Notes under the pieces: generated by a model
Told to the model about the DNA's origin: nothing
The model's database searches: none
The model's input: the letters and a program-made list of their open reading frames with translations, nothing else
NCBI GenBank assembly: GCA_035084275.1
Contig: CM068749.1
Coordinates: forward strand, 12,710,001-12,774,000
Reading direction: 5' to 3'
Length of the DNA stretch: 64,000 nt
DNA from: Hydrolagus colliei
Lineage: Eukaryota
Program-made: the position numbers and the translations under genes
Shown: piece by piece, positions 1 to 64,000 of the stretch
Layout: each line of letters starts with the position of its first letter
How positions within the stretch are numbered: position 1 is the stretch's first letter

Positions 1-106
1 CCAAATATACAGACAATTCACTTTACCGTATATTTTGTGAAGTGCTTTGAAACATCTAGAAGACGTGAAAAGCTCTATATCAAATGCATGGATTATTATT
101 ATTATT
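1..106 (+). mobile_element. 3' end of tRNA-derived SINE with (ATT)n tail
   Basis: caattcactttac...gtgaagtgctttga...ctatatcaaatgcatggattattattattatt; same 3' sequence as the full copy at 19378-19686. Confidence 0.85.
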
Positions 107-1500
107 GAATCTCTGTTATTTAAAGATTCCCCTTAAAACAGCAAAAAATTCTTGGTTTTCGACATACCCAAAGTTAAGTTTGATTTTCTGGCCCAGATCC
201 ACAATGCACCCATTATTTACACCAGCCAGCAAAAGCTGTATTGCCTTTGTAGTGGCTTACCCTGGTGGGGTGTGGGTGGGGTGTGTGTGTGGGGGGGAGG
301 TGTTGCTTGTCTAAAGTAATACTTAGCATTGTGTTTCACTATAATGGGCATAAATTGAATCCAGTGGTTTATAAGAGATGTATGGATCCTAATATTTGGA
401 AGAGATTATTTTCCTTACTTCAATTCTCTGTTCAAAATGTTGTTACCGTTTTTAAAAATATATTTGGATAGATCAAAATCTGAATTTCGTGACTACCTGA
501 GAATTTAAGCATTTTGATGCAATAAAGGTTTTGATTAAAAAGCAAAATATGATTTAAAAGACTTCTCGAGCAGACATTTGGATATTTTAATCATTGCCAT
601 GTTGTCTGGAGTCACAACATGACAATGATTATAGAAAGTGCCTTTGGATAATATTGTTCCTTTTCAGTGTTCAAATAGGAAATGCATTCATTTCTGAATG
701 CTTTGTTTGTAGGAATGTTTGAAAATATGCAGCATGTCTTTAGGACACTGGCAAACAATGTTTCAGGAATTGTAATTGAACAAGCTTCGCTGAGATTTTC
801 AAAGTCCATTTCATTATTTAAAAAATTTGACTGTGGACAGCACTTTTTTTTCTTAATTGGAATGTAGACAGTAATCCTTTGTGGTAGAGAGCACAGATTC
901 AGTCAGTTGGATTGTGGTTGCTGGGCCTTGTGAATACTTTAGTTTGCCCACTAGGCTGCACTGTGTTATTATGATCTTAGCTCTGTGATGACTGCTGCAG
1001 GATGTACTTTTTTAAAATGAACTTGGTGAAGTTGGAATACGTGCATTTTAAACACCTTTTTATGCTGAACTCTGTTTATTTTTCAAGTTTTGAAAATGAA
1101 AACCAACAACCATTTTCTAGATCATGAAAGAGCTGAAGTGTTCTACATTGTATCACTTGATTACATAAAATTGTTCTTAAGAATGTATTGGATAATAGTA
1201 CATGCCCAGTTTACTATTTAGGGTTGAGAAGAATTTAACAACTTAAGGCAATGTAGTCACCAGCACTCAAATAAATCTTAACATTTTTGATTTAACCCTC
1301 AGATCATCAGCTTCAAAATATACCAGAAAGAAGCAAAGTAAGTATGATGAACAAAAATGGGAAGAAAGCAAGCATTAGAATCTGGTAAAAAAGATGTTCA
1401 TTGGGGATAACAATAGTTTCTTGTGTAGAATTATGTACATCGGAAACCAACAAGAAATTAATATATATGTATACTCAGAAGAAACCTTTGTAATTGAAAA

Positions 1501-1875
1501 CCCTCGCCTTGCCCCACCCTACATCTGCGATCTCCTAACCCCCTAGCAATGAGCGCCCCCCCCACCCCCCACTCTGGCCTGTTCCATGTCCCCCAACCCA
1601 TCCGCTTCACCATTGGCAGGCGAGCCTTTAGCCACTCTGTCCCCACCCTCTGGAATTCCATCCCGCAATCCCTTCGCCTCGCCACCTCCCTGGCCTCCTT
1701 CAAGTCCCGCCTCAAGACCCCCTCTTCAACGATTCCATCGGTCACCCCAAATCCCCCCCTTTCCCTACACCCTCCCTGTCTCCAGCTTGGGTCTGAAACA
1801 ATGACTGTCCAGTGCCTTGGGACATCCTCCTGACGTGAAAGGCGCTATAAAAGTGTAATTTTGTTGTTGTTGTTG
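1501..1875 (+). mobile_element. L2-clade LINE 3' fragment
   Basis: Translation GLFHVP..TIGRRAFSHSVPTLWNSIPQSLRLATSLASFKSRLKT is a typical L2 ORF2 C-terminus; ends in gtgaaaggcgctata...(TTG)n; homologous to 44731-45185. Confidence 0.9.
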
Positions 1876-2968
1876 AATGCGTGCTTTTTGTGTTTTTTAA
1901 AATAAACTACTGATGCTTCAGATGTAGCATTCAAATCTTGGAACAAAATCCAATTGCCACAAAAATCATCTGTTTTATGATTTACTTCAGGAATGTATGT
2001 GAAAAGGCTCAATTAATATTCTGTAAAAATGGATATATACTGTTCTGTGACATGCGAAAATAAGGTTAACATTGCATAGCATGAAATGTTTCTTCAAAAT
2101 GCTCAGATCTGGGTTTGCCAGAGAAATAATTTCTCTTGCTGCACAATGGACTGTTTTCTGTAACATAGCATTCAGGAACAGCAGTGCAAATCCCTGTAAT
2201 CAATCAATCATTGTGAGGCAGCAACTGGGCCAAGGACTGTGTGTTGCAGTGCCAGCGATGACATTCTCGCCAGTGAGTGAGCAAACCAATGATAAAGCCT
2301 TTATTAAATAGCCAAATCTCATAAAAGCTTCCAGTCTCAAATGTGTATAGAAATGTTAATGACTCTCAGCTATATACCCTTGGGGCTGTCCATTGGAAAA
2401 GAGTGGAAGATTGGCTCAGCAAGCTGGGAATGTTGGCTTGAGAATCCTGCAGTGTTATCAATGGGGAAGCCTGGAGCTTACTCCTATTGCAAGCCTGTGA
2501 TGCCTGATTCATTACTGAGCCTGTTGGGGAAGGCTGGAGCATTGGTTGATAGGAAGCCAAAATTTCAAGCAAAGCCATCAGGGAAGTTGAATGCTTTTGG
2601 GATGTCAGTAGTATTCGGAGAGTGAACTCTAATACAGCAGTTTGGAAAGCCTGCACGACTTGTGATGGGGATACTTGTGAGTTGTTCCTTGAATTCTGAA
2701 AGATCCACTATAGTGTGAAATATAAAATTCTGAGTAGTGAAGTCTACCCAACCGAGGTGTTAAATGAGGTCTAAGAGCCTAGTGGCTCCAGTGTGTGTGA
2801 AGATGTGAATTGGGGAGGGGAATTACTTGTTACAAAAATGCAGGACTTCGAAGTAAAGGTAAACTTTCCTTTTTAATAAAAAATATTAACATTGCACAAA
2901 GATTCACCATCAAACTATCCATCGGTGTATACAGTATTTGGAAACATTTTTAAAAGGACATGCTGTTT

Positions 2969-3197
2969 TAATAATAATAATCCTTGCATTTGAAATGGCG
3001 TTTTTCATGTCTTCTAGATGTCTCAAAGCACTTCACAGAATATACTGTAAAGTAAATGGACATAGTCGTGGATTGAGTGATTTTTTTGCTCAGGATTATT
3101 ATCAGGTGTGTGGAGTAAGGAAACTTGCCTATGGTTTCACCTTGCCAGGAATAGAACCCAGGTGTCTTGCTTGCAAGGCGAATGCTCTAACCTCTGA
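2969..3197 (-). mobile_element. tRNA-derived SINE, internally deleted
   Basis: Minus strand reads tcagaggttagagcattcgccttgcaagcaagacacctgggttctattcc (tRNA head with A/B boxes) through to an (ATT)n tail; matches 19378-19686. Confidence 0.85.
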
Positions 3198-3611
3198 TCT
3201 TCAGGACAACACTGGTTGTCATGATGAGGCACAGAACTGGGCCCAAGTGACTCTTACACAATATTTGATGGATTAAATACACAAATGAGTAAGGAAAGGA
3301 CCAGAAATAAAGTACTTTTTGATGACTTATCTGCAACTGAACCCCAATATCCATGCCTTGATTACTTTCTGTCACAATTATCAATTATTAATTGTTTAAT
3401 AGTAGTTTAGGAAAGTTAAAATACATTGGTCCAGCTCAGAGTTATTGGATTCATACTCTGAATTCCAAACCAATTACCAGTCTTTGCCAGTTCACTTTAT
3501 CCCTCTCACCACTCTGAAGACAGTTGTCTGTTGAATCGCCGAAGAAGAAACTCAGGGGCATGGGACAACAGCTGTTGGAAGACATTCCTTGGATTATAGC
3601 TATTCACTCGT

Positions 3612-3822
3612 ATATCCAAAAGGTTGTGGACGCTGGATCCATCCAAACTTTCAAAAGTGAGGTTGATAGATTCTAGGTAGGTTCGGGTGACAGGGATATG
3701 GGGGATAAAGTGTGAAATTGTAAATGACAGGATTAGTTAAGGTACAGATCAGCCATGATCCAACTGAATGGCGGAACAGGCTTGAAGGTCTGAATGGCCT
3801 ACTCCTATTCCTGTGTTCCTAT
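3612..3822 (+). mobile_element. CR1-clade LINE 3' end
   Basis: KVVDAGSIQTFKSEVDRF-like end of ORF2, then the 3' UTR cagatcagccatgatc..gaatggcggaacaggcttgaagg..gaatggcctactcctattcctgtgttcct. Confidence 0.8.
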
Positions 3823-4188
3823 ATTTTGTATGACTGTACTCCCAAGAGTAAATATGTGGCTTTAACTGGTTTAACTCCAGCCATACCCCAACACACACTC
3901 TCGGATTTCCAAGCCTTGGCTCTCACTAATTTATGCCCAATATTCTGGAATTAGATAAGCAGTGTGTGATCCTCCAGGGAGAAAGTGTATATTCCATTCA
4001 AGACACAAATGTATCCATGTGTGGGTGTGGTAGATATGCGGAACTCTATTTGGTATGAATACTCTTAAGCATAGGGATTGATTTTGACAGGCGTCAAGCT
4101 ATACTAAAATACATTTATGCTTCTTTGGCCATTTTGTCCAATTTACAGTCAATAGGCAATTGGAATTTAAATGTTTTCTGTGAATGAA

Positions 4189-4250
4189 AACAACAGCCAC
4201 AAAATTACATTAGTATTGCGCCTTTCACATCAGTCGGACATCCCAAGGCA
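4189..4250 (-). mobile_element. L2 3' tail fragment
   Basis: aacaac..aaattaca..gcgcctttcac..ggacatcccaaggca is the reverse complement of the L2 tail at 1812-1875. Confidence 0.65.
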
Positions 4251-4984
4251 ACCAAACCAGAAGATATCTACAGAATGCAGATAAACTAACTCCTCCTGAT
4301 GTATAAGTGCAATTTTGTTGATGTTGTATTTGGGCCAAATGGCCTGTTTTCTTGCAGTATCACTCTCTGTAACTCTATTAGTGTGCAATGTTTGTTCTTT
4401 AACTCTGGAATTAATTTATTTGCCATCTGACTGGAAAGTCCTGCAGCAAATTCCTATGAGATTTGCATGTTCTATATATAAAAGGAGCTTGATGCTAATT
4501 TTACTCCTGTTCCCTGCTCAGGGAATGTGTTTTCAACTCAAATCAACGTTTACAAGTTTCAAGTGACCAAGATGGTTCTGTGGAGCAGTGCAAAGAACAT
4601 TGTGAAATAATGTGCTGTTTTTAATGAAAACGTGTGAGAAGATGAATCACCCAACCAAGTTGAAATTGTGAAAGCAACGCTGGGGTTTTAATGAGGTCAG
4701 AGACATTGTTTATGTCCTGATTGACATCAGCCGCTCATTCAAGCATTGAGTTGTTTCACAGTAACAAGATTCAATCACATAATCTAATTGTCATGACTTT
4801 CAGAGTGTATCAGTATTATGGGATGCTCATTCTGCAAAGTAGTTTGCCTGATCTGATAATGCTGTGTGTTTGATGATCAGAAAGGGCTTCCTTTTCCAAT
4901 AGAGAATCACAATATCGCTGTCGCTGTTTGATTAACGTTAGAAAATGTAGTGTTGGCCATTTTAATATTAAAACTACAGGGGAC

Positions 4985-5470
4985 ATCAGCCAGTGTGGTT
5001 TAGCTGGTAAACATGGAATTTTAGGCCATATGATTACCGGTTTGAACCCATTTATGCCAAGTTAGCTGATCTCACTCAAAACAGTGTTTGGTGAACTGCT
5101 ATTTCTTCTGGTTTAGGGAGGGGAACTCAACTAGCATTCCCATTCTTGCTAGCTATCTTGGCATCTCTCATGTGTGGATGGACAGGATTGAGTTTGTCTG
5201 CAACTTGATGTCCCTACAGTTGAATATCAGGCCACCATGCAGTGCCCACTTGTAAAAAAAAATACCTTGGTAATGGTGGTAGTACTATGGTAGTACCATG
5301 GTTATGGTGGTAGTACCATGGTACTACTACGGAAACCATGGTACATTTTTACAAGAGTCATGGCAAACGTGTCAATAATGGTTGCTTGACTGATGTATTG
5401 GAGAGAGGTATTCTACTTGTAGAAGGAGAAAGCACTCTAGTGCCCCCAGGAGAGGAAGTGGGGAGGAAGA
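4985..5470 (+). mobile_element. Ancient tRNA-derived SINE (AmnSINE2-like), interrupted by a MITE
   Basis: Motifs gttagctgatctca, ttagggagggg, gtgtggatggacaggattgag, caggagagg; related copies at 25005-25300 (-) and 58710-59010 (+); family name from recall of the consensus. Confidence 0.55.
5249..5355. mobile_element. ~107-bp MITE with terminal inverted repeats
   Basis: Left cttgtaaaaaaaaataccttggt versus reverse complement of right end cttgtaaaaatgtaccatggt; interior made of accatggt/tagtac palindromes. Confidence 0.7.
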
Positions 5471-7532
5471 GAACATTGGGGAGATTATATCAGAGAAAAT
5501 CGTAAACAGTGACAGGTGTTTGTGGTGGTGTCACTGTTGCCTAAAAATGGATAAATTGAAACTTGTAAAGTATCTGCAGAAAATACTAATGCTTACGTTT
5601 GGTATAGCACCTTCTATGTGTATGGGTGAGGGGGGGAAAGAGACGCGTCTGAAAATCCTCCACAGAACATATTGTAATGTGGAATGACTGTTTTGTGGGC
5701 AAAAGCTGGAGCCAACTTGTGGGACAGCAATGTCCCACAAACAACCTTGAATTGGCTGACCGTTTTACTTTGGTGGCTTGTTGGTCAACCTTCCGCAGAA
5801 GCATTGCAATAAAATCATCATAACCATGTCAGGGGAACTGTTGAATGTTTCGAGAGTATTCGAATTGCTTTCTTTTAATATTACCAAAGGGGGTGGCCAC
5901 ATTTGCCGTCATCTGCTTTTATTTCCATGCAGCCTACGTAGGTAATAGAGGGGATGTCTCTTTCAATCCATTTGCTCAATGTGTTTGGTGTATAACAAAT
6001 GCTTTGCCACGCTGCAGGTGTCGTACATTTCCTTTGACCATTAATTCTTCACCCTCTCCGAAGTGCACAGCAGGATTTGCCATCCTGCTATATATTGCCC
6101 ACAGAGTATTTATACAAATGGCTGCGTTATATTTTGCAACCGTAACTTGGTAACTACAGAACTATGGAATGCTGACGAAGGAGAAGACCTTTCTAGGGGA
6201 CTGTGTACCCTTGTGTTAAACAAAAACAAAATTGTGATATGATAAAAGAGCAAAAATGCAAATCAGTAAGCATCTCGCAGATGTTTCTGCTGTGCCTCTT
6301 TTATTACTGTTGCAGACGCATGCCTCAGGGTGAAAGCAGACACAGATATGTTCCCTCTGTTGCGTGGTTGGTATTTATCATTCATCAAGCTCCAACTGCC
6401 TGTTTTACTAAAGAATTTCCTTCCAGTGGTTGCAAAAGATTAAATTCTTAAAGGAAAAAGGAGGCAGAAGATTGCATTGTATTATTCAGAATATGCTGCT
6501 TTTGGTGAGGGTTTTAATTTTGCCACTGCAGTTGCAATAGGTTTCTATCAGTGTGCGACTATATTGTCTCATACAACTGTACTGGCAGATTGCTGTCGCC
6601 CATTCTGCAGGAAAATTCCTCCATGGCAGATGCATGAAAAGTTCAAACAACTATGAAATGTGACCCTTCTCGTTCTTGTCTGGTGTGTTTCAGGGGGAGT
6701 TAGGGTCACATTCCAATTATAAACGGTAAAGCAAATACAGAACATTACGAATTCACATGATTATACTACACACTAAATTCCTCTTTAGGACACAGAGGAT
6801 ATACCCTTATTTTTTGAAATTCTGCTTTTTGTTTTGTTATAACCTTTTTTTTTCAAATTATTCAGTCATGCAGCTGAACGGTTAAAGGGACAAGCTAAAC
6901 AGCACTCCTAACTATATTCAATGTTCATTCTGTGTAGATTGTGCATTTTAATTTGAGATGAATTCTTTAAGATGGTAGCTCAGCTGTAAAGTATTCAACT
7001 ACTAAGTAGAAATGCTGTAAGTTGAATTCTCTGCACTGCCTTGCACTTGAACTTGGTTTCTCAGTTGGATCTGTTTTGTCTGTTCTCAACTGGGCCTCCA
7101 GATGAAATAGCATAAAGAAGTACGTGTTCCATCTGGGGGGCAGGAGTGGGGGAGGGAGAGAAAGACTGTCTGTCTTCTCCATCTTGAATCATGTTTCCTG
7201 CTAGCCAGCCCTTGCTTAATGGCAAGGGTGAATGAAGCCGAGAGCTTAAAGTCGTTTTTGGTGTGTTTAACTGCAGTAAGAGAATTGGTTATAACTGGTC
7301 TGGGTAAAAATAAGCCCAGAATAAAATAAAAGAAGTTGCTTCATTCCATTGTTGTTCTAATATGAATAGTCCTGTAATTCCATAAATTTACATTTTCTTT
7401 TCAAGGAGTATTCCATCATTTCTCTAGAGCTAAGCATAGGCTTGCTCTAATGAAGCTTAATTAGTAAAACGTTTATTTTTAAATGCCATCTGGCATTACT
7501 TTGTATTCTGTATGAGGGCTCAAAACTGGAGA

Positions 7533-7618
7533 GATATATGTGTGTGTGTGTATGTATATGTATATATATATATATCTGTATATCTGTATGTATCTGTATA
7601 TATATACACACACACATA
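7533..7618. repeat. Compound (TG)/(TA)/(CA) microsatellite
   Basis: Directly visible. Confidence 0.9.
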
Positions 7619-8086
7619 CAGGTATCCCGCCGCAACCTCAGCCTCGCCAACCACAAAACTCATGCATCCACGGTTTGTTAAATGCAACAACCCTCGCAAA
7701 CTGCGTTTTGCGCATCCGCGATTTAAATCCACAGGCTTAAATTTTCAAGTTTAGCATAGCGTATAGTACTAGGACCCAGTTGCTATGTCGCAATCAACCA
7801 GTGAGATGTCACTTCTCTCTTAGGATTAAGGTAAATCTCCATTGATTTCTCTCTCTTTCTCTTTCTCTTTCTCTGTGTCTCTCTGTGTCTGCAGACCCTG
7901 GCAGCCAATGCTCCCAAACTTACTCCCCCTATCAACACGTCACCCACCACACCACCTACTGCACACCCCCCAACCACCCTCCGTGTCACCCACCCCCCCT
8001 CACCCTCCGTATCACCCACCCTCCGTATCACCCGCCCCCCGCACCCTTCATGTCACCCACCCCCCAATCCTCCGTGTCACCCACCA

Positions 8087-8123
<37 letters not shown>

Positions 8124-8360
8124 GATCAGTTGATCAGTCAGACAGCCTCGCGGATTGCTGCAGATGCGCCCAAACTTGCTCTCCCTATCCCCATGTAAGT
8201 TATAACTGTATGTGTTTTTTTTGTGTTTTGTTCTACGAAACGTGAACTTACTCCCCGTATCCCCATGTTTCCCATAGGGCCCTGCATTTTCCAACCGCGA
8301 TTTTACCAACCACAGAGGTTTAGAGGAAGGTATCCCACCGCGGTTGGGGAGGGATACCTG
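7619..8360. mobile_element. Non-autonomous Tc1/mariner-pogo (Tigger-like) DNA element
   Basis: TIRs caggtatcccgccgcaacc (7619) and reverse complement caggtatccctccccaacc (ends 8360), 17/19 identical; TA on left flank; no transposase ORF; internal C-rich minisatellite and (CT)n. Confidence 0.75.
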
Positions 8361-9224
8361 TTAACTTCAGTTCACCACATTGGTTTGTGTTCCTGAGACG
8401 GGATATAACAATTATTGACAGAGAATGGTCAGTTAGCATTAAATGTTGGGTACAAAAACTGTCCCACTCAATTCTCATCAGGGCTCGCCAAAACAAATCA
8501 ACTTGTGCATGGTTTAACTTTTTTTAAAAATCTTTATACATTACTTCATGCAGCAAAGAAAGTGACTTAAGAACACTGTAGTGTTGAATGTGCTTGTCAA
8601 TGTTGTCGTAACATTTACTTTATCAATCTCCCACTTCAAGCTTGACTCCAGTACACTTCAGTCTGCATTTTAGAAACTTAGCTGAAATTAACCGGATACT
8701 GATTGAGTAACGGACACTTGTCTTCTTGATAACTGAATGATTTTTCAATGTGAGTTATTCCCTTAATTGGAATAAGCACAAAGTGATGAGATGGATAGTG
8801 CTGATATAGTATCTCTACTTGTGGTGAAGCAAAACAAAAGTTGGTCTCACCCATTAATTGCAATAAATTGTGGTTAAACGGTTAATTTCTCACTGACAAG
8901 ATTCAACAATGCGAGTATGTGACAGAGTGAGTTCGCTTAACCCTTTCAGTTCTGCTGGTGTACATTTTACAATATCCCCTTTTGTTGTTGATCAGTACAG
9001 CCCCGGTTATGTTTCAGATACCAGTGTCAAACTGTCCATTTGCTTGTGGTCAGCACAGGTGAGCACGGCTTGCACTATAATCCGTGTTAAGTGAACTTTT
9101 AACTTGAAAAGATAGAAGGGCAAGTTAACAAAGCTGTTTCATTTTTATTAAATGTTAATGACATTTTGGGGGTTATAAATAGTCACATAGAATATTAAAT
9201 TATAGAGGTAGTGCTACAATTACC

Positions 9225-9665
9225 ACATTTGGTTTTGGACATCTCACCATTGGAAGGATATCAAGGCCATAGAGAGGGTGCAGAGGAGATTGCCCCAATC
9301 CCAAGACGTTACCAGGGTTGAGGTGTTTTGTTTACGAAAGACTAGGGCTATTTTCCTTCAAACAGAAAAAACCCAATGAAGGCTTTTTTTTAATTATTGG
9401 GGAAGGGGTTGATGACTTAAGGGGATAGAAATTATTTCATTGCCTGGTGATATGGTAACTAGAAGGCAAAGGTTTAAAATCGAATGCGAGGAGAGAATGT
9501 TTACGCTAATCATGGTTACACTGTTGAAGCAATACTTGGTGGTGGAGAGAATCCATCAGTTTATTGAAAAGAATTTGCAAATTACCTGAAAAATAGAAAG
9601 GATATGGGTAAAAGACAGAAGAATTGGACTGAATGACGAGCTCAGTCAAAAGACCAGCAGAGACA
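9225..9665 (+). mobile_element. Degraded CR1 ORF2 C-terminal/3' fragment
   Basis: FWTSHHWKDIKAIERVQRR resembles the CR1 motif FWSPxxxKDIxxLERVQRR; later RLGLFS and TRxxRFKI remnants. Confidence 0.75.
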
Positions 9666-10944
9666 TTGCAATAGAAATCAAACATTTATTTTAAAAATTA
9701 TCTTCAAGTATGAATGTTAGTATTTTGACTGTAATAAAGGTACTGTATTTAGGTAGAAAAAGTTCAAGAACAAGTTGATTTAATCTTCCTTGTTATGATG
9801 TCCTCAGAAAACCTTATTTAAAATGAAATTTCTGCTTATGATGGTAATGTTACCAATGGAATGAAATCAAGTGTCTCAAGGTCTCTTCGTGCTTAACTGC
9901 TTCTTCTGCACAATCCAATTGACTGCTTTTTTTCTGAATAAACTCTGAATGTAAAGTAGGCAGAATGTAAATGGGTGTGATTCAGGATGTGAGCACAATG
10001 AATTCTCTGATCAAGCAAGACATTTTTCATTAGAAATTGCAGCAGTTACTACCCAGCTACACAATTTCTTCACAATGACAATGGGATACCCTGACACACT
10101 CGAGTGGTGCAAGTCGGGGTAATTTCATATCTATTTTAATGATAATATTTGATTTTTAAAAATCTGGTTTCTTTGGAAAAATGCTTTTATAGAAATAATT
10201 TTGTCTATCCATGCTGGCTCTGGTAGGAATTGGATCTGATACCTAGAACTTTATCAAATCATCTACTTTCCCATTGATTTTTGTTCAAAAAAGCTATAAA
10301 TCAAAATGTGTTCTCATTCAAGTAGATTCTGCTTGAATTTCCCATTGAGAAACTACATTAAGACACAGCATGACACAGAATAATAGTCTTGTCACCACTT
10401 TTTTTTTTACGAGCATAATCCATTTAAGGAAATACATCTGATTGTAGGACTGATAAGATTGCCAATCTCTCCGAGCTCAGGCATGGACCAAGTGAAGTTG
10501 GATTGCTGCAGCCTCATTATTCTGACCTTTTCACTTACTGTCATAATGCATTCAAATGAGCCATGTTTGTGTGGTTAATATTTCACATTCAGATATTTTT
10601 TGAAAATATATTTCTCTTGCCTAAAACTACCCTTCAATTCAACGGAGCATGCTAAATAGTACTGATTGGATGTTGCAAGAGAACATTTCAACAATGGATG
10701 TCTCATTAGAGCCAAGCACCTGGTAACTATTTAGCTGATGCAGCGCTCTGCTTCGAAGACTATCGATTTCAATGCTTATTAAAATTTAAAAAAATTGAAG
10801 AGTGAAATCTGTGAAATTCTTGCAGCAAACTCAGATTAAATTGGCATGTACCAGTGGCTCTGGTGTTGCCAGCCTTTATAGAATAAAATTGGTAACTGCA
10901 TTTTTACGATTTTTAATTCTAAAACTAATACCTTGAAGCTCCAG

Positions 10945-11090
10945 TGTATTTGAGGGACACTGCTGTGTGCAATTGCTTTCATGTTTTGCCCACAAATACA
11001 CAGTCAATTCACTTAACAGCGTATCCTCTGAAGTGCTTTGAGATGTCTCAAGGACCTGATAAGGCGCTATAACAAATGCAAGGATTATTA
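10945..11090 (+). mobile_element. SINE 3' half
   Basis: gggacactgctgtgtgcaattg...cagtcaattcac...gcgctataacaaatgcaaggattatta. Confidence 0.8.
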
Positions 11091-12611
11091 AATAAATGAA
11101 TTAAAATTATAATGCAATTTATAGCCTTTCTTCATAGTGGATCTCAGAAGTATTTGCATGCAAAATGTATGGTTTGAAAAAAAACTTGGTATTAATGGAG
11201 TGAGGGAAAGCTGTGAGGTTTCATTTCTGACTGCTTTTCAAACATAGTGGCTTGAGTTGTTATTGATGTCAGAAAACGTCAGCCTCAACAAATATGACCT
11301 CTCAATGTATGCATTATGTTTTACATTACACAAATGTGTAATTGTATTAAACATTGAATGATAAAGGGTGAATTTAACAGGGTGATTGGTGTTTGTGGAA
11401 GTGTATGGTAGCAAGGGAATGGTACAAGGAACAAACAAACCTTGTTTTTCTTTCAGTCACTATTCAGTTAGATTTGAAGCCACGGCAGTAAATAAATTTT
11501 TAGTCATGCTCATTGTTCCATGCAATCCCAAATTTACACATATTGCCTGACTGTAACTCAAGTCTAATGGGTCATAATTTGATCCCCTGAATGTGCTATT
11601 ATAAAGTTTGACACCTAAAGATTTTAGCCTCTGTTCCAAAATATCAGCAAGGCACATTTTCATTATCAGCAATGCCTATTTGAAAGGTTACAGTCATTCC
11701 CCACAAACACTTCATTATCGTGTTCGGATAAGAGCTGCAGTGCCATCTGGCACTTGCTGAAAGTGAGGAAGACTGGAGAAATGTTAAGGTAATCTATAAT
11801 GTCATTTTCTGTAGCCTCTTCATTGTATTATTCAGCAGATCTCTTAGGAACCCTCCACCACAGCCTCTTAGAGATGATGATTACCTACTTTGATGCTCAG
11901 GACTGAAGGAGTTTTAAAAATATGAGAGGTCGAACTTTGAAAATAGTCAGATATGATAGCTGTAAGCCAAGCTCGTAAAAATCTAGTAAAATAATACAAT
12001 TCAGAAAGCTTTGCAACCTGACCCAAATAGGATCTTTGGGTGCTTAAGTTGGTTAATTTGAATGTTTCCTTTATGCTTCAGGTATTGTTGCAGAAACACC
12101 TGATACCTTTTTGGTGTGTTCGCCCTTCTTTGGGAGTGATGTGGTGTTTTAGTGGGGATTTAAATTTTTTTCCCCCATAATATATTTTGAGAATGGGTGT
12201 TAAAATGATGCAAGTAAGACTATGCATAACAGTATTTACAAATTATAGGTGTGTTATTACTGTCATTCTACCTTCAATGCGTCTGCACTTCACTGCTGGG
12301 GGGAAATGTAAGAGTTTTATTGAGTGGATTGTAGTATAGAGAAAGCCACTTTACAAACAGTTATTTTTAAAAATATATATATTTTATTGAGTTTTCTGCA
12401 TTAAAACTTCAGTACAGAGCAGTGGAGAATAAGTCATCACATTTCGAACCCAGCCTCTTTCATAGTAATGTACAGACTTCTTAATAAATGTTTTCCCTTA
12501 TGTTTCATGCAGAATTATAACACTGATCTCGCTGCACAGACTTCCCTGGATTGCACATGATGGTTCTGGAATTCTCCAACTTTGGAATTGATGAAGCAGT
12601 TGCTAAAATCT

Positions 12612-12694
12612 GGGCCACAGTTGCATTCATTGTTCAGCGAGCTTTACCTCATAGTTAAACCCACCGACAGCAATGAATGTTGATTGTGACCTTT
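12612..12694 (-). ncRNA. mir181b: pre-miR-181b hairpin (mir-181b-1-like)
   Basis: Reverse complement of 12659-12681 = AACAUUCAUUGCUGUCGGUGGGU (canonical miR-181b-5p); 3p arm CUCGCUGAACAAUGAAUGCAA (12641-12621); flanks AAAGGUCACAAUC and CUGUGGCCC as in mir-181b-1. Confidence 0.97.
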
Positions 12695-12799
12695 GCTGGG
12701 ACTTGCTTCATTTTTGGATTCCCTTAAATTACCTGTAATGATTGTGTGAGCATCTGCCACAACAGATAGGCTCGGGCAAGCTCGCCCAGAAGCAGGTGA

Positions 12800-12888
12800 A
12801 GGCTGGCTACAAGGTACAATCAACGGTCGATGGTTTCTCCAATAGCATCAAACTCACCGACAGCGTTGAATGTTCCCTGAAACCACCG
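12800..12888 (-). ncRNA. mir181a: pre-miR-181a hairpin (mir-181a-1-like)
   Basis: Reverse complement of 12852-12874 = AACAUUCAACGCUGUCGGUGAGU (canonical miR-181a-5p); reverse complement of 12813-12834 = ACCAUCGACCGUUGAUUGUACC (miR-181a-3p/miR-213). Confidence 0.97.
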
Positions 12889-13840
12889 GTAGATTGCAGA
12901 CACCTTAAAGGTTAAAAAAAATTAAGAATGATTGAAGGTTTCTCATTTACATCTGGTCTGAGTTGTCTAATTCCTTTCCAGTTTTCTGAGAGAATTGTCT
13001 ATTGCTAAAATACATTGAAAATTCTGAGTTAAGAGTGATGTAGAGAAACTCAGCTGACTTCATCACCAGTATTTATGTCTTCGGCAGCCGTAGATTTTTT
13101 TAAAAAAAATTGGTACAGAAATATCTCCTTTTCTCAGTCTTTAAAATATTTGTGTTCTGCTTGCAGTCTTAAAGTGATTGATTGCATTTTATAAAGGCAT
13201 GTTTTCACAAAAAAAAAACTAGTTCAAGTGGAAAGTTTGTTGGAAAAGGCAATTAAATGTACATTGGTGATGGGAGGAGGAAAAATAAAATCTCTTTGAA
13301 ATGACATGTTTTTTTTTAAATGACACTGACTGGATGAAAGTCTTGAATCAGAATACAGGAAAAGAGGATTAATCATAGACTGTATAAAATACTATATATA
13401 TAACAAAAGCCAACTCCACATTTAATATTTCAAACCCAGCAGTTTTTTGTGAATTATTTTTGTCTCTGCATCTTGACTGAGTTCATGCTCACCACAGCAT
13501 ATGTAAAATATGCTGTTTTGCATGATTTTGGAGTGTTTATGATGAAGCCAGTTTGCATGACAGATTGAGTGTCTGGATTCTACGTTATAGAACGGCATCT
13601 GTTTTAAGTAGTTGTAAATACTGTCCATAGAGAGAATAACAAATGCTCATTTTGCATCTCAAAGCTAAATACAGAAGAATCTCAAGTTCAGTTGCAAGAA
13701 TAAAAGATTGTTTTATGATGTATGGAACGGGATTGGAATAGTTTCATATATCTATGCATCAGTGTGAATTTTTAAAAATATTACTTCGTGGAAAGTAGTC
13801 GAGAGAAGATGTAATAAAGCAAAAAAAAAAAATTTTTTTA

Positions 13841-14050
13841 ATTTGAAATAGCACCTTTTACATCAGGGGAATTTATCAAAGTGCTTCATAGGATTTACTG
13901 TAAAGAGCAATAATTATTTTGTAGGTGAACGCAGCAGTGAATTCACACAACAGTGTCCCACAAACAGCTATAAAGTGAATAATTGATTTCTGTTTGGGAG
14001 ATTGTTGACCAGGAGAGTCTCCCTTCTCTTTGAAAAGGACTGCACATCCA
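13841..14050 (-). mobile_element. Deu-domain SINE 3' part
   Basis: Reverse complement of tail and Deu-like segment (gtcccacaaacagc, gggagattgttgaccagga, cttctctttgaa). Confidence 0.65.
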
Positions 14051-14324
14051 ATGCAGCTGCACTCTCTCCTCTGCCACACGTGTACCTCCCAGCCGATATA
14101 GAGATTGGTGAATGCATGGCCGAAAATGAAAGAAACAAGGAACACATTGGTTCAGTAGAGTGACTGAAGTATTATTAATGGGAAAATTAACTTTCATTAT
14201 TTCTCTTACTGATCCATTTCAATACTGTGCAGGGTATTGTGTAAAATGTACAGTATATGAAAAATGCCCAGTGGAACACAAAACAATAGTGTTCTTGCAC
14301 CATTTTGGAGAGGATGGTGTACTT

Positions 14325-14475
14325 TAACTAGATAGCTATTGGGGGAGGACAGGTTTGCAGGACTATGGGTGGAGAGCTGGGGAGTGGGATTAGTTTGGAC
14401 AGCTCTTTTCAAAGAACTGGCAAAGACACAATGGGCCAAATAGCCTCCTTCTGCACTGTATATTTCTATGATTTT
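14325..14475 (+). mobile_element. CR1 3' end
   Basis: ggactatgggtggagagctggggagtgggattag..gctcttttcaaagaactggcaaagacacaatgggccaaatagcctccttctgcactgta..ttctatgatt. Confidence 0.8.
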
Positions 14476-15277
14476 TCAGCTTTCACGTTAATGTGGCGCA
14501 CACAGGGATGATTCACGTTTGTTTTAAAGGGAACATTCCCCCCAAAACGTGCATGTAACGTGAAGAAATGTACCATAAATAACGGAATTTTTGTTGTATG
14601 AGAAGAAAGGAAAAATGGAGAAGAAGATATTGTACTTTGTATTTGCTTGTGAATTTCTGCTGTGCAAAATATTTTTATAAATAGACATATTTTCAAAAGA
14701 AAAGTGTAATTTGCAAAAATTGTATAGTTATACTGTATATAATTATACCAGATTGTTGGGCTGTAGCTGGCATAACGTGGATTTTTGGGTTAGGGTGACC
14801 CAGACAGACTGATTGTTATAATCTCAATACACAAATGTTATAGAGGTTATTTCAAGGCCAAATCACCATCATAGTGAGCCAGAGTTCGTCAAAGAAAGAA
14901 TTGGATTTTGATCACTTTTGGGCTTGTGTTTTCTCAGAGCTGCTCAGAAGTTTTAACTTTAAAGAGGTTAAGCAGGTAGTTTGCAAAACCAGCCATCCTA
15001 CCCCAATGTCATTCCTAAAGTGTGTGGGTGTGCAGCAGATAATGAAAATGTCTGCTCACCATTGTGATCATCACACCAAAGTTTGCACTGTCCATTTCCT
15101 GTCAGGCAACATTTCAAATCCACTCAAAATGGATAAACAAAAGACATCATGTCTTAACCATTGGTTTCCCACACAAGCCTCAAGCAGTTATCTGCAAATA
15201 TGGCTCTCCATATGGGAGCAAAATTCAGAACTGCTGAAAAGATATCCTGCTTGGCACATGTGTTCCAAAAGTTCATA

Positions 15278-15424
15278 CATAAACAAAACACAAAATACTA
15301 CAGATATTGGGAATCTGAAACCTGTTCTGACGAAGGGTTGTAGACCCGAAACATTGATTATTTTTCCTTTCTCCATGGATGCTGCTTGACCTGCTGAGTT
15401 TCCCAAGCAACTTTTGTGTTTGTT
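15278..15424 (+). mobile_element. Short Penelope-like (pLTR-derived) element with minimal hammerhead core
   Basis: Flanking direct repeat tgttccaaaagttcata (15261-15277 and 15421-15437); CTGACGA-A-GGGTT-GTA-GACCC-GAAAC at 15327-15352; homologous to 43289-43508. Confidence 0.7.
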
Positions 15425-16213
15425 CCAAAAGTTCATATTTGGCTGTAGCTATGCTGCCAAGGTAATGATTTATCGATGCCATTTCCCCTTGTTTGTATAG
15501 GCACAGGCACAGTGTGTCAAAAACCTACTTTTTGATCCATTTGAACACTTCAAATGATCTCTCAGACCACAAATGGAGTTTAAAAGAACAGTTTCTGATA
15601 TGCTCACTGAAGATAAAAAGCAGTAAAGGAAAGTATCCTTTGACTTAAGGCTTTCACCCACAGGGAGAATTAATTTTTTTATATATATACTTGGGAAACA
15701 GTCTTTTCTAATTATCTTGTGCTGAAATTGGTTGTCTTCCTCACCATGGGCAAATGGTGAAACTGAAATTAAAAAATGTATATTTTCATGAACTAAAGCA
15801 CTGATTCATCCTGTTCTGACATAGCAAATCCTGCGAGCTGCTCTCATATTGGAATTAGAGGGTGGTGAGATTGGAGGGATGCCTGAATGTAAGTGCCAGT
15901 GGCAAAATGCCTAAGTAGACCGGAGCTCCAGGGCAGCCAACGAGGAATTTAAAAAGTGTCTGCTACAGCTTGAGTAAAATTAGATCTTTTAAACAAAGAT
16001 CTGGATATTGTAATAAGGTACAATTGCACCTTATTACTGTACTTCGAAAACTCGCAGCTGATCGCACATTGTTATTCTCAAGTGCAGTGACTTTCGTTAC
16101 ATAGGGAAACACAACAGCGAACATGTTCCACAACCAATTAGTCTGTTTTGGTGAATTTGGATGAGTTAAACACATGCACGTGTGCAAAGACTGAGGCTAA
16201 AAGAAACACTTAC

Positions 16214-16285
16214 CATATGGACTGTGAGAATGAATATAGCCACTCCATTCAATCTCACTTTGCAGGAAAATGTTCAGCAGTGGAC
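16214..16285 (-). other. Candidate internal exon of the pri-miR-181 host transcript (72 nt)
   Basis: Minus strand ttctctgtctttttag|GTCC...ATATG|gtaagt: strong acceptor and consensus donor, 3.3 kb upstream of the miRNAs on the same strand. Confidence 0.5.
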
Positions 16286-19200
16286 CTAAAAAGACAGAGA
16301 ATTGAATCATGAAATAATTGTTAAATTAATCAGCTTAAGTAGGTTTCAAAACACTGTATGCAGATTCAAGTATGAACAATGGGTCAGATGATGAAGGGTG
16401 CAATAGATGTGATTTAGTTTTGCTTTCATGATCATATCTACCAAATATGATTGACTACCAATTGTGATTATCAAAATAGAAAACCATCAAATGTTTGAAG
16501 TCAACATAGTGAGGGACTTGTTACTGCTAACTTTTCAGGCAAGTTGCAGAATTCTATTCTACAGGATACCGCACTCTGAATGATAGTAGGCATCAAAAAA
16601 AACTTTGCTAAATGTGTGATGAAGCCTTTTTTTTTGATCTTTTTGTCTTAGTTGGACTAAAAGCGTTGAACGACAACTAATTCATTTTGGATCAGCAAAT
16701 AAGTTGCATTGAAACTGATGATTCATTCTGTGAGTCAAGAGGTCGTTTTATTCTTTGTTTCAGTCAGCTCCAACTGACCTTCACAAATGTTTCATTTAGT
16801 TTGAATCTTGGTGATTGCAAAAAAACAAATTGTCACATCCGAGGCACATAAAACCTGCCTCATCATGCTAGTTTTCTGGTTGCTAATAATTCTGAGATTA
16901 CTAAGAGGTATGAAATGAATCTGAACTCGAGTGGAAGGTATTCTTTTGAGTGAGTGCAGCAAGTGTATATGCTTTTACAGTGCAAATCTAGTTTGCTGGA
17001 TGAGCAGAAATCTAATGTCCTGGAAAAATGTCAAAGAACAGCTATTATTGACTATGCAAAATCCACATATGGGTGTTAAACTATAGCAAAAGATTTGAGC
17101 TTTGAGAATGTTTCAAAGCACTTCACAGAGCATACTGTATATTTTGTGGGTGTTATAAATAGAGAACTTTCTATAAATACTGTATTGTGATTATTTACTT
17201 GTAATTCAGCCTAATGAAAATAAAATGTGTGTATGTGTATGCATGTCAGATTTATACTACATTGTCATTTATCATTTAAATCTACATATTCTCTGTTGTC
17301 TTAGATTTCCAGTATTCAAAGTTTGTGATGGAAATTAATCTGTAAGGAAAGCAAAATGCAAGTAAATTTTCATTGTGTACACTTCAGACTCGTGTCCCAA
17401 AGATTGGCAGTACTACAAAATATAGTGTCAGCTAGTGTGTTACCCCCAAAATATTTTATAAGCAACCATCAAGACATAGCCCAGAAATTTGACATCAAAC
17501 TATAAGTGACAGAAGTAGTCCTGGAAATAGTTTCTGTTCCTCGCTGATGTCCTCAAGGAACTTAGATGCTGAGCTGCAAGAGGCATTCATCATGGGAACA
17601 GACAGTATCTCTTGGCTGAAGACAAATCCTAAATTTAAGTAACTGTCTTCACCAACCCATCTGGAGGGCAACTGTGTGAAATAGAGCATGTCTTCTTGGA
17701 TCACCTATTATTGCCTGTCCTATGCAATCTGACCTCAATTTACTGCACAGCTTTAGCTGCGAGGGAGATGAGATTTTGTTCCAAGAAGGAATACACCCTG
17801 ATTTCTATCCCAACTCTCTATTTACTTACACAAATCAAATTGATCTCTCCGCTCTTTAATTATTAAGAGAATATTATGCACAAAACTCAGGCGTTTTATT
17901 TCAGGTAATCTTTTCAAGTGACAAACAGCAGTGGTAAATGCAACAAGATTAGTGCTCTTCCAAACCATCAGCTCAATATAATGGTGCTCAACAGTGTCAG
18001 CAGAAAATTGCAGGGAAGTTTGACTCTGTGAGAAAGGTCCATTTCTGCCAGCATTATCCTCCTCCTTCCCTGACTGATGTGGTCAGGCTGAGAGCTGGTT
18101 GAAACCTACTCAATAAGGCATGTAAGGTTCAAATATTGGCTAAGTCTAGCCATTTGAAGTTACAAATTCTATTTGGGAGTCACACTCTACAGTAGAGTTG
18201 GGTCACCCCAACAGCAAATGTTTTTAATTTTAAAAGTGCCCACATTATATATAAAACTGTTTTTTTTTAAGTGCTGCATTCAATTTCATGTTCTTTTAGG
18301 AACATTTTGATTGATGAATTTCCATGAAAAACACCCAGATGAAACGAGCTAGAGCTATATTAACAATACAGATTCCACCCACGCTCAGTGAGTGTGGTTT
18401 GTACTTAATGTGGTTATGCTATTTCAGGAGATCCAATCCAGCAATGAGGAGGGTCATTGTTGAGTTGATACGCTCCATACTGTGTGGTGATTATTTTTGA
18501 ATGTTCTGTCCAGATTGAAGTGACTTTGCAATGCTGTGGTATTGCAGATGCCAGATCATGAGTAGCAGCATTAACTCACTAGGAAAAACTCAAAGTTCCC
18601 ACGCCAGCACATACCTATTGTAACTCAAACCGTCTGCAAACGAAAAGACCTTTGCTCATCTTTCAGGAGATACAGATGCAACCACAAGTAACCTTTCCAC
18701 CCAAATGAATGATAATTGCTCTTCTGTTTGTCCAATCTGAGTTTTTTCAGAAAAGAGCGATTCTGATCTATTCTGCGTTCCACATTGCAGTCGCTTCCAA
18801 CATGTGTCATGCTGACTGAAATACAGTTCTGACAAAAGCTAATCTTTACCAAATTGAAACTGATTTCCACTAAAAGTATAGTTGCATACAGTTTCTTATT
18901 CTGTAAGATTTTTAGATGTCTTGCACAATATTACACCACTTAATAACAATCAGCTGCAATGACGGCTTTCTTGTGATTGTTAGTATTGTATATTGAATAC
19001 TATGAAGCATTTTAACAACAAAATAATTAAATTGTCATTCGCCCATATCTTGATGTGCCTTAAATTTATGTAGTGAGTGGGAGTCTCCTAGTTACATTTT
19101 CTTTCACTCATCTGCATGATCTGAGAATAAATTGAAAGATATACAATTGCAATGTAAACTATTAGCTCGGAGTTTAAGTACCAAACAGTTTCTAACGCAT

Positions 19201-19377
19201 TTTCTGAATTTCAGACACAAGATATATTTATGTTCTATATGGAATTTTCAAACCAGCATGCGAGCAACAAGATTAACTTCACATGAAACTGATGGTGGAA
19301 TTTCCCCCTCAATTTTCTATTAATAAAAGAGAATTTACTTTTCCCCCTCCCCACTTTATTCATTTCATGGCAGTTGT

Positions 19378-19686
19378 GGGTTCCTGTTGCTCAGTGGTTA
19401 GAGCACTTGTCTCACAAGCAAGAGACCTGGATTCGATTCCCAGCAGGGCAAAACCTTTGGCAAGTTTTATTACTCCACATGCCTGATAATAATCCCTCAA
19501 GAAAAAAAAAATTGGTCATGTTTCAATCCCCGATTGTTTGTGGGACACTGCTGAGCACAATTGCCTGCCGCGTTTTGCCAACAAATATGCAGTCAATTCA
19601 CTTTACAGTGTGTTCTGCAAAGCGCTTTGGGATGTCTAAAAGATGTTTAAAGTGCTATATCAAGTGCAAGGATTATTATTATTATT
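19378..19686 (+). mobile_element. Near full-length tRNA-derived SINE
   Basis: A box tgctcagtggtt, anticodon-arm-like cttgtctcacaagcaag, B box ggattcgattcc, body, 3' gtgctatatcaagtgcaagg(ATT)n. Confidence 0.9.
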
Positions 19687-19714
19687 AAACACAGTCACTA
19701 TGCAGTTAAACACT

Positions 19715-19790
19715 GAAGTATTTTGAGGCATCTTCCTGAGGTAAAAGATGCTATAACAAATGCAAGTATTTAAAAATTATTATTATTTTA
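19715..19790 (+). mobile_element. Second SINE tail remnant
   Basis: gatgctataacaaatgcaag..attattattatt. Confidence 0.55.
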
Positions 19791-20684
19791 ATTATTAATA
19801 AAAACCTACCTGACCTGGTAGTTCAAATACCTTTGGTACTTAACTCCATCTGCTCACAATTCTGTAACATAAAGAATAACTGATCCATCCATTTTCTTGA
19901 AAATGAAATTTAAAAGTTCCCAAATTGAAGATTTTGTTAAATGTTTATTTGATTCCTTGCAGTTACTACAGAGTGAAAAACAAGACCACACATTCTTTCC
20001 CCCACCATTCACAGTTTATAAATCTTCCATTATAAATTACCAAGGAACTGTTTGTTTGTTTGTTTGTTTGAGCCAGTTCTGCCAAATTAAATACCTGATG
20101 AGTTCAGATTTCAGAAAGAATGATTAATGGCGGAGTATTAAATGGCTCCCCCCGCTTACATTGAACTATTAATTTCAAGCAATGCAAAGGTGCACAGGGT
20201 CCATCATACAGTACAATCAATACATTTCAATGAAAGCTGAACAAACCTCCATTATGTGCATTGATGGTGATCCTGTTGTGTTGGCTAGAGATGGCGTTAA
20301 ATCTTGTAGAGTTGTAGATGTGTGGTTGTACTGTGAAACGAGCACATTGGGGACTTAGAATTGGCTCAAATACACTCGAATTGGGCAGTGATGTAGAAAT
20401 AATCTGCAGCAAGCCTTTTTATACAGTTGTGTAGGTGAATCATAATGAACCAGTTTTAAGATGAGTTTGTTTCCGCGTGGGGAGAGGGGAGGGATTTAAT
20501 GGCTTCACCCCCACCACCACCCAAAAAATAAGCTACTAAAGTTTTATTGTCTGCATTGCTTTGCCTTCATCAAAAGAAACTTGAGTATTCTGTATTTCTT
20601 TGTCTTTTTTCTGTAAGGATGGAACATGTCTGACAGCATTAAATATTTCTTAGTAGCTCAGAAAATGTTAGTGCGCTAGTGAAA

Positions 20685-20757
20685 TATAATAATATAATAA
20701 TAATAATAATCCTTACATTTATATAGCGCTTTCCACATCTAATCGACGTCTCAAGGA
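20685..20757 (-). mobile_element. SINE tail fragment
   Basis: (AAT)n-ccttacatttatatagcgct..gacgtctcaa. Confidence 0.75.
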
Positions 20758-22631
20758 TTTTAATACCTACCTGACCTGCTAGTTCAGTATAATATAGTGC
20801 TTGACTGCTCTTACTGTTTGTTTGCTGTAGTTGTGATGCACTCGTTAGATCTGAAAATAAAAATTTTAAAACAGCATTTGGAACATCAAAATTATCAAAA
20901 ATTTATTTCAGTTCTGATCTTTTGTAATGATGAATTCCCTAAAGAATTCTGACCATTCACCCTTCATGGTTTTCGAATAGAGACATGAATTGGTTATTTT
21001 ACTGTGCCCTGTTCTATTCATTCAATCAATCAGTTCAGTTATAGAAATAAAAAAACTAACTTTTTTTTTACAGAAATATCAAACAGAAAGCAATGTCTTG
21101 CAGTAATCTAATTTTCCAGTAATGTAGGTCCTTGGCACACCCAAGCTTTGGCTTCGTGCTTAATCATATGCTGGGTTCATGTCACAGAGTAGGAATTAAG
21201 CAAATAAGGTAATAGGCTCATAGTCGTAAAATAACTCAATTTGCTTCATTTCTGGTTTTGTTTTCCTCCCATAATTTTATGCGTTTGTTTATTCAGCCTT
21301 GAAATCAGGCTTGTTTCCTCCTCCCTGCCATGGGTGCACACAGAGTAAATGATTAAAGGCACGAGAAACATATTGCAAACCAATACAATGTGTTCCATTA
21401 CCCAACAAAATAAATAAGAAAACTGCACACACCATTGACAAATTTTTGGTTTAATAACCATCAAGGATTGGCAATATATAAATCTTATAGTACAGAATTT
21501 TTCCAAAACACAATTTATTATAAATCTATCTTAATCCACTTTTAAAAAAATATTTGCTTAATCCTGAAAATCAATGTGAAGGGTAAGTTTTATATAATGA
21601 TTTTTAAAAAAGCCATCCGTGTTCTTTAACAGTATAACTCATCCTCTTTAATGAAAGGGTGGAGGAATGGTACTGAACTCTTTAATGGAATAAAAATGAA
21701 GGGTTCAGACCTATTTTGCTGTGGTGGAACTCAACTTCAAAGTACAAAGAAACGGTTTCAGACGGAAGAGTAATTTCTGAAGTGGATTTACTGCCCATCA
21801 TTAACTGCACCCTGGGCTTTCTCTCTCCAGCAGTCTGCTTCCTTTGATCTGAGAGATTAGACTAATTGCTACTGTAAGATGTGGCAGAGCACACTTTACG
21901 CCTGAACATGGAAATCTGTGTTGAAATTAAACCTGTCAAGCAGCACGATGCAACTGGAGTAGGCTCCAACTGAGGAGTGCTGCACTGGTTGGACCCTCTA
22001 ATTGAGTATCATTTAAATGGTGGATGATATAAGTAGCTGACATTGTCTGAATCTCACGGATTTCCTTGGAATACAATTGCTAATTCCCGAAGGGATCATA
22101 AGAGAGCCATCAGGCAATCCAAATGTAAAATCTCAATACTGCTGGTTCATCCTGTTTATGATGATTGCTTAGCACTTTCCTGCTGGTTTTCCGGAGGTGC
22201 TTTCATGTTTTTAAACTGGATTTGTTTTAACTGACAGGGAGTTTCAACACACTGAGGAAACTGTGATCATCCCTCTGTGTAACAATAGAAAATGAAGATT
22301 TTTTAAAATCAAATTCTGTTGGTTTCTCTCCCTTCTCCCAACACTGCAAAGGATGTTAGTGCTACTTAGAACATCCGTGTACATCTATATATTTCTGGTT
22401 TGATCCCCAATAGTACATGAGCCAGGAAATTTAATTTGGATCGGGGAGGCTAAAGGATCAAAGACCAAATTCTTAATGGGAGATTAAATGGCCATTGACT
22501 ACGTCACCTCCTGTCTGCCCATGTCTTTGTTATCCTCAAAGCAACACAGAAATATTTGGAAATTGAACTAAAAATGATTGTATTTGATATGTCTTTAACA
22601 GTAGCAGCAAAATATGCTGATTGTTTCCTGA

Positions 22632-22690
22632 TACAACAACAGAATTACATTTGTTTAGCGCCTTTCATGTCGGAAGGACATCCCAACGCA
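22632..22690 (-). mobile_element. L2 3' tail fragment
   Basis: acaacagaattacattt..tagcgcctttcatgtcggaaggacatccc. Confidence 0.65.
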
Positions 22691-22954
22691 ATGAAAACAA
22701 TGAGCACTGGTCACCTCTTAGTATTAACTAATGGGTTATCCAACTTTATGCTCATTTTGCTGGTTTGTTTTGTTCACACAGCACAAAAAAAATTGGGCCT
22801 TTATGTATACTGTACATCACAATTAATAAGTTAATGATGATCACTTTGATTTCTTTATTTTCGTAAGATATTACAGTATTCACCACTGTCGTAACAAGTA
22901 TTGATTTGATTACTGCTGTCAGCCTGATTCAATTGGTAACATTCTTGCCTGGGA

Positions 22955-23325
22955 CAGAAGGTATTGAATTGATGCCTCACATCAGGACTTTGAGCTCCTA
23001 GTCCAGGACCCCTCTCTGCCATGTCAGGGGAAGCTTCCCACTGACAGATGACAATGTCATCCTGCATTGACATCCCAAGGCCATGTTTGTCAGGTGGCCA
23101 TTAAAGATCCCATGACACTATCTGAAAGGTTAAAGGAGTTTCTCCCTGCATCCTGGCCAACTGCTCTCCAGTGTGAAAAAAATAATAATTCACTACATGA
23201 CTGTTTGTGGGAGACATTACGAAATACAAACTGGATGCCTGATTCAAATAGTCATTCACTCAATAGAAATGTATTGAAGTGCTTTGAGTGTTACAGACAC
23301 TATATCAAATGTAAAGATCATTATG
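22955..23325 (+). mobile_element. Deu-domain SINE (SacSINE1/AmnSINE1-type), degraded
   Basis: caggtggccattaaagatcccatgacactat..gagtttctccctgcatcctggccaac (Deu core), then ctgtttgtggga and tail ctatatcaaatgtaaag. Confidence 0.7.
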
Positions 23326-25004
23326 AGTATCATAGTACAGAGAGCTTTTACTTCCTTGATCTTGGCATTGTCTAAATCCCTATCTCAGAGAAACCCCACG
23401 TACTACACAATTTTGCACTTTCCCTGCTGACTTATCCCTTGTAGCGAGTCTGTAGAGCTATTACTAACTGCTGAATCCAAGGGTGGTTTTCAATGATAGA
23501 CCTGTAAGCACTTGGCAACTGGATTGAAACTGTCCCAACCCATTTCAACCAAAGTAGACATTTCCATGCCATCTGCTTGTCTGGCTGTAAATTCAGGGAA
23601 AAAAGAACCACTAAAAAGACCTATTCCAACTATTGTGTAAAATGTTCTGAACATTTTTTACAAGCACATTTACATCAAGATTGAATTCCTTGCAATGAAA
23701 GTAAAGGGGGTGCTGAATTCTTCTCAATTGTTCAAGTTGAATGAAAATAAATGGAATTGATTTGGAGCAGATGAACCCAATCTGCATGTTTTTTTCCTTG
23801 AGTCATAAGGCAGTTGTCAATTTCCACAACACATACCTGAAGTAGGTAATCAAAATTGGTCTATTCCACAGGATAGTTTCATCTACAGCAGGGAATGAAT
23901 GCACAGTTTGGAGAGAAAGTGGCAATAGGATAGAAATCCAATTGAAGTAAATAGGTAATAAATGTTAAATCAAAGGGAGCATTAACTGGAGGAATTAAAC
24001 TAGATTTATAATCGGGAGGAGGTGGGGGGGGGGGGGGGGGGGGAATAATTCAAATAATGCCATGCCACCCGGATATTGGACTTGAAATGTTTCAACAATT
24101 TGAAATTGTGAATTTCTAAAAACAAAACCCCAAAATATCGGGAGTCGAGTGGCAATGGTATTGTGACAACCCATTCACATTTATATTTCTGATAATCTTC
24201 CCTCGAAGATTGTAACTGAAACTCTGGTGACTAAGATTGCAATGCTGCAGCATTAAACTTAGGTTCCAGTCAGAACATTAATGACTGAACAGGTCTAAAA
24301 GAAAAATTTGGGCACCCGTCAGCAGGCCTGTGTTTGATCCTTTTCATATTTGGGCTTTCTATCGGAGGTGAGTATTAAATCTATTCCTGGTTTCCTCTGT
24401 TTAAGGGTGGAGAGATCCAGCCCATGACAATTTGATCAATGTTTATTTGTGGTTAATGTACCAAAGTTACATTCGATACAATAATAGATTCCTCCCCCAT
24501 TATTTTCCTCTTCCCTCTTCCAGAATGACCAAAATGTCAACTTTGCTGTTACGATGTGAAAGCCAAAGAGGTCAATTTAATTCACGTCATTTTATACCGG
24601 GTGCTATTTTGCACTTGTAGTCCCTTTTCACTGTGCCTCATTTGAACTTGCGGTACTTGCAATGGAATTGTTCCTCGGTTTCTAAAAGGATTTTCATAAA
24701 AGTGTACTCCACATCCACCCCGAGTCAGAATGGGTCTCTGTGCATTATGATGCACCAACCTGACAATGTGGTGGAGCTATGACATGAAAGTGTGGCAGAC
24801 ATACATTAATGTGGTTGCATCAATATTTATTGGGCTGTAGGAAAGTGTCAATTCAATTTACTCTTCAATATGCGTCTTGTGCAGAAGACTATGTGCAATG
24901 TCAGATCTACATTTTGTTTTATTCAATGTTTCTCCCTGCATCTCCTGAAAATGTTGGCTAACATTTCACAAGCACAAAACCTCCTGTTTAGCAAAGTGCT
25001 GAGC

Positions 25005-25300
25005 TATGGCAAGGCCACCCTCGGTCACCTCACCTAAGTAGCCAAGTTATGAATGTTGGTGTGTTATTTAGCAATGGCAGGGGAAGGGATATCTGCTGAG
25101 CAGATGAGCCCAATTGCAACATCCACAAATGCACTTTCCAGGAGGGAATGCTAAAAACTAGAAACCTGACTGATTTCTTCCCCAGAAGTCAATAATGGTG
25201 CGTACAATTGTTACCCCAGTTGAGATTGACTAATACATCACACACTAGGTTCTATGGCTTAGTTTCACTCTCAAAAGTAGCTGTATCCACTCAGCCATCA
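25005..25300 (-). mobile_element. AmnSINE2-like ancient SINE
   Basis: cacctcacctaagtagcca, atgcactttccagga, cctgactgatttcttcc, caattgttacccc, gttgagattgactaa, cactcagccatc are reverse-complement motifs of the 5 kb and 58.7 kb copies. Confidence 0.5.
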
Positions 25301-27542
25301 GATGTTTTGGGAGAATGTATGAAATGAGTAAGATGGCAATTTATCTTTGAATACAGCATTGGCTCCAAATGAACTATCTTATTGTAATTCTATTAAAAGT
25401 AAGTTATTTAATTTCTAGTTTGGATTGAATCTTTGTTTAGCGTGTGACTGTCAGTGAGGTTTTGTCTAAATAACTCTAAATAACCCACTGACTCACTGTT
25501 TCTCTTGTAGGAAGCTTGTTGTAGGCTCATGCAGACCGATTAATATTTCCATTGTTTGCTGGGGGATTTGTTGTCTGTCTGCCAAAGTCTTTTCTTTCAA
25601 ACGTTGAATTTGAGGCATTCGAACAAAACTTCAGCACCTATGGATACAAACGATGAATATAAATACAGGTGTTAAATGTCTGCAATAGAGGTGCATCTTG
25701 TGGAATTGTTAACAGGAACATGTAATTTTAACATGAAGTAAAAGTATTCATCTCTTCCACAACAATGCAGATCTTTGAATTCTGTATCAAGGATGAGTGT
25801 TTGCCCTTCCAATCTGGATGGACTTAATGTTAAATAAATCAAATTCCAGGCCTGCATAAGTTAAAAGAGATGATAAAAATACAAAATTTCCTTTTAAATA
25901 ACCTTAGTTTAAAATATCCCTTACCTTCTGAATGATAAATAGCTTTGCATGGGTGTTTCTTTTGAAGTTCAGTACTAAGTTCCCTTTAGCACATTTTAAT
26001 TTCTTGAGACGTTAGACTTGATCTTTAATATGTGCAGCAGTACTAACAGTGATTGAGATTTGTAATCCATTCCACTAAAATTATTTATTTTCATCAGCGG
26101 TGATGTAAAATTGATACCACTGGAATGAATATTAAAATCTTAATTGGAATATACTTACCCTGCATTTCTGCACCTGCACCAACATTCATTGTGCTCGGGA
26201 GAAATGCTCAGACATATGTCGTGTACGATTTGTTGGGTTATTTTCCAGGTCAAAGCCACATTTTGAAGGTTGTGGGGGGTGAGAGAGAAATGAGAGAAAA
26301 ACTGCTGCAAATTCATGTCAGTCAACACCTAAACTGCCAAGGAAATTTGCTTCAAATTTTTTTTATATATCCTAAAACCAATAGAGGGATAGTCATTGCA
26401 ATACTGAAGTACATCAGCACAATGTCATGCCCCCAGTGTTTTGTGGATTGGCATCACTTTTACTTGTGAACAAATTAACTATTGTCACTTACAGTTAGAT
26501 CAATGTTACAAATGAGATCAATCTTTCAAAGCTTATCACTTTGACCACTTGCCAAAAGGGGGAAAGGTTGACAGTGACCACAATGTATTTTAAGATGTTT
26601 ACTCTTTAAAACAAAAATTCCAGTCTTAAATGGAATTTACCAGAAATTACTTTCTGTTATGTATCTAAGTTTAATCATGAACTTTAAGATACAGGACCAA
26701 ATAGTTTAAAATTAAATTGGTGCCCTCAAGTCTCAATTTATATTGCTATTTAGTTGTTGATTAAATGCTGAAACAGCAGAATTGACTTTAACCATGCAGG
26801 ATAAATAGGGTATTAGTAACAGGTTGAATTGCAGATGAAGCTCGCAAATAGGCTATTTTTAAAGAATGATCTGATGAGGTTCAATAAATTGTCAGACCAT
26901 CCATTTTGTGAGCCACGTTTTACCAACAGTGCTTTTGTATATTCTGTTGAGAAACATCCATTCGTAACACAAAAATTACTCCATTTATGCTTGGCCTCCT
27001 CAGGGTTAGTGTCATATTTTCTAAACCAAAACAATAATTTTTTTCAGGAAATACAACATTCTTGGAGTAAGCTAAGTGTTGTAATTCTGCCTCTTTCTTT
27101 AGGTTTTGCAAAATAACATTCATTACTGAAAGTGTACCAGACCTGCTTAATGCAACATGTTGTGATTTGAAAGCTGTAGAATTTTCAGATCCTGAAGGTA
27201 CAATTCACAATAAGACTGCAATGTGAAGAAATGCCTGCACTTGTTATGGTATCATGTCATGCATGTTCACGCAGGGATTTATCAGTCTAAGCTGCAGTGC
27301 TTATAAAATCCTGATGCTGATGTTTATCTCCCAGCCATACCATCCTTGTTCATGTCTCACTTCCGCTGAGGAAAGAAGACAACAAATCTGGAAGGGATAT
27401 TTCTATAGATGTCATAATTCAGATTATACTAAAGTTGATTCTTTCCCTCTTGTTCCCTCCAACCTCAAGTGAGAGAGTCAATATTTCTCCATCTCTCTCC
27501 CTTGTTGCTTCCACAAGTGAGTTTAAGACTTTTCATCTCGGT

Positions 27543-27800
27543 GGGTTCAATTTCTGGCGCTGGATTAAATTCACAGCGAACATCTTATATAAAATTGAAT
27601 TATCCACAATGGATACAATTGGTTTCCTTCCCTTAATGTATTAAATGAATGGAAATGTGAAGTCTTAATACGGTGGTACTGTACTTGACAGGCTTGGCAA
27701 TAGGGGAAATTTGGGGAGAAATTCCCCCTGGGTATAAATTTACTCTGTTCAAGTAGCACTTTGGAGCATGAATAATCTAGCAAATTGTTGAATTCAGCCC
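27543..27800. mobile_element. Possible decayed MITE (Harbinger-like termini)
   Basis: gggttcaatt..ctggattaaattca versus tgaataatctag..gaattcagccc followed by taa; imperfect inverted termini. Confidence 0.3.
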
Positions 27801-28304
27801 TAATTCTGAAGTAAGTTTATTTAAAACACACAGAAAACTGTCTTAAAACCAAAGCTGAAATTTAAGAATTTGCCATATTTTAATTGCTCTGAAATGCTAC
27901 ATAAACATAGTAAATGACTTCTCCACAGCAGTCTTATCAAGGCTGCACTTTACTTACTTTGTGAAAGCTAGTTAATATTGGAAAAGCAGGCAATTAAAAA
28001 TTTACCCTTTTCCATTTTGTTCAGTCGCATACGTTCTATTTAAGCTGTTCCATTGTTCAAGTCTGTTCCACATTCCGATTATCTTTTCCGCCAACCTCTG
28101 TGAAAAAAAATTACTGCAGAAGTTAATATTTCACAGATCAATATCTTTCTGTACTAAGTCGTATGTGCAGACATTTTTTTAGTGAAGCATGACCATCACG
28201 AGATAACATAAATTGAGGATTATTGTCAGAAAAATGTTTTTATATATACAGTAGATTAGAAGATGCTTGATACTTGCACACAGATACACACACATAGTGG
28301 GTTG

Positions 28305-28492
28305 TCAGCATATAAAATTCTGTCACAAATGGCTGTTCCTAAACTCAGTTCATCATGCATTTGAAAGGGATTTAGTAAATACTTGAACAGCGAATGATAG
28401 ATGGTAGATATTGGAGAGCTTTGATAGCACTAGTATAGACACAAAATATTGAATGAGCTCGTTCTGTGCTGTAAACTTTCTGATTCTATGAG
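28305..28492 (+). mobile_element. CR1 3' end, degraded
   Basis: gcatttgaaagggatttagtaaatacttg...gaatgagctcgttctgtgctgtaaactttctgattctatga. Confidence 0.65.
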
Positions 28493-28771
28493 CAAATAGT
28501 GTTACCGCCATTTAAACACCACATTGGAAAGTCTGTTAGCCACTGACTACTGACTTATCCATAAATCAGTATTTACAACAATACATCAGCACTGTATTTC
28601 CAATGAGTGGTCACGTTGATTGCTTTTGAAGGTATTTGTGCCTTGCATGATAGCCACATGATAACCCTTCAGGATAAAAACAACAAAACAGCCATTGTAA
28701 TCTCTCCAACCAAGAAGAGCCACCTGCAATACTTGGTCATGTGGCATAAGAGAAGGAAGTTCCCTGTGAGT

Positions 28772-28832
28772 CATGAAGTGCTTTAAGACACCGATGTGAA
28801 AGGTGCTAAATCTAATTCAAGGATTATTATTT
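28772..28832 (+). mobile_element. SINE tail fragment
   Basis: tgaagtgcttt..gtgaaaggtgcta..caaggattattatt. Confidence 0.6.
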
Positions 28833-29149
28833 TTTTCAATTCACGTTTTTAAACATCTTGAAGAGAGTGTCACTTTTACCTCATGGCATTGCTTCAAAAT
28901 TCCACCAGTAATTGCCATTAATAACCGTTTAACCCGAGGGCAGGGTATATTACGTTACAATGAACGCACCAGTAACTTTTGGGAGTTAATTGAGGTCAGT
29001 TTTTTTATGGTTTGCTTTGCAGGCCACTTGTTTGAAATGTATTGTTTCAGATAAAAAGGTCTTGTCAAAAATATTAAAAAGTAAGGAACACCCAAGCTAA
29101 ATCTTTCATTTTGCTCAGTCACATTGCATGGCTACCCATTAAGGGAAAA

Positions 29150-29372
29150 GGCTGAGTTCAAGTGCAGTGTTGGGGGGAAGAGTTGTATTGCTGGAGGTGC
29201 AATCCTTTGGATGAGATGCTAAACTGTGGACCCAAAGACCTGTTCAGGTGGACATAAAAGATCCCCATAGCACGAAAAGCAAAGTCCTGATGTCCTGGTC
29301 AGCAATCCCCTAAATAAAATTGGTCATTCATTTCATAGCTCACTGTGGGACATTGCTGTGTGCAGGTTAGCT
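29150..29372 (+). mobile_element. Deu-domain SINE fragment
   Basis: gtgcagtgttggggg..ggaggtgc..ctttggatgagatgctaaac..caggtggacataaaagatcccc..gtcctggtcagcaatccc..tgtgggacattgctgtgtgca. Confidence 0.8.
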
Positions 29373-30775
29373 CAAAGGCCTTTCTGGGGTTGAATTAACC
29401 AAACCATAAAATGTTGCCATTCTCCTGTTTTGATCTATGTAGTAATTGTGTTGAGCAAACCACAATAGTTGACACCCGACAGGGTTTGACAGTAGCAAGC
29501 TACCAATTTATTGCTACAGTATATTGAGATCCACACCTCAATGCTGCATTTCTTCTGCAACTGGGTAGCAAATTACTGTGATTTCAACAGGCTTTGGTAA
29601 ACGGGGTATAAATGGAGCTGAGGTGGTGCGGATCTGTCTGAAGCTCGGCTCCTGAAATCACCTGGAGGTATTGGTTTCAGGTGCAGTGTACATCCCACCA
29701 GCTGCAGTATAACTTGGTAGATGGGCATTGCAGGGGGTTAAAATTCTCCAGTCTGTTAAAATGTTTCAGGTAGTCGATTAACTGCCCACAAACTTTATTT
29801 TCATCCTGACATTAATGCTATCAAAGAACCAGTGATGCAACCAGAACTTCAATAACATTACTGCCCAACTTGATATTCTACAATTACAGTTAGAGTATAT
29901 GAGACAATAAATTGAGCTTCTCATTCACATTGCTGTGCACACAGAAGCACAATATTGGTCAATTCTGAATGCTCAAAAATATTTTCACATCCATCTGAAA
30001 AAGCTGATTCGATTTTACTTTGCAACTAAGCAAGGATCCAGACTCCTCAGCCTATTGTGCTTAAACTTGCTGTACCTCACGGTGTGCAATGATATATAAT
30101 GGTGACTCATTTAGAAAAGACCGAGGCAGCAGAAGGTACAGCAGATGTACTCTCTATAGGCACACCGTGTATGTATGTGATTCTGTTCCCAGAGACCTTT
30201 CTGCTCCTTTGGAACTGTGAGAACACTCAGGTGATGAGACTGACAGCCAAGTCAAACTGCATGCCCTCGGGGAAGTGCTGGCTCCACATGCGCAGCCCTC
30301 CAGAGGCATTGCAAGCAAATCCGAGACACTGAGTCTGCTGCACAAATAGCAACAAGGGGCTCAGCTGCAGCCAATACCATCAAACAGTGACTGTCTGCAG
30401 CCTGGAGTCATTTACTAGGTGTGGGATTGCAGCAGACTGAAAATGGAGACTCACGGAAGTTTCAAGTATCTGTGGATTGCTGCTTTTGATCATTTTAGAC
30501 CCCCTTGGTTGATCCATTCTTAGCTAATGACATTAAACTTTTTATGGTTTCAGTTTCCAACTGTGTCTTATCCCACTTCCTGCACTACATCAGACAGCTA
30601 CTGGTTTCAGATAACCCCAAACTCATCGCATTGATGAACAGATTTTTTTAAAAGCACAGTAGAATTAACCTATAGTATTCCATAAAATACAGTTTACGTG
30701 GATATTATTCATGCTATGGCTGTGTTTCAAAGTATATGATGGTCCCAGATATTCAGAAGTGTAATAGACTTCTGG

Positions 30776-30968
30776 TAATAATAATACAGTAGTAATAATA
30801 ATAATAATCCTTGCATTTGATATAGCGCCTTATCACATCTCCTAGACGTCCTAAAGCAATTCACAGAATATACTGGCAAATGAATTGACTGTATATTTTG
30901 TGACTGACAGAAACAGTGTGACATCACTGATATAATAATAATCCTTGCATTTGACACAGCACCTTCTC
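30776..30968 (-). mobile_element. Two adjacent SINE 3' tails
   Basis: ataataataatccttgcatttga occurs at ~30798 and ~30932. Confidence 0.85.
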
Positions 30969-32054
30969 ATTTAATGTTAATTATTTAATGTAAATCACTT
31001 GATATTAATTATTAGCACTGCAATCTTCCCCGTATCAGTCGTCATCTTTGATTATGTTGAGGCTTTTCAGACAGCAGGATAGTCTGCATGAATACAAAGA
31101 ATTGAAGTCAAAGTACTCCGTGGGAGCACGGAATGGCTGGGCAGCAATAAATATTCGATGACACGTGTAGTTCCATCATTAGATCCTTATGTAGATCGTC
31201 AGTAACAACAGATTTACTTCTACTTCAAGAAAAATGCGTAAGTCTTTCTCTACTCAAAATAGATTTCAGCAACATTAAAACCAATACCTGATGAGAAAAT
31301 GGTGCATTTCTTTGCTTGGTGTTATTACTTGGCTAAATGTTATAATGTTGTGGCTGAAAGCAATGAATCCCCTTTGGAAGCAATGGCATTGTTTGCAAAC
31401 TCTCCCCCTGGAGATGCATATTGCAAAGGACTTCACTCAGTGAATCTGACTGTACTTGAAAGCGGCTTCTCCGTGCATAAAATTTACTGCCTGCCTGAAC
31501 TGCTTCTCATTTGCTTTTAGATTACTCCATTGCTGTTGTAAGCAAGTTTCTTTCTAGCAATAGAATACAACAAGACCTAGGTAATCTATTAGTATTTTGT
31601 CCTGTAAATCAAGTGGGAGACTCAACTAAGGGAGACTCTTATGACAAAAGTATTGTCATGAGGTAAGGTATCTTTCCAGAAACGTTGTTGTGTTTGTAAA
31701 CGGAGATCTGGATGATGAATCAATCATGCACTCAACTGTCATCATATTGTCAATTGTGTCCACGGCTATACATTTGTGAACGAGATGCATGTTGCAAAGG
31801 TTTGCCCTGCAGGTGCTCTGGAGTCCACCTTCTGACTGGATCAAGAACTATACTCCATCTCTTTAACAGCATGATCTTGTTCAAACATCTTAGACGAGGA
31901 ATTAATCATACTTTCAGATGCTCAGACGCACTTTCTTTCCACGCAAAGAAAGATGAACAATTGGGTATTGCAAACATCATGAAGAAACATTCATTGACCT
32001 GCTGCAGTTTTTTAAAAAAACAATACACAAGCTCCCATTTGTCGTTCATAGGAT

Positions 32055-32254
32055 ATTATGATCATCCAGAACTCTACAGCCCATATCCTCTCCCGCACCA
32101 GGCTCCATGACTCTATCACTTTCATTCTTGCCCGACTCCAGTAGCTTCTCATCACACAGAGAATACAATTCAAGATCCTGATCCACACTCTCAAAACCCT
32201 CCATAGCATCTGGCCATGAAAGGTGCTGTACAATTGTAATTTTGTTGTTGTTGT
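32055..32254 (+). mobile_element. L2 fragment with internal deletion
   Basis: IIQNSTAHILSRTRLHDSITFILARLQ*LLITQRIQFKILIHTLKTLH matches the L2 QNxAARxxxxxxxxxHITPxLxxLHWLPxxxRIxFK motif; jumps directly to the (TTG)n tail. Confidence 0.8.
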
Positions 32255-32624
32255 ATTAAGATTTTGTAAGGATCAAGTAGTTGTTTGAAATTATTGTACA
32301 CTTGTATCAAACATTAAGCCAGTGTAAGTCAGAAATGACGCAGAATGGTTTGCCCTTATGAACCGACTGTCATTATCAGCTTTTCCACATTGGTGTTCAG
32401 TAAGGTCAGTGAGCCATCATGTTTAATGGTTTGGAGTAAAGCTGCAATTTCACAATCTTTAACCAGACTACACTGGACCTTTTTTATTTAAAAATCAATC
32501 ACTTAGTTAAAATTTGAAAAAAACAGAAAAGGGATTTCAAGAAAAAATGGTTCAGGGATACAACATTCATTAATTGTAGTTTCCTACAAAGAGGATGGAT
32601 GTGAGCTAGTATATAATATAATTA

Positions 32625-32756
32625 GCTGCACAAATTGGCTGCCATATTCACTGACAAAATACAGTCATGGCATTTTGTAGTATATTCTGTGAAGTGATTT
32701 TAGATGTCTCTATAATGTGATAAGGTGTTGGATCAAATACAAGGATTATTATTATT
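32625..32756 (+). mobile_element. SINE 3' fragment
   Basis: cacaaattggctgcc..tattctgtgaagtg..caaggattattattatt. Confidence 0.75.
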
Positions 32757-35389
32757 AAATGATGATTGAGTGGTTTGAATTCTCTGAATTGTGATAAGAA
32801 TACAAATCATGTACAGACAAGAGTATAATGTTTAGCTATGAAACAGGGTACTGTATATATTCTGTTGTGAGGCTGATCTCAACCCACTAATGCATTTTAA
32901 CTTGTATTTCCTGCCTGATAATATTTCTTTACCAACAACATATAAAATAAAAGGACAGTCTTTTCGGGAATAGAAACCTGTGCACCAATATAGTACTCAG
33001 GACCTCCTACCTTTGACAGTTTCTAAGAAAATCCATGCTGGCTTCCCAAATTCCAACCAGTTCTGCTCCAGGCATATTAAGTGGGAAGCACATGTCAGCC
33101 CATAGAATGAGGAAGCCGCCTTGTGACAGTTTTTTTCAGGCTGTCCGTTGTGTCCAAAACACAACGGCTAAGACTGAGAAACTGGCAACACTTATCACAC
33201 AGATAGCCTTGCATTACTGCCACAGACATGAATCAAACTCCTAACCTCTATATCTCGAAGCATTTTAAAGCGAGCTTATTTTTGCACTGGGTAATTTGGG
33301 GTTTCACTATATGTGCTTAAATTATCTCATAATTTTCTCCAGAGAGGAGCTGTTGCTGCAATAGACTCTTTCAAAAGTTAGAACTATTGTTTAATGCATG
33401 TATGGTATTGAGATACCAACATTGAAAATTATGTACACTTTTAGGGTTAACAGGAAAGTATTTATTCTTTCCTGAGCAGGAGTCAGCTTGTCAGCCCTAT
33501 TCATTGGAAATATAAGCACAAAATCATTGGTCATTCCCATCGCACATCACGGTTTTCAATTTTTATGTGGAAATTAGAAAAAGAAAATGAGTCAACGAAT
33601 TGATCATAAACCTAAATGCTGCCAGTGGTCTGGCTCCAAATGGAATCGGTCCCAAGGTGGTGCGTCTGTCTACGGATTTGCTAATTTACCTCTTCAAGCT
33701 TGGGTGACACAGATAGACAGTTCTGAGTTTGCATGTGGCTGGCGGTATAGCAGCAGAGAAGAGCAATGCACACCAATTGCCTTCTGAACCACAAAGGAAT
33801 TTCCAATTTGTAAATCTTACAAAATATGTCTGAACTTTCAAGTTCATGTGAGTGCACTCGTTCCTGTGAGAGAGCACTTCAGTCACGCTACAGGTCTAAT
33901 CTTAGCCTGCAAAAAAACATTTTGCCTTCAAATTTAAGATCACTTAGAAATTTGGGACCGTATAAATTCAATCTCAATTTGGAAGCTGGTTCCTTTCAAT
34001 AGCTACACAAAAAATGGCAGCAAATTAAAACTGAATTTAAGGATATTATATTTAAAAACAAAGGGTCTTGGCTGAGGTAGAATTTCAGGCCACAGTTTCA
34101 GATTACACATTGACCCTTACATGCTTTTATAAAATTGGTTTGATCTACCAGGAAATGATAAATTTATGTCAGTGTTAAATATAGATTTTGATGATTTTTA
34201 CCTAAGCATCCATTTATGGTGCAGTCCAAATGACTTTACAATAGACATTCAATGAAGCAGGTTGCTATTTTTTGTAGTTTTTGACTCACCTGTAATTATT
34301 ACATAATTATATGTAAGTACTGTGATAAATATTAATGGTAGGAAAGGCTGAATAATAAATCTTGACAATGGTTGGTTACGTACATTTTACACAACAGGAT
34401 TTGAATATCTTTGTGTTTGCCTAGAAGAGTATTTTGCGTATTAAATATGTAGAGCGAGTTATTCGCTTAATCTTAGTCCTCTATTAATGCCATTTGAGTA
34501 GTACAGTAAGAAGTGCATCAAGTCGACCTGGGATTGAGCCTCCTTCTGCTTTCCCCTTTCCACTTTCTGAGCTCATTGGGAGGTTTCAGCCTGTGCTTCA
34601 CTACAATAACATGGCTGAGATCAGCAGTTGAACACTGCTGAGGAATTCATCTTGCAGTCCTGCTGTCAGGGTGCAGTTTGTTGGATTACTCATCAGCACC
34701 ATTGCCCCAGCTTTGCATGGCGGTTTGTAAATCCTGTAAGGATTAACAGATTACAGTTTCCAAATAACAAACATGTTTTCCATTGCATCCTCCAGAGTTC
34801 AACTAGTTTCTCAGTAATTACGCAGTTGATTACATTATGAGCAAACTCCAGTGTAAAGATACAGAATGTGGGCTGCGAATGTCATTTCAAGAACAAGCAA
34901 AGCGGAGTCTTATAATTGTCCTCCAGGACATTGCACAGTACCATTCTGTACCATGTGCAAGCGAAAAAGATGAGTATTTAGTACTCAAAGGTGGAATTAA
35001 GTGGTTTGGCTGCGACAGATTTGAAGTATAAAATGCTTGTTTTAGAGCTTAAAAGATTATGTATCTTAATTGAGTTATTTTTGCAAACTACAATTTTTGT
35101 TTAAAACATTTTTTTGCAATTCCTTTTAAATCGGATAAAATATACATGTATTTTGCAAGCATTTTTAAAATTACTTTTTACACTTCCGTCTCGCATGCTA
35201 ACTCTGAGAAAGCCAGCATTGTCCAATATAAGATGTTCACACAGTGTGATGAATAGATTATAGCAAGTTATTTTTTTCTTCTCTTCTGAAACAGTGTCTC
35301 ACTACAGCAAAGCACTCCTTCTGATAGGCTGGCTGCACACGGAAGGAGTTAACCACACAATTACCTGTAGGTTTCAGTAGATTGGGTAT

Positions 35390-35638
35390 CAATTCTGCCT
35401 GTTCGAGTGGATGATGAAGATTCCATGGCACGACTCAAAAAGAGAAGGGCCAACAATCCCCCAAATAAAATTAATCATTTACTTCATGGCTTTTTGTAGG
35501 ACATTGCTGTACACAAATTGGCTGACGTATTTGCCTACAAATACACAGTGACTACACTTTACAATAAAATCCTGTGAAGCACTTTGAGACGGCTAAATGC
35601 TGTAATAAGGTGCTATATCAAATGCAACGATTATTATA
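35390..35638 (+). mobile_element. Deu-domain SINE 3' part
   Basis: ctgcctgttcgagtggatgatgaagattccatggcac..ggccaacaatccc..ggacattgctgtacacaaattggctg..ggtgctatatcaaatgcaacgattatta. Confidence 0.8.
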
Positions 35639-36683
35639 TTCAAAGCCATAGTCTAGATACAGACAGTGTGTGCATGTGTTTTGGATAAGACAACTTGGTT
35701 GGTACTCAAAGGTTAATGCAAGGTTTGCTTTTTGAGAAACAAAATATCATTGGACATGCCAATCTTTGTCGAGAGAGAAAGCTATTTATCACCTGTCAGG
35801 ATTTGTAACGGAACTGACATTTTATATTTAATTACATGCTTAGCTGACATTGAATTTAATTTAAAAGGATTGTTTGCATTCTTTCCCCAACATTTGATGT
35901 GTATTTCAATGTTTCCATGGCTCCGGTAGGCAAAGTATCACTAAAATGCAATGTTCAAGAAGTAATTTTCAGGATGCACAAATCAATTCGCTCAGCGGGG
36001 GTTGAGATCGCTATATAAAATAAATATTTCTCCCATTTCTTCATATTCTAAATTGCTTTAGAAGGGAACATAGTGTTTACATAAAGTGCTGGATTGCATT
36101 TTATGGGGATAGGGAGAACTCTTCCCGCCCTCCATCCAACCCCCCCCCTCACCCCCCCCCCCACCTGCCCACTCCTTCCCCACACTCATTAAGACACTGG
36201 TACTGAATTGAAGAGATTTATGAACCTAATCTGCCTCTTTCTCCCATAATTTATGGTACAAACCAGGCCTACTACTCTTCTTGCTCATGATAAAGGATGT
36301 ATATTGTATTGACTGTTGTACTATAGCGTATAATTATTGGTGTACAGTAAGTTAGCTGGTGCTTTGCATTCAAGCAACTATACATAAATGACAACTTTTA
36401 TGTGACCATTTTCCCCAAAGGAAGTAACTCATAATGATAAAAAGATGTTAGCTTTTATATAGAGATTGATAAAAGCACACCCATTTCAAATGGTTTAGCA
36501 AATTTTTTATTGGCTGAGAGGAAGGGACTGAAGTTTTTTTTAATTGGAATCCCCCCACACCACCATCATTACCACGCTGGTCAGGAAATTGTGGCAGTAG
36601 AGAAATGGTAAGATGATTTGACACTCACAAGGGTTCAGTGGAAATCTACCTGTATAATCAGGTATAGACCAAAATGTGTTTCA

Positions 36684-36810
36684 TAATAATAATTAAGCCT
36701 TGCGTTTGATATTCTGCCTTATGGTGTCAAAGAGTTCTAAATGTATTTGTAGGTGAATGCAGCAGCTAATTTACACACAATTTTCATGAAGTGAATGACC
36801 ATTTTTTCCC
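36684..36810 (-). mobile_element. Degraded SINE 3' fragment
   Basis: ataataat..ccttgcgtttgatat..tgtaggtgaatgcagcagctaattt..gaagtgaatgacca. Confidence 0.55.
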
Positions 36811-39755
36811 TCACCATCATGACAAAGGTATTAAAAAGACCAATTTGGGAGAAACCACTGAGTGATCTTTAAACAACATCCCTTCTAGTTTGCCTTTAAT
36901 TTGCTCATCCTTTCCTTTGATTTTCTCATGCTTCCAATATATGGAACCATTTTCCATTCAATGTGGTAGTTGGGAGGTTTGATGAATAGGTTTGCCTGTT
37001 TGCGAGATCCTGCAAGATTTATAAAGATTCACACACTATTGTTTCATTCACACGCTGTTGTTTATATTTTCCCCTTCTTCAAATTATGGGACACAATGAG
37101 ATAATATGACCTTTACTTGGAGTTTTACTGCAAGATGAGGGGTGGGGCAAACTAAACGAACCAGGTGTAAGATTTAAAATCTTTTTTTAATAATCCGAAA
37201 GAGACTGTTTTCAAACATGACTCATGCGCTGGGCAGTTTCAAATCCTGGGCCATTCAAAACAAAGTCATGATTAATGTTGTGGTGAGTTTTAAAGGAATG
37301 TTAATCACACATTACATCCACTGATACTGGTAATAACAACATAGCAAAATCGTAAAGTGTACCTCCAGAAAAATGCTTTGAATCAAACTAATGCTGTCAT
37401 TATCACAGACCCTGGACATGTTCCACATGAATAGAACAGGGCAGACATGTTTGGGCATTTATCAGCGAGGAATGGAATGATTCAGATGCAGTCATTGTAT
37501 AAAATGGAGCATTATGACTAAATACAATGAGCTCTGACAGCAAGGAAGGCACTGACTGCTGCAAAATAGCTTTTTGGCTGATGGTGGTGTTTGATAACTG
37601 GTTCCAATTGCGCGAGAGAATTTTTACGTATTTTGAATTCTCTCCATAGTGCAGAACTGGCCCACAGACAGTTTCAGCAAAAAAAAAGTTCTTTATTTAT
37701 AATTCATGCAGTTCAGAAGATACCCAGCTTTCTGCAACCGACCTAACTTGTTTTACAACCAGTCTCGAAACCCAGTGATATTTCAAGCCAGTCAATCTCT
37801 CCCCACCCACCCCACCAGCCCACCAACTTGCCACTTTGAACTGTGATCCATGCAGTAACCTTTCTAGCATAAGGGTGTTGCCCAATTAGACAGAGGGTTA
37901 TCAATAACTTGCACATCTGTGATGGTTTCAATCGTATTTTTAGCCGGACAATTTCTGTGAGCCTGTCAGTCAGCCAAACAAAATTGCTTGACTGAACTTT
38001 TCATTTTTTTTTGCGAAACCCGAGCAGACAAAACTGTCAAACTTTGACAAATGCTGTCCTTTCAGGTTGAGGTTTTTTTTAAAAAGCTCTTGAGTTTCTT
38101 ACAGGAATCTGTTTTCTTCTGGTAACTGATTAATTCACATAAATCTTCAGAGAGTGCTCCCGGCAAAGAAAACAACTAGTTGATGTACAAGACTTAACCT
38201 AATGATAACCAGCACAAATTATTATAGCTTAGCATTTAGTAATCCAATTCAGTATCAACCGGTACTCTGACCTTATTGACCTGTGTTGTAGAGGCTTTTG
38301 GAGGTGCCGAAGCAGCAACCTTAGAGCCGTATTATAATATTGCAGGAAGCAGAAAGCTGGTAATAGATATTAAAGTACAAATTTCATTCTGAGCCTGCCA
38401 GGAAACCTCGTCTTCCTGTCACTTTGTGCGAGTCATTTTTTTTTCATTATAGGATGTCTTTTCAATCTTACGCTGTGGCTTTCATCAAACTTATATTTGA
38501 AGGATGTGATTAACTGGACAGCATATGTTGTGTTAATCTGAATGAACCAAATCAGAACAACCCAAAGCAGACAATCCAAAGTCCCTTTTACTGCTTTGTT
38601 CCACTTCCCCTCTCCCCCCACCCCACACACTTTTTTTTAGCATATCGGTATTATGTTGAAAACGATATTTGATCAATTTCTTTTCTGACTTAAGGTTTTT
38701 TTTAAAAAAAATCAATCAGAACTATGTGACAACGGTTGAAAGAAACCGATTTTTATGAAGTTCGATTCCAAAAGGATTCTGAGTTACTGATGTCACATCC
38801 AGTTAATGCCAGATCTTAAATTTCCCTGCTCCTGTGGTAAGGAAGTGGATTAAAAATTGATGAAAGCTACTCCTATAAAGATTGAAATGAAACACGACCC
38901 TCGCAATGATTTTAGAGTGCACAGTGCGAGATGTTACCAGGACATTATTATTGAATGCAACCCACATCCCTGGCTGCTAGAGACTCGTAGTCTGACCTAA
39001 CGTTTTCCAAACCAAACCTAGTCAAGTCTCACCAATCTCTGATTAATGTACTATCAAACCAACAGGCATTTGGAATACGGCGTAGGGTAGAATAATACCT
39101 CCAATCTCACAAGTTCCTCTATTGTATTTCATTTTATATTTATTAAACCTCTTCTGAGAGAATGGGGGCTGAAATTGATATGAGATCATTGACCACAAAA
39201 GTGGCCCAAGGGGAGATGTAGAAGTCGTCGAGAGAGATGGAAGATTTCACCGTGGAAGGAAACAGAGGAGTAAGTAAAGGAGATTAGAGGGTTGGTACTG
39301 TGCAGACGGACTGTAATGAGAGACTGGGGAATACAGCAAGGCGGTATTGTGACGGGGGTGAAAAAAACCCATCAACAAGTCTGCCATTTAAAGACCATTA
39401 TTAGAGCAGGCCATAGACTAGCAGTAATGTGACAGAGTTTGAAATTTCCACTTAAATTAAATTGGTGGCTTTTCGTTTTGTCGGTCGATGAATGGGTTAT
39501 TTGTTGATGAAGTATCTACTGTTCAGACAGTGAAACATTATGTCCGTCACATAATGAAGAGTTAGATTCAGTCGTGTTTACTCAAGCTTTCCTTTAATTC
39601 TGTTCAGAGTCAATTGGTGTGATTGTGCCACCTTGCTGTTTGGTTTAGAAGACCCGACCGACTAAGTTACGTTGTGTAAGGTATACAGTAAGGAAGGTTT
39701 GGCTTCAATTTGTTTTGGGGCTCAAATTATGCTAACTGTGATTTTATTTTCTTAC

Positions 39756-40140
39756 CGCCCCCCACCTCCCAAAATCTTCTAGAAATGCGACTGAAAATGA
39801 ACTCTGTTTCTCGGATCATTATCAAGGATCGGGCATGAATTAAAAATAATGATTGATTAGAACTTAGAAGTGGTTCCCCGTTCATTCGGGCGACAGAAAC
39901 GTCCTCTGTCATCTCTCCCTCTCTCTGTGTCGGTGCAGCTAAAGGGCATGATCTTGCGCCCGGTGTGTCTGTCTGCGTCCGGTCCATTGCAATGGACGCC
40001 CCAGCGAGGGTCCTTCAGTGAGCTCCGCTTCAAACTGGTGGATATGAGACCAAGCGTGTGTCTCCGCTTACACTTCCCATTCAGAAACTGTGATTGAGCG
40101 ACATGCTGGAGTTGGGAGTCGGAGTTGCAGACGGTCTCAG
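39756..40140 (-). other. Candidate first exon of minus-strand host transcript
   Basis: Donor GCG|gtaaga at 39756/39755; lies just below CCAAT and GC boxes in a CpG-rich zone; 5' end is a guess. Confidence 0.35.
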
Positions 40141-41800
40141 AATCACCGGCTGAATCAGCCAGCCAATGGCGCACTGGGAAAGGAGGCGGGATGAAAGCGC
40201 CATCAGTTGCCCCCGTTACAATTTTCATCCCCACCACTCCTTCTCTATCAACCTTTCACAACCGATTTGAATGCAATCGGTCAGGGGACCGAGGAAACCC
40301 CCCCCCCCCCCACCCCCGTTTGCCGTGTGTCCCGTCACCTGGCGGTAAATGCGACTGAGATTGATAGCGCGGCTTCCCGCTGCTAAAATCTTCTTGCCAG
40401 GAACCCTGTGATTAATAAGCGGAGTCCGAAAGCTCACTCCAAGCCAACGATCCTATGTAAACCAGTTTAAAGCTTTCGACGATGCGTCAGAAAGCTTTTG
40501 TTGTTGAAGGAGTGAGGGGGGAGGGGAGGGGGGGGGGGGGGTGAAAGAGCTCAGGTACAGTGTGTGGACTTATTTAGTTATTGCCATATTGAATCTTTAT
40601 CTGCATTTCCATCGTGTGATTCTTGTTCACAAGGTGCAGGCGCTCCCCGCGGGTATTTAACCCCAGGTTTTGAGTTTATTCTTCGCGATTAAGTCATCAT
40701 CGCGACGCGAAGATTGATAACAATTTTAACCTTTGAAATCCGAGCCTTCCCAAAAAGCTGCACCTATACAGAGACAGACAGGAGGGTTTGAAAGGAACGG
40801 GGTCTCAATGGCGTGTACATTTTCTCTAAGCAAACAATTTGATCATCTTGTTAAGAGTGTATCAATGGTGTCAGGTCCTGGAGTGCGTCCATGGCATTAG
40901 ATCATTTCAAACCTCAGTCCGGTGCTGATGCTATCATATCACGTTTATAAAGAGGTAATGCCAGTAAACACAGGCACACTGAACACAGGGAGCAGCTTCC
41001 TGGCAGCTTTACAAAACAGTCTTGTAATTTAATATTATATCTGCGAGCCAGTGATGAATGCCAATTAGCTGCCCAGTGCCCACTAAGCACTTGATGAAAC
41101 TGTATTCTCGTGTCATTTATCTGCCGTTATGCATGTTTATTAGCCTCGTTCCATCTGAATGGCTTTTCAATTTTCAGCGAAAAGTTGCAGCACCTCCTTT
41201 AAGCGTCGCTCGGCCTCGACCAGTTACTGTAAACGGTCAATTACCGAGGCTCTCCTGAAACTGAAACATCAGACGTGCGGTTCACAGTCGCTGCGGGTTT
41301 GTTTGGTCGGGTACCAACCAGGGCATTGGCAAAAACTCAGCTTGAACTAACTGCCCGTGACGGGCAATGAATGTAGGTATAGTCGCAGTTCTGCTGTGTC
41401 GAGCGAGTTCCCTATTAGTTGATAACCCGCAGTGTATCTTGTGAATTAACAAGCGGGGTTTGATTAGTAGGTCGCAACTGGCGTGTTAAGAGATTATTTC
41501 CTTATTTCCCTGTAAAATACTCAGGCCGTGCACGAGCTGTGATACCAAACACTCGTCATTTGCCTCGGCAGCCTCTGCGTCTGTTCCGTTCGAGGATTAG
41601 CGTTCCAGACACCCAGCCTCCCGTCGCTTGTCAGGTAATCATTGACAACTGAAGCTACAAATCCCCGCTGAGATGTCGATGGCCGATTCCGTGTGTTTGA
41701 GTGCCGCCATCCTCTACATCCCGCCAGCGGGTGAAAGCTTTGCGATGCCGCGTGTCTCGCGTGAAATGACTTTGCATTCGCGCCTGCTTATCTGCGTGTT
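39870..41800. promoter_or_regulatory. CpG-rich promoter/enhancer region
   Basis: CpG density visibly above flanks; CCAAT box (agccaatggc ~40160), GC box (ggaggcggga ~40182), no TEs recognised. Confidence 0.6.
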
Positions 41801-42937
41801 CAAAAGACAGGTGTGTCCCTAATTACATTGATTTACACTAACCAGTGACTTGATGTCATCTATCCCCCCCCCCGTGCAGCACTGGTGTAAGAACCACGTT
41901 CATAAATCACAGTGACAACTGGGGAGTTCAGAGCCGCAAATGGGTTCCATGCCTCTCTGTGGCTGGTTGGATTCTGTATTCGCACTTCATCTGGCCATCT
42001 TGTTTTGTTACTCCCAGGCCTTTACCACTAACCTATGGTGTCCTCCTGCTGCACCGAAACAAGGAGAATAATGAGAACGTTCCCATTGCTTTTCCTGCTA
42101 GGATCACCCAACACGTGGCTTTCAGGGTTCACAGCTGAGTGGGAAGAATCCTTGCCCTCAGTGACTGGTCTGACCCATCAGATCCTACTGCCTAAACAAG
42201 CTGGCTTCTCTGTCGGGAACAGTGCCTCAGAGCACCGTGCATTGAAATCTGTCTTGGGAACCAAATTACTGAGGAATGCATCTCCCAATATTCTGTGGCC
42301 AGCTCAGCTCCAAGGAGTTCCCTCTTACCCCCCCCCTTCCCTCCCAAGGAAAGTGGGATATTAATATTAATAACATTACACATGCATTTTCAGAATTAAG
42401 TACTGTACACACCACCTCTTTGAAAATATTTTTGTCTGAAATAGTCCGAACCATATAGAATGTCAAAGATACCACATTGGTTCAATTGAGTGTAAAACTA
42501 TTTGAGACAAGTAAAGTCACTGTATTTGAAAGGAAATTGCTCATGGACTAAAATAATGACTGCTGTTGTGTGTGTGTGTGTATATAAACACTATTATATC
42601 TACTGTCAGCGAATTCTTGCTTGTTCGTTTCATCTTGTTCAATCTGTTATCTGATCCAATCTTGGAAAATTTTGATGCACCAAACAGACCACCAGCAGTG
42701 ACCTGTGCAAACCTTATGGCTCCATTTTGAGGTTTCACAGTTTGTCGTTTGCTGAGTTTGAATCCAGTGTTTTCCATCTGTCTTCATTTTCCTTCTGCAA
42801 CTCACTGACCTCAATATGAATTATATTTTCATAACAAAGTATCTATTCCCATTGGAAAAATATGCTTTGAGGCTTCTATTGGACGTCACAAAAAGGTGAT
42901 CTAACTTCTACTGGGAATGTATGCAGCTAAATTTAAC

Positions 42938-43255
42938 TAATAATAATGCATTTGATATAGCGCCTTGTCACGTTGTCAACATGGCAAATCACTTAACAGG
43001 ATTTGAGGTCCTCACCGTAGCCTCAAAATCCGTTCACACCCTGGGAACTCCTTATCTCTCTGACCTTCTCTTATCTTAGTCCTCTGCTTGGCTGATTCAG
43101 GCTTGTACTCTAGGCTCTCCACACCAACAACAGTGGCTAAGTCATCAGTTCCTATGACCCTAATCCTCTGGAACTCCCTCATTCTAGCCACCATTAAATA
43201 TCTCTGCTCTGGCTCCCATCTCAAATCGTACCTCTTTAATCATACCTTTGACTAT
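42938..43255. mobile_element. SINE tail (-) abutting degraded L2 3' fragment (+)
   Basis: taataatgcatttgatatagcgcctt; then FEVLTVASKSVHTLGTPYLSDLL..LWNSL..HLKSYLF L2-like remnants. Confidence 0.65.
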
Positions 43256-43288
43256 CCAAATGGGCGAGCTCAAAGTAAAGACATATGT

Positions 43289-43508
43289 AACCAAAAAACC
43301 CCAAATAATGCAGATGCTGGAAATCTGAAACAAAAACAGAAATCGCTGGCAACACTCAGCAGGTCAGGCAGCACCTATGGAGAAAGGAAAAGTGAGTCAA
43401 CATTTCGGGTCTGATGAAAGGTCGTGGACCCGAAACACTGACTCACTTTCCTTTCTCCATAAGTGCTGCCTAACCTGCTGTATGTTCCCAGCGATTTCTG
43501 TTTTTGTT
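43289..43508 (+). mobile_element. Palindromic Penelope-like (inverted pLTR) element with hammerhead core
   Basis: TSD taaagacatatgt (43276-43288 and 43508-43520); ~80-bp inverted arms 43329-43411 and 43427-43508; CTGATGA at 43411-43417, GGTC-GTG-GACC stem, GAAAC at 43432-43436. Confidence 0.75.
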
Positions 43509-44527
43509 AAAGACATATGTGTTTGCTTGAAGTTAAACAGATTCTCATTTCCCCCCTCCCGTCTCCCCCACTTTTTACTTGCATTTGATCACATGGGCTG
43601 AGTAAAAAAGGTATGTGTGAAAATAGTGGTTATACCGGATTTCTACTGATTCATCGCCTTCATACTGTCCACTTTAGCAATTTCTTGCAATGTTGCAATA
43701 GGCCCTAAATTATTGTTTGGGAGAGTTTTTGTATGGTTTGTGGGGGGGAAGGGAGAGAGAGAGAGACAAGCAGGTATCTGTGGTGTCAATACATTTACCT
43801 ACATTAAGAATGCTTATTCATAATAGGGTTTGTTAAGGCTTGAAGTCCTTATTTGTACCTTAACATACCAGTGTAGCATATCCCCATTAGTGTAGATAAA
43901 TAAAAATAGGCTTGCTCCATTTCATTTGTTTATAAAGGAGGAGCTGATGTTGAAACAATTTATGCTTTAACTCAGAAGTTGGCTGTAAAATAACTGGTCT
44001 GATAGTTCCTTTTACAAAGGTTCACAGGCACAGTCAGTTACTGGGGGTGGGTGGAGGGGGCAAAAAAAATTCTACATTGTATATTTTGCTTCTATGAGTG
44101 CTCTGCTGTATACTGCACCATTCATATGAAAGGCCCGGACTCACAAACACCACAGGAGAAGTAAGTTCAGAAAGGCTTTCTCAAGAATGAAAGAATAATG
44201 AGAATGCACTGTGCCCCCAGTGCATTACAGTATCCACTTATTCTCTGACTACTGATTGGGTTCCATTGAGAAAGGGGGCCAGTAGAGCTCTGTGTTGCAT
44301 GAACAATTTAGTGGCAATTCCCACATAGAATTAGTGATGTTTTCAAGTTCTGTGAGCTCTCACATTGGGGCCCTGTGACACTGCCAAGAATGGCCATGGA
44401 ATAACTGCTTTCTCTCCATTGTATCTCTTGCCTCAGTTATGCTACACTACAAGGATTCAGTATCAGGGATACTTTCATGAGTAGAACGACTGAACTACCT
44501 AAGTCATGCTGCCTGCCAGTCTCATGT

Positions 44528-44585
44528 TACAACAACAACAACTTGTATAGCACCTTTCACATCAGGAAAATGTCCCAAGGCGCTG
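44528..44585 (-). mobile_element. L2 tail fragment
   Basis: (AAC)n..tatagcacctttcac..gtcccaaggcgct. Confidence 0.7.
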
Positions 44586-44730
44586 GGGCAACGTGCACAC
44601 AGCACACAACTTTCTTCTTGGTCACTAATTTTCAGTGAAATGCTATTTGAAACTTAAAGGGGGTTCACTCTGTCTGGCATCTTAAACTCCTGCCCTTTCA
44701 AATCTCTAGTCATTTTTGAGGTGGGGATAC

Positions 44731-45185
44731 TTCAAGATCAAGATCATATTCAAGATCCTCGTCCTCACTTTCAAGGCCATTCACGGCCGTGCCCCCGCCT
44801 ATCTCTCTGACCTACTGTCTCCCTATCCACACCCTCCGTTCAGCAGACATAGGTCTGCTGCGCATCCACCGCCCTAATCGCCCAACCATCGGCGGCTGGG
44901 CTTTCAGCGTCTCTGCTCCCACACTGTGGAACTCCATCCTGCAGCCCCTCCGCCTTGCTTCCTCCCTTTCCTCCTTCAAGGCCAGTCTCAAGACCTTCCT
45001 CCTCGACCATGCCTTTGGCTCCCCCATCCCCCCCCCCCCCACCCCCCGCTCGGGTCCTGACCTGATTGTTCAGCGCCTTGGGGCGTCCTCCCGACGTGAA
45101 AGGCGCTCTATAAATGTAAATTGTTGTTGTTGTCCTCCCAACGTGAAAGGCGCTATATAAGTGCAATTTTGTTGTTGTTGTTGTT
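44731..45185 (+). mobile_element. L2 LINE 3' fragment with duplicated tail
   Basis: IFKILVLTFKAIHGRAPAYLSDLL..TLRSADIGLL..TIGGWAFSVSAPTLWNSI..FKASLKTFL; two tandem 3' termini, each ending in (TTG)n. Confidence 0.92.
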
Positions 45186-45977
45186 CCACTGGCTGTAAAC
45201 TGTCCATGCTCAGAAACTGGCTGTTTCAGCTGCATATTTGACATCAATATGATGCAAAAGTTTGCACTGCACTAGAGTCGATGTGCTGTGCAACTAGGGC
45301 AATGTGTGGCCAACACGGTTTAGGTCACAGAACCTTAAACGAGAACAATAGTGTTTAGATAGCCACTACTGCATCATTCTATAGCTTTGCCTGTTGTTGG
45401 CTCAGAGATGTTGGTTTCCTGTCACTGCAGTAATTGGATTTTATACCCTACCAACCCTGTAATTTAGGGGTATAAAGGATGTGTGCGCTTATCAGCCTTA
45501 GGCTTCCTTTTGTTCAAACATTGTCAGCAGCTGTGAAGCTACCAGAAAGGGATTAAAAGAGGAAAGTCTGTGCTTGTTGCACAAATTTCTCTGAAACTCT
45601 TAATTCACAGCTGAATTAAGTAGTGTACAGAATCAAGCGCAAGAGAGAAATATACCTCCAATGAAACAAAATTTCTCAAAATGAAACAATCTCAAATTTA
45701 GCAATTACATAATCAGTTGCTGAGATGTTTTATTGATAACAGGGAATGGTACATTGACCAAAATGATCTTTATATCTTATTGTTAATTCCCATTGGTATC
45801 ACAATCAAATCAGGTCATACCAGAAATGGTACAAAGAAAATGCAATTTATTTCATTTAGAGTTTTGGTCAAAGCGATAGAAGCACTTTGGACAAAATTTG
45901 TGCTAGGAGCTAATAGAAACAAATAATATACTGTAGTTGGGTGTGGGGGTAGGGACACACACACACACAAAAAAATG

Positions 45978-47067
45978 GCAACATAAAACACTCCAAGCTA
46001 CAATTAAAGCATGTGGAATTGGAGACAATCTTGTTGCATGGACAGGAAATTGATTAGGAAGCAGGAGGAAAACATTAGAGCTAGGGAGTATGAGACATTT
46101 CCTGATTGGGGGTGGGGGGCTGACATATGGTATCCCCAAAGATCAGTGTTAGAGCCATAGATTTTCATACTTTAAAAAAAATTGGATTGGATTATAGGAA
46201 TAGAGGGAAGTGTATCCAAGTTTGCTGAAAACACTAAGCCAAGAGATGTAATCAATTGTGAAGAGAACGGAAATTTTCACAAGGACAAACATTGATCAAG
46301 TGAATCTGTGGAACTGTGGTAGATGGAGTTCAGAATAGGGAGGTGTGAAATAGTACATATTGGACATATGTATGATATTTGGGAATGTAACCTCTGTGGG
46401 AAAGCACTGGGGTGCTGTTGATGAAGTTGGAGTTCAGAGGTCCAAGCTCATAAGTCATTCTCATCCTGTTTGTTGATGCAAAAGACAGTCAAAAAGCTTA
46501 TAGGCTGGCATAATTTTTTTTAACGAATAGAAAAGCAAGGAAATATTGCTGCTGTTGTACAGCACCCTGGTCAGACCTCATTTAAAGTGTTCAAGTTTGA
46601 TCCCTCAACCTCAAGAAGGATATACTAACCTTGGAGGACACTAAGCATTGATTTCACCAATTTCATAACTGGAATGGAGGAGTTTATCTTTAATCAGAGG
46701 CAGGGCAAACTGGTGTTGTATTGTTTAGAGCTGAGGAGGTTAAGGGGTGATCTGATTGAGGTGTTTCAAATAATTGTCCAAATAGTCCAAAACAAGGGAA
46801 AATTCATTTGAAAATTTAAACTGAGATGCTTAGAGGCAAAATCAGAAGAATTTCTTCACATGATGGCTTACCAGAATGTGAAATGGAATAAGTCTGAAGG
46901 TCATTGATGCAGAATCCATATTTAAAAGGGAGTAGGTAGTTTGGGAAGCAAGTAATGGCATTAAGAGAAATGGAAAAAAGGCATCTTAAAGATTGAAAGA
47001 TCTGCCACTATTTTTGTTCAGAAAGTAGAGGTGGCTCGACAGATTAAAAAGTTCCTATCTTCCTATT
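45978..47067 (+). mobile_element. Degraded CR1 LINE (RT domain to 3' end)
   Basis: IKACGIGDNLVAWTGN*LGSR, GIP..SVLEP (GVPQGSVLGP remnant), GIEGSVSKFAENTK (SKFADDTK remnant), LYSTLVRPHL, LRRLRGDLIEVF; many stops and frameshifts; ends ttcctatcttcctat. Confidence 0.9.
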
Positions 47068-47880
47068 GGGCAGTAAGGCTGGCAGAAGTAAGCAAACAAG
47101 TTACCGTTGTATTAGTGGAAGCCTCCTTTGATTTGTTAAAATCTGCTGCAGTGCTGCCAAGGTACATAGAGACTTGTACACGGTTTTGTTGAATTATTGA
47201 TGGCGAGTTGTTTCTCATAGATTACCAGTGATTATCATAGCCAAGTGAAGGCCCTTAATCACATCAAAATAATCTCTGAACTCGAGATCCATTCTGCATT
47301 ACATCCTAAATGCACACTTCTAACCGTAAAACCTAGTGTATTTTTTTTACAATCCAAATGTTGTAAAGGTCAGGTAACTTCCTCCATTTACCCTACATCA
47401 AGGTGCAGTCCCTATTGCAAGCGGTTATTGTTGGTTTTGACACCACTTAAAGCGAATCAGATTCCGATGTTATTTCTAACTGTGTCATCGCCAGTTACAT
47501 TCGGTGGTGTGTACGCAGGCATACATGAGCTGCAGGCTGGAACTGAACGACCGGCAAAACAAACAATACCCTACAAAACAAAATCTTGGTTGTGCTCCAT
47601 AACTTGGTGGTGAATATTTGGAGCCTTCAAATCAAATCTCTACATCACAGGCTCCAGAGTGCTGGCAGCAACTTACCAACCGAATGTCTTGTCAATGTTT
47701 TATTGCCCACAGGCAGAAGGCACCGTGATATGTGTGTGTGTGTGTGTTTGGGTGGGGATGGGAGGGGGGGAGGGAGGGGGCAAATGAACTGGTTCTTAAT
47801 TGCCCCATTGCCGCACAATGACTGGCTGGTGTAAATCGAGTTAATGCCGTGGCTGTGTGTGACTTTAGATTTCCACTTAC

Positions 47881-48008
47881 CTGTATTCTGAGCCCACACA
47901 TCACAAGGTTGGGAATTAAACAATCGACAGGAAGAACAAATAAAAGGTAAACAACAAGCTTTGGCTTCCGTTTTACAGGAATCCATAGCAACTGGAACAA
48001 CATGATAC
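47881..48008 (-). other. Candidate non-coding exon (128 nt)
   Basis: Donor CAG|gtaagt at 47881/47880 is perfect; acceptor ctctcatctccacaaagcag is moderate. Confidence 0.35.
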
Positions 48009-49945
48009 CTGCTTTGTGGAGATGAGAGATTCACATGGACAGTAATGGGTTGCAACGGGGGAAGTTGGAGAGGTGTGTCAAAATACAACCACAAGCCGCC
48101 TTGGTTCAGATGTTATGTTTAATCGCTTGTGAACTACCCAGACCCAACCAAATGTGCAGCACAAAACAGGCTCACTTTATTCCAAGTCAATCGAATAAGA
48201 TTTTTTTTATTCCCACCGCCCCCCATTTGCACTCATCGCCAGTCTTAAGGGCTGGGGAAGACATTTGTCAAGGTTTCTACAGCAGATCCGTTATAAACTT
48301 GTTACAAGTCTTCTATAAAATATTTGACTGTATCTTATTTTCATTCAACACCCAAGGGCGAGAGTTGTTATCTTAATTGATGCATTCCCTCAGACAATCT
48401 GGTATCCATTTGAATAAATCTGTTCTGACACGTGAAAGAAACAAGTTCATTTTCATCTGATCACTTTTGAGTAGCTGCAGGGTGACTGGAATCTATCTGA
48501 ACGGCTCTCCAGCAAGCCTTAGTTGAATAACCACTCCCAACTCGTCCAATCTAGTTGCCTCTATAGCAGAGGAGGGCACATTTTTATGCCGAGAACGGGG
48601 AGAAGACCGGGTTCAGGGAAGGTTAAAAACCTATTTGATATGAAATCTTGACGCAGCGAAGAGGCCTCTCCTGATTAAACAGAAGTAGCTGGGTCTCCAG
48701 ATAGGATGATTGATCTGAGCAATGTGTTCCTGCTGAAACTGCTCTTATGAGGCAAGTTGTTTGAACATGTTCTGGAGTCCTGGACCAAAGGGGGCTCCCA
48801 ATTGTAAAATAGATGTCTGCACATCCTCTTCCTTTCATGTTTAAACCATCCTCTTTTGTTTGCTGAGGATTGGAAACTCCCAACACGGAACAGTGGTCAA
48901 AGCATGAGAATTACTGTTAACTCAGTAGGATAAAAAAAAAGCTGAAGGAATAGATCGAATGGAATCTCCTTGTGAACAAGGGAGAGGAACAGGATGTAAA
49001 GCAGCTGGAGGGTGTGAAGCTTGTAAAAGAGTCCCCCGAACCCTTATTGCATCTTAAAATCAGACACCGAGGATTTGCTGGCTGGGTTCAGTAATATTCT
49101 GTTCTCAGAGAGTGGGCTAAATGGTGGCATCTTCAATTTACTCGTCTTTGGCAGCTGGTTTAGCTGCTGCAACCAGAGAAAAGCTATCATTAGGATTATG
49201 GCTTTGAAACTGCCCGAGTTTCTTATCCTCTGCACCTATAATCCTGAAGTATCAGTCTGTCTGACCACTTGACAGAATAATTTATATATACTGTATATAT
49301 ATATATATATATCAAAATGACAGCTTAAAATATGCGGCGCATTTCCTACAGAAGAGATGGAAATAAAAGCAAATCTGCCAAATGCTCACCAAGACAAAGG
49401 GGGGTAATCATTGATAATGGGGAAGGGAGGGGAGGTGGGGGAAGACACACACACACACACACACGAATAATAACATAAAGATTTGCAGTCAAGGCATTGT
49501 TGTTTTACGGTCTATAAATAGAAGTGAATCATTATACTCGGGCTCCAATCTGCTCCCAAATCCTTTCATGTCAGGCAGAATGTGTTTTGGGAGAGAATTT
49601 GGGGGAGGGGGGGAGGGAATCGAAAAAATTAAAGACCGCTTTCTAATGAAATGTATATATCCTTGTACATTACACTGATAGTGACCCCAGAGTCCTGGTA
49701 AGTGTGTGTGTGGTGTGTGTGTTTCTCTGGCAACATTGAACACCTCTGATGGCTTTATTTTTGGTGGAGGAGGTGGTGGGGTGGGTAACTAGGCTGTACA
49801 GTTCAGCACCTGGTTTGTGGTAGACACGTTAAAGCAACCGTAAATAGCAATTAAGAGCAGCCGTACAGTAAATAACTGAGAGAGCAGCGAAATCGGACGT
49901 TCCAGTTGAAGGAGGGTTTCGATTTGGGTCAGGAAAATGGCTTAC

Positions 49946-50131
49946 CTCCCATCGTTTCCTACTTTCCCAGCCCGGCCACACTAATCTGCGTGTCTCTGCC
50001 TCGGGGTGAACACGTTGCATAATGTGCCTCATCTACCGCGATGCCGGAGAGAGCCGACAATGATGTCTTCAGTCACGTTGCCGTCACGCTCGGTTGGATC
50101 GCTGACCCCAAACCGCAGAGACACGAGTGGG
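49946..50131 (-). other. Candidate non-coding exon (186 nt)
   Basis: Acceptor ttgtttttcctacag and donor GAG|gtaagc; stop codons in all three frames; CpG-rich. Confidence 0.5.
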
Positions 50132-50694
50132 CTGTAGGAAAAACAACCGAAAGCGATGTGTCAGAACACATTCCTGTAATTTCCTGCCGCATTAAATTAA
50201 TTAATAAAGCGCTGTCCCCTTGAATGTGCATCCCGCGCCCTGCGATTTCACCTGTGAAGCTCACATCTTGACTGCTGTGATGTAGTTACTACACTCCCAA
50301 GATATTACCATATCCGAAGGGCACTTTTTATATACTGTACTATATAATTAAATATATACAGTATATATACACACGGTATATATATATATATATATATTTA
50401 TATAAATCCAAGTTGACATTGTTTGTTACCGAGACATATAGAGGCTTACAATTTGAGAGATACTGTACTCATAAGCGCTAAACACAGTTCTGGTTCGTTG
50501 GTTTGGCCCTTTCAGTGACCAAATAAAAACTATTTAATGTGATAGGGGCTTCCTTCAAGTGTTTTAATTCCGGGCAAAGTGAGGAGGTGCTTTTTTGTTT
50601 ATTTTCCGCCGTCCTCGAAGAGCAATTTGGTTGCAAATTGTTGCCCTTTTTCCCCCCTGGGATTTCAAACGGCAATGTTTCCATTCATTATCAT

Positions 50695-50768
50695 GGGGAG
50701 AGGGGGGGGGGGGGGGGGATTAGGATGGGGGGGGGGGGGGGGAGAGGAGTGGGGGGGGGGGGGGGGGG
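50695..50768 (+). repeat. Clustered poly-G tracts (G-quadruplex potential)
   Basis: Three long G homopolymers separated by short spacers. Confidence 0.8.
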
Positions 50769-51399
50769 TCGATCTATTTGCTTTTGTCTCATTATTCCCT
50801 CTGAGTCATGTCTTGCCAAGTGTTCTGTGTTGCTAAGACGGTTGGGGAGGGAAGGAGGGAGAGACAGACAGACAGGGAGAGAGTCGTTTTTTCAGCTTCT
50901 CCCAAACCCTGACATTTCTGTCAACTCAGGAAGATTCAAAAGGGGCTAAGGAAAGGGGGGATGTACGCGTACATTGCCTGCCACTTATGAATCATAACTC
51001 CCAGACTCTCGGAGCGCTGTTTAGATTATAGGAGGACTTAAAGAGCTTACTGGTCCAGGGAAGTTATCTTTTGTGTAATCAATTAGGGCAGTGGATGTGT
51101 GTGTATGTGTGTGTGTAAAAAAAACATCTGGAAAGTTCTCTGAGAAACCTGTAAGAAAGAACCAGCAACACAACTGCAGAACAGTCATAAAGCAACAAAG
51201 AAATTAAGTTTTAAATCCAGCGCCTTGAGTGTGAAACGAATACAGCTCCTGTCCTATACAGTTATACAGTACAATGTAAATCGTCTGATCGTTTGGCCTC
51301 AAATCTGTGCTCGAGGCTTGCCCTTTAAATCGCAGATTTTTTTTTTTGGGGGGGGGATTCTTTGTCTAACTACTTTCTTCCTGCTCCTCTCTCTTCGTG

Positions 51400-51762
51400 T
51401 TCCAACGCCAGCAATATCTTGGCAGAAGCCAATCCCCCAGAGTTGCTGCCGCCGCGGCTTCACCGCCTCCTTTGGGCGGCGTCTCCATTCGTTGAGTTAC
51501 CAACAAACCGTTAATTAATCAATGTGACGGATGCGGGGAGTGAAGGGTTCCTTTGATAGCTCGCCACTGAAACTGGGCAACCCGAGATCACAATACAGTC
51601 GGTGGGAAAAGGAACGGCTTTATTGCAATAATTAGTAACCGATGCGACTGACAAGTCCAACCACCCAAACTTCCAAATGACAGTACATACATTCTCTGAA
51701 TGCTGATACTCTCAGATGTACGAACTCCCCCCACTTTCTCCCCCCACCCCCCCCCCCCCACT

Positions 51763-51793
<31 letters not shown>

Positions 51794-52100
51794 CCTCACA
51801 CACACTCCCTCCACCCATTAACTCTCCAAACCCCGGCTGCCATTGACTCGAACCCTCCTCTCCTTCGAAAGTGGGAATAAACGCGGCTGGGCTCACATCA
51901 CTGTCCCAAATGAGAAATGTGAATGGTTGAGAAACCTGACTTAAGTGGACACGAGAAGCCTGCGAGAAAGCAGACGTGAGAGTAAAGCTCTTTGTGTCTG
52001 CACTAACGTACACCATAACCTCGCGGAATTATAAACGATTCATCCATTAGGTTGAGAATCTTTCAGTTTGCACTGAGATGGCGCTTTCCCGTGGCAGGAA
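51400..52100. promoter_or_regulatory. CpG-rich promoter/enhancer-like region
   Basis: agccaat, gggcgg, TCF/LEF-type cctttgat (~51550), ttaattaatca homeodomain-type sites, many CpGs, no TEs. Confidence 0.45.
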
Positions 52101-55100
52101 TATCGTGTTGCTGTGAATTAATTCCATGAAACACACCATCTGAATAGACCAATGAACTCAGTTGCAAGTGCTCTTTAATCTTGTGATAAGAAGGGAGCGG
52201 GAGATGATTTTATATGGAGGGGTGGGTGGGGGTGATGGACGACTTGCCCTTTGAAGACCATATGATTTTTGCACAAAATATTCTGGGATTTCATGCATGT
52301 GAATTCTCTCTGCAACATTCAAGAGATGAGCAGGAAACCAGTTTTTCAGATGTTGTTTGATGTTGTTGGAGATTCTGCTTGTATCATGGCTATATATATA
52401 TATTAAAAAAAGAGCCAGGCAAGATCGAATTACACCGTGATGCTCTTGTTTGCGAAAGCCACATTTCAAAATATTGGATATGAAATTCTATGATTAAAAG
52501 ATTGCATTTGCAACATTTTTTTTTGGGGGGGATGAACTATTGATATTATGCACTTATGAAATCCTGATGTTTCTAAGGAAACATCTTCTCCCTCGGGTGC
52601 AATGACTGTGCTACTCGAATCATGTTTTTCTATGATCCTGTTCCCTCCCCCCCCTCCCACCTCCCTCCCCTCCTCCTCATGGTTGCAGATGGGTGGCTAA
52701 TTTTCATAATTAGCGTAGGTTTTCTATACAGATGAATTATGTCGGTGTTTAAATCAAACTATTTCATGAATCCTAAGTGTTCGTGACTGTTCCTGTCCAG
52801 ACTAGTTAAGTCAACCCCCCCCCCCCCCCCCCCCCCACCCCCCTCTCTCCTCAGCTACATTTGACTAAACCGAGTGTTACTCGTGCTGTCAGATTCTCTG
52901 GCATGGAGGCACGCACTTCAATATTTGGAAGTCTTAACTATCTGGTTGATCTATTTAACCAGACGGTGGGTGACTTTGAATGGCATTAAACCCTGGCTAC
53001 CTGGGCTGATAGAGACCAGCACCGTCTACAATCCATGGCGATAGTCTCGTAGTGTAGCCAGCTCTCCGGTGAAGGATTCCAGGCTGTCCCTACATGCCTC
53101 TGGATGAGTTTTTTTTTGCCGTTTTCTCACACGAGAATTCAATTCCATTCATTCCACCGAATGCTTTGCTCTGAAACATTCACGCTGAATGAGATTTTCT
53201 CCCGTAAGCCGCCCACCGCTTGTAGAATAAGAGTGGAAACTGCAGGGTATTTATGGCACGAGTTAATCGTAATAAATGTGCCTTTTTGTACATTGTACCT
53301 GGTTCAAATCTCTGTGACGTCTGTAGGCACGGCTGTTGCCACCTGTTAGGATGATTGTCAGATCCAACGATTGTACAGCCCTACTTCAGCAATTGTAGTA
53401 ATATTTTTTTTAAAAAGAGATTAGATTAAGCGGTCACACACACGCGTTTGCATACTTGATAAGTCTTAGTTTTTAAAGCCAAATCATCTCTTTTCATATT
53501 TTTGAACCAAAGTAATAAAAAAAAGGATGTCTTCAGTTAAGGGACCGATTGTCTGTAGTACATTAAGTTTGGAGATGACACAGCTCCACTTCATAGACTG
53601 ATTGATCCTTTCATTGTATAAAATAATACACTGGAAATGTCTTCAGCTGCTCATTGCCTGGGCCAGAATAGACTACTGGACGACTCTCCCTTTGTGCCGT
53701 TTTGCTCAAGTACAAAAAGTCACATTTATTACAATTAACTTGTACCATAAATAGGCTGCAGTTCCAGCAAGTTGTGCTTTTTTTTTAGTAAAAATCATTG
53801 TTGCAGTAAAATCATTGACTGCCATACATTTGGAGAAGTGGGTGACATTACATGACGTGTAACTTTGTGTGCTATCCATCATTCCTGAACATTAGAGATA
53901 GAGAGAGAGAGAGAGAGCTGTGATGTTTGGGCAACACAATGAAAAGGGTCTGGATATTTCAGGAAAACCCACAGGAAGGAAATTTCCCTCAGAAAGACTG
54001 CACTTGCACATGCAGGAATGTATGTTTTTCTACGCTGTACTCGCATTTTGGGTGAACCAAACACACACACACATATGCACATAGAGCCTCACAAATTGCC
54101 CCGAGAGTTTCCTCCTTTGCCAAATCTAAATCGAAATTAAGCTTGGCAGTTCAGCAGCAAATTTGCCTACAGGTTTGCCTGCAAAATACACAAGACACTG
54201 CACTATAGAGTCTATCATTGTGAAGCGTGTTGAGTCATCCTGTTGGTATGAAAGCACAAATAATACCAAATGTCGGGATGAAACTTTATACTTGACCCAA
54301 ATGGGATCCTCCCGGCGTTTTCCAGCACTGGGCTTCCCTGACAAAACACAACAAATCTTCTCGTGTATTCTTTGCCAAAGTGACACTAACCTTGATGATT
54401 AAGGGAAGAGACTGAAGGTCAAGTCCATCAATGTCTGGTCTTTATTTTGCTACTCGTGAACTTGGTGGCCATTGTCTCCATTCCAGTCACATCTAAAAAG
54501 ACTTTAGGTTTCAATTTCTTCTCATTCCTGTGTTTGTTTGTTTTTGTAACTTGTTACCAGTCCGAGAGAGAGAGATGGAGCGAGTTCTCTCCGTGCCGAC
54601 TGCCACTGGATCATTGAGTCAAGTTGCAAAAGTGTATCCTCAAAAATAAGATTCATTCTGGCCAAGCCAACCTATCTATCTAAATGGGGGGGGGGGGGGG
54701 GGTCATTCACTGGCCCATTCAGTCCAGGCGACACAAGTCATAACCTAACTTCACTGTAAATACCTCAGCACAATAAACCTTTTATATAGTAAAGTACAGA
54801 AGCTTTGATGAAGGGGGTAATCGCGTTGATCTGCAAATAGCAATGAGGGCCACCCTTAGTAATGCTACAGAAGAAAATGTACTTTGTTCCATTATGAGCC
54901 CTTAGCATGCCAAGAAATGCGACTTCGTGAACAGTAAATTCGAAACAAACCTTATCGGCTATTCTTTCTGATTGATAGCACACGATGCCTCTCGGGGCTG
55001 TGTGTGTGGGGGGGGGTGGATTTCAAGCCGAAGAACTGTGGACTGAATCACAGAAGTGACCGAGGGGATGTTCCAATGCAGGAAAAAGAAAACATTGGTT

Positions 55101-58100
55101 GTGATGTATTGCACCTCTGAAGCTCAAGGGAAAATATTTTATTTCTTAGGACCACAAGCTGTAGCTTGCAGTTCTCTGTGGCCTCACACTTACTCCATTG
55201 TTAACCGCCTGCAAGGGAGTCAGATGCATTGCTTTGTATCCATAATTATTTATTTTTTTGGTCGGGGTGGTGGGGGGTGATATTTTTCAGCTGCACTTTG
55301 AAAGAGTTCCATTATGTGCGCCTTCCAGATACCCAAAGCCTTTGTTTAATTCCAGCAGCGTTTTCTTGTGCATTTTTAATTCGTCCCATCTCGACCCTGA
55401 CAAAGCGAGTGTATTTAGCAAAGCAGCAAGTATCACTTCAACCTGGGATCAAATGACTTCAGTCAATTTAATTCATTAACTAATCTAAGGTTAGCAAAGG
55501 GGGTATGTCCTCGAGAGTGCGTTTAGCTAGTGGTATTCAAGATTTTAGTCCAAAGACTTAATAGATTTATACTACAGAAAAGGATCAGATATTAGGTGTT
55601 TGCAACCCTAAATTTAATCCCTATGATGTCGGATTATTTAAGAAATGAAGTAACGTGGAAACCTGCCTCAAAACCATCCCAATAACGCCGTTCTTTTTTT
55701 TTGCACTCTTTTTCATTCCAGCTATATATTGTACAGTGCAATAATACAACCTCACCAGCAAGGTGAACCAACCCCCACTAAAGTAGTCAAACTTGCCCAG
55801 TCCCTTTGCTGATGTTATGAGCCAGTTTCCATTGTACCAGGCTTGGGCAAAACATAGCCAATTGTGAGTATTTCAAGCTTTGCTAGTTGGAAGGAAAAAC
55901 TGTGAACGTGTACCTCAAGGGCAGCAATGTATAAAGATCATCACGTCATCACATTTTGCATGGCTGACTCCACTGTGACCTCTCCAAATTTGAACTTAGT
56001 CAATTCTATGAAAACAGGAACAGGAGGAGGCTGTTTGGATTTGGTCTCACCTTGGATTTATTAGTATGCGTGTGTATGTATGTGTATATATATATATATA
56101 TACTTGCAGTACACTTGGTTAGTTAGTAAAGATGTTAAATTTTTATGTATTCTCAATTTAAGAGGAAGAAAGTGCACTATAGATTTTTAATTTCTCACAT
56201 TTTCAGTTGGTCAGAGGTCAAACATTGAAACAATTTTTGCACTGCTCCATGTCGTTCTGCCTCATGAGAAAGCTGGCTGGGAAAGAAAGAAGGTATTATA
56301 CTGTGGCGCAAAGTATATTTTTATTAACCTTTGGAAGCCTGCGGGAAAACAAATGTCGTTACAATATTTAGTTTCTTCGTAGAACACCGTGATAGAAATG
56401 CATTCTGTGATTCCATGCATTCTTCTGCTTCACAATATTCCATATTCAAAGTGTACGGTCAGCATTGCAGATGTTGTGTGATAGAAAACATGTGGCTACT
56501 CTGAAAGCTGCAAAGCACATTCTGTCTTCGCTGGATTAAAAGTGCAGATATATTTTCAAATAACCACAAATGTTGTGTTAAATGAAGCATAAGTGCATAT
56601 ATGACAGTTCTTACTGAACTTGAGAAAATGCACGTTTTTCACCAAAATAAAATTGATGAGAGAAATTATGTTTCCATTCAGGCATTATTGGCTATCTATT
56701 TTATTCTTTATCTGTTAAAAAAAATTGTTCCAAACAGGAACAGAAACAGTTGAAAGACATACACAAGTGGTTTCAGTTTAGGCCAGGTTCTGAGAGCAAT
56801 TTTTGAAAAAAACTCACATAATTGGCTTGTTGCAAAATGATTATACATTCTCTTTCAGCTTAAACAACAGTATTTGCATAAGTAAAACGGTACAGCATTA
56901 TCAATGAAATACATAAAGCTGGGCAACCAATTTTGCTCCTTTCTGCAAGATTACAAACTAAATCCCCAAATAAGTACTTTCTGGCTTTGCAGACTGAATT
57001 TTATCTTTTAAAAGTCTAGATAATAGCTTTGAACCTTTCATTTGAGATGAATCAACCTGACCTTGCCTTTTCTCACTCAATAAATGGAACAAGCCTTGAT
57101 CGACAAAAATCAATACTAATGCAGTGGTGTGAGTGCAGCAGTTTTTTTTCTCACACTGCTTATATTGTACATAATCTTTCTTTCGAATCATTTTGCATTT
57201 ATAATATCTGCTGCTGCCAGCTCCAGCACAATGCTAAGAAAGGCTAGGGAGTTTGACTTACAATTTGTAATGTTAAAGAGTTGGATTTATAAGTTAATCA
57301 ACATTTAATGAGAAATGCATCAGAAGAAAGGAGTTCATATATGCCTTGTATCTGTTAAATAGTTGTAAAGGATTGATTCTCTGATAGAGCCTGACTTGGT
57401 TATTACATCACATCCATTTGTGTGTTCCTGTTGAAAGCAATAGGAGCGTAAGATAGCAGTAGGTTTCTGCACTGCCCTATGCTTATGGCTTTCAATAGGG
57501 GAAACAAAATTGCTGACAGAATACCATGTCTAGGCATTTCATTTAACAAAGCAATTGGCTGCTTTTAAACATAATTCACAAAAGCAGAGTGTGGAAAGCA
57601 CTGTATTTTTTTTAAATCCATGATTCAATTACCAAACAACTGCATGCCGGTAGTATTAGATAACTTAACAGTAAAGCTGTTATCCACTTTGGTCTCAAAA
57701 TGCCATTTCAAGAGCATAACCCCTTTTTCCTACATTTTGTTTGTTTTTAAAACAACAGCTAAGAATCCAATGTATAGTATTGACCAATTATTCTCTTCGT
57801 ACAAACACCAATTAACTTCTCTTCAGTCCACATTTGGCAAGATAATTTTGCTAATGTTGACCCTCAAAATTGATTTGGAGGCATTTTGACTTTCCTCAAA
57901 ATATTTCTTTGGCAAAATTGAAATTACTTTTTTTTTAGGTATTTTTGCAATGAAAAGCTCATACAGATGAACTCCATCTCAGTATTGTTGGTATCGCTCA
58001 CATTTTTCCCACAGAATTTAAAATGGACTCACATGTTGGACAGTTAATTCTATGATCCTTGCTGGATAAGCTTAGCTTCTTTTTGCTACACAAAATGCAT

Positions 58101-58709
58101 TAACAGAAAATAAGCGACCACATATTTCTTTTGTAGGCCCATGTGCAGTAAAGAGGGTTGAGTTTAATTAAAACGCCTAATGCTCTTTAATTTTACCGTA
58201 CATTTCTTCATCAGAAGAAAACACTTCAGAAAGTAGAGTTAGCTTGTGGTTCTATTTAAGTAATTTTCCCGCTTCCAGCAACCTATTTCCTGTTGTTTTT
58301 GGTAAACTGCGGTACAAAGAGGTCAGGCTGACTAATACACTTGGTCATGCTCGTGCACTTATCTGTCGATTTTTTTTCAAAACAAATACTAGTTTCAAAT
58401 CGGGTGTGGAGTACAAGATCTATAAAAGTGCTGAGTTCCACCTCTTGGCTTGCCAGACGATACAATAACATATCTCAGTGCTGCACATATTTTCTTTCAC
58501 TGACTTCTTAATCTTAGCCGTATCTTTTTATCTACTTGGTAAGGTCATCTTGTATTTAACTCGTTTAAGACCAATTTCTCTTGATATTTGATTTCAAAGT
58601 TCTCATTGTTAATTCAGTACATTGCTTCAACAATGAACATACACTGATGGCAACAATTATTTTCCTAAGAAAATGTTACTGTTAAAATATTTAATGTTGT
58701 TGATCTACC

Positions 58710-59010
58710 GGTGGATTGGTAGATACATGCTTTACATGGTACAGTGCTAATCCATATAAACCAAAAGATCTCAGATTCAATCTCTGATTTGTGTTGAGTG
58801 ATAAGATTATTGATGAAGGTGTATAATTGGCCTCAGAGATTAGGATAAGGGATCTGAAATATCGGTTAGGGCTCTTAATTCTGACTGCTGTCTGGTGACC
58901 CTCAGTCAGTGTGTGTGGGTTTACATTATGTGAAGTCTCGATTGGGCTTCAACATTAACAAATGGTCTTTTCTTTCAGTCAAGGCATCTTCCACATACCA
59001 TGTGGAATCC
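58710..59010 (+). mobile_element. AmnSINE2-like ancient SINE
   Basis: ggtacagtgctaatccatataaacc..attcaatctctg..tgtgttgagt..tataattggcctcag..ggtgaccc..gtgtgtgtgg. Confidence 0.55.
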
Positions 59011-59021
59011 ACGCAATGCCT

Positions 59022-59150
59022 TTAATAGTAATAATAATCCATGCATTTGATATAGCACCTTATCACGTCTTCAAGACGTCTCAAAACACTTCACAGAATT
59101 TACTATAAAGTGAATGGACTGTATATTTTGTGGGAGAAATGTGACAGCGA
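59022..59150 (-). mobile_element. SINE 3' fragment
   Basis: ataataatccatgcatttgatatagcaccttatcacgtc..gacgtctcaaaacacttcacaga. Confidence 0.85.
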
Positions 59151-62100
59151 ATGCTCTCACCCCATAAGCCACAGAACTCCATAATAGGACTATTCAACCT
59201 GTTCAACAAGGTTAGATACATCCATCTTTTGAACAAGTACCAGAAGGTTTCTAAGGACATAGTGCCCATCAGGCCTCTTTATTGTCATTGGTGAAATCAT
59301 ACCCAGCAAGAATATCAACATTCAGGAGAGAGGAAACAATGGTTTGGAAAAACAATATTGTTTTTGCAATCTTCTGTCAATATTCTACAAACAATATACG
59401 GTGCACATGCTTGAAAATCCCACAGATTTGACTGCCCTAAATCTAACTTGGTACATTTGTTTGCTCCTATAAAAACACCACAAGTGTCCTGTTCTTCCTT
59501 TCCTGCCCTTAAACTAAATATTGCAGACTTTGCATCTGTTTGCACAGTCAGTCCTGGAAGTAAGAAGTCAAAATAAGCTTTGGGGAGTTAAAAAAAAGGT
59601 TGATTCTTGTAATGTACAACCTCATAAAATATAAATCATGATCCACAAATAGGAAATTGAATACCCTGGCAAAGTGCCTGGAGAAAAGGCTGCATGACCC
59701 AGAGTGGAACTAATGTACAACAAATGAAACTGGTCTAACTTTACAGGAAGCCCCTTGGTCACAAGTGAGGAAAAAATATAGGGAATTTTACAAAAGTACC
59801 TTGTATTTCCCATTAAATAAGACAATCAAAATACAATTCGCGAATCATTGAAATTATGGTGCTCTGTTACCAAGCTATGTTCCAAAAGGGCACCAGGGGT
59901 CAACATAATTGTTGAACACAGTCTTTAAACTTTTTGATGTTTTAAAAATAGAAATGCATTTTAAATGAGTGCTGGAAATTCTTATCCTATTGCATCTCAG
60001 CCACACTGAGCAGAAATCGTGAAGAATTAGGTTATCCAGATAGATCCTTTCCTCAGAATCTAAAGAATGACAAATAATTGTGCTATTGATTAAGAAACAT
60101 TCTGCCTCTGTATAAAGATCCTTTTATCCAAGTGGGCTATATGAGCATCTTATTTGTAACTGTGTTATTTGTACATAGTTGGCTCTGCAGAGTTTGCTGC
60201 AGGCCCTTGAATTTACTCAAAAGGATTAATGTACGAAATGGTGGAATTCTATAATGTTGCGTTAAGATGGAGTTTTTCAGCAAAGCTTTCCCGACAAGTC
60301 CACATGTCTGTGGCAATCCAACCAGACAGTCAAGTTCACAGCATGTCTGGGCTTTTGATTTTAAATGCATCTCTTCACAGAATTCAATTGCTGGCTGCTC
60401 AATTATTGATCGTCGTGAGGTTTTGCTTTGTCTTTCAGACACAGAGTGGTAAAATGAATTACAGGGAACACATTTAGTATGAAGAAACGTATTGGAAGAT
60501 TCACTGATAATCAAATCTGTGGTAAAACGCATTGACTGGAACAATGCACAGAATTGGAATGAATCAAAATACTGTTGTGATTTTCTTTTTTTGGGTGGTA
60601 GTGGGGAGATGATAAAAACTAAGAAGGCCCTCCTAGTCCTGCCAATGAACTGTTTTGTGCAGAAGAATTATTCTATTCTGTATAAACTGAATAAATTTTC
60701 CATGATCAATTCCTTGAAACTATTTTTATGTCAGTCTCGTTGTGGAAAAATAGCTATTGTCTGTTTTATATACAGTATTTGGCTTTTTTTTGTCTTTAAC
60801 AAAAAAGTCTGTTTAATAGAACATTTGGGTGTTGTCCATAACATGGAACTTATTATATTACCATACACTTACTTTAGCTCATGAACTGTAAAGCCACTCA
60901 AAGGCTGTGAGTTCTCAGAAAATTTTGCCAGAAAATTTTTGTTTACCGACCGAGCAGTGGGATCAGTCTGAGATATCAGAGTGGTGGAGATGTAATTGCT
61001 CCACAAAATTGCTCCACAATTTTCACAATGAAAGTTCTTCTGAGCTATCTTCAAACATGAGTCATCTCACAGAGAGCTTTTGTGTGAAGTTCTTCCATTT
61101 GCAGACTTGCGTTTCCAACGCCATGTTTGATTGCACTGAATGGTCAAATTTGCTATGGCAACAGCTTAGAGCTGTTCTAAGCTGTTGCCAACATTGCACT
61201 GCCTCCTGTCTTCACTCCCTCAGGCAACTTTCTACTTTTAACTCTTCAAGGACTGTCTCGGTATTCATAAATTACCTTTCCCCTCTCCAAACAAAACGCA
61301 TTCTTCAGAACTTTTGATTAAAAACATTGACTATTTCTAAACAATTGCAGATCTGTTGGGAGAACAAAACAAGTACGCTTCTTAATTTTTCTTTCAAAAT
61401 GGTATCATTGGCACCAAAGACTGCTGGAGGTCCTCAAAGGTTTAAACTAATTGTAAAATGATATTGGAACAGTGGCTGATTATGGAGCAGCAGGATACTT
61501 AATAATGCAAATTTGGCTAGTGCATCAGGATGCATTCAGTGGATTCAATACAGTTGGCTGTGCAGAGATTGTACAGATGTAGACTCCTAATTTGGCCCAC
61601 TCAGCAGTATTCAGTGCCTGGGATTGATGCATACCTTACATCACCACAATCCTGTTCAGTTCATGCAAAGGCAGCAGCAAGGGACTGCACCTGGAGCAGG
61701 GAGGAGCATATGAGGGCAAAGGCTGACCCCGGCTGGGGCACTAACTAAACAGACATTACACTGTATGAAAGGTCCAGACAACCCCTGCGGATTCATCATG
61801 CGACACTCGGCTTTCTTCTTTTCTAGACATGGTAATTCCAAAGAATATACTGGGATCACCAACGGTGCAATTATCCACCAGCTTCTCATTTTCTCCTCAC
61901 GTTTGGTTTGGAAGAATTCAGAAAATTAATAGATGGCGCTTTTTAGATTAGATTTCACAAGAACCCTTGTTATGACTACTCGCTAATTCTATCAAACTAA
62001 TCTAAATCCACATGATTAGGAGTTAGGAGTCGGCGAGTTGTGGCAGAGGATCTCTGGTGCTTTTGACAGTAGAACTAATACAGTGGATGGGAGGGAGTGG

Positions 62101-64000
62101 GGTGAAGCACATTTTTTCAGACTAGAGAATTTAACATGGTAATCACTTGTTTCAGCTGCCGGATAATATTAACATTTAAGCCTGTTCCTTGTCACACAAG
62201 CAACAGAATTTGTTGATTAGAGTTTTTAGAAATAATAATAATAATCAATAATAATATATTGTATTCCTCGGTTTAATTTTCACCCAGGGCAAGAGCAGCC
62301 ACATGGCTTCCTCCGTTGTCTTCGGACACACCTGCCGTTCGAAGGTTATGTAAACTGTAGCTACCCCCCCACCCCTTTGTCCCTCTTTAATCAAACACAG
62401 CCGTTACGGCAGGCAAATGACTGTCTGATTTGTATTTAAATCCAGGTAGGGAAATAAGGTGTAATAAAGGAAGGGTCTGGTTTGTATTGTAAAGTTTAAT
62501 AGGGCCGTAAGTCAGGCGAGCACCCTCTCCTTTTCAAATCAATTGTGTGTGTGCACTTAGGCACAGCTGTATCCCGATTCAGTTGATCACCACAGAAGAA
62601 GTGAAATTCTTTCCTCTGTGCAAGTCATCTCCTTTCAAAGAGCCAGCCACCCTGGCAAGTAGGTATTTTGTCTGGAGCTGATGGTGCGGAATGTCTGCCA
62701 CATTTGTGGCATGAAAGTAATGTATCGGCGATTCTGAAGACTTGTTATTGCAACAGTGTCTACCATGAAACCACTTCAATACTGTTTTTTTTAAAAAAGC
62801 TAAATTGCAAGTGCCCGAGTTAAAATCTACTTCCATGCTATAGGGGCTGTAAGAAGGCATTGAGTTCATCCACTAATCTAACGTTAACATTAATTTTCAA
62901 AAGCACCCAGCATTGACCCTCCAAATTGAATCAAGTTATTTCCAAATTGGTCATAGAAAGATTACTTTTTTTAACATATAAACTACCAGCATGTGTGGAC
63001 AGGCACGTGATGCATGGATACACTGCTGCAAAAATGAAAGAGGTTGAAAACAAATATCTGCATTCAATGAATTTCTCTCCCTCCGCAGTCAACATAAACG
63101 ATTTGGCAGAAATAAAGCAGCCCTGAAATAAGGCATGTCCCCCATTGCAGAAATAATTCAATGTTTCTACATTTCTCCACATTCGCTGCGGTTAGCTAGA
63201 CAAAGGCGAGATTGATGCAATGAGGGTCAGAATGCCTCCACTGATTGCTGCACTCGCCCTTCACTCTGCATATGATCAATTAAGTATTGAAAATACTCAG
63301 CTGATTCCATTTGCTGCAGATTTTAAGTAGCGCCTTGTAAACCAGGAAGAATGATGTGAAAGGAAGAGTCTCATCTGAACAATAAAAAGGGCACGTGGCT
63401 GTCTGTTCTGGTCAAACTCTGCACAAAGTTCTCTGGCTTTAGTTCTGTAAGGTAACGTTACCAGGAATGTTAACGTTAATGTTTGATTCAGAACAAAGAA
63501 AGGCTCTCCTTACACAGCCTTTCTATCCACAGCCTATGCAGCACAATGTTTTACTGAACCCACCAAGCAGCAGAAACCTAGAACCGACTTGTCATGCATT
63601 GCGTGCAGGCTCCTTGATTGTAGAAAAAGCTGGCTGCTGTCCAGACAGGCTAGAGCTCTGTTGATCATTATGTCTAGCCTTCAGGTGTCTCAACTCACAG
63701 TGGGTGGTGAAAGAGGGAAGGAAGGGGGGTTGGTGGGGGGGAGTGGTGGGGGGAGAGAGGAGGAGGTGTAGACGACATGAAGGAAGACAAAGAGAAAAAA
63801 AAACTGCTCACGAAAAATGCATGATGCGTACTCTTGCAACATGAATTTTTGTACATTTAGTCAAGGCAGGCTTTAAGAATGCAAAATCTGAAACTTGCCT
63901 GTGTAAAAGCAGTCCACATTGCTTCACTTTAGAAATCATTGCTCACCACTCAGCACTGAATGTAGAATGATGTTGGCAAGATTAATTAATGTAAGCCCCC

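What the first reader, a model, noticed from the sequence alone, without database searches (positions are those of the whole stretch)
12612..12888. mir-181a/mir-181b bicistronic cluster on the minus strand
Seen: two tandem hairpins whose 5p arms (193 nt apart) are exact miR-181a-5p and miR-181b-5p, in order a then b along the minus strand. CNNC motifs occur about 15-19 nt past each 3p arm. Known: the short spacing, the miR-213-type 3p arm and the AAAGGUCACAAUC/CUGUGGCCC flanks fit the a-1/b-1 cluster rather than the more widely spaced a-2/b-2 cluster in NR6A1. Inference: orthology to the c/d cluster cannot be excluded from this window alone. The cluster is invisible to the ORF track and explains the whole locus.
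Basis: partly seen in the sequence, partly recalled or inferred. Interest (0 to 1): 0.7.

Follow-up and report, generated by a model that had tools for sequence, protein, structure and literature searches.

The report
miR-181a-1/b-1 beside a second NR6A gene
This is an ordinary pair of miR-181 microRNA hairpins, most likely the a-1/b-1 pair, in what is likely a chimaera (cartilaginous fish) genome; the surprise is next door, where an unbroken second copy of the developmental regulator NR6A1, likely lost in bony vertebrates and predicted to be repressed by miR-181, lies between the pair and NR5A2.

Summary
Observation confirmed. Two minus-strand hairpins pass the Rfam mir-181 cut-off (76 and 68.6 bits against 45.5), with 5p starts 193 nt apart. 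Gene order settles the label: V-ATPase G and CD45/PTPRC lie to the left and NR5A2 to the right, so this is a-1/b-1. The only other cluster found is 3.9 kb-spaced and antisense inside NR6A1 (a-2/b-2). The cluster itself is ordinary.

Outside the window, between the cluster and NR5A2, lies an unbroken nine-exon, 439-aa NR6A1 paralogue (58% identical to this genome's NR6A1). The two loci are collinear: mir-b, mir-a, two shared non-coding elements, a homologous 16-nt first exon, NR6A, NR5A. This points to an ancient block duplication (likely vertebrate genome doubling). Orthologues turned up only in cartilaginous fishes (C. milii, Heptranchias, Pristiophorus; a DBD-only model in Heterodontus). Its predicted 3' UTR holds three miR-181 seed sites. 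The protein tree alone cannot date the duplication, expression was not shown, and NCBI already labels the orthologues 'NR6A1-like'.

The parts
12813..12874 (-). predicted pre-mir-181a-1 (62 nt); 5p arm 12874-12852, 3p arm 12834-12813
   Evidence: Rfam RF00076 76 bits; fold z -3.35; arms identical to human miR-181a-5p and -3p in PMC4342183 Table 1; ends predicted from a 2-nt overhang
12620..12681 (-). predicted pre-mir-181b-1 (62 nt); 5p arm 12681-12659, 3p arm 12641-12620
   Evidence: Rfam RF00076 68.6 bits; fold z -5.92; ends predicted
12792..12798 (-). two overlapping CNNC motifs, +15 and +18 after the predicted a-3p cut
   Evidence: about 12% chance per 3-nt window locally
12599..12602 (-). 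CNNC motif +18 after the predicted b-3p cut
39501..42000 (.). unique CpG-rich stretch 27-29 kb upstream of the cluster on the minus strand; candidate promoter or enhancer of the primary transcript (inferred only)
   Evidence: CpG o/e 0.72-0.91, GC 0.46-0.50; no repeat hit within the 584 kb held
50001..51500 (.). second unique, weakly CpG-rich stretch; candidate regulatory region (inferred only). The neighbouring genes and shared elements lie outside the window and are listed with contig coordinates under Noticed in passing and in the full report.
   Evidence: CpG o/e 0.67 in its first kb; no regional repeat hit

Best explanation
The two hairpins are miR-181a and miR-181b precursors lying between CD45/PTPRC and NR5A2, so most likely the a-1/b-1 cluster, and they are likely cut from one minus-strand transcript into mature RNAs predicted to repress mRNAs with miR-181 seed sites, among them the neighbouring NR6A1-like gene. 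SHOWN: family membership, hairpin folds, gene order, an unbroken NR6A1 paralogue between the cluster and NR5A2, collinearity with the a-2/b-2 - NR6A1 - NR5A locus on C32, and three seed matches behind the paralogue's stop codon. INFERRED from established miRNA biogenesis: Pol II transcription, Drosha/DGCR8 cropping helped by CNNC, Dicer cleavage, 5p loading; a and b share one seed. INFERRED history: a block 'mir-181 pair (antisense) - NR6A - NR5A' was copied before sharks and bony vertebrates split, most likely in the vertebrate genome doublings. One copy became a-2/b-2 - NR6A1 - NR5A1. In the other, bony vertebrates likely lost the NR6A gene and left a-1/b-1 intergenic, while chimaeras and some sharks kept it, started from the short internal first exon downstream of the cluster.
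For: Rfam and folds. CD45: best PDB hit E 8e-29 versus 1.5e-16 for the next PTP. NR5A2. V-ATPase G, the only hit of that family in the genome. The human order ATP6V1G3-PTPRC-MIR181A1/B1-NR5A2 is recalled; 1q31.3/1q32.1 for a-1/b-1 and antisense-in-NR6A1 for a-2/b-2 are in PMC12054384 and PMC4342183 (passages). On C32 the other cluster (5p starts 3.9 kb apart) lies between NR6A1 exons at 8982820 and 9069361. Of 10399 blastn hits between the two regions, 8 survived the repeat filter and 7 of these 8 are collinear and same-strand: mir-b, mir-a, two non-coding elements, three NR6A exons. Homologous 16-nt ATG exons with GT donors follow the second element in both loci. NR6A1-like clade 100/100, all chondrichthyan. 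Three homologue searches (120 of 179, 34 of 34 and 120 of 140 hits listed) and one search of 50% representatives (150 listed) gave no bony-vertebrate member. C. milii has a miRDeep-called mir-181 pair with starts 204 nt apart in a 169-kb intergenic interval (supplement of PMC3964593), like the 178 kb between the last CD45 phosphatase exon found and the NR6A1-like start here; orthology to that pair is inferred from these numbers only. Seed sites: 3 in 945 nt against 0.19 per kb background; 0 of 617 tiled windows had three.
Against: No expression or processing of these hairpins was shown in this species. The protein tree does not date the duplication: all-NR6A1 monophyly has support 25/0, 45/0 and 53/62, and a chondrichthyan-only clade is not rejected (p-AU 0.26, 0.27, 0.18). 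The paralogue sits on a long branch (0.73-0.82 versus about 0.05), so its function may have shifted or be relaxing; the Heterodontus model is DBD-only. The 3' UTR is predicted; its 945-nt length was set after seeing the first AATAAA, over 3 kb P is only 0.02, the background is genomic rather than UTR sequence, and the tiling may split the UTR. One of the 8 filtered blastn hits is not collinear. Absence from bony vertebrates rests on protein collections, not on genome searches. Hairpins lack basal UG and apical UGU.
Confidence: 0.85

Rival explanations
1. The cluster is the orthologue of mammalian mir-181c/d, not a-1/b-1.
For: Short spacing fits c/d as well (66 nt in human); the b-type 5' flank is also found in human d (recalled). 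No third cluster was found in this genome, although C. milii has three pairs and one single locus.
Against: Neighbours are CD45, V-ATPase G and NR5A2. No nanos zinc finger on C16 (3 matches, on C1 and C15). No other miRNA family at the gathering score in the window or in the 150 kb to its left. Both a arms equal human a-1.
Confidence: 0.03
2. The cluster is a-1/b-1, but the NR6A1-like gene is a younger duplicate made within cartilaginous fishes that came to lie beside NR5A2.
For: Found only in chondrichthyans; the AU test does not reject a chondrichthyan-only clade (p 0.18-0.27).
Against: It lies at the exact paralogous position and orientation between a mir-181 pair and an NR5A gene, with a shared non-coding element 73 kb upstream of its start. 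The flanking pairs (a-1/a-2, NR5A2/NR5A1) exist in bony vertebrates too, so the block predates the split. A later copy would have had to replace or insert into the matching slot.
Confidence: 0.1
3. The cluster is still intronic and antisense in the NR6A1-like gene through upstream exons that were not detected, exactly as a-2/b-2 is in NR6A1.
For: NR6A1 on C32 has three upstream coding exons left of its cluster as well as the short internal first exon; the two loci are otherwise collinear.
Against: tblastn with the N-termini of seven NR6A proteins found the three upstream exons on C32 (E 7e-10 to 3e-6) and nothing comparable in 584 kb of C16. The C. milii models P0008/P0009 start with the short exon, whose exact match lies 124.5 kb right of the cluster. 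Non-coding 5' exons cannot be seen this way.
Confidence: 0.15
4. The hairpins are intact in sequence but silent or unprocessed in this species.
For: No read evidence for the hairpins was obtained; basal UG and apical UGU are missing.
Against: Both a arms are unchanged against human; C. milii small-RNA sequencing called a pair with this spacing.
Confidence: 0.02

Closest known systems
Human MIR181A1/MIR181B1 cluster (1q31.3-q32.1)
   Same: Order a then b, short spacing, identical a-5p and a-3p, PTPRC and ATP6V1G-type gene on one side and NR5A2 on the other (human order recalled).
   Different: An unbroken NR6A1 paralogue lies between the cluster and NR5A2; none is known in human, where NR6A1 is described as alone in its subfamily (abstract of PMC10909835). 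Loops differ; the b-3p arm differs at one position from the human arm (recalled).
mir-181a-2/b-2 in NR6A1, next to NR5A1 (human 9q33; here G000:C32)
   Same: Same block layout and strands: antisense mir-181 pair, two shared non-coding elements, short first exon, NR6A, NR5A. NR6A1's downstream region also has an miR-181 8mer at +191.
   Different: Spacing 3.9 kb versus 193 nt; intronic there, upstream of the coding span here. The C32 gene has let-7 and miR-196 7mer matches after its stop, the C16 gene has none in 3 kb (seeds recalled).
NCBI 'NR6A1-like' models of Callorhinchus milii (XP_007885551, XP_042190907), Heptranchias perlo (XP_067845709), Pristiophorus japonicus, Heterodontus francisci (XP_067893723)
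   Same: One clade with the C16 gene, 100/100; 91%, 81% and 77% identity for the first three species.
   Different: These are automatic labels. I found no paper treating them as a separate ohnologue linked to mir-181a-1/b-1 and NR5A2, but the most relevant survey (Fonseca et al. 2020) could not be read. Their gene neighbourhoods were not checked. The name NR6A2 is already used for insect HR4 (table in PMC7827873).

Membership tests
mir-181 (Rfam RF00076) | Score above the gathering threshold over the whole model | tested here: met
   76.0 and 68.6 bits versus 45.5, model positions 1-83
mir-181 (Rfam RF00076) | Family seed at nt 2-8 of the 5p arm | tested here: met
   Seed as given in PMC12054384 is at nt 2-8 of both arms
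canonical microRNA gene (criteria recalled) | Hairpin with paired arms of about 22 nt and 2-nt overhang geometry | tested here: met
   62-nt precursors, z -3.4 and -5.9
canonical microRNA gene (criteria recalled) | Reads from both arms with homogeneous 5' ends | not testable with these tools
   No small-RNA run was offered; indirect support from the C. milii miRDeep table
canonical microRNA gene (criteria recalled) | Microprocessor motifs (basal UG, apical UGU, CNNC); optional features | tested here: inconclusive
   CNNC at +18 in both; UG and UGU absent
mir-181a-1/b-1 paralogue | Between PTPRC and NR5A2 | tested here: met
   human order recalled
mir-181a-1/b-1 paralogue | miR-213-type 3p arm | tested here: met
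   22 of 22 nt
mir-181a-2/b-2 paralogue | Antisense inside an NR6A1 intron, wide spacing | tested here: not met
   Met instead by the C32 cluster
mir-181c/d paralogue | Neighbours of the chromosome 19 type (NANOS3 region; recalled) | tested here: not met
   No nanos on C16; neighbours are PTPRC and NR5A2
NR6A nuclear receptor subfamily (neighbouring gene) | DBD and LBD closest to NR6A1/GCNF; groups with vertebrate NR6A1 against tunicate and amphioxus NR6A | tested here: met
   vertebrate clade 99/98
ohnologue of NR6A1 from vertebrate genome doubling | Lies in a collinear paralogous block | tested here: met
   7 of 8 filtered hits collinear, plus NR5A pair
ohnologue of NR6A1 from vertebrate genome doubling | Gene tree places the split before the shark/bony divergence | tested here: inconclusive
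   Best trees agree but without support; alternative not rejected

The most novel reading that the evidence does not exclude
NR6A1 is not a singleton in jawed vertebrates: a second, fast-evolving NR6A ohnologue survives in chimaeras and some sharks beside mir-181a-1/b-1 and NR5A2, is decaying in other sharks and is gone from bony vertebrates. The mir-181 - NR6A - NR5A block, with a shared promoter element and miR-181 sites in both NR6A 3' UTRs, is an ancestral regulatory unit, and the mammalian MIR181A1/B1-NR5A2 gene desert is what is left after the gene was lost. This has not been described as such.
Probability: 0.45. Interest if true: 0.55.

Novelty: new member of a known kind. Interest (0 to 1): 0.33.

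Why it matters
The miRNA pair itself is a routine annotation. The neighbour matters more. A 2024 review calls NR6A1 alone in its subfamily and a candidate driver of vertebral number, and lists co-regulation of Nr6a1 with its antisense miR-181 pair as an open question (PMC10909835). A surviving paralogous locus gives a natural comparison: the same miRNA pair and promoter element, but the pair outside the coding span and a 3' UTR with miR-181 sites and no let-7 or miR-196 7mer. It would also explain why one mammalian mir-181 cluster is intronic and the other intergenic, and points to non-coding elements worth looking for near human NR5A2.

Tried and rejected
1) Third (c/d-type) cluster: Rfam family search (4 matches; only 57 of 166380 candidates scored), a seed-anchored exact pattern (11 matches, 4 in the known hairpins; the other 7 do not form a mir-181-type stem; control pattern gave 14) and a 3p-anchored pattern (2 matches) found none. 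Only two NR5A-level hits with an NR5A2 exon. This is not proof of absence: the assembly may be incomplete and the patterns allowed no mismatch. 2) Flank sequence as a paralogue marker: rejected. 3) Upstream coding exons of the NR6A1-like gene left of the cluster: none found. 4) Expression: no RNA holder listed. Laying four runs on 10 kb around the DBD exon was swamped by repeats; X4 had mean depth 3.4 in the bin with the exon, in one orientation, X3 (same sample) had 0, and the one X1 contig there runs on into the intron; the organisms may be other species, so I take nothing from it. Reads over the hairpins remain untested. 5) The first tree (24 rows) used a last exon misplaced by one base; corrected and the trees rebuilt on 14-17 rows, leaving out several teleost, sturgeon and tetrapod rows of the first set. 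6) 18 of 18 window ORFs of 120 aa or more: no Pfam match above a curated cut-off; two weak hits (E about 0.006) dismissed. Shorter exons were not scanned. 7) A DR7 retinoic-acid element idea for the shared promoter element found no support in PMC4446430 (0 occurrences of DR7). 8) Earlier scan findings: none returned. 9) Literature on a second chondrichthyan NR6A gene: searches listed none; I saw listings only, plus passages of the papers cited. Fonseca et al. 2020 (doi 10.1016/j.ygcen.2020.113527) is not held and may describe the gene; bioRxiv supplements (2021.09.01.458616) were not seen and may list the Mir-181 paralogues.

Full report
Observation. The window is G000:C16:12710001-12774000 of a 1.0-Gb genome. 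Rfam finds two mir-181 precursors on the minus strand at 12885-12804 (76.0 bits) and 12692-12611 (68.6 bits), cut-off 45.5, and otherwise only one tRNA-like match. The 5p arms start at 12874 and 12681, 193 nt apart. The cores fold with z -3.35 and -5.92, and 0 of 200 shuffles did as well. Both arms of the first hairpin are identical to human miR-181a-5p and miR-181a-3p (miR-213) as printed in Table 1 of PMC4342183 (table passage seen). For the second hairpin I have the Rfam consensus only; its identity to human miR-181b-5p is recalled. CNNC lies at +15/+18 (a) and +18 (b) after the predicted 3p cuts, against a local chance of about 12% per 3-nt window; basal UG and apical UGU are absent.

Organism. 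Proteins next to the window are closest to Callorhinchus milii records (91% over 402 residues; sister in the trees at 100/99), so the genome is likely a holocephalan. This is an inference from similarity.

Which paralogue. Three searches of the genome found four mir-181 hairpins in two clusters. The second cluster, on C32, has 5p starts 3.9 kb apart and lies antisense between NR6A1 exons at C32:8982820 and 9069361; 5 of 7 tblastn matches of catshark NR6A1 to that gene are 91-100% identical, and the other two run into introns. This is the a-2/b-2 arrangement described in PMC12054384 (passage). Around the window's cluster: a two-domain tyrosine phosphatase at C16:12658076-12669698, about 53 kb to the left, whose best PDB match is CD45 (E 8e-29, next 1.5e-16); a V-ATPase G exon at C16:12578029; and NR5A2 at C16:12994896-13068170 (160.9 bits to LRH-1, 99.5 to SF-1). 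That is the order and orientation I recall for human ATP6V1G3-PTPRC-MIR181A1/B1-NR5A2; no paper search gave me the full order in print. No nanos match is on C16. So the cluster is a-1/b-1. Spacing alone cannot separate a-1/b-1 from c/d (61 and 66 nt in human), and the 5' flank of human a-1 is matched better by the C32 copy (9 of 9) than by this one (7 of 9). The NR5A gene on C32 is called NR5A1 by position only; its last exon scored higher to LRH-1 (106 bits) than to mammalian SF-1 (84).

How it works. By established biogenesis (inferred, not shown here) one minus-strand transcript is cropped into two 62-nt precursors 131 nt apart, and both 5p products carry one seed. In mouse, miR-181a/b-1 is high in thymocytes and tunes T-cell receptor signalling through phosphatases (PMC6428341, abstract and passages); whether that holds in a chimaera is untested. 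Two unique CpG-rich stretches at window 39.5-42 kb and 50-51.5 kb are candidates for its regulatory region. In C. milii, small-RNA sequencing of 16 tissues with miRDeep called seven mir-181 loci, among them a pair with starts 204 nt apart in a 169-kb intergenic interval (supplement tables III.1-III.2 of PMC3964593). That is probably the orthologue; I matched it by spacing and interval only. C. milii's third pair (starts 529 nt apart) has no counterpart that I could find in G000.

The neighbour. A nuclear-receptor DBD search showed the same pattern behind both clusters: a one-exon DBD, then a split DBD. On C16 the first is an NR6A1 relative (PDB E 2e-39, next 6e-26). Its nine coding exons span C16:12847390-12937832, 8 of 8 introns are GT-AG and the 439-aa frame has no stop. 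It is 91% identical to C. milii 'NR6A1-like', 81% and 77% to Heptranchias and Pristiophorus models, and 55-58% to NR6A1 proteins, including this genome's own. These form one clade at 100/100 on a long branch. Three homologue searches and a search of 50%-identity representatives (one held proteins rescored; nine looked up) added only a DBD-only model from Heterodontus, which joins the clade. No bony-vertebrate member appeared; not all hits were listed.

Collinearity. blastn of 240 kb of C32 against 584 kb of C16 gave 10399 hits; 8 remained after dropping everything repeated within either region, and 7 of the 8 are in the same order and strand: mir-b, mir-a, a 70-nt element (80%; C16:12774686, C32:9014995), a 76-nt element (82%; C16:12847191, C32:9036949), and three NR6A exons. 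Behind the second element both loci have a 16-nt ATG exon with a GT donor in phase 1, at C16:12847390 and C32:9037148; the C32 version matches the short N-terminus of several fish and frog NR6A1 records. The element holds the same 19-nt pair of nuclear-receptor-type half-sites in both copies (consensus recalled, function unknown). NR6A1 also has three upstream coding exons left of its cluster; none was found on C16. So the a-1/b-1 cluster lies 124.5 kb upstream of the paralogue's coding span, at the position that is intronic in NR6A1. Since the mir-181 and NR5A pairs also exist in bony vertebrates, the block must be older than the shark/bony split, and the simplest reading is a genome-doubling copy whose NR6A gene was later lost in most lineages. 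The gene tree does not prove it: NR6A1 monophyly is in the best trees but unsupported, and a chondrichthyan-only duplicate is not rejected (p-AU 0.26, 0.27, 0.18).

Possible targeting. Within about 370 nt of the paralogue's stop codon are two miR-181 8mers and one 7mer-m8 (+119, +179, +362). Against 0.19 sites per kb in the region, P is 8e-4 for the 945 nt up to the first AATAAA-type signal and 0.02 for 3 kb; 0 of 617 tiled 945-nt windows had three, and the seed match is one of only three 7-mers occurring three times there. NR6A1 on C32 has an 8mer at +191 and let-7 and miR-196 7mers, which the paralogue lacks in 3 kb (those two seeds recalled). In chicken germ cells miR-181a* is reported to lower NR6A1 (passage in PMC10048776), which concerns the 3p arm, not the 5p seed tested here. 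The UTR and the repression are predictions.

Against and untested. No expression evidence was obtained for the hairpins, and the lay on the paralogue's DBD exon was uninformative. Loss in bony vertebrates rests on protein collections. The paralogue is already in NCBI under an automatic 'NR6A1-like' label, and the 2020 survey of chondrichthyan nuclear receptors could not be read (reference seen), so it may be in print; my searches listed no paper on it, and a 2024 review describes NR6A1 as having no close homologue (abstract).

Verdict. The finding as given is real and ordinary: a conserved mir-181a-1/b-1 cluster, new member of a known kind. Interest comes from the retained NR6A paralogue beside it. 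Overall 0.33; 0.55 if the ohnologue reading holds and is undescribed (probability about 0.45, limited mainly by possible prior description).

Noticed in passing
G000:C16:12847390-12937832 (+) (loci L026-L035), beyond the window's right end: Unbroken nine-exon, 439-aa NR6A1 paralogue between the cluster and NR5A2; orthologues found only in cartilaginous fishes; three miR-181 seed matches at +119, +179, +362 after its stop.
   Followed up: yes
G000:C16:12658076-12669698 (+), 12578029 (-), 12994896-13068170 (+): Flanking genes that fix the orthology: CD45/PTPRC phosphatase exons, a V-ATPase G exon, and NR5A2.
   Followed up: yes
G000:C32:8988148-8992142 (L001, L003): Second mir-181 cluster, 3.9 kb spacing, antisense in an NR6A1 intron (a-2/b-2); its a-3p arm differs at 3 of 22 positions from the human a-1 3p arm.
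   Followed up: yes
G000:C16:12774686-12774755 (686 nt past the window end) and C32:9014995-9015064: Paralogous non-coding element, 80% over 70 nt.
   Followed up: partly
G000:C16:12847191-12847266 and C32:9036949-9037018: Paralogous element in front of the short first exons, with an identical 19-nt pair of nuclear-receptor-type half-sites 7 nt apart; possible auto- or cross-regulation site.
   Followed up: partly
whole genome G000: No third mir-181 cluster and no third NR5A gene found, whereas C. milii has three mir-181 pairs and a single locus in a published table; loss or assembly gap.
   Followed up: partly
G000:C32:9037148: NR6A1 has an internal 16-nt first exon as well as three upstream coding exons (8953414, 8972485, 8982761), so likely two N-terminal isoforms, one starting on each side of the miRNA cluster.
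   Followed up: partly
protein P0178/P0287 (Heterodontus francisci): NR6A1-like models of 112-137 aa with a DBD only and several changes at conserved positions; looks like a decaying copy, or an incomplete model.
   Followed up: partly
window 19380-19450 (+): tRNA-like Rfam match (50 bits); similar weak matches recur in the left flank, so probably the head of a tRNA-derived SINE.
   Followed up: no
G000:C1:36415270 and 36419465: Two nanos zinc-finger matches 4 kb apart on the same strand, a possible tandem duplicate; a third on C15.
   Followed up: no
L072:585-1325 (+): Thr/Ser/Pro-rich repeat ORF upstream of the CD45 phosphatase exons, possibly an expanded mucin-like extracellular exon.
   Followed up: no
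G000:C35:775870 and 778157: Two nuclear-receptor DBD exons with identical scores 2.3 kb apart; local duplicate or assembly repeat.
   Followed up: no
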